DNA of 61,406 bases, counting the filler, from Dugesia japonica (taxonomy: Eukaryota), in the NCBI GenBank assembly GCA_001938525.1. It is 6 parts of 6 records of this genome, joined end to end, with 100 filler letters (N's around TTAATTAATTAA, not from the genome) between each part and the next. Parts side by side here need not be neighbours in the genome. Positions count along the whole stretch, not along the records: positions 39,333 to 52,735 come from MQRL01559164.1; 5 more parts are not named here. One strand, written 5' to 3'. Of the stretch, positions 1 to 61,406 are shown in pieces (within the stretch, counting starts at the first letter, position 1; every line of letters starts with the position of its first letter). The translations under genes were made by a program, and so were the position numbers. Below the pieces are notes generated by a model. It was not told the origin of the DNA. It ran no database searches and was given only the letters and a program-made list of their open reading frames with translations.

Positions 1-69
1 TGGCAACGCATTGTTTAATTTCTCGTTGAAATTTCAAAGCGCACGTCTGCAAGGCAAGATTTAATCGAA

Positions 70-145
70 CAAAACTGTTTTTCAAAAACCATGTTAAAGC
101 GAAACCGTGTTAAGCGAGTATCGTGTTAAGCGAGGGATGGGTGTA
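70..145. mobile_element. Terminal inverted repeat of a pogo/Tigger-like (Tc1/mariner superfamily) element
   Basis: Reiterated CGTGTTAAGCGA subrepeats ending GAGGGATGGGTG (143) followed by TA (144-145); typical pogo-type end. The partner end is outside the window. Confidence 0.55.
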
Positions 146-3057
146 TAAGAATAAATTTTTACAAATTATATCTCGCGTTTCTTAAGCTTGATATCTAAAT
201 AGCACAAAGTTACATAAATTTGTATTTTTAAGAAAATTAATTAATACATAAAAATACAACCATAAACAATTAAAATTCTAAAATGAATTCCAGAATATGC
301 TTTTGTTGAAAATTCTCTCATATGCTGATAGTATTATAAGTTGTCGATTTCCAAATTTATTTTCTCAATAACATTATCAATATAAATTTTCATATTTGCT
401 TTATTGGTTGCACGTAGTCATATGAAATAATATTTCGACTTAAAACACGCAAATTACTTCTTGACTATATGATGGGATTAAATAATAATTAATATTAGTT
501 CTAAAAACCTAATTATTTCATTCGTTTTTTGCACCCTAACATTTTTCATTAAAATAGGTTTATTTCTAAAAAGATTAATTTTATCACACTCTTGAAATTA
601 GTTTTAAAACTTTTCTGAATTTCAATACTCTTCTTGTTGAAATAATTGCCAATATCAAATATTTTGTCCCGTATTTGTTGGAACATCCCATATTCTTGCT
701 GGTACATTTGACATAGGAATGTAAATTCAGTCAAGATATAATAAATATACATAATTTTTCATATTATATTTTACATCAAAATTTCTTTTCGTATTTATAA
801 CCTCAGGACTGTTTTTCTTATCCATAATAATTGTCAGTCGCTTTTGTGTTATACTGTTTTATAAGACATTTGGAAACAATGGATTGGCATATATTAAATC
901 TACAATCTTGCATGTTTTCCGCAACACTATATTGACATAGACTGGTATCTTCTCTAAATATTTGCGCTGCATTTATCATTTTATCTGATAAAGGAAAAGC
1001 TCTCCTACCCAGTCTACTAATTAGTTGTAGAAAGTAAAAATTATTTTTCTTCAGTTTTTTCCACCTAATTATTAAAAGTTTTTTTTTGACAACCTCAAAT
1101 TCTCGCCAACTTATATTCTTTCTTCTTGAATATGTGTTTCGTATATTTTTAATTTAATTTTAATGTGACACTTTTCTTTTTTCCTGTTATTTTCCTGTAA
1201 GTTACTTTTTGGATATTCACAGTTGCTCATTGGAATCAGAACTAGCTGCATTTAATTTATCTATTNNNNNNNNNNNNNNNNNNNNNNNNNNNNNNNNNNN
1301 NNNNNNNNNNNNNNNNNNNNNTAATCGACCGGGAATTAAATTTTTAGTTTAAATAAAGTGAAATTAATTATTTTTTGTTTACATTTACTAAAATTAATTT
1401 TTAATTAATTTTCAAGGAAATCTAGTAGAAAAGGCCATTATGTTTAAATATTTAATTTTTTTAAATAATAAAATTAAATATTTTCAAATTGAAGAAATTT
1501 AACTAAGACTTTGGCCAAAAAAAATTTTTTTAATTTTTATTACGGTTAAAAATTTCAAAAATTTAATTTTCTTCAACCGAATTTTTCGATTTTATTTTCT
1601 TAAGGAGTTGTGTTTAAATAAATTTAATAAATCAATCACAACTCAAAAATTTGGGGAAATAAGTTAAATTTTTTGAAAATTTTAACCTTACTAAAAGTTT
1701 TTCGAAAACATTTTTTGTTAATTTTGAAAATATTTAATTTTATTCAGAGATCAATGGTTAAAAATTTTTACAAAGTGAACAATTACCAAAAAATAAACTT
1801 TCACAATAAACAAAATTTTTTTACAAATAATTCAAATTTTCATGGGAATCCTGGTGAACAGTGCAAGTTTGTCAAAAATAATTTTTATGCTCAGATTTTA
1901 AATACTTTTATACTAATCTGTTAAGAATTTGACGGGGTCATTTTTGGGTTTTCAATATTTTACATAGATTTTTCGAAAAATAAAATGTATTTCAAATTTT
2001 ATCATCAATCCATCTATTCAATAGAAAGTTTTATGCTGAGTAAGGATAACACGGGTAAAAATCGTCAAAATGTATTTCCGAGGAAATAAATGAAAATAAC
2101 AATAAAAAAACAACAAGTACAATTTCTATATAAGGTTAATTTTTATTATTAAATTTATTTAATTTATCATTTTTAGCATTTAATATTTTTACAGAATATA
2201 TAGAGATTCTAAGTTACTAAACCAAAATTTCAAACCAAATTTCTAAACCACTTTGTAATCCGAGGATGTGGTTTAGTGCACCACTATCTATCTACTTTAT
2301 TTTTAATCTACATTTATTTTTATCTTATTCATTTCGACTTTTTGATACAAAATTGTTTTTAATAATTGTTTCTTTACTTTCTCATATTACTATCATAATA
2401 TTCACGTGGATAGTCGCACTTCATCATTATATAACCTTTTCAAAATCCGGCTATGGGGGGGGGGCGATCGCCCCCCCTCTTGTGGATCCGTCCTTGGTTG
2501 TATGTCCACATTGAGAAAATCAATTGTTAAAAAAAATTATTAGAGGTTATTAGTGGAATCCTGTTTATTTTCCTCATTTTCATTTGGATTATACATTAGC
2601 TAATAAAGAAACTCAATAAAATTACTAAAAAATTTAATACAAATCTTAAATATAATTACCCAATTCACTTAATAAATTTTAATATATTAAATTTTTGGCG
2701 TTGAAATCTTAAGATTAAAAATCTTAGTAAGGAACAAATAATAATTTATATTTTTTTATTTAACAAATTATCAATTGGTTGTTTATATATTCTCTAATTC
2801 AAGATATATGTATAGTAATTTTCAATATATTTCTGTTATTTAAATTAAATTAAAAAATTGAGTTTGATAACTATTGGTTAAATATTATATATTACCAAAT
2901 TAAGTATCAATATATTTTAAACTTCTTAAAAATTTACCGTAATAATTGTTTAAATTCATTTTCAAAATGAAACAGCATTTACAGTAAAAACACAGCATCA
3001 ACATGTTTCTGCTAGCAAATTCAACTAAAATAATAGTAAAAAAATATTTCTCAAAAC

Positions 3058-4162
3058 TAGGGAATCCAAGTCCGGATTTCGGAATTCGGAAATTCCGCCT
3101 TGATTTTTAAATTTGAAATTCCGGAATTGAAATAAATCGAATTCCGGATTATTCGGATTTAATTTTTTTTGCTTTCTAACAAATTACACGGAATTCCAGC
3201 GACTGACGACATAAGTACAAAAAATATATAATTTTTGTAACGATTTTTTTTAAAAGTACAAACAGTATGCCATAAGTAATAAAAATATAAAAATAATGTT
3301 ATTCGTTTTGGCATTTAAATTTTTGTGAATTCACATTATAAATGTTTTTTCCTGTGTTTGGTTATATGTTATATTTTGGTGCAATAGCAAATTTGGTAAA
3401 CAGAAAATCATTATAATTTTAATAACGTCCTTGTGAGTGGTTTTGAAAAACAAGTTGAAATTTTTGTGTGATTGGTGATCTTATTTTTACAATCTTTTGT
3501 TTAAAAGAGAGATTTAAATTATTGNNNNNNNNNNNNNNNNNNNNNNNNNNNNNNNNNNNNNNNNNNNNNNNNNNNNNNNNNNNNNNNNNNNNNNNNNNNN
3601 NNNNNNNNNNNNNNNNNNNNNNNNNNNNNNNNNNNNNNNNNNNNNNNNNNNNNNNNNNNNNNNNNNNNNNNNNNNNNNNNNNNNNNNNNNNNNNNNNNNN
3701 NNNNNNNNNNNNNNNNNNNNNNNNNNNNNNNNNNNNNNNNNNNNNNNNNNNNNNNNNNNNNNNNNNNNNNNNNNNNNNNNNNNNNTTTTTTTTTGACTAA
3801 TATAGAAAAGTCTTTTAGATATTATAGATATATTATACTTAGAATTTTTTAATTTTAATATCTTTACCGCTGCTGGAGCATTTTCGAAAAAAAAGTCAAG
3901 ACTTAATGATCCTACATTTGAAAATTTGTGTATGTCCAGAAGCTTATTCAAAAAGCAAACCTAAATTTTTATTTTTAAATATTGAATTTGTTCTTTTTTG
4001 TGTTTTCTTTTTAATTTTAAATTTTTTTTAGTTTACTTTGAAATAAATTTATGGTGGTTAACTTGTATTTCGCTCTTGAGTTTTTATTTGTCTATTCCGA
4101 ATTTCATCTTACGACAATCCGAAAATTCCGGAATTCAGTTTTCGGTAAAAATGGATTCCCTA
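3058..4162 (+). mobile_element. Non-autonomous hAT DNA transposon
   Basis: 11-bp TIRs TAGGGAATCCA (3058-3068) and TGGATTCCCTA (4152-4162); 8-bp TSD CTCAAAAC/CTCCAAAC (7/8 match); subterminal TTCCGG-type repeats; internal remnant IFTAAGAFSKKKSRLNDPTFENLC (~3860-3930) resembles the hAT C-terminal dimerisation motif. Confidence 0.85.
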
Positions 4163-7100
4163 CTCCAAACCAGACTTGTTTTTAAAACAAGATAAAATAA
4201 CCATTAATCAATAATTAATTTAATAACTGAATTAATTTGTTACACTTCACATTTTTCAAATTACGCATTATCAATCGTTTAGATTTTCAAATTTATATTG
4301 AATGATTACTTATACAGTAAACTTCATTAAATACGTATTAATTTATTATAAATATTAATATTTATTATCAAAGAATCCACAAAATTAAATATTCCATCAA
4401 AATTATTTTGCATAAGAAAATTGAAATGCATGTTGCAATTAAACATAAAAATGAATATTAAAATATTTTAAATTGAAATTTAAAAATATTTCTATCAGTT
4501 TATTTTTTGAAATTTTTAATATTAAAGTTATTGAAAACTTTAATAAAAGAAATAATGTCATCGAACAAAGTTTTTGGCGATACTAATTAAATAGTGTTAT
4601 CAGTGATTTTATTAATAAATTTTAATATATCTATTATAATCATTGTGTATATTTATTAATTATGATAGAGTTTTTCAGTTATTTTAACAAGTTAAAAACT
4701 TTAAAAAACATTCTCATTTTCAGATTACGAATTAAAAATAAATTCAAACATTACAGGTGCCGTTAGATTAAATAAGGATATAATATGACTCAACCCAAAG
4801 TTACAACAATACATCATTTATGAAAAAATATGGTTATAAATTATTTACTAAATACATTATTATATGAAAAGTGATTAGTACTATATTAAGCCATTCAACA
4901 CACGCTTACTTATTAGTGAAGTATTTTAAATAACTTTTTACTGTGAGAAAATTAGAAATTTCAAATTCAGAAGGTTCAGCAGATCCATTATAGAATAATT
5001 GAGTATTAAATTTATTAAATAAATTTAAAAAAAACATGAATTATAGTTCTACTGGTTTTGTGAATTATTCTAATGATTGTATTGTATTATCATCATAATT
5101 AATACTATGTCAGACATCAAGTATAAATATTTATTTAAAACCTAAACAGAAAACAATTTGAAAATGGGATCACAATTTATTCCCCGTCATTACAAAAGAT
5201 TTACATCTAAAATAATTATTTCTTTTAAAAAATAGTTTGATTTTAGTATTATCTCTTGATTCATTAAAACAATATGACAAATTTCATTTAGTTTTCTTTT
5301 TATCTTATTTTGATTATCTTTATTGATTATGTTTATTGTTAAAAATTAGAGTAGAAAACCTCAAACAATACAGTAGACTGTGTTCATTATGGAAAACAAA
5401 TATTAGACTTTATATTGATAACATCAAAAAGGTAATTTTCAATTATGTGATTACACATCATGGAGAATTTATTTCATTGAGTTGTTTTTTTTTCAATTTT
5501 GTTTGAATCACGTCTTTGTAAAATTATATTTCTCATAATGAAAATTTTTATTAATTCACCTTGCATGCTATTTCTGCATCTTTGACAAAACATCAAAGTT
5601 GTTATCAATTTCATTCATATTTTATTATTAGAATTATTTAAAGAAAATTACAATGAAGAGAGCAAATAACTTGTAATTAACATTTATTTGTGGTTTTTCT
5701 AAATTTTTTACGACAGACTTAAATCGATAAAAATCGTTTTGATTTAAAGAAAAATCAATCAAATTTTTAATTAATTTAATTTCACCAAAATTTTATTGAT
5801 TATTTTTTTGTTATTTAATTAAACAATTGTTTATGTTGAGAATGATATTACGATTTTTATAATTGGATTTATTTCTAAAATAATCATTTAACTTGAGTGT
5901 TGGTTCCAAATTTTAATTTCCAAAAATGGTAAAGTCATGGCAAATGTGGTTAACTTATGGTCTAAGGCACATGAGGCAATCTGAGCTGAATAGTACGCCC
6001 TTTTGGAATACTGTCATCAGGCCAGACCTGAGTAATTGAGGCGCTCTAGGCCAAGGTTTTAAATCGCGACCCATCTACTATAACGATCAAAAAAAACAAA
6101 AAATATGAATTATTAATAAATATTTTTTTTATTATTTAAACTTCAACTGTTTATTAAAGATTTACATTTAAAAATCTTTATACAGAAATAAGGAAACCAC
6201 TAAATGATACACTATCAAATGTTGATGTATTTTTTTATCTACAAAATGAGAGAAATTGTACTTAAAATAAATATTTTTAATTTTACTTATTAAAACATTT
6301 TTTTAAAAATGTAATACTTGTATAGGAAGTTTGGATATTATTTATGGTTGCTATCACTACCAAGGCTATTTACGATTAATACGCGTAATTTTTTTTTCTT
6401 GAATGTACATGCATACATACATACGTATATTTACTTTATTTATTAAACATCTTACCATATTGAGTAATTTTTTTATGTACATACCATCATTTCAATTTAC
6501 TATAAAAAAAATTAAGTCTCATGGTATCCTAATATCTTGTGAAGGATTGATTTAATTTTTTTGTATATATTGGGCGTTCCAATTTACCGTGAGCTCCAAG
6601 CCATTTCCTTGACTGTCACTGACGAATTAAATAAGTGAAATAAGCACACCATTTTTACATTCGACTATTATTTTAACAGTTATGATTAAAAATGAATGTT
6701 AGTCTTGATTTCTAACATTAATTTTAATATCAACATATGTTTAAATAGTGAATGAAGTCCTCTAGAATTTGTAACAGTAAAAAGATGAGAGTTATAAAAG
6801 ATGAAAAGAAAGTATTTAATGATGAATGAAAACTAGAAATTAAGAATGAGAATAAATACTATTCCCACATTGTGAAACTGTACGAAACCTATATGAAATT
6901 CAATTGGTTCCTAGAATTTTGTCAATTTTCTATTTCTATCAATTATGTACAGGAGTGCAACTCTCTGGTATTTTAGGCGAACGATGATACAGAACATAAA
7001 GGTTATTCATAAATAATTTACATATACTGGTTTTCTTTGTCTGCTTTACTGTATCAGCTACGAAACATTCTAACATAAGACGGGCACAATGCCAAACTAT

Positions 7101-8089
7101 GATATAAGAGAACTTTACGGTTAATAATTTCTTATTATTTCTTAACGCCCTAACTTCATAGCGGAACCGTCACATGCTACAGCAACCAAGTAATTTGAGA
7201 ATGATTACACTTTTCTGCTATATCATGTCCAAAAATAGATTGATGATAGAATCCATTTGAATGCTNNNNNNNNNNNNNNNNNNNNNNNNNNNNNNNNNNN
7301 NNNNNNNNNNNNNNNNNNNNNNNNNNNNNNNNNNNNNNNNNNNNNNNNNNNTTCTGGATTTACTAATTTCTTTGGCTATATTTCCTCCCATTTCTCCAAT
7401 TATATTATTCCCTATATTAATACATGCATTTGTCGAATAGAGAATACAACCCATGTCAATTCCATTCAGTTCTTGCAGGCTAAATTCACCTTTTCACAGG
7501 CTAGTAAATATCAAGAAAGCTTTCTCAATGGTTTCTTTTTCAGTCTTAAATCGCCTTGTGCGCAGCCGATTCTTTGTGATTGCAAATTTCTTTCCATAGT
7601 AAACTCAGCTGTTGTTTGTTGTATTATGTTACCATAGTGTTGATCCAGACATTATTATGTTTCTTTCCAATTGATGTCTTAACTCCAAGAGTGACAACTT
7701 TCTTGCAGACTTTACAGTCAAGCTTTATTTCAGTAAATTTTAGCTACTTATTTTTTGCACAAAAATCATTTTTCTGGTCTGAGGTCCAATAATTGGACTT
7801 GTTATGGGTATTAAAAACTTTAGTTTTATCCTCACGCTTATTATAAAACAAGTTTGAATTATTGCCTAATCTCACTTCTTGAATTTCATTATATGTGCAA
7901 GGATATTTTATACTTATTATAAATAATTTTGAAAATCGCATGTTACATAATAAATAGCATAACTTATAGCATGTTGCATAACAAGTAAATATTTGTTTGT
8001 TAATTGAGGTATGTTGATTGCTCAAATCATAATTACAGATACATTTATTCCTCGTTTTCATATATTTTGGTTACTAAACTGCCTTCTAA

Positions 8090-10180
8090 CATGGCCACCA
8101 CCCAAGGAAATATTCTTAATCCATTTGTTCCTACTCCAAAAACATTCCATATAGGAGACGATGTTGAAGAATGTTTAGTGGAAATTGCAAGATCTTATGA
8201 ACTAAAAGGTTCTGTTCAAAGAACATTAATCAAGGCATGAATGAATCCGTAGATAATTAAATTGAAGATTATGCCCAAAGATGCAGAAAAGCTTTTGAAG
8301 AACCTGCAAATATCGGTAAGGATTTATTAGCTGCATTACATAATATCAAAGAGTATGACTAAATAAAGTCGTTTTACTACAAAATTGATCGTTTCGCTGA
8401 TAATATAATCAGGCATAATTTAGTAAAGAAACATCAAGTCAGTTTTCTGATGCAAAATGCTGTTGAAGATATAGATGTTAAAAAAGAAATAAAATTTAAA
8501 GGATCAACAACAGCCAAATTGTCTAGTCACATTTAAAATCAATAATTTAGTGGAAAACATCAGAAACCGATATTCTGATTCCATAAAATATGTTGTTTCC
8601 CATGTACTCGTATGAATCAATGGAAGAAGATTTAAGAGAGTGGGAAATAATTTCCTACGATATAAATAATTTCACACGAAATAGAAGAAAATGTCAGAAC
8701 TAATTGTCCGAATATAAAAGGTTTCCAGTGTAACAGAGCAGGACCGGTCAAACATCACAACTATGAAGTTCGGGATATGAAAAGAGTTTATCATCAATTC
8801 AATGTTGCAGCGTATGATAAGCATTTGGATGATTTGTCGACAGATGATGATAGAATTATGACAGATCGATTCCTAAAATTCAAAGCCCATCCAAGAGACG
8901 ACGTTGTCAGGCCGATTAATTAAAAATATTAGATTTGATTTGAGTAATAATTGTATGATTGATTATGCTTATAAATGTATGTACGGTATTGAATTGCATG
9001 AAAATAGTTTTTGTGATGATGTATTTATGTATGATGATGTTATGTGTTATACAATTATTGATAATAAAAGTAACTTTATAAATAATAATAATTATAGTAA
9101 TAATGATAGTTATAAAAATAATAATAAGTTCTCGATTATTAATAATTTTTATAAAGAAAGTTATGATACTCTAGATCAACTTGGATGATTCTGATATAAA
9201 TGTTAAATGTGTGAATAATAGTTCTTTAAAAATTCTAGGAAAAGTATATTTAAATGTAAAACTTAGTGAAAAAAATGGAGAACATTTGTTTTTATGTTAA
9301 AAAAATCTCACCTCCTGTTATTTATTGAATAAATCTAATATAAAACTCACCAATGATAAAATATATAATGAAGAATATGTTAATAAAATTAAATTTAGAC
9401 CCAAAATATTAGAAATTGAAAATATTAAAGATAAAATGATATTGAAGATTTTAAAAAAAGATAAAAGCATTATAATTAAACATAAATGAGATATTGGGAA
9501 AACTAATATTGTAAAACAAGAAATAATAACAAATAGTAAACCAATTGCAATTAATTCTAGGCGTCAACCTTATCATTTAATAGATAAGATTGAGCAAAAT
9601 ATTAAAGAAATGAAATTATAAGTAAATGTGACTCCTCTTACAATGCTCCTTTGGTTTGCGTAAAAAACGAGACAATGATAAAATACGACTTTGCTTAGAT
9701 TATAGATTGTTAAATGACGTTACAGATAGACCAATTTCTACTATTTCAAACACTGAGGAAATGATGGATATTTTATATGAAGCCAAATATTTTACTAGCA
9801 TAGATTTGGGTAATGCTTATTATCAAGTAGAATTAACAGATGACTCAAAATGAAAAACTGCATTTTCAACAAAAGGTGCACAATATTATTTTAATAGAAT
9901 GCCATTTGGAATTGCAGCTGCTCCTGCTACTTTTCAGAAATTGATCAATAAGATTTTAGTTCACATAAATTGGAAGGTTGCAGTTGTTTACTCAGATGAT
10001 ATTTTAATTTTTTCCGAAACTAATAAAGAACAATATACGAGAATTGATAATGTTTTGAAAAGAATCCGGTTTCAAAAATAAGTCCATCTAAATGTCATTT
10101 CGTGAAAAACGAGACAAAATTTCTGGGTCATATTATTAATTCAAACAGAATTAATACTGGTAACGAAAAAATTAAAGCAA
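8090..10180 (+). mobile_element. Degenerate Ty3/Gypsy LTR retrotransposon (gag, protease, RT), 3'-truncated
   Basis: gag-like start MATTQG...PKTFHIGDDVE; RT motifs IRLCLDYRLLN, YFTSIDLGNAYYQV, MPFGIAAAPATFQ, VYSDD; many stops and frameshifts. Confidence 0.9.
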
Positions 10181-10702
10181 TATTTTTTATTTTTCAAACA
10201 CAAACATATTTATAGTCCCTTTACTAACATGTACTTTCATAACTTTCAATTTTAAAAAATTAACAATTTATTCCACGATTCCACCTTTTTCAAGAATTTA
10301 AACAAATAAATTAACATAAATTAATGATAAACAAATTAAATTTAAATAGAAGAAATGAAGAAAAATTTTAGAATGAAAAATATTAAAATAAATATTACAT
10401 TTTATTTCAAAAATAATTTAATTAATTAGTTTACTGAGTTTTAATTAATTTAATTTAATTTAACATTTTATTATTCTACCATAGATTAGAATAAGAGTTT
10501 CTGAAAATTTTTATTTTCCAGTAAAATTATTTCTGGAAAAATAATTTCAACATAACAGCAACAACGGTAGAATGACCAACACACATCTATCCAATAAATT
10601 CTATTTTTTAATCATTTAGAACTATTATAAAAAACAAAGCAGAATATTAAACCTATTTAATATTTTTTTTGTTATTTTCATGCGAAATAAATAAAATGAA
10701 AC

Positions 10703-11116
10703 CTGAGTTGTCTGACTATTAGGCAGATGGGCTCGAAGAACAGTTCGGGTCACAGCAGTAACTGAATTGACAGAATGGTCGGGATTAGACAAAATCCGGT
10801 TGACATAATTGGCACGACTGTATTGTATTGTGGTCATATTATTTCTAATTATATTAGGAATTGAGTTTGCAGTTGAGTTAGAATTAGTGTTTTGTGATGA
10901 CGGCTTTGGTTGATGTGTATTTTCTTGATGCAAACCTATGTTTTGCGAGATAAATTCTGATTCGATTTGGTTTTGAACTGAATTTTGTTTTTGATTTAAT
11001 TCTTCAGTTTGCTGTAGGCCTTGATCGAGTTGAAATTTTATTTCTTCCATTTCAGTAGAATATTTCTCTATTAGAACTTGAATACTCGAAATGTCTGCCG
11101 ACAGTTCATCATATTC
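10703..11116 (-). CDS. RAF: Exon of a Raf-like kinase (N-terminal coiled coil plus start of Ras-binding domain); possibly a pseudogene
   Basis: 414-nt phase-0 exon bounded by cag|GAATAT and CAG|gtttca. It starts EYDELSADISSIQVL (cf. BRAF EEYTSKLDALQQ) and ends VLRAHLPNSQTTQ (cf. Raf RBD VRVFLPNKQRT). Upstream HMRITKQIIEPLCEQ (~11250-11300) resembles BRAF MIKLTQEHIEALLDK. Confidence 0.7.
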
Positions 11117-11339
11117 CTGAATGGAATTAGATTTAAAATTAAAATATTTAAAGATTTAATATTTTTAGAACATAATAATAACTGAGAATGATAAATAATT
11201 ATTTATTCAGCGTTTTTTTTTTAATTTATAAAATAAATTCTTTTCAGCATAGCTGTTCACAGAGCGGCTCGATTATTTGTTTTGTGATCCTCATATGATA
11301 TTTTCTATTTATAAATAGATATTTCAGATAAATATAATA

Positions 11340-11830
11340 TTGCATGAATCTTTTAAAAACTGATTTATAAATATAAATAAATAAAAATACCAAATTTTTT
11401 AAAAGTTTTTTATTTGTAAGATATGTTTCGGAAAAATCTATGTCTATCATCAGTTACTGTTGTAAAATCAGATGGAAATTGTTTATATATACTGGCCAAT
11501 AAAACCTGTAACGTAATCAATCCAATAAAATAATCTAAGTATTAAGAATCGGGTTGTGCGACCCAATTTTCAACGCCTCACACGCAATTCTTTCAAAAAA
11601 GTTTCCAGGAAAAGTTTTAGATTATGCCTGTTGCTGCAAAAATAGAAAAGGCACAATTAGCATTGATGAGTTTACAGTTTTGGAAAATGACATTTGGTAT
11701 TTATTTTGAAAGAATTGCGTGCGAAGCTTTGAGGATTAATTTGCATAATTATTCTTTATATTCGGACTGACACACATTCACTTTTAAATTTATTATAGTC
11801 TTATTTTAATGGATTGGTTGCGTTATGGTT
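11340..11830 (-). mobile_element. Penelope-like pseudo-LTR with partial inverted arm
   Basis: Contains the 11416 hammerhead. CACGCAATTCTTTCAAAA (11581-11598) is inverted at 11704-11721, and ~11510-11533 is inverted at ~11801-11823. Homologous to 15712-15821. Boundaries are approximate. Confidence 0.6.
11416..11457 (-). ncRNA. Minimal type I hammerhead ribozyme motif (family B)
   Basis: GTAA-CTGATGA-TAGACATAGATTTTTCC-GAA-ACATAT-C-TTAC: stem I GTAA/TTAC and intact core boxes; stems II and III partly decayed. Confidence 0.75.
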
Positions 11831-11881
11831 CTTGCCGAGTAACTAAAATATCATTTCGTGGGGATACTTTAGCAAAGAAAT

Positions 11882-11981
11882 NNNNNNNNNNNNNNNNNNN
11901 NNNNNNNNNNNNNNNNNNNNNNNNNTTAATTAATTAANNNNNNNNNNNNNNNNNNNNNNNNNNNNNNNNNNNNNNNNNNNN
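11882..11981. other. Assembly spacer (44N-TTAATTAATTAA-44N)
   Basis: Exact 100-nt construct with a six-frame-stop linker; identical at 20586-20685, 30921-31020, 39233-39332 and 52736-52835. Confidence 0.97.
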
Positions 11982-13439
11982 TGCTATAAGACTTGGCGTG
12001 AAATAATACTTTTTCGACTTTACTTCCTGGAAGGCATTGATGGAGCTCATCAGTAATCATCATATTACCTTCTAGTAAATATTAATGTGGTAATAATTCT
12101 AGATCTGATATCTTTCTTTCTATTAGTACATATTATAAATTTGAATGAGACCCACTTGAAATCTTTATAGGCTAACTTTAGACTAATTCTATATAAATAA
12201 GTCGATATAAAAATATTATAAATTATAATATTTAGTGAATAGATTAAAACAATGGTTATCAAAAATAAGGAATGGATAAATTATGATAAAAGGCAAGGTA
12301 GATTGTATAAATTTGATGATTAAAAATTTTGGAAAATTTTGATAGATCTATTATAAATCCACGATGACTTAAAACGGTAATCAATAGGCGGTTTGAAATT
12401 TAAACGTTAAAAATATAGAAGTATAATTTGGAAATTGAAAAGAAATAATAAAACTTTATTGTACGGAAGCTAATAGACTTACAAAACAATTTGGATTTAT
12501 ATTGTCAGTATAAATTTTTAGCACAATAAATAAGTAATTATATATTCACCTAATTCTGTTTTTACGCAAAACTGTTTTAAGCGAATTTGATTTTACGCAA
12601 TTCCAAAAAATATATATTGGACTCTGTTTTTACGTGATTTAAATATCTTTCATTCCAAACAATTTTAATGAGAAAAAATATGTAGATGCGTGTCTTTAGC
12701 GTAAGTTATCAACATAATACAATAAAATACAAATAGCATTGATAACTTTGAACAAAAAACAGACAAAGAATGAGATAAATAATAACAATGCATTTAAAAA
12801 ACAGCTTAAAAATAAGCAGATCAACAAAATTCACCAAATAAAAATTTGCTCAATACGACATGATGAAGGTAACCAAATGATAAAATTAAATTAATAATCA
12901 AGAGCTTATATGACCGGAACGGAGCAACTGGGTCCNNNNNNNNNNNNNNNNNNNNNNNNNNNNNNNNNNNNNNNNNNNNNNNNNNNNNNNNNNNNNNNNN
13001 NNNTTTGAAAGTACTGTATCGAAATAACTTCCCATCATAATAGTAATTTAATGATTTGATGGGAATCGCGATAACGTACAATGTAATTTAATAACGTATG
13101 GCAATCGAAAAATTATTGACTATCTTACAGATATTTCTCAAAACAAACTGATTGAATAATAAAGAACGCTAACTAGTTACAAAAATTTTTAAATAAATCT
13201 TTAAAAGCTTTTACTAGAAAACCAGTTTATATAAATAACATTTAATTAAAGTTCCTGTGGAGTCAATTAACATGATTTCATTATTTTCATTTAGTTTAAA
13301 ATGTTTCGATAACAAAATTTCTGGGGACCAAAATTTCATTACCCAGTTGTCTTCCTTTAAATGTGACAATGAGATTATTTGGTAATATAAATCATTTAAG
13401 CAAAAAACTCAAGATTCTATGGGATCGAAGGTGATCAAA

Positions 13440-13595
13440 GAATGTAAATATTGTGTTGCATAATTCAAACGAGATACCTAACAATTTGAATGGTGCAAGA
13501 AATCTTAGTTCTATTGATATTGGTAATGCATAATGTCCATCACATTAAGTTTCGTAGTACAAAACAGAGTTTTCCACGAAAAATAAGGACACTTA
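13440..13595 (+). mobile_element. Short Gypsy RT fragment
   Basis: LNGARNLSSIDIGNA ... KTEFSTK, homologous to the RT at 9770-9880. Confidence 0.6.
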
Positions 13596-15779
13596 GTAAA
13601 TTTCTTCTTATTTTAGAATAAGTTCTCTGCGAATATTCCATTAAAAATTACGCTAAGTCAATAAATTTTGATATAACTATTTAAAGTTTTTGAAAAGATT
13701 TGGAAGCATTTAAATTATTTAATATCAAACAATCTGAAGTCTGTTGATTTTGTATTGGAAGCTTTGTATTATATGGCTGAACATATTAAAATATAATTTA
13801 ATTTAGCTAAATTAATAAAAAAGGATATTTCATATTTCAAGGAACTTGCTTTGAATATTTATGCGGATATCATTTTACTTCAGAAAAATCCAAAGAAAGA
13901 TGTTTATCTCCAAACCATAAAAAAGTAAATTTGTTATTTTACAGTAAATAAGAAAGAAAAGTTATATTTTCAATATATACCACATGATACAACAATAGTT
14001 AAAGTCATTTATGATTAATATTGACAGCAGCTTCTCCTGAAGCAATAATTTGGTTAATGGTCCGAGAATACGTGCTGAAGAGAGAAGTAAGTATTTATTC
14101 TTCAATAGACCAAAATGTTGATTTTGCATCCAAGTCATTGCACATAGATGTTTGGCTTCGTTTATTCAAAGAATGAAACAAACCGACAGTTGAGTATTCT
14201 TGTTCCACCTTTGCTACCTTAAAAAGTAATATCTCATAATTTAATAATAAAATAATTTTTTCTACTACGGATAGAGTTGACATTTTAAAATTCTTTCTAA
14301 AATTAAACAAAAATACCTATTTATAACAAAATTTAAATGTCTTGATGAAATTTCATGCATTGATAAAATTAATAAATCCACTTTTTTATGGTTTGGAAGT
14401 AAAACTTGCACCAAAATAATGTGAATCCTTTGACAAATGTCAAACGTTCTTTAAAAAATTAGAATGATTAGTAAAGGATTTACTACATATGCACCTCCTA
14501 CTAATACTGGTATCAAATATTTTAATTGGAAATGGAAATATATGTGCTTAAATTACCAGGTTGTCTCTATTTATCGAATCATAGACGCTTTTCATGAAAC
14601 CTGCTTCAAATACAAATAAAGAATCTTCTCATTAAAACCATTATATGCAGATTATGTGGTGAACACACAGTTTACGATATACCATTTCAAACACGCGTTT
14701 TTAAAACTGAAAATGTTGTAGTCAGTGGAAAACACAAACATTTAAATTCATGACTAATTGGAGTTAAAACATTTTAATGACAGGAATTACTGTTGACGAA
14801 AAACAATGTAAACATATTTCTAATCTTTTAAAAATCATAGAAAATTTAGAAATAATCACTGTATGTAAACACAACTAATTATATAGATTTTTAAATGCTT
14901 CTTTATAATTTCAGTTTAACAGATTTCAGGTTTTAGTATTTTTATTATACTAAAGTATTATTATACTAAGTTATTAATTTTAATGTGTAATCATATATAA
15001 CGTTTTTTTTAATTTACAAATATTATTGGAAATTTTACTCGAGTAAGAAATAAATACACCATTTAATCCCAAAAATAGAAAACATAAGATTAGATTTGGT
15101 TTAGAAGCATCATAAGAATTATGTCTGCAATTAATAACAATTTTTTTTATGAACTTTAAGAGAAAAAATTACTTTCTGTTAATTAACACGTAATTTCAAA
15201 TTTGAATGAANTGTTTTCAGTAGCCTGAAAATGTAATTAGATATTCCAAATTTTGGTGATTTTAAAAAAATAACTTAATTTTTAAATGAAGCTTTCAGTT
15301 AATAATTAGATTACGTTGTTTAATTAATATATCTAGATTTACTTGAGAAATGTATTTGTCTAGTATCCAGTTTACAAATGTAATCAAAACAGTTTACCAA
15401 TAACTAATTAAATAAGAAGAGAATTATTTTATAAATCGAATATTTCCAACTTTACCTTAATGAAAACATATAAATAAATATGTTTTTATCATCATTATCA
15501 TTATAAGCCCATTTGTTTATAACTGCAAAAGTTTGTTCGACCTTCTTTAGATTAACTTGCCGATGTGGTATCACTACTCGGATTGGTATTTCATTTGATC
15601 TAATATTCTCGTCATTCAAAATTTAGAAAATTCTTTTTCCACATTTTCTAAACTTTGAATGTCAATTTGATTCTATTCACTTTAAAATCTTCATGATACA
15701 TATATATATATTATTGGATTGATTACGTAACAGTTTTATTTGGTCAGTATATAAACAATTTCATTCTTAGTTTACCCCA

Positions 15780-15821
15780 GTAACTGATGATGGACACAGA
15801 TTTGTTTGTAACATGTATTAT
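15780..15821 (+). ncRNA. Decayed minimal hammerhead motif (family B)
   Basis: GTAA-CTGATGA-TGGACACAGATTTGTTT-GTA-ACATGT-A-TTAT; GAAA box mutated; ~15712-15821 matches the reverse complement of ~11416-11527. Confidence 0.65.
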
Positions 15822-17166
15822 GAATAATACATATATTTATACTTTGACACAACTGCTGTACACTAAGTTTCGTTTTTGGCATCATTCGGTCATATCTTAC
15901 ACTTTTCTCTGTGCTAAATCCTCTTGGCACCGTTATTAAAATTCAGAATTGTGAACACTCTTGGTATTCTCTTAATTTGGAATAGTATGAGTTCTGCATT
16001 ATACGTTTGGAGCTCTTTAACTTGTTATCTCAGGTCTTCCACTATGTAATTAGTTTTGTTTAGAGTCTCCATGAAAAACTGGTTGCCTATTATTTCATTC
16101 AATCGGTGAATTACCACTTGGATATTTTGATTCTCAACTAAGGTAACGTTTAATTGACAGATTTGAAATAACTGCTTGCTCAGTAAATTTCAGTTCTGCA
16201 TTATGCTTTTACAATGATCTAACCACAGGTTATCCGTGATCACGTGCGGGTTTATCATAGCGTTTATTAATTGTGTATAATTTTGGGTTGGCTCCTTCAA
16301 ATTAGCTTAATCGATTTCGTCCACATTAATTGCTACTCTCGAATTCTTTGCTTCTCATTATGGCTCTATTTCTGCTAAATATTTTACATCAAGAAACATG
16401 CTACAGTAATCCATAACTATTTTTATAAATCAATATGTGAATTTGTATGCTTTACTTTGTTGCCTAATAAAAATTAACATTTTCAGTCTGTTACTAAATT
16501 AGAATTTAATCCTACTATTTTATTTTATGTACATATTTACAATTGTCTGAATAACTACAAAACAGATAATTTCCTCTTTTGGAAATCCTTGATCTCACCA
16601 ATTCTCATAGCGGATGTAAAACTTTTGCATTTAGTTTCACATCTCCTATTTAATTTGCAGTCTCGGATACTGTCTTCGTTTAACTTTGAATATTATTNTT
16701 GTTATGATCGTCACCATTCCATTCTTGGTTAAAGCTTTATCTATCACAACAACTAGCGATGGAATTTTTATGCCCATTTTTTTATTATCAAGCTTCTTTA
16801 CACAACCCTTAATTAAAATTAGTTTCTCCAATACTTAAACCTAACACAATGCATCTCTATGTGATATTTGTACCTGCTTCTAGCAGTTCATCTTTGTGAC
16901 AAACTTTACATAGTAGATTCATTATTCATTCACTTTAATTTTCAATTCGTATTAATATTCACATACATTATACTTATCAATTGATTCTCACTTTAAATCT
17001 GCTTCACCATCATTGCTTTCGTTGGCTATATCTATATATTCACCGCTTCACATTCGTACACTCAATTTTCTTCTTCTTCGATGTACTGCAATCATACAAG
17101 CCCCAAGCTTTATATATAATTCCAATAATAACTGTCGTTTTGGTTTATGTTTCATGTGAAACTTCA

Positions 17167-17698
17167 TAAATTTTTGATCCAGGTGTACATTTATGTTGCG
17201 GAGCCAAAGGTAATTTAACTAACCTATCATTATGTTCAATCGATATTTCAAGATCAATTTCAAGCAGGTATTTAATCTTGTTATTATTATCGACAAACAT
17301 TTATCTAGTATGTTTCTTAAATCTAATATTCTGATAAAAATTCAAAATTGCTGTGTTAAGATCCAATCATATAGGTTACTAATGTAAAGCAGTGATGTAT
17401 TCCCATCTGCTTGGATATTATGCTTGTTCAAAAAACGTATTCCTTCACAAATTACTAACTGAAATAAAAAGTGCATTTCAGCATCTTAGATTAATTCTAT
17501 TGATCTATTTATCGACATGAGAACGCTTAACCAATGCAATCCTGGTGATGAAACAACTCGAAGCGGCTCTTTTTCAAGCTATTCAAGAACTTTTTTACGA
17601 GAGTTTTAAAAGACATCAGCCAACAAGTATATATCTAACTTTATATAGTAAATCATGTATTCTAGCATGTTATTGCTCCTCAATTTTATCCACGCTGA
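17167..17698 (-). pseudogene. Fragment of protein-primed family B DNA polymerase (Polinton/Maverick/adintovirus type)
   Basis: Collinear motifs: NMLEYMIYYIKLDIYLLADVF*NSRK (cf. LGEYxDLYLKTDVLLLADVFENFR), VSSPGLHW (YTAPGLSW), YISNLYDW (DANNLYGW), YLLEIDLEISIEHNDRLVKLPLAP (YILEVDLEYPxELHDxHNDxPLAP); with stops and a frameshift. Confidence 0.8.
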
Positions 17699-18169
17699 CA
17701 AACTTAGAAAACATGGAAAACAGCATAAATGCACTATAAACCAATATAAACCCAGAATGCCATTGTTAGATGAGTTTTGAGTACTCATCGGATCATCAAC
17801 ATCAAAATTCAACGCCATATTTAAATTTATTTCAAATAAAAACTATAAACATAAATTTGATTTTTTCAAGCGAATTTAAAAATTCATATTTAAAAACGGA
17901 AAAAAACTAAATATTTGAATTTTAAAGTTTCATTAATATCCCATTTTAAAATACACTATAAAAAACATATTTCATCTAAAAATTTTAATACATTGAAATT
18001 TTATATTCAATACACATTCTAAGTTTCATATTCTCTAGTTTTACAAAATTAAAATTTAATATTCATTGTATAAATTATTATTCTGATACAAATTTAAATA
18101 TAAATTTGATTTTAATAAATTCCGTTTTACAATACAAAAAACTTTAATTTGTTTTTAAAAACTAACTTA

Positions 18170-20480
18170 TGTCCCCCGTTTTAAGAAATTTTTTGATATT
18201 CTCTACGTTTCTTATCTGTGTCTGCCATTTCGTCTGTCGTACTTTTCCTTTGATCTTATAGGGTCCTTCAAAACGATCTTGGTTTTTTTTTTAACTTTTT
18301 TTTTTGACCTTACCACTAACCTTGAATTGTCTTTTGGTTAATATCTTTTTATCGTTATCTTTTTGCTCTCTTTAAGAATCTGTTTCGTACCATATTTCTC
18401 TGCTCATTTGCTTCCCAAATACGATTTCAGCTGGGCATTTTCCGATGGTTTTCTGTTTTTTCAAAATAAATTCTCGGCAATACATCAGCTCAATCAGAGG
18501 TTTTCTTTTAATTAAGTGTCGCATTTATAATATTTCACATAGTTCTAAACTGTGTATTGATTTGTCTATTTGTGTTATGATGATATGGATTCAAAACCAT
18601 CAGGGTAATTCCATATTCAGCTGCAAAATCTTTCATTTATTTAGACTCAAAGGCTCTTTCACAAATTTCTCTTTGACACCTAAACTTTAATATCCATTTC
18701 TCCAATACTGCTTTTCTTATGACATCTTTATCTTGTTTTGACATTAATATCAAGGTTACATACTTACTTCATCGATCTATTATACCAAGAACATATTTTA
18801 CGACCTCTATTCTGCGGCAGTGGTCCACACATCTTTAAATAACAGTTCAAACATTTTGGCTGGCTGCGTCATTTTTGCTTTTTCCTTAGTTTTTGTTTTT
18901 TAACACTTTAGCTTTCTGGCATGTTATACAGATTTGGATAACCTCTTGTATTTTGATCTAAAAATGTTTCGTGTTATATTTATGTTTCATATACTCTGTT
19001 ACTTTTTCTGCTTTAGCATGACACAACAGCTGGTTTATTATCATTGTTACGCCTTCTACTTTATCATCAGGTATCCATGTTCCTTTATCATTTTCACTAA
19101 AATTGCCTTGTTTTTCTTGAATATCTGTATTTAAAATCCTTGTTGTTAATTTTCCGCTTTTGGGATCTTCATGTAACATTAGACATTGTTCACATGTATC
19201 GCATTTACTTCTTGACAATATATCCGCATTTTTTAAAAGTGATCCTTTTCTATATTCCAGTTTAATATCTAGACTGCTCAAATAATTAATCCAAGTTTGA
19301 AGCGGTGATGTGCTCTGTTTCTTATTATTTACCATAAAAGGGATAATTTTATGGTCTGTTCTAAGGACAAATCTCTTTTTATATATATAATGTTTGAAAT
19401 GAATACAAAAGTAGTACAAAAGTAGTACAAAAGTAGTCATTGCGTGTAACCCATATGCAATTACTTTTCCTTGTCGATTGTTGTCCCTTTAAAATAGTAC
19501 TGCACCAATCGTGCCGTAAATTTCATCCGTGCCTAAAAAACATTCTCTATTTATATCTGAAAAACACAATATTAAAGACATTATTAGTGCTTCTTTCATT
19601 ACATTAAAAAAAATTTCTAATTGGTAAACCCATTCAATTTTTCACACGTATCTTTCCAATTGTCTCTAATGAGCTGTTTTTAGCGCAATGCAATCGTTCC
19701 GCGCTTTTCCCCGAGTCCACTAAATCTTTTCCTTTTCATTACATTTATTCCTGTTCCTGAATCTATCAAACAAACAAGGAAACTCTTCACGCTTGATCAC
19801 CACTAAAATGCTAGGTCTCCTGTGCATTTTATCATATAAAATTTTTACATTTGGTTTCTTTTCAATTGTTCAAATTATTTCTACTTTGTTAACTTCTGCA
19901 TCATTGAAACTTTCTCTTTTTAGGAATCTGTAAACTTTGTCTCCAACTTTGCTTACCTCATTTCATTTTTCGGCCTCCTGAGGATAATCAAACAGCATCT
20001 TGTTTAATGAATGGCTACGACCGAATTCTCTAATGATGTAGTCCTAATTTTTGGGTATTCTTTTCTTGAATCTTCATTTTCTATTATGTACCCAGAAAAT
20101 ATCTCTTCATGGTCATCATTCTCTTCTTGAATGGCATGGATTTGTTTGGTCCGACTCCAATCTTTTGTCCGCTTTTAAAATTGGATCTTCTCTCTTCTAA
20201 TAACATTCTTCTGCTCTGTGATTTGGTCTTTTACGTCTACCGCATACAGTTTCTGTGCACATTCTTTTGATATGACCAATTTTACCACGCAACATTTTGG
20301 TGGTTTCTTGTATGAACAATTTCTACTTAAATGCCCTTTCTTGTGGAAAGTCAAACATTCCACTTGAGAATTTTTTGAACACTCTCTATTTGCATGCCCA
20401 TTACTCTGGCATGTACAACACTGTGGTTCTGTTCTTTTCGTATTTCTCTCGATATTTTTCTCCTCTTTCCAGTATGTTAA
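18170..20480 (-). mobile_element. Degenerate Ty3/Gypsy element (gag CCHC, protease, RNase H, integrase; RT mostly deleted)
   Basis: KKGHLSRNC knuckle; RNase H YFCIHFKHY..FVLRTDHK..LEYRKGS...ADILSR; integrase zinc finger and core. Same family as 52940-54400. Confidence 0.9.
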
Positions 20481-20489
20481 ATTACATCG

Positions 20490-20585
20490 CTAATGAGACT
20501 TTTTATTATAAATTGCAACACTAATGATACTTTTTATTTAAAATTGCAACACTAATGATACTTTTTATTAAAAATTGCAACACTA
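20490..20585. repeat. Tandem repeat, ~30-bp unit
   Basis: CTAATGATACTTTTTATT...AAATTGCAACA x3, running into the spacer. Confidence 0.8.
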
Positions 20586-21935
20586 NNNNNNNNNNNNNNN
20601 NNNNNNNNNNNNNNNNNNNNNNNNNNNNNTTAATTAATTAANNNNNNNNNNNNNNNNNNNNNNNNNNNNNNNNNNNNNNNNNNNNGAAACGATTGAGATT
20701 TTGCCAAATATTTAAAAATGTAATACGTATTGTTGCAGAGTTTAAACTCTATAAATAAAATTTTCTATAATTCTGATTAAAGTTCTATGAGAATAATTAA
20801 CATTCAAGTCTTGACAAAAATTATAAATCGGAATCTGTGTAATTGAGCTACATTTGCCCATGGACATTTTTAAAAATCGCAATTTACATAAATTTCTTTT
20901 TCATGAAATTTNNNNNNNNNNNNNNNNNNNNNNNNNNNNNNNNNNNNNNNNNNNNNNNNNNNNNNNNNNNNNNNNNNNNNTTTTATATATATCGTTATCC
21001 TAATTAATTTTTATTTCACGTCTTTTTCTCTGGATCACTATATTTTGTAAGGAAATATCTAATAATATTAAAGTGTATATCTTATAAGTGAAATAACTTA
21101 AATGCTATAAATATTATTTTTAAAATTTTTTCCATAAAAATATTGGTGTTTTTCGTTATTTTCGGATTACCATACTTTTCCATATTTATTATAATTTTTT
21201 TAAAAAGAATTATGAAATATTAAACAATTTATTAGTAAAATAATTACAAACAAGTGTGCGTTCTCATTGAAAACCATTTATTAAAATAAACTTAACTATT
21301 TAAAAGATTTTCTAAATTGCGATTTCTTTAATTTCATGATTTGAATTTCTTAGTATTATTATAACATAGGCGCTATCAAATTGAAAAAACATTTGAAAAT
21401 CTGAAAGAGTTTCATTCAAACAATTCGATTGAAGTAAATATTGCTGTTATAAATTTATTACAATTTATTCAATATTTATTAGACACCTTTCAGTCTTAGA
21501 CGCAAAAATCTTGCCAAAAACAAATTATGATGCGAATATTATCGATATTCCAATTATTAACAGAGTCATATTTATAAAAATATTACCCATTTTTTTTAAA
21601 ATAAAGTTTTTTTATGTTGCATCTATCAATTTGATGAACAGATTTATTTTTTGATAATGATCTCTAAATATTTTAGATATTTAATTAAAATTATTTGAAT
21701 TGTTGTCAAATAAGTATGTCAGATTATGGGTTTTAATAAAATTGCCAAAGACGTTACTTTTCTTTTCACAAATAAATGATTTTGTTGATGTTAATTTTTA
21801 TTTGATATTTTTGATTATTAATAATTTCCATTGATTCCATTGAAATGAAATCTTTTTTTTGTATGAATCCAATTATAACTTAAGTGTATCTCATAAACTA
21901 AATAGTAATAGTTTTTATAGAATAAGTTAAATACA

Positions 21936-22083
21936 TTTTATAATTACAATTATTGTGAGAATAATTGTTGGACTTAACCATTGATCGCATTTGAGATTTC
22001 ANNNNNNNNNNNNNNNNNNNNNNNNNNNNNNNNNNNNNNNNNNNNNNNNNNNNNNNNNNNNNAGCCTTTTCTTATTTTAATGA
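21936..22083 (-). mobile_element. Short Penelope-like fold-back insertion (family A)
   Basis: 12-bp TSD AAGTTAAATACA (21924-21935 / 22084-22095); shared family tail; inverted arm ending TTTTAATGA after the N gap. Confidence 0.75.
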
Positions 22084-22262
22084 AAGTTAAATACAGTAGA
22101 AAATATTTCCAAAGTCAATTTATATGGGGCTACTCATGTATTACGTGCATACTGAGAGGATAGTTGCATTTAAAAGATTTTGAATACAGAGAGATGGAAG
22201 GGTCTTATCTGAATATGCACGTATGCATAAATTAATATATAACCCAATTAACAATATTATTA

Positions 22263-24120
22263 CAGTAAAGTCTCTGTAAATTTCTGCTCTCTAATCCTAC
22301 GTAAATATTCTATAATTCGCCACTATTTTTAGTAAAAAATTACAAAAATTATGTAATACTAATTTTGTATTTTTTCAAAAATTTATTTTTACTCATTATT
22401 TTTTTAATAATTTTATTTTAGTTTATTAAAATTTTAGAATAATAAACAAAAGAAAACATGTCGAATTAACAAAAAAATAAGAAATTGAAATTTAAAGATA
22501 CTGCAATATTCGTCCAATTTCCGATAACAGAGTTGCCAGTATCTTTTCAAAGAAATTTCATAAAGCCATCTCAAGAAGATCAATTAATGATATAAGAAAG
22601 AAGAAGAACGAATTTTTAGGAAATATGAATTCAGAAATTATTAGTAGATTTAGAACACCAATTTTATAATTAAAATTATTGTGAGAATAATTGTTGAACT
22701 TAACCATTGATCGCATTTGAGATTTCATTAAAATAAGAAAAAGCTTCGATCAAAATAAAATTCATTTGTAAAAAAGTTCAAATTTTCTACTATAGTCTTC
22801 TTCGTAGAACACCAAATTTGAAATTTGAAGAAATTGATACTTTTCTATCAAGTTGGATAGATAATTTAGAGATGGTTGATGCAATTGTAACAGATAATTT
22901 ATTATTTGAAAAGCACTATAGTTTGCTTAAGCAGAAAAGATTGTACATTTTAAAGCATCAAAAGGATGTCTAACTAAATTTAAAGTAAGGCATGAGTTAA
23001 AGCTTTAAATGGAGAAACTTTTCATATAATGTCTAATAATTATTCGGAATTTTTGAGTGAGTTAACAACAAAAATAAACATCTCTGAAGAAACAATATTT
23101 ACAATGCTGATGAAACCGGAATATTTTATAAGTTGATTCCATCTAAAAGTTTCTATAAAACAATACGTACTGACTTTAAAATATTGAAAGCTCGGCTTTC
23201 AGTTTTATTTGGTGTGAATATGACAGGAACAATCAAAAGAAAACCTTTAGTCATTGGAAAATTTCGAAATCCACGATATTTTAAGGGATTCGATCCAAAA
23301 GAACTAGTCAAATACAAATATTCATCTAAAGCTTGGATAACCGCAGAAATATTTAATAACTGGTTGTTAGAAAGAAATCTGGAATTAGAAAAGAAATCCA
23401 AAAAAGTGTTACTAGTGATTGATAATTGACCTGCACACTCAATTGATGTAATTTCGCGAAGCAATGAAGTTTAAATATTTGACACGAAATTCAAGTTCAG
23501 TGATCCAATCTTTGGATCAGGATATTATGAAAACCTTTAAATCACACTTTTTGAGTAAAATATTGCGGGATATTGTTGAACAGATTGATTGTGGTAAAGA
23601 TACATTTATAGCATACAAAAATGTTACAGTCAAAGATGCAATAATTTACACGCATTTTGCATGGGAAGAAGTTAGCAAGGCAACAATTGTAAATTGTTTT
23701 CGTCATGCTGGTTGGAAAAATGCCCAGGATGCATCGTTTGAGTTTGAAAATTATAGTATTGAGNATTTTGAGGAATTTATTTTAAAAGTTAAAATTAATT
23801 ATCCAGTTCTTAAAGATGAATTCTCTTTCTTATGTTATGATGAAAATGATATATTATTAGAACAAGCCGAGGAAAACAAGAATTCTTTGGAAATGGATTT
23901 AAGTTTAAAAACGAAGCAGATTATATTCAAGATAGTATTGTAATGCAATTTATCTCAAAAGAAAATGCTAATAAGGCACTCTAAACTCTTAAATATTATT
24001 TTAATCAGCCTTATAACTTTGACTTGAAAGGTATTTCAGTAATTGATCAAATAATCAAAGCATTAAAGCAAAAGGAAAAGTGCACCAGCTTAGAAATGTG
24101 GGTTTATAAAAAAAAGTTTT
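22263..24120 (+). mobile_element. Tigger/pogo DNA transposon with pseudogenised CENP-B-HTH/DDE transposase
   Basis: TA|CAGTAAAGTCTC left end; HTH region; YNADETG; RKPLVIGKFRNPR; KAWITAEIFNNWL; VLLVIDN; SSVIQSLDQDI; WEEVSKATIVNCFRHAG. Confidence 0.92.
22662..22804 (-). mobile_element. 5'-truncated Penelope-like insertion (family A) inside the Tigger transposase
   Basis: 11-bp TSD TAGAACACCAA (22651-22661 / 22805-22815); shared tail; truncated within a hammerhead motif (22776-22804). Confidence 0.8.
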
Positions 24121-24699
24121 GATTTGTTTTGATANNNNNNNNNNNNNNNNNNNNNNCATATAAAATACACGTATGTATATATAAATGTATGTGGTTAATT
24201 ATGTAATTGGTTTCATGTGTATATAAGACCCTATAGGGTTAACTTGTGTATAAAACCCGATTGATTTATTGTGTATAAGACCAATTTGTTTACTATTAGA
24301 TATTTCTTTGATATATAATTTTATGATGTATTTATATATACTTTGGCGAAATTAATGAAGTTTGTTTAATATTTTAATGAAATTTATTTGTAAATCAATT
24401 GAAATTTATAGGAACTTTGCATATTTTATTGATAAAATGATATGTAAATTGTGTAATATTATATATATTAAGTGTAATAACAGGTATAATAATGCATTGG
24501 ATACGTTTTATGCATAAAGTTTATCGAATCTTTTGCGTTGCACAGTCATATATGTTTAATCTTTTCAATGAATGCATTGGGTTTAATGAATGTAATAATT
24601 TAGTAATTTTCGGATGATTCGATCAATTATTTATTCGGTGGAGGTAACGTTGGTTAATTATTTACGCAGTATGGACAAACGTGATTCACAAGAGTAATT

Positions 24700-26290
24700 T
24701 TTGGATGAATTTGAGTGATAATTTCCTCGGGTTGGTCAACTTAAGTTGAATTTTTTACGGAAATTCATGAAAAAAGTCGAATTTGTTGAAATTTTCAGAT
24801 ATTTTAAATTTTTATGGTAAATTGTGAAATTAGGTCATCTTTGTTTAAATTTTTAGATTTTAAAAATTTTTAAATCAAATTTGAATGGGAATCCGTGAAA
24901 ACATCTGAAATTTCGAAAATATTTGTAAAAATATTTTGTCGAGATTTCTATATTTATCGATGTAGAATTAGATGGAGATTTTTTTGCTTAAAACAAAAAT
25001 TTTTTGAAAAATTATTTCTCATCTTTTTATAAAATAACTATATCTATTAAATAGACAATTTTCTGCTGATTCCCATTATATAAACATAATATCGCCAAAG
25101 TTCATTCAGCATCAAATAAATGGAGTTTTGTTATGAAATATGTCAAATTTTAAAATTTGGTTTTCAATGCTTTATGCGTACGTAACTTGGATACATGTTT
25201 TTCTTACTCAAAATAAAATTCCCTATCAAATAGATACTTTGATCTTCAAATTCGAGTNNNNNNNNNNNNNNNNNNNNNNNNNNNNNNNNNNNNNNNNNNN
25301 NNNNNNNTAAACATAATATCGCCAAAGTTCATTCAGCATCAAATAAATGGAGTTTTGTTATGAAATATGTCAAATTTTAAATTTTGGTTTTCAATGCTTT
25401 ATGCGTACGTAACTTGGATACATGTTTTTCTTACTTAAAATAAAATTCCCTATCAAATAGATACTTTGATCTTCAAATTCGAGTTACTCTTTCCAAAATT
25501 CATAATTTCCTCCCGGACTACCAAAAAGAAGTACAAGTCTTTTTTAAATAACATTTTATCTATAAGGTTTGATGATTTTAAGTTTACATATTTAAAATCA
25601 GTGAAATATTCAATATAGAATAAATACCTCTGATCAATTTTGAGATACTTTTTGAATTTTCAAAAAAAGTTACCAAATTCGAGAAGACAGCTGAATATCT
25701 TCGTTAAGAAGTATTTTTACCCAGACGTTATTTTTACTTTGCATAGTCACTTTTTCCTTCTGAGTAAAATTATAGCAAGTTTGAAACCATTCGAGTTACG
25801 TACGTAAAGAAAATTGAGCACCAAAATTCTAAATTTTTAATTTTTCACCAAAGAGGCCTATTTATTTCATTCCGAATAAACTTTGGCGATTTTAGGTTTA
25901 TATATTTGGAATCTGTAAAGAATTCTTAATCTAATGTATATAGTTATTTCATGTAAAGATGAGAAATAATTTTTTCGAAAAAGTTTTTTTTGTAAAAAAT
26001 AATCTCCATCAAATTCTGTATCGATTGATGTAAAATCTCAACAAAAGATTTTTCAAAAATTTTCGAAATTTCAGAGATTTTCCAGGATTCCCATAAACAT
26101 TTGATTTTAAAAATTTGAAAATTCTGAAAATTTAAACAGAAATGACTTAATTTCATCAATTTACCACAAAAGTTTAAAATAATTTTTAAAAACTTAAAAA
26201 TTTAAATAAACTCGACTTTATCCATGAATTTCCGTAAAAAATCAACTCAAATTGACCAACCCGAGAAAATAATTGACTAAATCTTCCAAA
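24700..26290. mobile_element. Large fold-back (long inverted repeat) element
   Basis: Arms of about 500 bp, e.g. CTCGGGTTGGTCAAC...CGGAAATTCATG (~24727-24770) inverted at ~26222-26265; no coding capacity seen. Confidence 0.75.
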
Positions 26291-26509
26291 AATTAACCAA
26301 CTTAACCATTCCCGAAGAAATAATTGACCAATATTGCCTAAACCGAGTAATAAATTGACCGAATAACCAAAAAATTACCAATCCCAAGGAAACTTTCTAC
26401 CAAATCACCCAAAAAAATTACAAAAACTGGCCAATCCCTTGGAAAAATTTTACCAAAAATTAAACCAATCAAAAAATCGACATCATTCGACCTCACCGAT
26501 TAAATTTCC

Positions 26510-26928
26510 AACTAAATACACATGAAAAATATTGCCGCTTAAAAGGCCTAAAAATTTCTACTACTTAAAGAGCCTATAAAATTTTCCTAACTAAATACAC
26601 AGTAAAAATATTGCCGCTTAAAAAGCATATAACAATTTTCCTAACTAAATACACATGAAAAATAAAAAATACTGGATCTCTTAATCCGATTACGAAAACT
26701 TCTCGACTATGAAATTAATCTTGCACACATAAATTTTCGTCGCCTAAACACACAAAAAAATACTGGATCACTTATGTAATAATCTCGTGACGAAATTAAT
26801 TACATTATGTAGCGCACAAAAATGTGTGCCACCACCTATTTACATTAAAAAAATACTGGATCACTTATGTAATAATCCGATTACGTCAACGGGGGTATGG
26901 TGATCCAGTGTGCCACTATCTATCTACT
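26510..26928. repeat. Subterminal tandem repeats ending in a conserved CACTATCTATCTACT motif
   Basis: ACTAAATACAC...AAAATA x3 and AAAAATACTGGATC x3. Confidence 0.65.
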
Positions 26929-27779
26929 ATAACACACCAACAGGTATATAAGCTAAAACTTGCAATAAATTTTCATTATTGGAAAATGAAAGAAATAACT
27001 TTAACAAAGTTCAATGCTTCAATAGTTAATGTTGATTGTAGAAAACCTGTGGATTATTATCAAGATAAGATGCACTTTGTCAAAAAGTCTGTAATATACA
27101 TTTCAAGTAATATTATTTTTTATTATTTACTAATTATACGTTTCAAATTATATTATTTATTATTATTTACTAATTATTTTGTTTTAGGAACCTGTTAGGA
27201 TGAAAGATTTATATACAGTAGGCTTATATCAGAAATTAGTTCCAATAATAAGATGGTATTAAATCAAATCTATCAAAGATTTGACTTGTCAATTGTAATG
27301 AAAGATAAATTTTTTTATTAATTCAAAGGATGTTAGTGAAAATCTATATGATGTTGGATATCAAAATTCACATAAATGGATGATTAAAATTGAAATCCAA
27401 GGATATAAAAAATTTGACATTAATATTGATCAATCTGGAGAATGAACTCTGTGTAAAATGTTATTAATAAAAATTATTAAATCTACTTTCGTATTTTCCT
27501 ATTTCTTAATAATAACTAAATAAAAACAAAATAAAAAATAAATTTACACAACATAATTTGTAGGTAGATAGTAGCGCACTTAAACATCCCCCTCTAACTG
27601 GCAAAGGGTGTATGAATTTAGTGTTTAAAACTTTGGACCTGTTTATAAATTTCGGTGGTTTAACCTTTGATCTGGTGTTGAAATTTATATATACTATGAT
27701 GAAAAAATACCCGGTCAACCCAATTTAAAATTCACACACAAATGCTATAGATCTAATTTTTATTTTTAATAGTTGCTAC

Positions 27780-27990
27780 ATATAGTTGCTACAACAATGT
27801 TTTTATCAAAATCAAAAACTAATGAATGATATGTGCGATTTTTAGACGGTTGTAAGACTGTCACAGATAATCCTAGATCTGGAAGACCATCAACCTCGAA
27901 GAACAACAAAAATATCAAAGAAATAAAGTCATTATTAATGTAAAATAGGACATTAACTATCAAAGAAAATACAAGGAATATCATTTGGAA
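27780..27990 (+). mobile_element. mariner transposase N-terminal fragment
   Basis: RFLDGCKTVTDNPRSGRPSTS..NIKEIKSLL (cf. mariner RFKEGRExxEDxxRSGRPST). Confidence 0.75.
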
Positions 27991-28027
27991 CAGTTTGGAG
28001 CCAAAACCGAAAAGAATCACTTCGTTT

Positions 28028-30540
28028 TTAGTCAAAAAGGAAGGTTCTTATTGTTTTTATTTTAGGCGGGTCAGTTCTGAAACCCTCACTGCTAATTAAG
28101 TGTCCAAGAAATTTAATTTCTCTTTGAAGAAATTGACAATTTTCTGGATTAATTCTAAGACCAGCTTTCATTAATTCTATCAATACTCTTTCAATTATTT
28201 CATAGTATTGATCTTTATTGTTCGTAAATATCAGAATGTCGTCAAGATAAACCATGGCTCCATTGATTCCGCCTACAACTTTTGTCATCATCTCTTGAAA
28301 TGTCCCTGGTGCCTCTGCGATGCCAAATGGCATTCTATTAAAACAATATTGTCCATACTTCGTTGAAAACGCCGTTTTTTCTTGAAATTCTTCTTCGATC
28401 TCTACTTGATAGTATGCATTTCCCAAATATATTAAACTGAAATATTTCGCTGCATCTAACTTGTCCAGCATTTTATCGACATTAGGCATCGAAAAGGCTT
28501 GTCTTTTCGTTACTGCATTTTATTGTCTAAAATCCAAACATATTCTTATGTCCTTCTTTTTCTTTTTTCAAACACAAATCAGTGAGATATTCCATGGAGA
28601 GTTGCATTTCTGGATAATATTATTCTCGAAAAGGTTTTGGATAGCTTCTTCAATTTTAGATTCTAAGTTCATTGGTTACCTGTACGGTTTTACATTGATT
28701 GGTTTGTTCTTGTGATTATTTTGTGACTTGTCAAATGAGTGCGTCCTACATCCTATTTATCTGCCATAAAAGCATCTTCTTTAGTTTCAAATATTTTCAA
28801 TAATTGCTGATCCTCTTTAATTTTCAAATTATTTTTTGGTCTTGTCAATCGCACTCCTTTTTAAATTTGTCTTCCAAATTTTGCTTCAATAATGCAAATT
28901 TAATTTTCGACTTTTTATTATCCGTTTTGCTATCCAAAAATCATCTGCATATCTATTCCTCCTATCAGATCTGGTCTTACTCTTTCAGCAACTAAGAAAA
29001 TAATCTCTTTGCAAACTTCATCAATTATCACTCCAGTTCTAACTTTTCCAACAATTTCAAGTGTACTGTTGTTTGCACAACGCAATTTTTCATTATTCAT
29101 TTCTAAATAAACTTCTTGTAATTTATTTAAACAACTCAAACTCATCACGTTATTTTGAGCCCATGTATCTAATAGACATTCGACTTTATTTCCTTGAATT
29201 GATACTGTCACACTTGGTCTCCCTTGCAATTTATGGTGCGAAATATTTGTTTTCTTTTCTGCTTCAACTGTTCCAACCTATTCTACTTTTCTATCATCCG
29301 CAAAGTTTCCCCTCTTTAAGAACCTGGATACTTTTTCTGAAACTTTTCCGATTTCATCCTATTTTTCGACCCCTTGAGGATAATCAATCACTTCATTTAA
29401 CAATGGATGGCTCCAACCAGCTCCTCTACTAGTAAAGCCCTGCCTCTTGGGTACTGCCTTTCAGAATCACTTTCATACACTTCTACATATAAAACGTTTG
29501 TATTGTAATCTTCATCTTTAATCGCATGTATTCGATTGTATCGCTTTCTCGATCTTTCTGCAGTCATAAATTTCTTTCTTGTTCTTTTTATTTTCAAATT
29601 TGTGTAACACTCTTCTGCCCTATGTCAACCATTACCACATCGTTTACACCTCACTTCTTGACATAACTTTCTTATATAGCCAACTTTTCCACAGCCAAAA
29701 TATTTTGTTGGTTTTTTATTTGAGAATCTCGACTTGTATGTCCTGTTTTATGACAAGTTCAACACTATACTAATTTTTTCCACGGACAATTTGCTTTAGT
29801 ATGACCGATCTGATGACACAACCAACATTTAATATTTTGTTTTTCCTTGCTTTGATTCACATGTCTATTAACGGTATGATTTACAGGTTTCTGATAATTT
29901 TGACTTGTAACTCTCGCGTAATTTCTAACTGCATTAACTTGATCTCTGTTTTTCTCTACTCGATCTACTAAAGTCATTGTTTCTTCAATTTCTTCTATAT
30001 TCTCTCGTTTTCGCAACGTCACTTCTTCCTCAAATTTTTTGTTATCTGAATAATATACTAGCATCTTTGCAACCACTTTTTCTTCGGTAAACTCTTTATT
30101 TGTAAATAATCTTTTTACTAAATCTTTTAAATTTTTAAAATAAACTTGAATATCTTCATTTCCACGTCTGCAGGTAAACAAATTTTGAAAATCTGTGACA
30201 AAATCTTTCTTTTTTTCAAATGCCATGGGTAAATGAGCCTGGAAGCCTTCAACGTTTTCAACGTCTTTACATATTCTTCCAACAAATCATCATCTAACAA
30301 ACAAGAGATTAATCTCTCTTTTTGTTTCACCTGGATGATGTTTTTAGCTTCAAAATACAATTTTCACCGCTTGATAAATTTCTCAATATCATCTCCTCTG
30401 CAGAACACATTCGGCAATTACTTTTCTGTAATAGAATCGGTATTTATCGCTGCCACCATGTTAGGTAGTTCTTCAATTGATAACTTATTTTCAAAATCAC
30501 AACTATTTTTAGACAACTATTTAATTTATTTTATATAATT
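28028..30540 (-). mobile_element. Ty3/Gypsy element: LTR end, PBS, gag (CCHC), protease, RT; 3'-truncated
   Basis: CWLCHQIGHTKANC; VECLLDTWAQ (catalytic DTG mutated); RMPFGIAEAPGTFQ; YLDD; IKFLGH. The LTR 5' boundary is not resolved. Confidence 0.93.
30448..30458 (-). promoter_or_regulatory. Primer-binding site (tRNA-Leu-like)
   Basis: TGGTGGCAGCG immediately after an LTR-like ...CTAACA end and just before gag. Confidence 0.7.
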
Positions 30541-31020
30541 ATTTCCTTATAATAACAATGCATTAATATAAATAATTTAATTGCTGGATATAATATAAAA
30601 AAATAAGTTTAGAAAATGAATTGCCGTTTAATTTGATGAAATTTGATCATTCATTATGTATAATTATTTGCTGTTTTCATGTTTGTTAATTATTCAAGAA
30701 ATAATGTATGATTAAAAGGATATTTCAGAGGAGATTTATTTTTTCTATGAATTTTCTTAAAGTAATTGAAAAATATATGTCTAATTCTTTTCTTATGCAA
30801 TTTGATTTGATTTAATGCAACTTTTATTTTAATGTAATGATATTTTTGAATCACATAAAAACAGAAATAGGTGCACAGAAGTCATATTTTTAATAAATTA
30901 ATTAATTTCATTGATTTTCANNNNNNNNNNNNNNNNNNNNNNNNNNNNNNNNNNNNNNNNNNNNTTAATTAATTAANNNNNNNNNNNNNNNNNNNNNNNN
31001 NNNNNNNNNNNNNNNNNNNN

Positions 31021-32575
31021 CTGAATCGGATCCCATACATGAGATACTTTGATGGCCAGGATTAACCGTCGCAACTTTCTGAGATCTTCTACCGCCAGAT
31101 CTTGTTGCAAGACTATATTAGATCGTCGTATGATTTCTGGCTTTATTAACTTATCGCCCACTAGAAATTCGAATAACTTTGGTAAATTGTCTTCCTGCTT
31201 CTCGTCTTTGATTGGAGTGTTGAACAAAGCTGCTACCATCTCTACCCGTTGTTTATTTTGTTCCTGTTTAGGGAGCTTGGCTCTGGCGAACACTAATGGA
31301 TGTATTTCTTCTTTCATATTACTCCACTACTTCCCTGGCTTCCTGCTTCCATTTTTCCTCAGAGATCCATGGTCGTCGTCTCTCCTCATCCTTTGCTGTT
31401 ACATAAATTTTAAATTTAGTAGCTGGCCACACTCTCATATATTTTACTGGCAACCGCATTTGGTCTGGTTCTATTAACTGGTTGTAAAAGAGTACTACAT
31501 CATCTTCTTGTAGTAGCGGTTGCATTCTGGTTTCCTCCTCGTCCAGGGTTCGTTGTTGGTTCATAAATTTTATAATCCTTTTCCGCAACGTAGACCATGG
31601 CTCATTCATTTGTACCTGCCAATAAATTTCGCTTTCATCTGGAAATTTGATTATTACGGTGACTGCTTTATTAGTTATCATTCGAACTATTTTATTTAAT
31701 ATCGCATCCATTACGTCTCCTGGCATTCGACTTATGGCTCGTAGCTGGTTTAGCTTCAGGACTAGTTGTATGACTTTGTCATGTCTTAATAGTTCCAAGT
31801 TTTCTTCCAGGGTTAGGAGTATTTTCATTATTACTCAGGCCAGACTTCTCCATGTTTTACTGTCTTCCAATGACTCAATATTTTTCTCCATTGTTCTATC
31901 GTCGACTTCTTCGAACAACTTCCCACTGTTAATTTCTTCTTCTTACAACTCCTCTAGTTGTTGTTCCATAGATTTTACCGGGCCTGGAGTGTAATCTTCT
32001 GGTTTCTGTATTTGGAGAAATGTATTTTCAGCGGGTCTCAACCCTACATCCATTAAATGTTGTTTTCCTTCAAACCTTATAGGGAATCTCAAATGATCGC
32101 TTGTGATTATATAGCCTTTCTGTTGGTCAGCTATATCTAGTAATTCTATAATTTCCTGTAATTCCATAGCTGTCGTACTGTTGAAATGTGGTATATGCAT
32201 GACAGCCAATTCCGATTCCTTCCTGGGTTTCTTATTTGGTGTCAGATATTCTATCGTGACCTGGAAACCCTCTACCTTGGCAGTTGTCTGCACTGCACCA
32301 ATATATGATTTGAGCACTAATTCCCATTTGGCACGTTCTTCCTTTGCTATTTCAGTATACTTTGCCAGATCCATTAGTAAATTTAATGCTTTCGAAAACG
32401 CTGCCTTAAGTATCCTTTCCTGGAAATAACAAAAATCTGAAATTATCTTCGAGATCCGCTCTGCCTGAGGGGAACTGAAAGGGCCAACAAATTCTTGTTT
32501 AAATGATAACAAACGGGGTTGGACGATGTCCTCCGATATTTCTTACCCCTCCTCTTCTTCATCTGATGTTTAATT
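31021..32575 (-). pseudogene. Intronless decayed ORF (~500 codons) with putative ubiquitin-like domains
   Basis: ORFs 31943-32512 and 31319-31828 share a frame and are separated by isolated stops; a 1-nt shift leads into the ORF starting at 31317; visibly more GC-rich than its flanks; truncated at both ends. Confidence 0.65.
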
Positions 32576-34138
32576 GAATCTTTAGTGAATTAAATGATGA
32601 ATATATTTTAATGATTTTATGTCTTTCCTATAATTGTTTCCGGTCGAAATTATTACAACACTTTAAACAACTGACTCCCCAGTAGTACATATTTAGTTTA
32701 TTATTAATTTGTAGAATGCCATACGTTGAATATTATCCAGTCAATAATATCATCTAACGTCATAATGAATGCTTTAAATAACAATGGAGCTGTACGAAGT
32801 CCAAATGTAAAACTGATTTAATGAACTTAAGTGGGAAGGGTTAAAATAGCTATCTCGACTTTAAGTACTAGGGATCAATTTACGTGTTTATGTTTGTGGT
32901 TAGTAGCCAACTATATTTGATGATTTCATTCAACATTAAAAATGATACATTTTGAATTTCGAAATTTCTTAGATCTACCAAATTCAACAAAAAAGAGCAT
33001 TTGCAGATCTCGGAAAATTTAAATACTTTTAGGAAACTTATTCCATATATGCCTAGACAGCAAAATTTGTTTAAATCGATGACATCAATTTATTTTTTAA
33101 ATTTTATTTCAAATTGATGATGAATTCAAAATTGACTGGTTAAAATATCTGTATGGGTATTATCTGTGGAATAATTTGTAAAATGCTTGCTACTTGTTAT
33201 GAAAATGCCAGTAATTGACGATTGAAATATTATTTAACTTTAAGTTTTAATGACTATCTCAATTGAAGCTTAATTTCTCAAAATATTATAATTCTAGTTT
33301 GGTTTTAAATGATGATATATTATTTCAAGTTTTATGAAAGAATTTATAATCAAATAAGCTTTCTATTCAGAGATTTTAATGAAAATAAATATAATCAAAA
33401 ATAAATTTGAGTTTTTTATTAGTCTGTTCTTCAGAAAAGTGAACAAATCCATTCAACATCACCAAAGCCAATCAATAAAGACAACCATTACTATCATTCT
33501 TAAATATTTTATCAGTAATTTTACGTAAAACAATTATCTGATTATGTAAATCATTAAAAAAATGAAAAAAAGAACAGCAATTTGAATCTTTGCTTGTTAA
33601 ATAATTTTTTGAAATAAAAAATTATTTGTTGTTTAAAACGAGTTTATGTAAATCATTAATAAAATTATTTATGTGTTAGCTGTTGCTAAATTATACATTT
33701 CGGTTTCCATAAAAAAATTAGATTTCATAATCCAAGCTTTAATGTACAGGAAGCTCATTTGACTAAATTAATTAAAAAAATTTTAAAACACTTTGAATAT
33801 AAAATAATTTTTAAATTTTTTTGAAATCTTAATTTATTTTCATATTTTAATAGGTTTTGTATTTTATTTTTTTGGAAAAATTTTCAATTTTTATGGGTTT
33901 TGAAAAAATTTTAATATAACCTAAAACTAAAAAAATTAAAATATTTTGGAAAAACATCTTTGATTTTACAGGTAACAGTAATTTTATTAAAATATTATTA
34001 TCTAAATTAATTTTTTTTTTTGAAAAATTGTTAAATGAAAATTTTAAAAATTAAGTATTATAGCCGTCTTATATTCAGTATAATCGCATTAATCTTTGTT
34101 TAAATAATACAGACTGGATGAACTCATTTTTTTCATTT

Positions 34139-34179
34139 TTGTCTGATGATGACTGTTGATCCGTCAAAATATATAACAA
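34139..34179 (+). ncRNA. Minimal hammerhead motif (family C), G12 mutated
   Basis: TTGT-CTGATGA-T-GAC-TGTTGATCC-GTC-AAA-ATATAT-A-ACAA: stem I TTGT/ACAA, stem II GAC/GTC, palindromic stem III. Confidence 0.65.
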
Positions 34180-37029
34180 TAAAGTTTTATTTCAAATGGA
34201 GTTATTTATTTTTTATTAAAAATTTGCCATCGCTTTTTGCATATTTCTTTTTAATATTCTGTGCTTTTCATTATAATAATTTATTACATAGAAAATGAAA
34301 AATATTTTAAAATACAACATTTGATACATAATTGCTAAATAAACCATTATAATCATAAAGTACATTATTAAAACCAAATAAAAGAAGTAAAAAAATAATT
34401 CTGAAAATAAAAATAAAATTCTGAACATTTTTTGTAAACGGTTTGCTGAATAATTATGCTTTGTTCAATAGATAAAAAAATTATCAGATGTCATGTCACA
34501 CCTTGGATAAAAAATTATTTTTCTCTAGAAATGCTTATGATAATCAAACAAATTTGGTATTGTTAAACTTAGAATTAAAAACTAAACATATTTCCCATAG
34601 GGTTTGTTGTACAAATATGAGTGGTTCTCAAAATTATATATAATCATATAATTAATTATAAATTATAATTATAATTAAAATGATAATAATTTTTTTAAAA
34701 TATTTTTAGACCATTAAACTCAAAATACAAAAAACTGAACATTTTGTGTATGGGTTTTGCTGTATAAAAATGGTTCCTTCTAATAATTTTATTTCATGTG
34801 TTAATTTTAATTAATTGTCATTAAATTTCAAAATTTTACATTGTATTTTAAATTCATGATTTTTCCAGTAAATGTTTAATTTTAATGATTTTGTAATATA
34901 AATTTTGATTTACTTTTAAAAATAAGCTTTAAAAACTTTTACAAACTATTTCCATTGAAAATCTAAAAAACTGGAAAAAAACTGACAATAATAATAAAAT
35001 TGCATTAATAAAAAATTAAAACTATTATGAATAGTTTTGACAAACAAATTTTGAAATTTGAAAAAAAACCTTTAAAACGTCTTTAAAGATATCAATAAAA
35101 CAGAACAGATAATAAAAAACATAATAAATTTCGTTTAAAATATTTATTTAAGAAAATAAACCATGATCTTCATGATAATCTTCTGTTTGTATCCTCTTGT
35201 TCTTTGTATATCCACTCATTTCTGAATCTTCTTCATATGATAGCCACTGTTTTTTCTTCACCTGGATGTTTTCTAATTTACTTGTTATAGAAATTTAACA
35301 GTATTGCTTCCATTTTATTGATATAATTATTAAAATTAAAGCTATTTATATAACGATGTAACCCATCAAATTATGGTGCATGTTTTTTATTATCTGCTCT
35401 GTGTTTTATTGATATATTTAAACACGTTTTATAGGTTTTAATATTATTTAATTTCATTTATGTTAGTTTTCTATAAGAAATAATAAGAAAAGTTTTAGAT
35501 GAGCAATTCATAAATGATTATCAATATACTGGACTCCTGAAATTATAGGATTTTAAATTGATGTCGTAATCTAAAGATAACTTTCATATCCTATTCGATG
35601 TGCTTATTCATGTAATCAGTATAAAGAATCTATTTTGAAGCATGTTATTGAGGAATACCTTGAATATATAAACCATATACTTGAATAAAACTTGATAAAA
35701 TTTCTAGTGTTTTTATATCTATGTACTAATATTATAAATATATGGTAATTTCATACAAACATAATCAGAGTTTTGATACAATTAACCATCATACATTTAA
35801 TTTATTTAAAAATTATACTATCCAAGTCCATTAAACACTATAAAATTAAATACAATCAATAAACCAATTGCTAAAAATTATATGTAGGGTATACCCCGGG
35901 CATTAGAATTTTATTCATATTATTCATAAAAATATAAAATTGAAGGAAATATTTCTACAAATTATTAAAAATGTTTGTTTTTAATTTTTTAGAAGAAAGA
36001 AGGAATGGGGAAAGCAGAAGTGCAAGAAGAGAGGCAGACGAGTTGTAGGCAGAGGTGCAGGTAGATGGTAATGATGAAGGATAAATTACTATATTATTTT
36101 AAAAGTGTTGGAATATTATACAGAATTTTAGAGAAGTGTTGAAAATTTATGAAGAACTTCAGAGCAGTCATGGAAATCTATCCAAAATTTCTAAGCAGTG
36201 TGTGAAAATTAATGAAAATTTCACAAAAGTTATAAATTGTTATGCGTTGATAAAATATTTCATACTCTATTTAACTTTATCCACGGATTTCCTTTGTAAT
36301 CATACATTGTCTTCCTTTGGATTATTAAAATTTGTTACATATTTGTACATATTTGTAAGTACAATTCACCAATTATTGACAATAGAGTACTTAAAACTTG
36401 AATGTTATTTAGTCATATTTCAGAAATAAGCATACTATAAATACGTGAAATTAATTAATTTTTATTAAAATTATTAATTAATTCCATTAAAATCTTAAAT
36501 ATGTCTTGTTAAAATTCATTGTTTGCGATAAATGTAATCTTTTCAAATTTTTAAATTTGTTATTCAGGTATATAAGTCAAATCATTTAGCAATTCTTTAA
36601 TATTATAAAAGAAAATGAGATAACACTTGTATACCTTCTATCTAGACCAATACAAATCATTAAGCCCGATATATTCATTAAATGAAGACAATAAATAAAC
36701 CTAGTTCATTCAATGAATCCAATACATTCATTAAACCTATACATTCAATTCATTTACGTATTTGACTTACATATTGTATTCAATGCTTTCATTTATATTA
36801 ATCTAGTCATTCAATTTAATCAATACAGTTACTTTATCCATTGAATATGCTTAATTTGATCCATTAGACATAAATCTATAGGCAATAGTCACTATTTTCA
36901 CTAAAATGAACACTAAGCTGATTCTAATGTTTACTAAGGGTTAACTTGATTCTATAGTTATAATCCATTTCATTTTACAACTAATGATATAGTTAATCAG
37001 ATTACATAGTTATAAAGTTATATAACAAA

Positions 37030-38200
37030 TTTCAAGGTAAATACAGTAAATTAATCCATTAATCAATGAACACAGCAAAGTCCATATATGTCTGTATATG
37101 CAAAGGTAATGAATAGAGTAAGCAAATAAGTACAGTAAGCCAATGTGATAGAGTAAACCCCAAGTGATACAGTAAACTAATGTAATAGTTAAACCGATTG
37201 TCACAGTAAAGCCTATGTGTTACAGTAAAACCAGTGTAATATAGTAAAGTAATATAGTAATTTTTTTAAAGTTATTTAAAATTAATTAATTGTACTAAAA
37301 TCACTTTAATTCCATCCATTTCTCTAAAGTGTATCGAATATAATAGATTTACCAGATTTATAGCGTTTAATAGGCGTAATTTGTTGTATTTGTTTCATAG
37401 GGTTCAGTGGATGTATTTAAACAGTAGAAAACAATATATTAATATATACAAATTTTATTAAATTTCCGTTAATTTCCTTAATTTCACTAAGTTTTATACA
37501 TTTCACTAAGTTTTATAAATTTTAGAGTTTAGCAAAGGGTACAGAAAGCCAGTAAATACAGTTAACAAGTGGACAAAGTAAATCAATGGCTAGAGTAAGC
37601 GCATGTGTTTTAATAAAGCTTATATGAAACAGTAAAACTCATGTATTTCCGTAAACCAGTATGACACAGTAAAGCCCACGTGTTACAGTAAATATAATAT
37701 GTTTCAAATAATCAAATGTGACACAGTAAATAAGAGTACAAAGTAAATGCATGTGTTTCAATAGAGCTAATGGACACAGTAAACCAATATGTTTCGGCAA
37801 ACCAATGAATAGAGTAAACCAGTGTAACACAGTAAGTTGCATGTGATTCAGTAAATCATGTGTTTTATTAAACAAGTGACCACAGTAAAAATAATGTTAC
37901 ACATTAAGCCTTTATTTTAGTAAAGCTAATGTCATAGAGAAACAATGGGATACATTAAAAACCGGCGGAATATAGTAAAACCAATGGATAGAGTAAGCAT
38001 ATTAATACAGTAAGACTCATGGGTCATAGTAAGCTCATGTATTTCAGTAAAGCCTATGTGTTTCATTAAAATCAATGTGATGGTAAGCCAATATGTTTTA
38101 ATAAAGTCAATGGAGACAGTAAACCAATGTGTTACAGTAAAACTAATGGACGCAGTAAAGTCCGTGGGTTTCAGTAAACCAATGAATAGAGTAAGCAAAT
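37030..38200. repeat. Degenerate minisatellite, ~19-20-bp unit, interrupted at ~37260-37540
   Basis: Recurrent ACAGTAAA(C/G)CAATGTGT(T/A) units. Confidence 0.85.
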
Positions 38201-39332
38201 GAAAGCCACACATTACATTACATGTAGTATTTTATCACATTGTTTGATCGAATCAGCAAATTATTTAATTTTAGACTATTAATGTAATCTAACCTAATCT
38301 AACTTACTATTAAGAAAAATTGTGTGCAATTAATAAGTCTTGTAATTTAAATTCGTATGTTTTTATTATTTCCAATACATTTATCTTGTAAATTTTATAA
38401 ATCTTTGAAAATTTATATTTTACATGTGTTACCAATAGATATATTTTAATAGTTTTTATTTTTTATCAATGCAATTTTATTATTATTGTCAGTTTTTTAG
38501 ATTTTCAATGGAACTAGTTTGTAAACGTTTTTAACGCTTACTTTTAATAGCTTTTGAGATATCTCCATCTTTTTTGCTTTATGTCGTTGCCTGCATGTTT
38601 ATGGTAATATATTTACTATGTATGTATAAGTGCACTGTTTTATTTTATAAATACTTTTTGAACCACATCAGTTTTTGTAAATTTATAGATCTTTTCATAA
38701 ATATGAAATATATAAAAAATACCTTTTATTACCTATAATTCCTTAAACCGTATTTTCTCATCTATAAAACATGAATAAGCAAAATAATTATATATTATAT
38801 AAGAAGAGCAAGATCTATTAGATGCGCATTATTTAAACAATTTCATTAATAGGAAGAGCTTAATATTATAATACTACAAATAATGTAATCAAAATTTTAT
38901 GTTTATTCCGAAATCTATTCTTTTCAGAAAAATTATATTTCCAGTGATTCACTGCCAGTGAATTATTTTGTTTTTGGTGTTTAAATTAATTTTATTTTGA
39001 TAATAGTATACATTAAATAAAAGTGTACTACAAAAAAATTACTATTATAAATATTGGCTTACTAGAAATATTTTTCTTTTATACAACATAAATGTAGGAA
39101 AACTTTAAAAGTTTTCAAATAAAATTTATTAATACAATTCATTTAAGATTAATTTTTATGGTGGCATTATATTTCGAGGCATTGTAAATCCTGGTTTTAA
39201 CGATAATTTAAACGTTTCTGAAACTGCGTAATNNNNNNNNNNNNNNNNNNNNNNNNNNNNNNNNNNNNNNNNNNNNTTAATTAATTAANNNNNNNNNNNN
39301 NNNNNNNNNNNNNNNNNNNNNNNNNNNNNNNN

Positions 39333-39392
<60 letters not shown>

Positions 39393-39415
39393 TAATGAAA
39401 ATAATATAATAATAA
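39333..39415. repeat. (TAA)n microsatellite
   Basis: Direct reading. Confidence 0.95.
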
Positions 39416-39650
39416 CAATGTCTAATATATTTTTTTAATGTCTAATACATATAATTTTGTCTCTATATTTTGTCCTACCACCTATTTGTACAGGAAGATC
39501 TCATTGGGATTACGTTTTCTAACAGTAATAAATAAATCTCATCAGATATTTGTTTATTTTTATTGAAAACCTCAATTTGTAAAACTAAATCTTTTTTTTT
39601 CATTAAAATAAGAAAAGGCTTCGATCAAAACAAAATTTATTTGTAAAGAG

Positions 39651-39684
39651 ATTCAAATTTTCGACAATACTCTTCTTCAAGAAC
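39651..39684 (-). ncRNA. Decayed hammerhead motif (family A, inverted arm)
   Basis: GTTC-TTGAAGA-AGAGTATTGTC-GAA-AATT-T-GAAT. Confidence 0.55.
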
Positions 39685-39905
39685 ATGTTGGCTTCTTGAG
39701 ATATTCAATACTCAATTCTTCAAATTTTATCGCAATTTTATTGGTTGATTTTTTTTATACTTTAATTTTAAATTTTAATAAAAAAAGAAATCACTAAAAT
39801 TTAAAATTAAAAGTATAAAAAAAAATTAACCAATAAAATTTCAATAAAATTTAAAGAATTTAGTAACAAAGATTTGTTGTATTGAATATCTCAAGAAGCC
39901 AACAT

Positions 39906-39940
39906 GTTCCTGAAGAATACTTTTGTCGAAAATTTGAAAC
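39906..39940 (+). ncRNA. Minimal hammerhead motif (family A)
   Basis: GTTC-CTGAAGA-ATACTTTTGTC-GAA-AATT-T-GAAAC; the three-copy consensus gives stem II GAC/GTC and stem I GTTC/GAAC. Confidence 0.65.
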
Positions 39941-40994
39941 TTTTTACAAATAAATTTTATTTTGATCGAACCCTTTTCTTATTTTAATGAAATAATCATC
40001 TCAAATGCGATCAATGGTTAACTGTCCAACAATTATTCTCACAATAATTCTGTTTGTAATTATAAATCTTCTTTACTAAACTGTTACTTTATGACACAAA
40101 ATTATTGACAGCAAACAGATACAAAATTTGATTTGAAACTGTTTTATTTTACAATCAAACTGAGATTAGCTATCATGTTTTTAAGGCTCTCTATATTATC
40201 GACGAGATAATTGAATAATTTGACGCGAAAATCATTTTCCAACTCACAGATACACTCATATATCAAACACAAAATGATCAAATGAACCAATGATTGCATA
40301 GGATTGTACAACACAATTCCATCAATTGATCTCACAAACATGATTCGTCATTTGACTGAATCAATCAATGAATGAATGATTTATTATTGAATATTAATCG
40401 GTTCAATTTGAAAATATCAGATCATATTTCCAAACTAAATCATCAAGCAACGACTATACAAACGGGTATTGTGAAATTTTGCAAGGTCAATTCAAGTCAC
40501 TGTTATCAAATAAATGAAACAATCAATAAAAACCTAAAGACAAACATCTCATTATAATGATTCGACTGATATTGACTGATCATATGATAGAAAATGAGGG
40601 AATCTTGAGAGAACATAATGATAATGCATATTATGATGTCATTGATATCGAAGACTATCAATTTTCACTAGATCAATCTTAATAATATCTGTCGTTCACG
40701 ATCCATCATATTGAATCAAGATCAAACGTATTTTACTAAGAGAAATTGTTTTAATTTTTAACTTTTAATACTGGGTTTTAATTACTTTTGAAATTAAACC
40801 TACAATTTGCTTTTTATAGCATGCTTTTCAACAACACGCGATTACAAACAAAAACTACTACTAAAAATAAAATTAGACTCTATATAGAAAATCTATCTTT
40901 AAATTTGTGAGATTTGTAGATGAACGGTATTTGATGACATTGAAATGAACAACTATAACCCTGGAGTAGCGCTCTTAATACGATTTAATCAATA

Positions 40995-41065
40995 TTCACA
41001 ATTACAAATAGAATTATTGCGAGAATAATTGATGGACAATTAACCATTGATCACATTTGAGATTA
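40995..41065 (-). mobile_element. Isolated family A 3' tail
   Basis: AATTATTGCGAGAATAATTGATGGACAATTAACCATTGATCACATTTGAGAT matches the shared tail. Confidence 0.7.
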
Positions 41066-41419
41066 TATTAAATTAAAATTTAAATTAAAATTAGCAAACT
41101 AGATAAGATTTCATACTTGATTGTGGATGATTTTCAGTGATAAAACAAAGGAGATAAGAGATAATATGGAAATATTTTATAAATTATGTAGGAAATTATG
41201 AGAAATAATTAAGTTTCATAAAACTTTAACATATTTGAAAGATTTTTATCAGTTGCGATTGACAATGAGTTTGCGGTGCTCGAAATCGTATACTTTTAAT
41301 GGGACATGTATATCAACAATGATAATGAGGAGATATTTGGTGGAAATGTGTTACATTTATGTGTAACAACCTTATTTGAAGCTGAAATTCTTATATAATC
41401 ACAGAAAATTATACAGGGT

Positions 41420-42930
41420 CACAAAGGATCATATAAAATTATATAAGATCATGCAAAATGATATAGTATCAAATAGGATTATACACGATCATATAAAATC
41501 ATAAATGATCATATAAAATCATAAAGGATCATACAGAATCATATTGGATCAGAAAATATCAAACAAAATAATATAGAATCATATAGAAATATCATACAAA
41601 ATAATATAGAATCATATAAGATCATATAGAATCATATAGGATCATATAAAATTATAAAGGATCATATAAGATCATAAAGGATCATATAATATCATACAGG
41701 ATCATATAAAATCATATAGAATAATATAGGATCATATAGAATAATATAGGATCATATAAAATCATATAAAATCATATAGAATAATATAGGATCATATAGA
41801 ATCATACAGGATCATATAGAATAATATAGGATCATATAGAATAATATAGGATCATATAAAAGCATATAGGATCATGTAATAAATTGAATAGGATCATGTA
41901 ATAAATTGAATAGGATCATGTAATAAATTGAATAGGATCATGTAATAAATCATAAAATAATAAAATAATTATATAAAATCGTTTAGGATCATACAAAATC
42001 ATATAGGATCATATAGAATAATACAAGATCGTATAAAATCATAAAGAATAATATAGGATCATATAGAATCATATAATATCATATAAAATCATATAGAATA
42101 ATATAGGATCATATAGAATCATAAAAAATCACATAGGATCATGTAGGATCATATAAAATCATATAGAATAATATAGGATCATATAAAATCATATAGAATC
42201 ATATAGGATCATATAAAATAATATAGGATCATAAAGAATAATATAGGATCATATAAAAGCATATAGGATGATGTAGGATCATGTAATAAATTAAATAGGA
42301 TCATGTAGGATCATGTAATAAATTAAATAGGATCATGTAATAAATTGAATAGGATCATGTAATAAATCATAAAATAATAAAATAATTATATAAAATTGTT
42401 TAGGATCAAATAAAATCATATAGGATCATATAGAATAATACAAGATCATATAAAATCATAAAGAATAATATAGGATCATATAGAATCATATAATATCATA
42501 TAATATCATATAAAATCATATAAAATCATATAGAATAATATAGGATCATGTAGAATCATAAAAAATCATATAGGATCATAAAGGATCATACAGGATCATA
42601 AAGGATCATATAAACTCATACAGGATCATACATGATCATATAAACTCATATAGGATCATATAGGATCATAAAGGATAATATAAACTCATACAGGATCATA
42701 AAGGATAATATAAACTCATACAGGATCATATTGGATCATATAAATCATACAGGATCATAAAGGATCATATAAACGCATACAGGATCATATTGGATCATAT
42801 AAATCATACAGGATCATAAAGGATCATATAAACTCATACAGGATTATATAAACTCATATAGGATCATAAAGGATCATATAAATCATACAGGATCATATAA
42901 ACGCATACAGGATCATATAGGATCAAATAA
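41420..42930. repeat. 10-bp satellite (ATCATATAGG variants) with higher-order duplication
   Basis: About 1.5 kb of ATCATA(T/C/A)A(G/A)(G/A) units; the block at ~41860-42130 recurs at ~42280-42570. Confidence 0.95.
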
Positions 42931-43005
42931 TTTCATAAAAATAAGTGCTATATCTTATGATCCTATAAGAAAAAAAGCAACAATAATGACAACAATTATA
43001 TTTAC

Positions 43006-45849
43006 CTGATTATATGAAATTGCCTTCTTGTTGTTATTTCCACCACCGCTGTTATTGTTATTGTTGTTGTTGTTGTTATAGTGCTTATTGAGATGGTGAT
43101 GATGATGAGGTGGAGCTCGTATTGCTTGTTGCATGAAAGCTGCTGCTGCTGCGGCTGCTGCCGGATGAATATTGTGAGAGATATTATTGAAGAAAGATGG
43201 TTGCTGTCCCCCACCAATACAATCACTGTTGCGTCTCTGATTTGTCGACATCATGATTGACTGAGGCTGAGACGGATGATGAGGCATCAGCAAAGTATGA
43301 TGATGTGGAGGAGGAGCCATTTGCTGGAACGGTAGAGGAAGTTGAGGTGCTGGACCAGGAATAAGAGCAGGCCCGAATTGCGAGAAAATGCTAGAGTAAA
43401 CCAATCGTCGAATCATGTAAATAGCGGTCTCTACAGCTTCATAAGTACCAAATATTTCAACTGGATGAAGATCTTGATCACCAAATAGAGCAAGGTCAGG
43501 ATTGTGTAATGTTTCATTACTGTGACTGGAATTTCGTTTTTTGTGCTGCTGATGTGATTCTGCAGTCGATGTTGCGACAGGATGAGGAAGAGGAGGAGCA
43601 GGAGGAGCAGGAGGAGGAGACGAGGAAGCTGTTGCTGCTGCTGCAACTGCTGCTGCTGCTGTTGTTGTTGTTATAAGGTCATCATCAACTTCATCGTCAT
43701 TATCATCTTCATCAATGTCATTGTTATTATTAGTTGTGGAGGAGGAGGAATTGTTGACATTATTATTGTTTATTAATTCATTATTATTATTATTATCTTG
43801 ATTATTATCCACTGATTTTAGATTAGTATTTTCATCTGTAATATCAATCATTTGCTGTAGGGTTGGCGTTTGATTTATACATGACTTAAGTCGTGGGAAA
43901 CTGAGAAAAGTTCGCGATGACAACTGCAACTGTCGGATTACTTTTCCTTCTTTGCCAATCAACCTGCCCAGCATTAATTTTGGAACTCGTATGAGCACCC
44001 AGAGACGAACAGGTTGTTGCTGCTGCTGTTGTTGTTGTTGATGTATTTGGTGGTGATCATCATTTGCAATCGCATTATTAGTTTGTTGTTGTTGAGTTGT
44101 GTAACAAATACGAACTCTCGAGAAAATATGAGTCAACGCACTGCACTGACTCGGTGCGCTCCCCTTGATCGTGATCAGACGCTCATTCAACTGCTCGTCC
44201 TTGACAACACTCATCCAACACTCTGGGACCGGCTGTTTCCGATAGGTGTGCACCGCCGGTACCGACTCGATCACGCCGAGGTTACTCTTGCTAATCTGAA
44301 TGTACGTTCCAGTTTCCGCCATGATCCTGCGGACACTCTTGCCCTCACTGCCGATAATCGATCCAGCGCAGATTTGCGGGATCCTCACGTAGAGATTCTC
44401 GTCCAATTTGAGATTGTCAGGCCAGTTTGGGTTGGCCTTGTGCACGATTCCTGATCCGATAATGCTGGCGTGCGGTGGCGGCGGAGGCGGGGGTGGAGGA
44501 GGCGGCAGAGCGGGGGGTAATCCAGAATGATGGTGGTGAGGATTATGATGATTCCTACGTTGCGATTCTGCGTCTGGTGCGTACATCCTTCCGAACAAGC
44601 TGTTCATTTCCGCCGTCGCTCGAGGCGGCAAGAACGAATCGTCCTTCGCCATCATTCGTGGACACGGTTTCTGTGCGTTATCCTCCGATACACATTGTCG
44701 GATCTTGTCGGAGATCAATTTCTCTGCTTCCAATAACGACGCCAGTCCTCCTCCGCGACAAGAAATGATCCGATCGAGACTGATCACATGCGGTTGTTCA
44801 CTCAGAGTCGTGATTGTCGGCACATTCGACACGTGAACTTGGCTCCCCGACTTGCATCTCACCCAATTCAGAAATCTTCCTTCCTTTCCGATCAATCTCG
44901 CGCAAAATCGATCCTCTGCTAACAATCCCATATTCGGTTCCTCTCTTCCTTGTTCCTTCGATTCCTGGGTGCACAATTGCATAATTTCACTAATAGCTGC
45001 ACTGCATTTCTCTGGTTCACTCACAATAAACACTATTTGACTCTCTCCCCTGCTTGCGCTACTTCCAGCCATTATCTGATCGGTATTGTTATCCCCGTTC
45101 CCACCTTTTCGATTACAACCGGAAAACATGTAATTATTCAACCCAAACTGACTATACGGTACACTTTCCCGTTTTATATCGATTTTAGCGCCAGTATTTG
45201 CAGTAATTTCCTTGATTTTCTCACCTTTTCTACCTATTAGCGGACCCACTAATTCTGAATTTATCAATAATCTCACAGGATAATTCGAAGTTTTAATCGG
45301 ATTATTTTTCACCATTCCATCTGATTTCGGTTTTCTTTGATTTATTTCATTGTTAATTTGATTAATTTTGTTATTAATCATTGATTGAGATGGTTGAGTA
45401 TGAGTATGATTAATACGCATATTATTCATGTAACTGACATTATTTGTGCCATAGGTTTGGGAAGCAAGCGTATTTAGAGCTCCAAATGTATTTGGAATGG
45501 AATATAATTGATTCTGAAGAAATGGAGGTGCATTAAATCCCATATTAATCAAAGTTTGATTAGCTGATTGAGACACTGGAATTTGCGGTGATATTAAATT
45601 TACCAATTGTGGTAAAATATTCTGGGCAAGATGACTGCCAGAAGAATTGTGATTTATAGATTGTCGAGTATTCAATTGATTATGTGAAAAGTTATTTCCG
45701 TTTTTGTTCATATCACCGGACACATTCAAAGGCCGCTATTTAATAAATAATTATAAATACAAAATATTCAATTTAGTTGAAAATGAAGTTTAAATAAGAA
45801 AATTCACTAATCTTACCAATTTTCTCGGGTTATAGAAATTTTCATTCAT
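43006..45849 (-). CDS. IGF2BP: IGF2BP/Imp-family 4-KH RNA-binding protein; exon 1 45817-45849, exon 2 43006-45735, 3' end unresolved
   Basis: Four KH GxxG loops (IGRKG, IGKEG, IGSEG, IGKEG); KH1 PVRLLI...PEKCSAA and KH2 LLAEDRFCARLIGKEGR match the Imp/IGF2BP pattern. 81-nt GT-AG intron after MNENFYNPRKL; candidate donor CAG|gtaaat at 43006, otherwise read-through to the stop at 42955. Confidence 0.88.
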
Positions 45850-47799
45850 TAATAATCTAAAATTTATGAACAGAGTTTATTACAGTTATAAATTGAAATT
45901 TAAATAAATTATAATTTTGTCTAACAATTAAATATGTCATTTACTCAACCACAATTTGTTAACTTATTATTAATTAAAAAATAAATAAATTATTGAGTTC
46001 ATGGAAATATTTAATAGGAATACTTAATTTAATACATTTTAGAAGTAATAAAACAACATCTAATATAAATAACTTTAATTTAATATTTAAAATTTCAAAT
46101 TATCATTTAAATGTATTAATTTTTTAATGTAATTTAAAACCTTAATAATAAAATTAATTACTCTATATTCATAATTTATTTCAGCAAAAATAAGGAAAAA
46201 GCATGCTAATTCTTTAAAAAGGGAAAAATTATTGAAGAATGTTTATTTTATAAATATTTTAATTTCAATATAAAAATCTAAATGAAGTTTAATAAATTAA
46301 ATCAATTCATTTTGCAAATGAGAAAATCAAAAAATAAAAATAACGAAAATATTAATAATCAGTTAATAAAATTACAGTATAAATCGAAAGGTTCAGGCTA
46401 CAAGTGTCAAATATTTAGTTTAATTTAATTTCAGATTTTAGACTAGTGGTTTTTATGAAATTACTTTTTTAAAATATTGATTAAATTTAAAAATTTATCG
46501 CCACTATTATTGAAAAGAAATAATTTATATTTATTTGCTAATTCATTAAAAGCATATTAAAACTAAAAAATATAGAATAATATGAGCCTAAAGATTTTGC
46601 ATGTTGATTACTTAATTGCGTTCGATAAAAATACCACCGTAAAGCTAAATGCATTGAATGGTTTGAAATATATTACTTCTTAAAAGTGTTTATAATACTT
46701 TATTGTGCACTTGTGCCAATCGAATCTCTTAGATTAAATTGAACAGATGAATAAATTTTTTGATTCATCCAATGATTTTCTTAAACATACGCACGTTGTT
46801 TGTTTATTTAGTGTTAATCTAGCATCATAAGCCCAAGATGTAAACATGTAGAAATTACACAAACATCATAACAACATAATTATTCACGTATACACATAAC
46901 CAAAATACAATAAACACTTTATTTTCGAAAAAAATCCATTAAAAAAGCAATAATACATAACTCTTACTTGTACATATACAAGAAGTCGATGCAAATAATG
47001 ATCCCAAGAAAGGATGCTTATCCAAATACGATAGAGGGAACAAAAATCAAATTTAATCAGCATAATGTATTAAACAATTGGACAGAAAAACACTTTCTTG
47101 GAATAATAAATCTATTTGGTAAAAATCTATTTCTTTTCGGACGTTTAGAAAACTTTTCGCGGCACACAGTTTACAGATCACTACAATAGGTCATCAGATC
47201 ATCCCAAAAACCTGCCCATTATCTATCTTAACATCTCCCATTTCTAACAATAATAAATTAATCCAATTTTTTAAAAATCCAACATTAACACAGCCTTTTT
47301 TTGAAAAATGAACGATTACTCATTGTCATGTTCTCATGTGCTCACAACTTGAGAACCGCAATGCACATTTTACACAATAAGTTCTTTGGGTAATAGGTTG
47401 AATTCTTGTACTTGCATAAATCCACCAAAAAATCCATAAAATCAACACACATACACTACTTTTGAATCAAACACACCAGATCACCATACAAACTGCACCT
47501 ATTTTGGCAGTTCACCTGCACTTATCACACACATACACAGACAGTACCACAATACCTTAAAAAAAATTTAAAAAGATTCAAACAAAATTTAAACAAAATT
47601 TAAAATTCCCGCTAAATTCCACCAATAATAAAAACATAACTTTGATCTGATCAAAAATTACTAATTAATAAATGCACGATAACCTATACCAAAATCATAA
47701 CACAGGGAAATGTCTTATAACGCTGAAGAGGGAGGGAGAGTTCTTATGCGCTCCCATCTACATACTCAGAAACTTTTGTGATGCAGTACTGTCTCTGAC

Positions 47800-48860
47800 G
47801 TTTTGTTAGTGTCTTCGATGCATAGTATAATACTCGTTTATTCGCCATCTTGTACTTGAGAAAGTACAGAGCCAATTGCGTTATGAGAAGCGTCTGTATC
47901 AAAGATATATTTTTCATCCATTGTTAGCAATAGTAGTATTGGTGGTTCTGTCTACTTTTTACGAAACTTGTAAAAATATTGTGAATTTTCATTTATCCAC
48001 TGAAATTTGTTTTCTTTCTGTAGCATTGAACTGAGAGGTTCTGATAAATTTGCATACTTTTTATGAATTTCCTATAGTAATTACAAAATCCTTAAAATGT
48101 TTGAAGTTCTTTTTGACATTGAGAAATTTCTCATTTCTATATTGCAATTATCTTATCAATATATGTTGTGATTTCATCTTTAGTTATTATGTGTCCGAGA
48201 TATTTTATTCTCTTCTGTAAAATTGTACATTTATTTGGTGCTTATTTAAGTCCAGCTTCTATTATTCTTCTTAATATTTTATCTAGTCTTATATTGTGCA
48301 CTTCTACAGTTTTACCGAATATTAAAACATCGTCTAAATATATCACGCACTTCTAATTCTAATTTTTATAAGCCACTGGAATATCTCTGGGGCTGAGCAT
48401 AATCCAAATGGAATTCTGGAAATTCGTATTGTCAAAATTTTGTGTTGAATGCTGTTGTTTCTTGATCTTATTAGCAATCGATACTTTGTGATGTACACTC
48501 AAAGATCTAGAGTTAAAAAATAGTTAACTCAAGTTATACTGTCAAATATTTTATCTGATAATGTTATTGGAAATATTAGTTGACTTGTTATAGCATACAG
48601 TGCCCTTTAGTCAACAAACATACGCCTGTCACTGCTTTGCTTTTTCATCAGTACAATTCGAAAGTTTCATGGGAAGTACTAGGCTTTACAACACCAAGAT
48701 CTACTAAATCTTTTATCATATGTTCTACTTCTTCTTTGAGTCCTTTTGGTTTTCTTAATGGCTTGAAAGCAATTTTTTTGCGATCTGCTAGTTTTTATCA
48801 TTTCAGCATATTTTGAATGTTCCTAGATGATTTATTTGCACTTATTGTATTCACCTTGTG
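47800..48860 (-). mobile_element. Degenerate Gypsy RT/RNase H fragment
   Basis: IPFGLCSAPEIFQ, VIYLDDVLI, KYLGH, YIFDTDASHNAIGSVLSQ. Confidence 0.85.
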
Positions 48861-49449
48861 AGGAAATAACTATTAATAAAATAATAAAGTGAAGTAGTTA
48901 TATAAATTATAGAAAAATAGAATAAAGCATTAATAAAATATTGATTGTTGGATTGTATAATAAGATGAATATTTTAAAATAAATATTGATCATTTTAAAT
49001 TGGAGTTAATTTAAACCGGGTTTTAGTATCAATTATCTTTAAAACGGTGGAGTTATTTTACTGGAGTGTAGTAAGGGTTTTTTTATTATTTAAGAAATTT
49101 TTAATTGTAATTCTTTTGATTGTAAATTAGTTAAACTGTTAGAGAGTTGTAATTCTTTATATTTGTCAATTATTATATTAAATAGATTTAGTTATTAGAG
49201 TTTATAGTTTTTTCAATGAGTCAGGAGAATTATAACACACCTAATCGCTGTAATCTTCTTTTTCTTGTTCCTCTTTTTTTTACAGATTTTGTTTGCTCTT
49301 CTTCTTCATGATAGTTGCACATCATAGCAATTATTTTCATTATTACCCAGCCATGCTACAAATGATGCAACACAAAGTTGAAATGAAATAAACTAAAAAT
49401 TCTTGAAGTGATAATTAATCCGTATTGCGACAATTCGCAAAATCATAAT

Positions 49450-50110
49450 TAGTCACTTATAAAGTTCTGAATCAAAGTCTTTGGTTGCTTATAAAATTTA
49501 TTATGACCTCTGAGATTTATCCATGATGCTAAAATCAGAAGTTGAGGAAACTTATTGCAGCATTTACAGGCATAGGAATTGAGTCTTGATATGTCTAGCA
49601 AAATGCAAACTAATATGTAATTTTGCTTCTCTCAAGCTGCCAAAAAACCTAAGAGTTTGTGACATCATAGTATGCCTGACATTTCCTAAAAGCCATCAGA
49701 GGGCTCGGCCCTAAACAGGTCATTTTATTATCTCGCGATCTGCGAATTAAGCAGATTTTCCAGTTCTTGTTTACGTTACTAAAGTAAACAGGATAACACT
49801 AAAAAGTTTGTTTATCTATACTTTATTTTGATTGCCGAATGGCTAATCTACCGGAAAGTAGTGGAAACACTGCAAGGAGAATTATATGAAGATGTTTTGG
49901 CCTTCTGGTGTATTATGCTCAAAAGAACTCCACAGCTACAGACATTTATGGGCGTTATCTATGTATTCCAGCAAATTTCGTTGACGCTGAACAAATTTTT
50001 AGTGCCTACAAAAATTTTGTGACTGATAAACGTCATTATTTTACACAGGATAACACTAAAAAGATTGTTGGTCTTTATTTTAATTGTTCTGTTTCAGATC
50101 TCAATTAACT
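49450..50110 (+). mobile_element. hAT transposase C-terminal remnant
   Basis: YLCIPANFVDAEQIFSAYKNFVTDKRHYFTQDN = hATC dimerisation motif. Confidence 0.75.
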
Positions 50111-50533
50111 GGCGACCATGCTTGCAAAGTGTAGATTATTAAGATTATAGATAAATGATTACTGATTGATTAATATAATTGTAATGATTAAATATGTTTA
50201 TATTTCAGTTAAATTTTGTTTTTTTACTTTGACAGGAAAATCACGTGAAAATAATAATTTAATAATTTCTGTATTGGTAAAAATATTTTATCACTGCAGA
50301 TAACTAATGTTTTTAATAATCAAGTGTAAAATTCTTTAAAAATCTTAAATTTGAAACTTTTTGAAAAAAATTTTTATTAAATACTTAACATAAAAAAATA
50401 GTAAAATAAAAAATTTTTCAAATAATCACTGCTTGTTTTAATAAGCCAAATTCATGAACATATCGATTGTGAATAATTTAAATATAAAATTCGTTCAATT
50501 AATATTTTCAATTGTTTTTCTTATCATATTAAT

Positions 50534-51001
50534 ATGAAAACCTGGAAAATAATTGTTTTGATATCTTCTCTAGTATTAATTGGGGGAATTTTGTTGAATT
50601 CGGATTGTGTAGCTGATTTATTTCTCTCTTCGGTACCAAATGTAACCACCAAGGAATCATGGGGCCTTCGAAACATAAATGATAAAACGATTATTGAAAT
50701 TATAATAAAAGTAATATTTTATTTACAAAAGAATATTATCTTCTCTACTCAAAGGTTCCTATTGAAACTTTAAATAATCTATTCGAACGAATCAGACATC
50801 GATTGTCAGCTCCATCATTCTCGAATTCAAATTTTCATTATGGATTCAATTTAGAATATTTGAATAAAATCATGGATCATTGGTTGAATGAGTACAATTG
50901 GAATCACTGGGAATCAATAATCAATAAATTTCCCCAGTATTTCACGTCAATAAAGGGTTTACAAATTCACTATATTCACATCAAACCGAGTGTGAAACCA
51001 A
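50534..51001 (+). CDS. Microsomal/juvenile-hormone-type epoxide hydrolase, exons 1-2 (50534-50710, 50755-51001); partial
   Basis: N-terminal hydrophobic anchor; a 44-nt GT-AG intron joins in frame to VPIETLNNLFERI...FHYGFNLEYL..IMDHWLNEYNW..WE..INKFPQYFTSIKGLQIHYIHIKP (EHN domain). Confidence 0.82.
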
Positions 51002-51139
51002 GTAATTTATAAATATTGCAAAATCAAAACAATTTATTCAGTAAAATAACATAATAAATGCAAAATTTTACTTTTTATAAATATTATTCTTAATGATCAT
51101 TTTTCATTGGATGTGAGATTATATCAATTATAATTGTAT

Positions 51140-51750
51140 TGATTGTAAATTTATTGACAGCACTAATATTGAGAGTGATAATATTGACAGCGCTAATATT
51201 GACAGTGATAATGGTGAGAGTGATAATATTGACAGTGATAATATTTACAGCGATAATATTGAGAGTGATAATATTCACAGCGCTAATATTGACAGTGATA
51301 ATATTGACAGTGATAATATTGACAGCGGCAATATTGACAGTGATAATATTGATAGTGATAATATTGAGAGTGATAATATTGACAGCGCTAATATTGAAAG
51401 TGATAATATTGACAGTGATAATATTTACAGTGATAATATTGACAGTGATAATATTGACAGTGATAATATTGACAGCGGTAATATTGAAAGTGATAATATT
51501 GAGAGTGATAATATTGAGAGTGATAATATTGAGAGTGATAATATTTACAGTGATAATATTGAAAGTGATAATATTGAGAGTGATAATATTGAGAGTGATA
51601 ATATTGAGAGTGATAATATTTACAGTGATAATATTGACAGTGATAATATTGAGAGTGATAATATTTACAGTGATAATATTGACAGTGATAATATTGACAG
51701 CGATAATATTGACAGTGATAATATTTACAGCGCTAATATTGACAGTGAAT
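51140..51750. repeat. 15-bp minisatellite (AGTGATAATATTGAC)
   Basis: About 40 units; explains the spurious VIILT-repeat ORF. Confidence 0.95.
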
Positions 51751-52455
51751 ATGATTGATTGTATTGAACATTCTTTTGGCCTGCGAGATTCATTACACTT
51801 TTACAAAATATATATTTCGATATACATTTTTAATAATAAAACAAAAATTATATAAAACAAAATTATATAAAAATGTAAATCCAAAATATGTATGTACAGT
51901 TTATTTCGATTTTTGTTAACAATTATGTGTAAGAATTTACATCACTTGATTTCAGTTTGATAAAAGTTCTGTAAACAAAAACTTTGTTTTTAAAAATCGA
52001 ACTAATGTTGCTAGATTCTGATTTTTATTAAATTTGAGGAAAATAAGATTTAATTGTAGTCTTATTTTAATTTTAATGATTTCTTAACTTTAATATTCTA
52101 TATAGAAAAATAAATAAATTCATTAGAAACTATAAATTGTTTTTTTTGAAAAACCCGTTTTAATTTAGCATTGGAACGGATAATTAATGTAATAGTATAT
52201 TTTCATATAAAAAGTTATTTCGAGTTGCGACGTTTTGCTTGCGACGATTTTTTTCGGAACCAATTATCTTCGCAATGTGAGGTATTGGTGTATATATATA
52301 TATATATTACAATGTGCGTTATCATTATTATTATATTATCTATTTTTACATGTAAGAATAATAATAAACACAATAATAATAACTCATGTTACAATTTTTC
52401 ACTCCAAAAAATGTCTATAGATTTAGACTCTAAATCTAATGTGGTTATAATTTTA

Positions 52456-52524
52456 TATGCGGCCCGCGGAGTTATGATGCATTTACAAAGTGGCCCTTAA
52501 GATCATTTGGGTTGGCCACCCATG
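52456..52524. mobile_element. hAT (Charlie-like) terminal region
   Basis: TGCGGCCCGCG and GTGGCCC subterminal motifs ending GTTGGCCACCCATG (cf. CAGGGGTGGCCAAC-type TIR). Confidence 0.6.
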
Positions 52525-52939
52525 GTATTGATTGTGATAGTATTTGATATGATTGATTGTATTGACTGTAATAATATTAAATGTCATTTTTTTTGATAAC
52601 TTGAAGGAACTAAGCAATACAAAATATATTTTCAAAAAAAACTGATGATTAATTATTGCATAAGTAGATAGATAGTAGGAGTAATAGCCAGCACACATTC
52701 AGTGGAACCCCCCCCCCGTGTGTAAAAATTTATTANNNNNNNNNNNNNNNNNNNNNNNNNNNNNNNNNNNNNNNNNNNNTTAATTAATTAANNNNNNNNN
52801 NNNNNNNNNNNNNNNNNNNNNNNNNNNNNNNNNNNAGAAGTGATTCAGAATATATTTTGATATCTAATAAATATTTGTAGTAAATTGTTGTTGTATCATA
52901 ACCTAACAAAGAGAAGACAGGTGAGATTATGAATAAAAA

Positions 52940-54400
52940 AAGACGAGAAATTACGGTTTGGACATGTAAAAATATAGGTCACGTTACCAGAAATTGCCCA
53001 GTAAATAAGAAGAAATGTTATATAATGTTTTCCAGATACAAATAGAGGATTTATTTTGGACACGGATGAGAGTTTCGATACGATTGGAGCAGTACTATCT
53101 CAAAAGGACAACAGTGAGCAAGAAAAAGTAATTGTAATGACGAGTCAAGAGAAAGGATATTGTACTACACGGAAAGAATTACTCGCAATTTACTACTTTT
53201 GTATTCATTTCCAACATTACTTNNNNNNNNNNNNNNNNNNNNNNNNNNNNNNNNNNNNNNNNNNNNNNNNNNNNNNNNNNNNNNNNNNNNNNNNNNNNNN
53301 NNNNNNNNNNNNNNNNNNNNTATTTGAGCAGTTTAGAAATAAAATTGGAATATAGAAAAGGATCGCTTCATACAAATGCGGATATGTTGTCAAGCTGTAA
53401 ATTTGATACTTGTGCACAATGTCTAATGTCACATGAAGATCCCAAAAGTAGAAAATTAAAAACAAGGATGTTAAATACAGTAGATATTCAAGAAAAACAA
53501 GGCAATTTTGGTGAGAATGATGAAGGGACATGGATACCTGATGATCAAGTAGAAGAGGTTATAATGAGGATACACCATATTTTGTGTCATGCTGGATCGG
53601 AAAAAGTAGCAGCGTATATGAAGCATAAATATAACGCGAAACATTTGTGGAGCAAAGTACAAGAGGTTGTTTGAAGCTGTATAACATGCCAGAAAGCTAA
53701 AATGTTGACAACAAAAACTAAAGAAGAAACAAAAAAGATGCAGCCAACCGAAATGTTTGAACTGTTATTTATAGATGTTTGTAGACCACTGCCGAAGACA
53801 AAAGGCCGAAAAAAATATGTTCTCATTATTATAGATCAATTCACTAAGTATATAGCCATGATAGCAATGACAGGACAAGATGAAGATACCATACGGAAAA
53901 CAATAATGAAGAATTGGATATTAAAATTTGGGAATCCCAGAGAAATTAGAGTTGATTGTGGAAGAGAATTTGAGTCTAAATCAATGAAATATTTTGCAAT
54001 TTAGCATGGAATTACCCTCAGGTTTTTGAGTCCATATCATCATAACACAAATGGATAAATCAGAAGATAGTTTAGAACTATGTTGGATATGATAAATGGA
54101 ACACTTAAAGAATGGAAAACTTCAGATTGGGCGGATGCATTCCCAGAGATAGAATTTACCTTGAATGCTACAAAACAGAAAACTATCGGGAAAAGCCTTT
54201 TTGAAATTGTATTTTGGAAGAGAATTAGCAGAGAAAAAAGGTATGAAAAAAATACTCAAATAGTGCAGAAAAGAAGGACCCTATAAGATCAAGACGAAGG
54301 CTCATGACAGACATTATATCCTGGAAGTTACAAACGGAAAAAGTCTTGAAAGAAACGTAGAGAAGATCAAAAAAATTCTTAATACGGAGAATATGAGTGG
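52940..54400 (+). mobile_element. Degenerate Gypsy element (gag knuckle, RNase H, integrase)
   Basis: GHVTRNC; YCTTRKELLAIYYFC; H..LCH...CITCQK; FELLFIDVCRPLP; IRVDCGREFES; SPYHHNTNG. Confidence 0.92.
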
Positions 54401-55489
54401 TTTAGAAGCGAGTTAACATTTTTATGCTCTGGTTGGAAATTGTGTTTTTAAATAATCTTTTTTAAAAAAATATCAAAATCACAAATTAATTAAGAAATTA
54501 AAATAAATAAAAATGTTTGGAAATGACAATTTTGTTTTGAAAGTTCAGAAGATTTTAAAATGATAATTTAATAGCAGGTGATTTTGTTTTGAAAATTTTA
54601 TGAAAGTTTTTGTGAAAATTTTAAAGGATATATTACTAACAAATGATCACTTTTTGTTAATGGATGTGTTATTAAAAAATAATTATTTTCTGTAAATTTT
54701 CAAATTAATTTAAATCAAGTTGTAAATGCAAATTTTTAATTTGTGAAAAATAATTTCCGATTAGAGCATGAAGTTTTAATTTGTTTGATTAATCAAATAA
54801 TGATGGTCATAGGTTTTATTTGAAATAATTTTTATGGAGTTGAATTTTCATGTTGATCATTAGAGTTCTCAAAATGCATCTAACAACGACAACTAACGAG
54901 CCTAAAGCCGGCTTTGAAATGGTAAATTGAATGGCAAAGCAGTAGATCGGCGGAGAAGAGAACAAGTCAGGTCAAGTGTAGCTATAAGAATTTCGGTAGA
55001 TAGAGAAAAGATAATAGTGTTAATAGACATAGGAGTAAAAGACTCTTTTGGTATTAACTATGAGAATATCACATTTCTATTTTGATCAAGGTATTTAAAT
55101 AGTTAATACCACGATAATATTTTTTGAGAACAATTTACTAAAATAAGCAAAAAATCTTAAGTTAATGTGCACAATCTTAGCTTTATATAAATGGATAATA
55201 ATTTCATCATTGTGTTTTTTGTTTAACTCCATCTTTTGTTATATTCTATGTTATCAAGTAACCAGTTAACTGAGATGTCAATGAAATCAAGAATAATTTA
55301 TATGAAAAACAATAATTTGTTGAAATAATTGATAACTGAAATATTTGTTTAAGTTAAAGTTTAAATAAGTAAAATTTTGAATTAATATCATTTTGAATAA
55401 CGGTTATATTTATAGTCGGCTTATGTCCGTATTTATCACATTGCTGTCGTTGCATTTTAGTTTACCTTTTTTTCTATTTTATTTGTAGA

Positions 55490-57720
55490 AATCTTTTTGC
55501 CTAAGTAAAAATAAGCAGAACAAGTCCTTGAAAAATAAGAAAAGAAAATCATATTTGAAATACAGAAATTTTAATCATGGTTAGACACTGAACTACTTTT
55601 TAAGTGAATACTTAGAAAACGTGTCTGTTTAATTTGTCAAGAGACTGTTTTCGTGAACAATGTTTCAAACACTATACGGCAATATAAGACTTGTCATAAT
55701 GTGATAGTTTCAGTGGAAAAGCAAGAGAAGATGAGGTTGTAAGGCTAAGAAATAGTTTGACAAAGCAGTCATCCATTTGCACTAGAAAAGTTGAAGAAAA
55801 TGACAGAAACACTCGTGCTAGCTATGAGGTGTCAAAAATAATTGCAGATATGATGAAACTTTAACTGATGGAGAAGTCTTCAAAGAATTATTGTTAAACG
55901 TAAAGGATGTTGCCTGCCCATAAAAAATAAAATTATTTTCCGCAATCAACCTATTAGCAAAAACAGTAACAAGATGAATCGAAGAGCTGGAATCAAATGT
56001 TAAAAGTGACTTGAAGGGCATTTTAAGTAGTTTGGATCATTACAGTATTGCTATCGATGAATCCATAAATATTAATTATACTGTTTAATTCATTTAATAT
56101 AAAGCTTTGATCAAAATTTTGGTTTTTTATTGATATTGGATAACAATTAAAAATTAAGAGTTCTTATCCAATATCCATAAAAAACCAAGATTTTAATCAA
56201 AGCTTTTATATTAAATGAATTCTATAAAACGATCAATGGTTATGTCCAACAATTATTCTCGCAATAATTGCAATTATACTGTTCAACTTGCAGTTTTTGT
56301 GAGAGGTGTAGCACAAACATTTTATATTGTGGAAGAATTTGTACAATTAGTTACTATGAAGTATATTTGTACTGGAGTAGAAATTTTTGAAAACATAAAA
56401 AAATGGAGTAAAAAATGAATCTTGGTTTAACAAAGCTTGTTAGAGTAACCACCAATGAAGCACTAGCAATGGTTGGACAGAATAAGGCATATGTTACATT
56501 TTACCTTGAACACTCGGTATTCATAAAAAAAAGTATTAAACTTCATTGCATTATTCATCTGGATGCATTGTGTGCTAAATCACTTAATTTTAAAGATATG
56601 AAAGTAGTCGTCAAAACAGGGAAGTTTATACTGAAAAAAGACTAAATCCCCACCAGTTTCAACAATTTTTAAAAGACATTGAAGCAGAATATGGCAACCT
56701 TATATATTTTCTTTAGTAATTTTCACTGGCTTAGTTGAAGAAAAATGTTGGAACGAGAATATGCATTGAGAAAAGATATTTCTTTGTTTCTAGAGATAAA
56801 AGGTCAAGAAAAGTTTTACTTAAAAGCTCCGAGATGGATTGCAAAATTGACTTTTTTAGTGGATATGATAACCCACATTAACAATTGGAATCTTCAACTT
56901 CATAGAAAGAATAAACTTATATTTTAGATGTTTAGTCAAATTACTGTTTTTTATAAAACTTAATCTATGTGAATCACAACTTCAGATGCGAAACTATTCT
57001 CAATTTCCAAATTTCCAAAACCCCAAAAGAGAGAACATTTTAGTGAGATCTATTAAGGATTTTGATACAAGAGTTATCCTCCTGTTTTGATGAATTTGAG
57101 TAATATGAAAATTAATTTAAATTATTTGGTACTCCTTACAAAATTGTTGCAGACCAAATGGCAGAAGAATATCAGTTGGAGTTAATTGACTAACAACGTG
57201 ACAATTTATTGAAAGCAAAATTTCATTCCGAATCCACTGTTGATTTATACATGATATATTTATTGCCAAGAGGAAAATATAAAAACATTTCAAATAATGC
57301 AAAACATGTGTTATCGTTATTTTCAAGTACATACGGTTGTGAACAGCTTTTTTCAAAACTGAAAAATACTAAAATTTATTTAAAATAAAAGTTGCGTGAT
57401 AACCACCTAGATGATATTTTTTGCTCCTGACATCAAGAAATATATCATCTTGCGGGCAGATGCTTTCGCGAAATAAGCAGAATCAATTGTGTCATTAAAT
57501 TATGTCTTATTATGCATCGATTTTCGATTTCTAGCTTTATTACATTTTTAGTCTAAGAACAAAATTGAGTTGTTTTTGTGTTAGTCACAGTTTGTAATTA
57601 AAATCGTCTTGAATTTTATGTTTTTTATTAACATACAATTTTAAATTATATTTAGTTTTATGGTCCGTCTCTGTACACTGCCATAACTGATTGGCCCTCG
57701 TTGTCTAAAAAGGCTAACGG
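55490..57720 (+). mobile_element. hAT transposon, GTF2IRD2/SPIN-like transposase pseudogene
   Basis: VCLICQE zinc finger; YSIAIDES...QLAVFVRG; LHCIIHLDALCAK; FLVDMITHINNWNLQL; STYGCEQLFSKLK. Confidence 0.9.
56086..56271 (+). mobile_element. Fold-back insertion with family A-type tail interrupting the hAT transposase
   Basis: 12-bp TSD AATTATACTGTT (56074-56085 / 56272-56283); ~55-bp inverted arms; tail with CAATTATT-CTCGC-AATAATTG hairpin. Confidence 0.8.
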
Positions 57721-57879
57721 AATACGGAAAGTATTAATAAGCATGACTAACTGACCAGTGTTATTAGATGTGAGGGTACTGTCGTAAAACATCTACAACA
57801 CATTTTAAACATATTATATCAAGTATTATTAGAAGGTCAGAGATTGGTAAATCCAACATGTACATTATTTGAAGCATTA

Positions 57880-59040
57880 TNNNNNNNNNTTTATCACAAG
57901 TCAACTAATAATTCATGGAGAAGAACTCTGTTGTGATATAGTCGAGGAAATTTTGATAATGGAAAATTTTGAAGGCTTTTCAATATATTTTGGACAAATC
58001 AGAATGAAATTTAAATCTATGCAATCAATCATCCTTAGTGAACTCTGGAAAAACCCTAGCATGCATTTGTATGTGCAGAATCAAGAAGACGTCAATAACA
58101 AATAGCATTATGATTCTTTGACGTTGAAACAAAAGGCAAACACCCAAAAACGAAACGACGGAATTATTGAAGAATTCAAGTGATACATAGAACGAAAAGT
58201 ACAATCAGTAAACCAAAGTGCAAAGGAACAGCGACATGGACCAAAATTAGTAACTAGAAAAAGAGATGAAATGTGCGAAGTTAATGTTACAAAAAGTATA
58301 GAGTTAAAAGTGAGTTTGTGTAACCAACTAAATTCATTATGCGATAATACTCAATTGCCCATTAGGAATTTCCAAAAATCTTAAAACTAATACATAGTAT
58401 AATGACAAACCACGTAGAAAGTGAGACTTGAGTAAGCATTGGAGAAAAATTAAGCTGTCTAAACAAAAAGCAATTTCATATGGTTGTAACACTATTGTTG
58501 GCTAGATGAAAAACGCGAATAGAGAAAGAATCAAATGACATCGCTTCCCAGGAATTCAAATATTAGATAAGTCAAAAGTGGAAGTTCAGTTGAATCAAAT
58601 GGAATACTACTGCAAGTATTGAACAAAATGTGGACATGATGAAAATCAATGTTGGAATCTAAAAGGTTGTTTCATCTGCCAATTGAATGGGCATGTTTGC
58701 AGAAATTGTCGAGTGAAGAAATGGACCAGTGTATATATAAATAGCAGCAACAACTTATCAATCGCCACTATAAAGTTTGGAAAAAATGTATCCAATATAC
58801 GAGAAAATCAACATATGTGGTCAGGTGTTCGGGAAAACGAAGTATACTATTCATTCCAAGAGAGAAATACAAACCTAAAGCAAATGAATTCTCAATTAGC
58901 GTCGATATTCAATCAGAAAGATTTTTCTGATCCAAGTGGAGTGGAGAACGAAGAGTTTCATAAAGCAATCATACAAAGAAAGAAAAACGAACAGAAATGA
59001 AGTGAAGAACACGGTCAAGCCTTTCATGCAAAACAAATGA
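57880..59040 (+). mobile_element. Highly decayed LTR-retrotransposon gag/pol remnant
   Basis: Tandem knuckles KCGHDENQC and CFICQLNGHVCRNC. Confidence 0.6.
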
Positions 59041-60011
59041 AATGGTAAAAAATAAACGACAGTCAATACGGATGGGAGTTGTCAATCAAAAATATTAGAT
59101 CAACAAGAAAAATTTACTAATAAATAGACGTAAGAAATAGCAAGGATCGGTACACAAAAAGAAATTCTAGTAGAAACAGGAGGTAACAACGAAGCTGAAC
59201 AAGGAAGATGTGTGAAACTAGTCAGCAGGTATCATTGGTGGAGTAACAGGCGTGATAATTGAAACAATAATGGTAACACAAGCAAAACGAGGGCCGTTTC
59301 AGATCAAATTAAATCATGTCGTCCACAAATTTCATATTAGAATGCATTTAAATCGATGATATAAAGGTGAAATACTGAATATAAATAAAGAAAACCAAAT
59401 CAAAGAGAAACAATTTGTTTACACAACAAAAACCAGATTAAAATACATAAATTCGATTCATTTTCTTTTTTCATTGTCTTTGGTTTGTAAATCAACTCTT
59501 TTCAGGTATCGTGCCTTAGTTAAAATAGGGGCTACATTTGTAGGTTTCATAAAATCACTATTTCACATTTACTAAGGGTTATGTATATGCACTAAACAGG
59601 GGAGGAGAGAATGGTTGGAAGGGATTATTCATAAATTCTTTACGCACAGAAAGGGATGGTAACAATATAATTAAAAGCAGGACTTGAAAATAATCGTGTA
59701 ATTTGTACATGTACACATAGGGGGGGGGGCAAAATGTACGGGTCGAACAGAGAGGGTAATGAAAATGACTTTCTATCGTACGTAACACACACGTACCCCT
59801 CAAGAACATGTATAACAACATACTCCAGCCAACAAATAATCGTAAATTTCCTATTATAAAGCACAATAATCGATAATATAAAGTTGCAATAATAAATTTT
59901 AACGACAATAAAAGACAAATGAATATAAAAAAAACAAAATCAAAGAGAAAACAATTTATTTTACACAACAAAAACCCGAGAGTGAAATACATAAATCCGA
60001 TTCGATTATCA

Positions 60012-61170
60012 TTATTTTCTTATCGGTTGTGGTTTGTGAACCAACTCTTTTCTTAATATTTCCAATTTTTTCATAGATTCCTTCTCTTTTATTTCATCCT
60101 CTTTCTGCTTTGAAATTTTCTGCTGGGCTTCTTTTTCTTTTATTTGTAAATTAAATTTGTTTCTTTCTTGTGCTCTTATCAACGTGGACAGTTTAGGTGA
60201 TTGAGGCATCGTTGCTGGTTTCGGTTTGATATGACCGACCCCTCTAGGAATATATTTGATGTTCACTGCTCCAGCATTGTTAGTATAAGTATTATTTGGT
60301 CTCGTGGAAAGAGGTACACGAATTCCTGGAGCATTATTAGTATTCTTGTTTCCGACGAGTGGCTTTCGAGTTTGAGTTGGGATTATTTGTTTGTTAGTTT
60401 GATTGGATAATTTTATTTTATCATTCTAACATTTATTACCACCAACTTTAAACATTAAAATTAAATTTCACTTACAGTTTTTATCATCTTGCTCGCAGCC
60501 ATCAAGCTATTATTCTCCTTGTTAACATTATAAATGGCCCGCGTAGCAGATCGCCCCTACAAAAATATAAATTCCATGCATANNNNNNNNNNNNNNNNNN
60601 NNNNNNNNNNNNNNNNNNNNNNNNNNNNNNNNNNNNNNNNNNNNNNNNNNNNNNNTATCTTGTGGTAAATTTGCATCATTTAAGTTAAGCATTTTTATCT
60701 ATGACTACATTAATCAACATAAAAAAACAGAATGCTTTTACAGATTCAAGAGGATTTTCATTTTCAAGTTCATCTAATTATATTTAATTAAATTCCAATT
60801 AAATTAAATATTTACTTTCATTTAAAACTGAACTGTTTTTACCAGGAAAGACTCGATGTTCATAACCAGTTAGAGACAAATCTAACCTTATATTATTTTA
60901 ATAAGTCACTAATACAATTATACTTTCAAAAAATTTATTTTTTTCCTCTTCTGTTGACATAGAATTACCTAATATACATTATGGCAAAATATTGATTATT
61001 GTAATACCTGGATCACAATTTATTATAACTAATATTTCATCAATACTTTCATCTTGACCATTTGACTCTAATAAAAAGAAGGAATTTTTATATTTTATAT
61101 AAAATATATTATTTTAGTAAGAAATTACTTCTATTGTTTTCAGCCATTAAAAATTTTTTCGAAGTCTATA
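60012..61170 (-). CDS. TPX2: TPX2 C-terminal-domain protein (multi-exon; last exons 60476-60556 and 60012-60425)
   Basis: SPKLSTLIRAQERNKFNLQIKEKE...LRKELVHKPQPIRK matches TPX2 RAKERQE...LRRELVHKANPIRK; in-frame 50-nt GT-AG intron 60426-60475; several more small AG/GT-bounded exons upstream (less certain). Confidence 0.8.
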
Positions 61171-61406
61171 ATTAAATAATAAGAATATTTAAACAAAACC
61201 ATTTCTTTGTTTTTAGTTAAAATCGAAAATTCTAATCAAAATATAACCATATTTTTCTCAATTATAAATTCCTTTAAATAGTTTTAATTTTAGTCTACAT
61301 TTTTTTTAATTAATTCAAGTTACTTTAAAAGAAATTATAAATAAAATTAATTTCTACTTGTATTTAATTATACCACCGATTTTAAATTAAATCGTAAATA
61401 TAAAAA

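Follow-up and report, generated by a model that had tools for sequence, protein, structure and literature searches.

Inverted pseudo-LTRs (pLTRs), one-sided tails, and opposed minimal hammerhead ribozymes are already in print as features found in Penelope-like elements (PLEs). A tail that covers the ORF start within a partial tandem has been described for Adineta Pen2a (PMC3846280), and pairs of hammerheads on opposite strands, 100-700 bp apart, have been noted in Schistosoma (PMC4209133). The promoter and start site of Penelope have been placed within the pLTR (PMC2377424). In Anolis, the protein of the PLE named PAc nicks and extends both target strands and starts reverse transcription at two internal sites that bound the tail (PMC11167929). 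The origin of the PLE inverted repeat and one-sided tail is still debated, and the sole biochemistry comes from one in vitro study. Stubs of this kind also carry an annotation risk, being mistakable for MITEs, miRNA hairpins, or new ribozyme parasites.

Here, we analyzed a stretch of 61,406 nucleotides (the window), joined from six records of the 854-Mb, AT-rich genome of Dugesia japonica (assembly GCA_001938525.1). An initial annotation of the window had described a family of small fold-back insertions with opposed hammerheads, a fixed tail, and target-site duplications (TSDs) of 11-12 bp, and had interpreted them as an ORF-less, ribozyme-bearing non-autonomous system. Our analysis indicates that the fold-backs are end pieces (3' UTR/pseudo-LTR, minimal hammerhead, and first codons) of two autonomous PLEs, likely generated from twin nick-primed cDNAs joined head to head.

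Results

Fold-back copies in the window

All five copies named by the initial annotation were located in the window, of which four were assigned to one subfamily, A, and the copy at 56086 to a sister subfamily, B. The features are listed below, beginning with the focal copy; E1 denotes the tail end and E2 the end at AATGAA.

39586..39597, plus strand: left TSD of the focal copy, 12 nt, one mismatch against 40063-40074
39598..39802, minus strand: inverted tail-less arm of the focal copy, subfamily A PLE 3' UTR/pLTR, ending at AATGAA (E2), from blastn to L011
39651..39684, minus strand: damaged minimal hammerhead of the focal inverted arm (C3U, stem II mismatch)
39795..39991, plus strand: tail-bearing arm of the focal copy, subfamily A 3' UTR/pLTR, 5'-truncated
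39906..39940, plus strand: minimal type I hammerhead of the focal direct arm, core intact, G10.1 lost, helix I bulged
39992..40062, plus strand: tail of the focal copy, first ~20 codons of the PLE ORF, with a terminal stem-loop, ending at E1
40063..40074, plus strand: right TSD of the focal copy, its first bases common to the element end
21924..22095, minus strand: subfamily A fold-back, centre in an N gap, exact 12-nt TSD, tail matched by tblastn with P0001 aa 1-25
22651..22815, minus strand: subfamily A single-arm copy, 5'-truncated within the hammerhead core, exact 11-nt TSD
41000..41079, minus strand: tail-only copy without an inverted arm, TSD not found
56074..56283, plus strand: subfamily B fold-back, arms of ~70 nt without the hammerhead core, exact 12-nt TSD
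3786..3858, minus strand: sixth copy, a subfamily A 3' UTR piece that enters an N gap, 93% identical over 73 nt to L011

The initial annotation had credited three copies with an inverted arm; one is present at 21936, 39598, and 56086, and in each case it begins at the reverse complement of AATGAA. TSDs were likewise recovered at four copies, being exact at 21936, 22662, and 56086 (12, 11, and 12 nt) and 12 nt with one mismatch at the focal copy; a TSD was looked for at the 41000 copy and was not found. In the focal copy, the arms show 92% complementarity over their outer 117 nt, and blastn to the long copy L011 placed the end of the tail-less arm 23 nt farther upstream than that of the tail arm. 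The whole copy is predicted to fold into a single long hairpin of -194 kcal/mol with the hammerhead lying within the stem. A hammerhead had been assigned to each arm, and each arm indeed holds one, on opposite strands, but both are damaged: the direct hammerhead has lost its G10.1-C11.1 pair and gained an extra base in helix I, and the inverted hammerhead carries C3U and a mismatch in stem II. The arms of the 56086 copy end before reaching the hammerhead core.

The 56086 insertion recurs with both of its flanks on another contig (L181) at 97% identity, as an allele or a segmental duplicate. Gypsy-like LTR retroelement pieces with RT and RNase H-like frames lie in the window at 18360-19572 and 53020-54271, which are ~80% alike and in inverted orientation, and at 28031-30286. 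At 42958-45735, the minus strand carries a stop-free frame of 926 aa in which Asn, Gln, and Ser are abundant and which is probably a host exon; tandem arrays of period 10 (41300-42950) and period 15 (51000-51850) lie near it.

Abundance, target sites, and two fixed ends

Harvesting the family genome-wide through a 23-nt tail word yielded 13,318 exact matches and none for the reversed control, demonstrating that this abundant repeat is real and not a product of chance. TSDs of at least 10 nt (at most one mismatch, touching both ends) were found at 33 of 43 fold-backs, compared with 9.8% of 600 mispaired controls, in a set where a few rows are mis-parsed, one target is a microsatellite, and microhomology with the element ends inflates the lengths. 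The TSDs are therefore real, and they vary in length, typically between 10 and 13 nt. The target consensus consisted only of AT-rich flanks with A then T at the junction, with no motif. In subfamily A, microsatellite flanks adjoined none of 71 E1 ends and 4 of 77 E2 ends.

The end points of subfamily A were mapped at 93 of the first 100 listed matches to a 28-nt anchor that ends in AATGAA (1,406 matches in all); 18 of these 93 were censored by contig ends, and the anchor hides ends upstream of AATGAA. Among the matches listed, the 75 uncensored copies ended either at +1 to +9 (53 copies, 45 of them at +1 to +4) or at +48 to +72 (22 copies, 16 of them at 59-61), with none at +10 to +47 and none continuing into the ORF. 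For subfamily B, 87 of 100 listed matches were used and 12 were dropped for too little upstream DNA, with one more left out; among the matches listed, 69 were uncensored, with 48 ends at 0 to 14, two between, and 19 at 50 or beyond. As these samples are first-listed places on short contigs, long insertions are under-sampled. E1 and E2 lie ~59 nt apart, and the bimodal distribution in both subfamilies bears out the fixed inversion end that had been proposed, as opposed to random ends. By analogy with the Anolis element, in which such sites were measured, E1 and E2 would be the start sites of reverse transcription. The suggestion that the fixed inversion end may be a trace of priming on the other strand fits these data.

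Two autonomous parents

The initial annotation had proposed looking for an autonomous RT and GIY-YIG partner with the same tail. Successive searches of the genome against itself, walking upstream from the tail, identified such a partner in the form of two sister elements, A and B. In subfamily A, the walk passed through an AT-rich 3' UTR of ~700 nt into a GIY-YIG endonuclease (EN) with CCHH and a Cys linker, then into an RT with YIDD, DKT, and GPSY motifs, and finally to the ORF start, where the hammerhead and the tail recur, the hammerhead directly before the ORF and the tail inside it. Pfam detected the GIY-YIG domain in the broken genomic piece (PF01541, E 3e-4) and missed the RT there; the RT was found in full-length relatives such as P0001, an 843-aa protein that is 76% identical over the RT piece (RVT_1, E 7e-7; GIY-YIG, E 3e-4). 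A PDB search with P0001 gave no match below E 0.3.

At six loci (L120, L121, L122, L127, L133, and L140), the junction from tail to ORF translates to the N-terminus of P0001, showing that the fixed tail consists of the ~20 codons with which the ORF of the next unit in a partial tandem begins; tblastn with P0001 also matched two of the tails in the window. RT, GIY-YIG, 3' UTR, hammerhead, and tail thus form one continuous sequence that leads on into the next ORF. In subfamily A, the tail-to-ORF junction occurs in exact form only 12 times. At first look, there were 2383 candidates at the 3' end and 460 at the ORF start, figures that are not copy numbers, and a drop of this kind is expected from 5' truncation; the copies of subfamily A form a smooth 5'-truncation series reaching back into the ORF.

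The subfamily B anchor had 2,126 exact genome matches. In one B parent (L424), RT, EN, a spacer of 145 nt, hammerhead, and tail follow one another in order, and among 29 B loci the EN anchor was present in 18, with the hammerhead 137-148 nt later in 14 of the 18 and the tail in seven of the 18. RT followed by EN was seen in L079, L081, and L424, all broken genome copies; no intact autonomous copy was recovered, every ORF piece seen having stops or frameshifts. Partial tandems or pLTRs and inverted 5'-truncated copies occurred at L097, L108, L120, and L127 and in 33 fold-backs, and at L108 a direct pLTR ending at E2 is joined to the ORF. The initial annotation was right in recognizing a Penelope-like signature.

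At L126 (1236-1844) and L139 (1930-2376), a non-LTR-like RT fragment in opposite orientation abuts the 5' part of the PLE ORF, the junction falling at the same place in both, either as a duplicated chimera or as a nested insertion; its N-terminal part gave a weak Tautomerase_2 match (E 0.001-0.003), below the cut-off. Near the ORF start of L130, a B-type tail-bearing arm stands inverted before a tail and an ORF start that are A-like, which may reflect a cross-subfamily or nested insertion. Further tail-sharing subfamilies, each with its own hammerhead variants, were present at L053, L153, L168, and L324.

Hammerheads and RNA reads

Conservation of the hammerhead core across the family was borne out in subfamily A, where 75 of 124 anchored regions fit a relaxed pattern and many others end before the motif. 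Among these 75, whose counts hold partly by construction, the first box was exact in 56, GAAA was exact in 61, the extra A was present in 73, and helix I was paired in 51. The features of a minimal PLE hammerhead are all represented, namely the CUGANGA and GAAA boxes, the extra base 9a, helices I and II, and a palindromic helix III. Between A and B, a G-C pair of helix I is replaced by A-U, and the palindrome AAUU gives way to AUAU, itself a palindrome, a pattern suggesting that the fold is under selection in the parents. Helices I and II are both present in the MFE fold of L127. Rfam hammerhead models expect a helix III that minimal hammerheads lack; an Rfam scan of 39400-41200 returned no hammerhead model at E <= 10, its best match being a plant miRNA model (E 0.014) far below its cut-off.

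The opposed hammerheads cannot act as a dimer, because a transcript contains only one of them in the sense orientation and this one is buried in the long stem. RNA read ends, from fragmenting libraries, showed no pile at the predicted cleavage site. Genomic 5' ends of subfamily B were not clearly enriched there (9 of 61 at positions 33-40, with cleavage predicted at 34), and none of those of subfamily A lay at the predicted site. The idea that arms stop at the cleavage site, which arose from loci chosen for their likeness to the 56086 copy, was dropped following this weak result for B and its absence for A in unselected samples.

RNA reads on L127 had loose ends piled at E1 (291+72 reads in X22), and depth was ~900 on the tail compared with ~30 on the ORF, with reads in both directions, in agreement with stubs being passively co-transcribed. 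Over the ORF start (L127, 1664-1915), low-level reads with a strand bias of ~5-10:1 were seen in X22-X24, which would be antisense RNA if the libraries were dUTP-stranded.

Arm lengths and junctions

The 33 fold-backs from unselected samples had 25 different lengths. The tail arm was longer by more than 15 nt in 12 of them, the tail-less arm was longer in 10, and the two were within 15 nt of each other in 11, proportions that include four fold-backs fitting the reference copies poorly (gaps of 60-129 nt) and that later deletion at the palindrome centre could also produce. In a second set of 33 fold-backs, some of them chosen because they resemble the 56086 copy, the two arms belonged to the same subfamily in every case, and an arm's own partner had a mean rank of 0.28 among same-type arms, compared with the 0.5 expected; L151 and L182 were the only pair with near-identical bodies and a similar junction patch. 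Rare fold-backs (L284 and L029) bear the tail on both arms. At the junctions of three full-length B fold-backs (L302, L320, and L348), the 5' end and its reverse complement are repeated as a patchwork, resembling the templated insertions of end-joining repair.

We propose that the element protein would nick both target strands ~10-13 nt apart and that each nick would prime one cDNA, starting from the two fixed RNA sites E1 and E2. Joining of the two cDNAs head to head would then give rise to inverted arms with a one-sided tail. Two template regions of one source may be used, and the junctions may be closed by microhomology or patch repair. The copy-specific junctions and the finding that either arm can be the longer would favor separate priming of two cDNAs rather than snap-back or a master mini-element, and a longer tail-less arm follows if each nick primes its own cDNA. 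We found no paper stating such a model in the open-access literature on PLE twin priming or two templates.

The same PLE-stub origin could be combined with the route proposed earlier for Penelope, in which self-priming (snap-back) creates the inverted arm and endonuclease resolution creates the tail. Junctions here often sit on small palindromes or overlaps, and palindromic junctions are interpreted in PMC3846280 as self-priming on an antisense template; the tail is attributed to EN resolution in PMC8557442. Source variants common to both arms, the near-equal arms of 11 of the 33 fold-backs, and, if the libraries are stranded, the strand-biased low-level ORF reads in X22-X24 are also consistent with snap-back. 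However, snap-back of a tail-primed cDNA cannot make the inverted arm the longer one, as it is in 10 of the 33 and in the focal copy, and direct tandems also end at E2 (L108). We therefore regard snap-back as unlikely and prefer two separately nick-primed cDNAs.

A fixed 5' stop in subfamily B

Among 61 uncensored arms of subfamily B, 23 extend beyond the hammerhead, and for 20 of them the end falls at positions 66-78, at an A-run just before helix I; one of the three arms continuing past this stop is the reference itself. In the unselected samples, 11 B fold-back arms end at 100-106 nt and none is longer, and L339 is a single-arm B unit with a 9-nt TSD at the 5' stop boundary. Subfamily A shows at most a weak cluster near the hammerhead (9 of 21 at 52-64). 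Given the Penelope start site within the pLTR, the simplest interpretation of the B stop is run-off from the mRNA 5' end, and the stop likely corresponds to the mRNA start. Each B mini would then represent a copy of the mRNA front, with priming at the tail's 5' copy and run-off at the 5' end of the mRNA. A fuller version, in which each fold-back represents two separately primed cDNAs from two fixed RT starts on one source and B primes mostly at the 5' tail copy and runs off the capped mRNA end, would make these minis SINE-like ribozyme units without a master copy; we offer it tentatively, at slightly less than even chance.

The proposal of a ribozyme-bearing non-autonomous system is not supported, as the copies line up collinearly with the 3' UTR and first codons of autonomous elements, and neither is that of an ORF-less family in its own right, given the 25 lengths among 33 fold-backs and the A truncation series running into the ORF. 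Among the fold-backs compared, no internal junction common to unlinked copies was seen apart from the near-identical pair in the second set of 33, and copy-specific junctions argue against a master mini-element. As for a 5' end distinct from that of the autonomous element, subfamily A has none, and subfamily B has the fixed stop without sequence of its own. This stop is the one point left for a non-autonomous interpretation, according to which the B minis (~165 nt, with a fixed 5' end just before the hammerhead) would form a true family, with short copies of their own as the source of transcripts and mobilization in trans. The clustering of 20 of 23 hammerhead-passing arms within 13 nt of each other, the 11 fold-back arms with their common limit, the L339 unit, and the ~30:1 ratio of tail to ORF reads (on a subfamily A stretch) would agree with such a family. 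However, the mini corresponds collinearly to the end of a B element that is abundant and bears an ORF, a mini-specific 5' sequence was not seen, the junctions are copy-specific, and the non-autonomous Chlamys PLEs described in PMC8557442 form pLTR tandems, none of which was seen here, making this explanation improbable. A more distant alternative, that the repeats are MITEs, Helentron-type DNA elements, or APE LINE ends, could draw on the terminal-looking inverted repeats and the 3' stem-loop; it disagrees with the variable TSDs of 10-13 nt, the one-sided tail, the 5' truncation, and the lack of poly(A), and is refuted by direct continuity with the PLE RT and GIY-YIG ORF, leaving it a negligible probability.

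Discussion

In summary, the fold-backs are leftovers of a known kind of element and not a new self-standing ribozyme parasite. Our analysis adds two specific parents, counted ends at two sites, the symmetry of the arm lengths, and the 5' stop in subfamily B, which together make the mechanism of PLE integration testable. If the twin-priming interpretation is true, the genome would preserve the Penelope integration step in thousands of natural records and would lend in vivo, genome-scale support to double-strand 'twin' priming over the published self-priming model, and fixed ends alone would be no proof of a non-autonomous family.

The parents belong to the C-terminal EN+ PLEs, having a single ORF in which GIY-YIG comes after RT, a one-sided tail between two fixed ends, and variable TSDs in AT-rich targets. 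CCHH, with two Cys between GIY and YIG, is conserved (C760, C763, and H793 in at least 90% of 25 relatives) and is also visible in L050 and L067. The DKT motif and the CxCx5C linker are common to the parents and the Hydra clade, but the Hydra clade lacks CCHH, which the parents retain, and its preference for (TA)n targets was not found here; by the criteria given in PMC8557442, membership in the Hydra clade therefore fails. By eye, the nearest EN is that of PNL2_SM (short Cys linker, CxxC between GIY and YIG), which is listed directly below the Nematis rows in Fig. S2 of Craig et al. (PMC8557442). A likeness to a nematode match, P0038 (E 4.5e-14), is likewise by eye. A literature search found no named family for the element described here.

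The hammerheads agree with the minimal hammerheads of metazoan PLEs reported by Cervera and de la Pena 2014 (PMC4209133) in a helix I of 4-5 bp, an extra base between 9 and 10.1, the G10.1-C11.1 pair, and the palindromic 15.2-16.2. They differ from these in a helix II of only 3 bp and, in subfamily A, in a U at the cleavage position, which is also common in the Hydra-clade hammerheads of File S2 (PMC8557442). Non-LTR retrozymes (bioRxiv 10.64898/2026.07.22.740005) are similarly small, ORF-less, PLE-related, and equipped with a type I hammerhead. However, retrozymes consist of head-to-tail tandem units with an intact hammerhead each, whereas the copies here are single or head to head, bear TSDs, and are often truncated within the ribozyme.

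PAc, a Poseidon element of Anolis carolinensis (PMC11167929), has the same two fixed ends bounding a tail in the ORF start, the same AT-rich target, and a hammerhead in the pLTR. The ORF of PAc begins within the hammerhead, and its reverse transcription starts at +111-118, whereas here the hammerhead is located upstream of the ORF, at a distance of ~60-90 nt; a Cys linker precedes the EN here and is absent from Poseidon. Pen2a of Adineta vaga (PMC3846280) and the scheme in Fig. 2 of Craig et al. 2021 (PMC8557442) show the same inverted 5'-truncated pLTR placed head to head with an optional one-sided tail, the same extension of pLTR and tail over the first ORF codons (22 aa in Pen2a), TSDs of 8-10 bp, and partial tandems. 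In contrast to these, the tail here is ~59 nt (30-40 nt in print), the 3' UTR is ~700 nt in A and ~200 nt in B, and most insertions in this genome, in their thousands, are only pLTR-sized.
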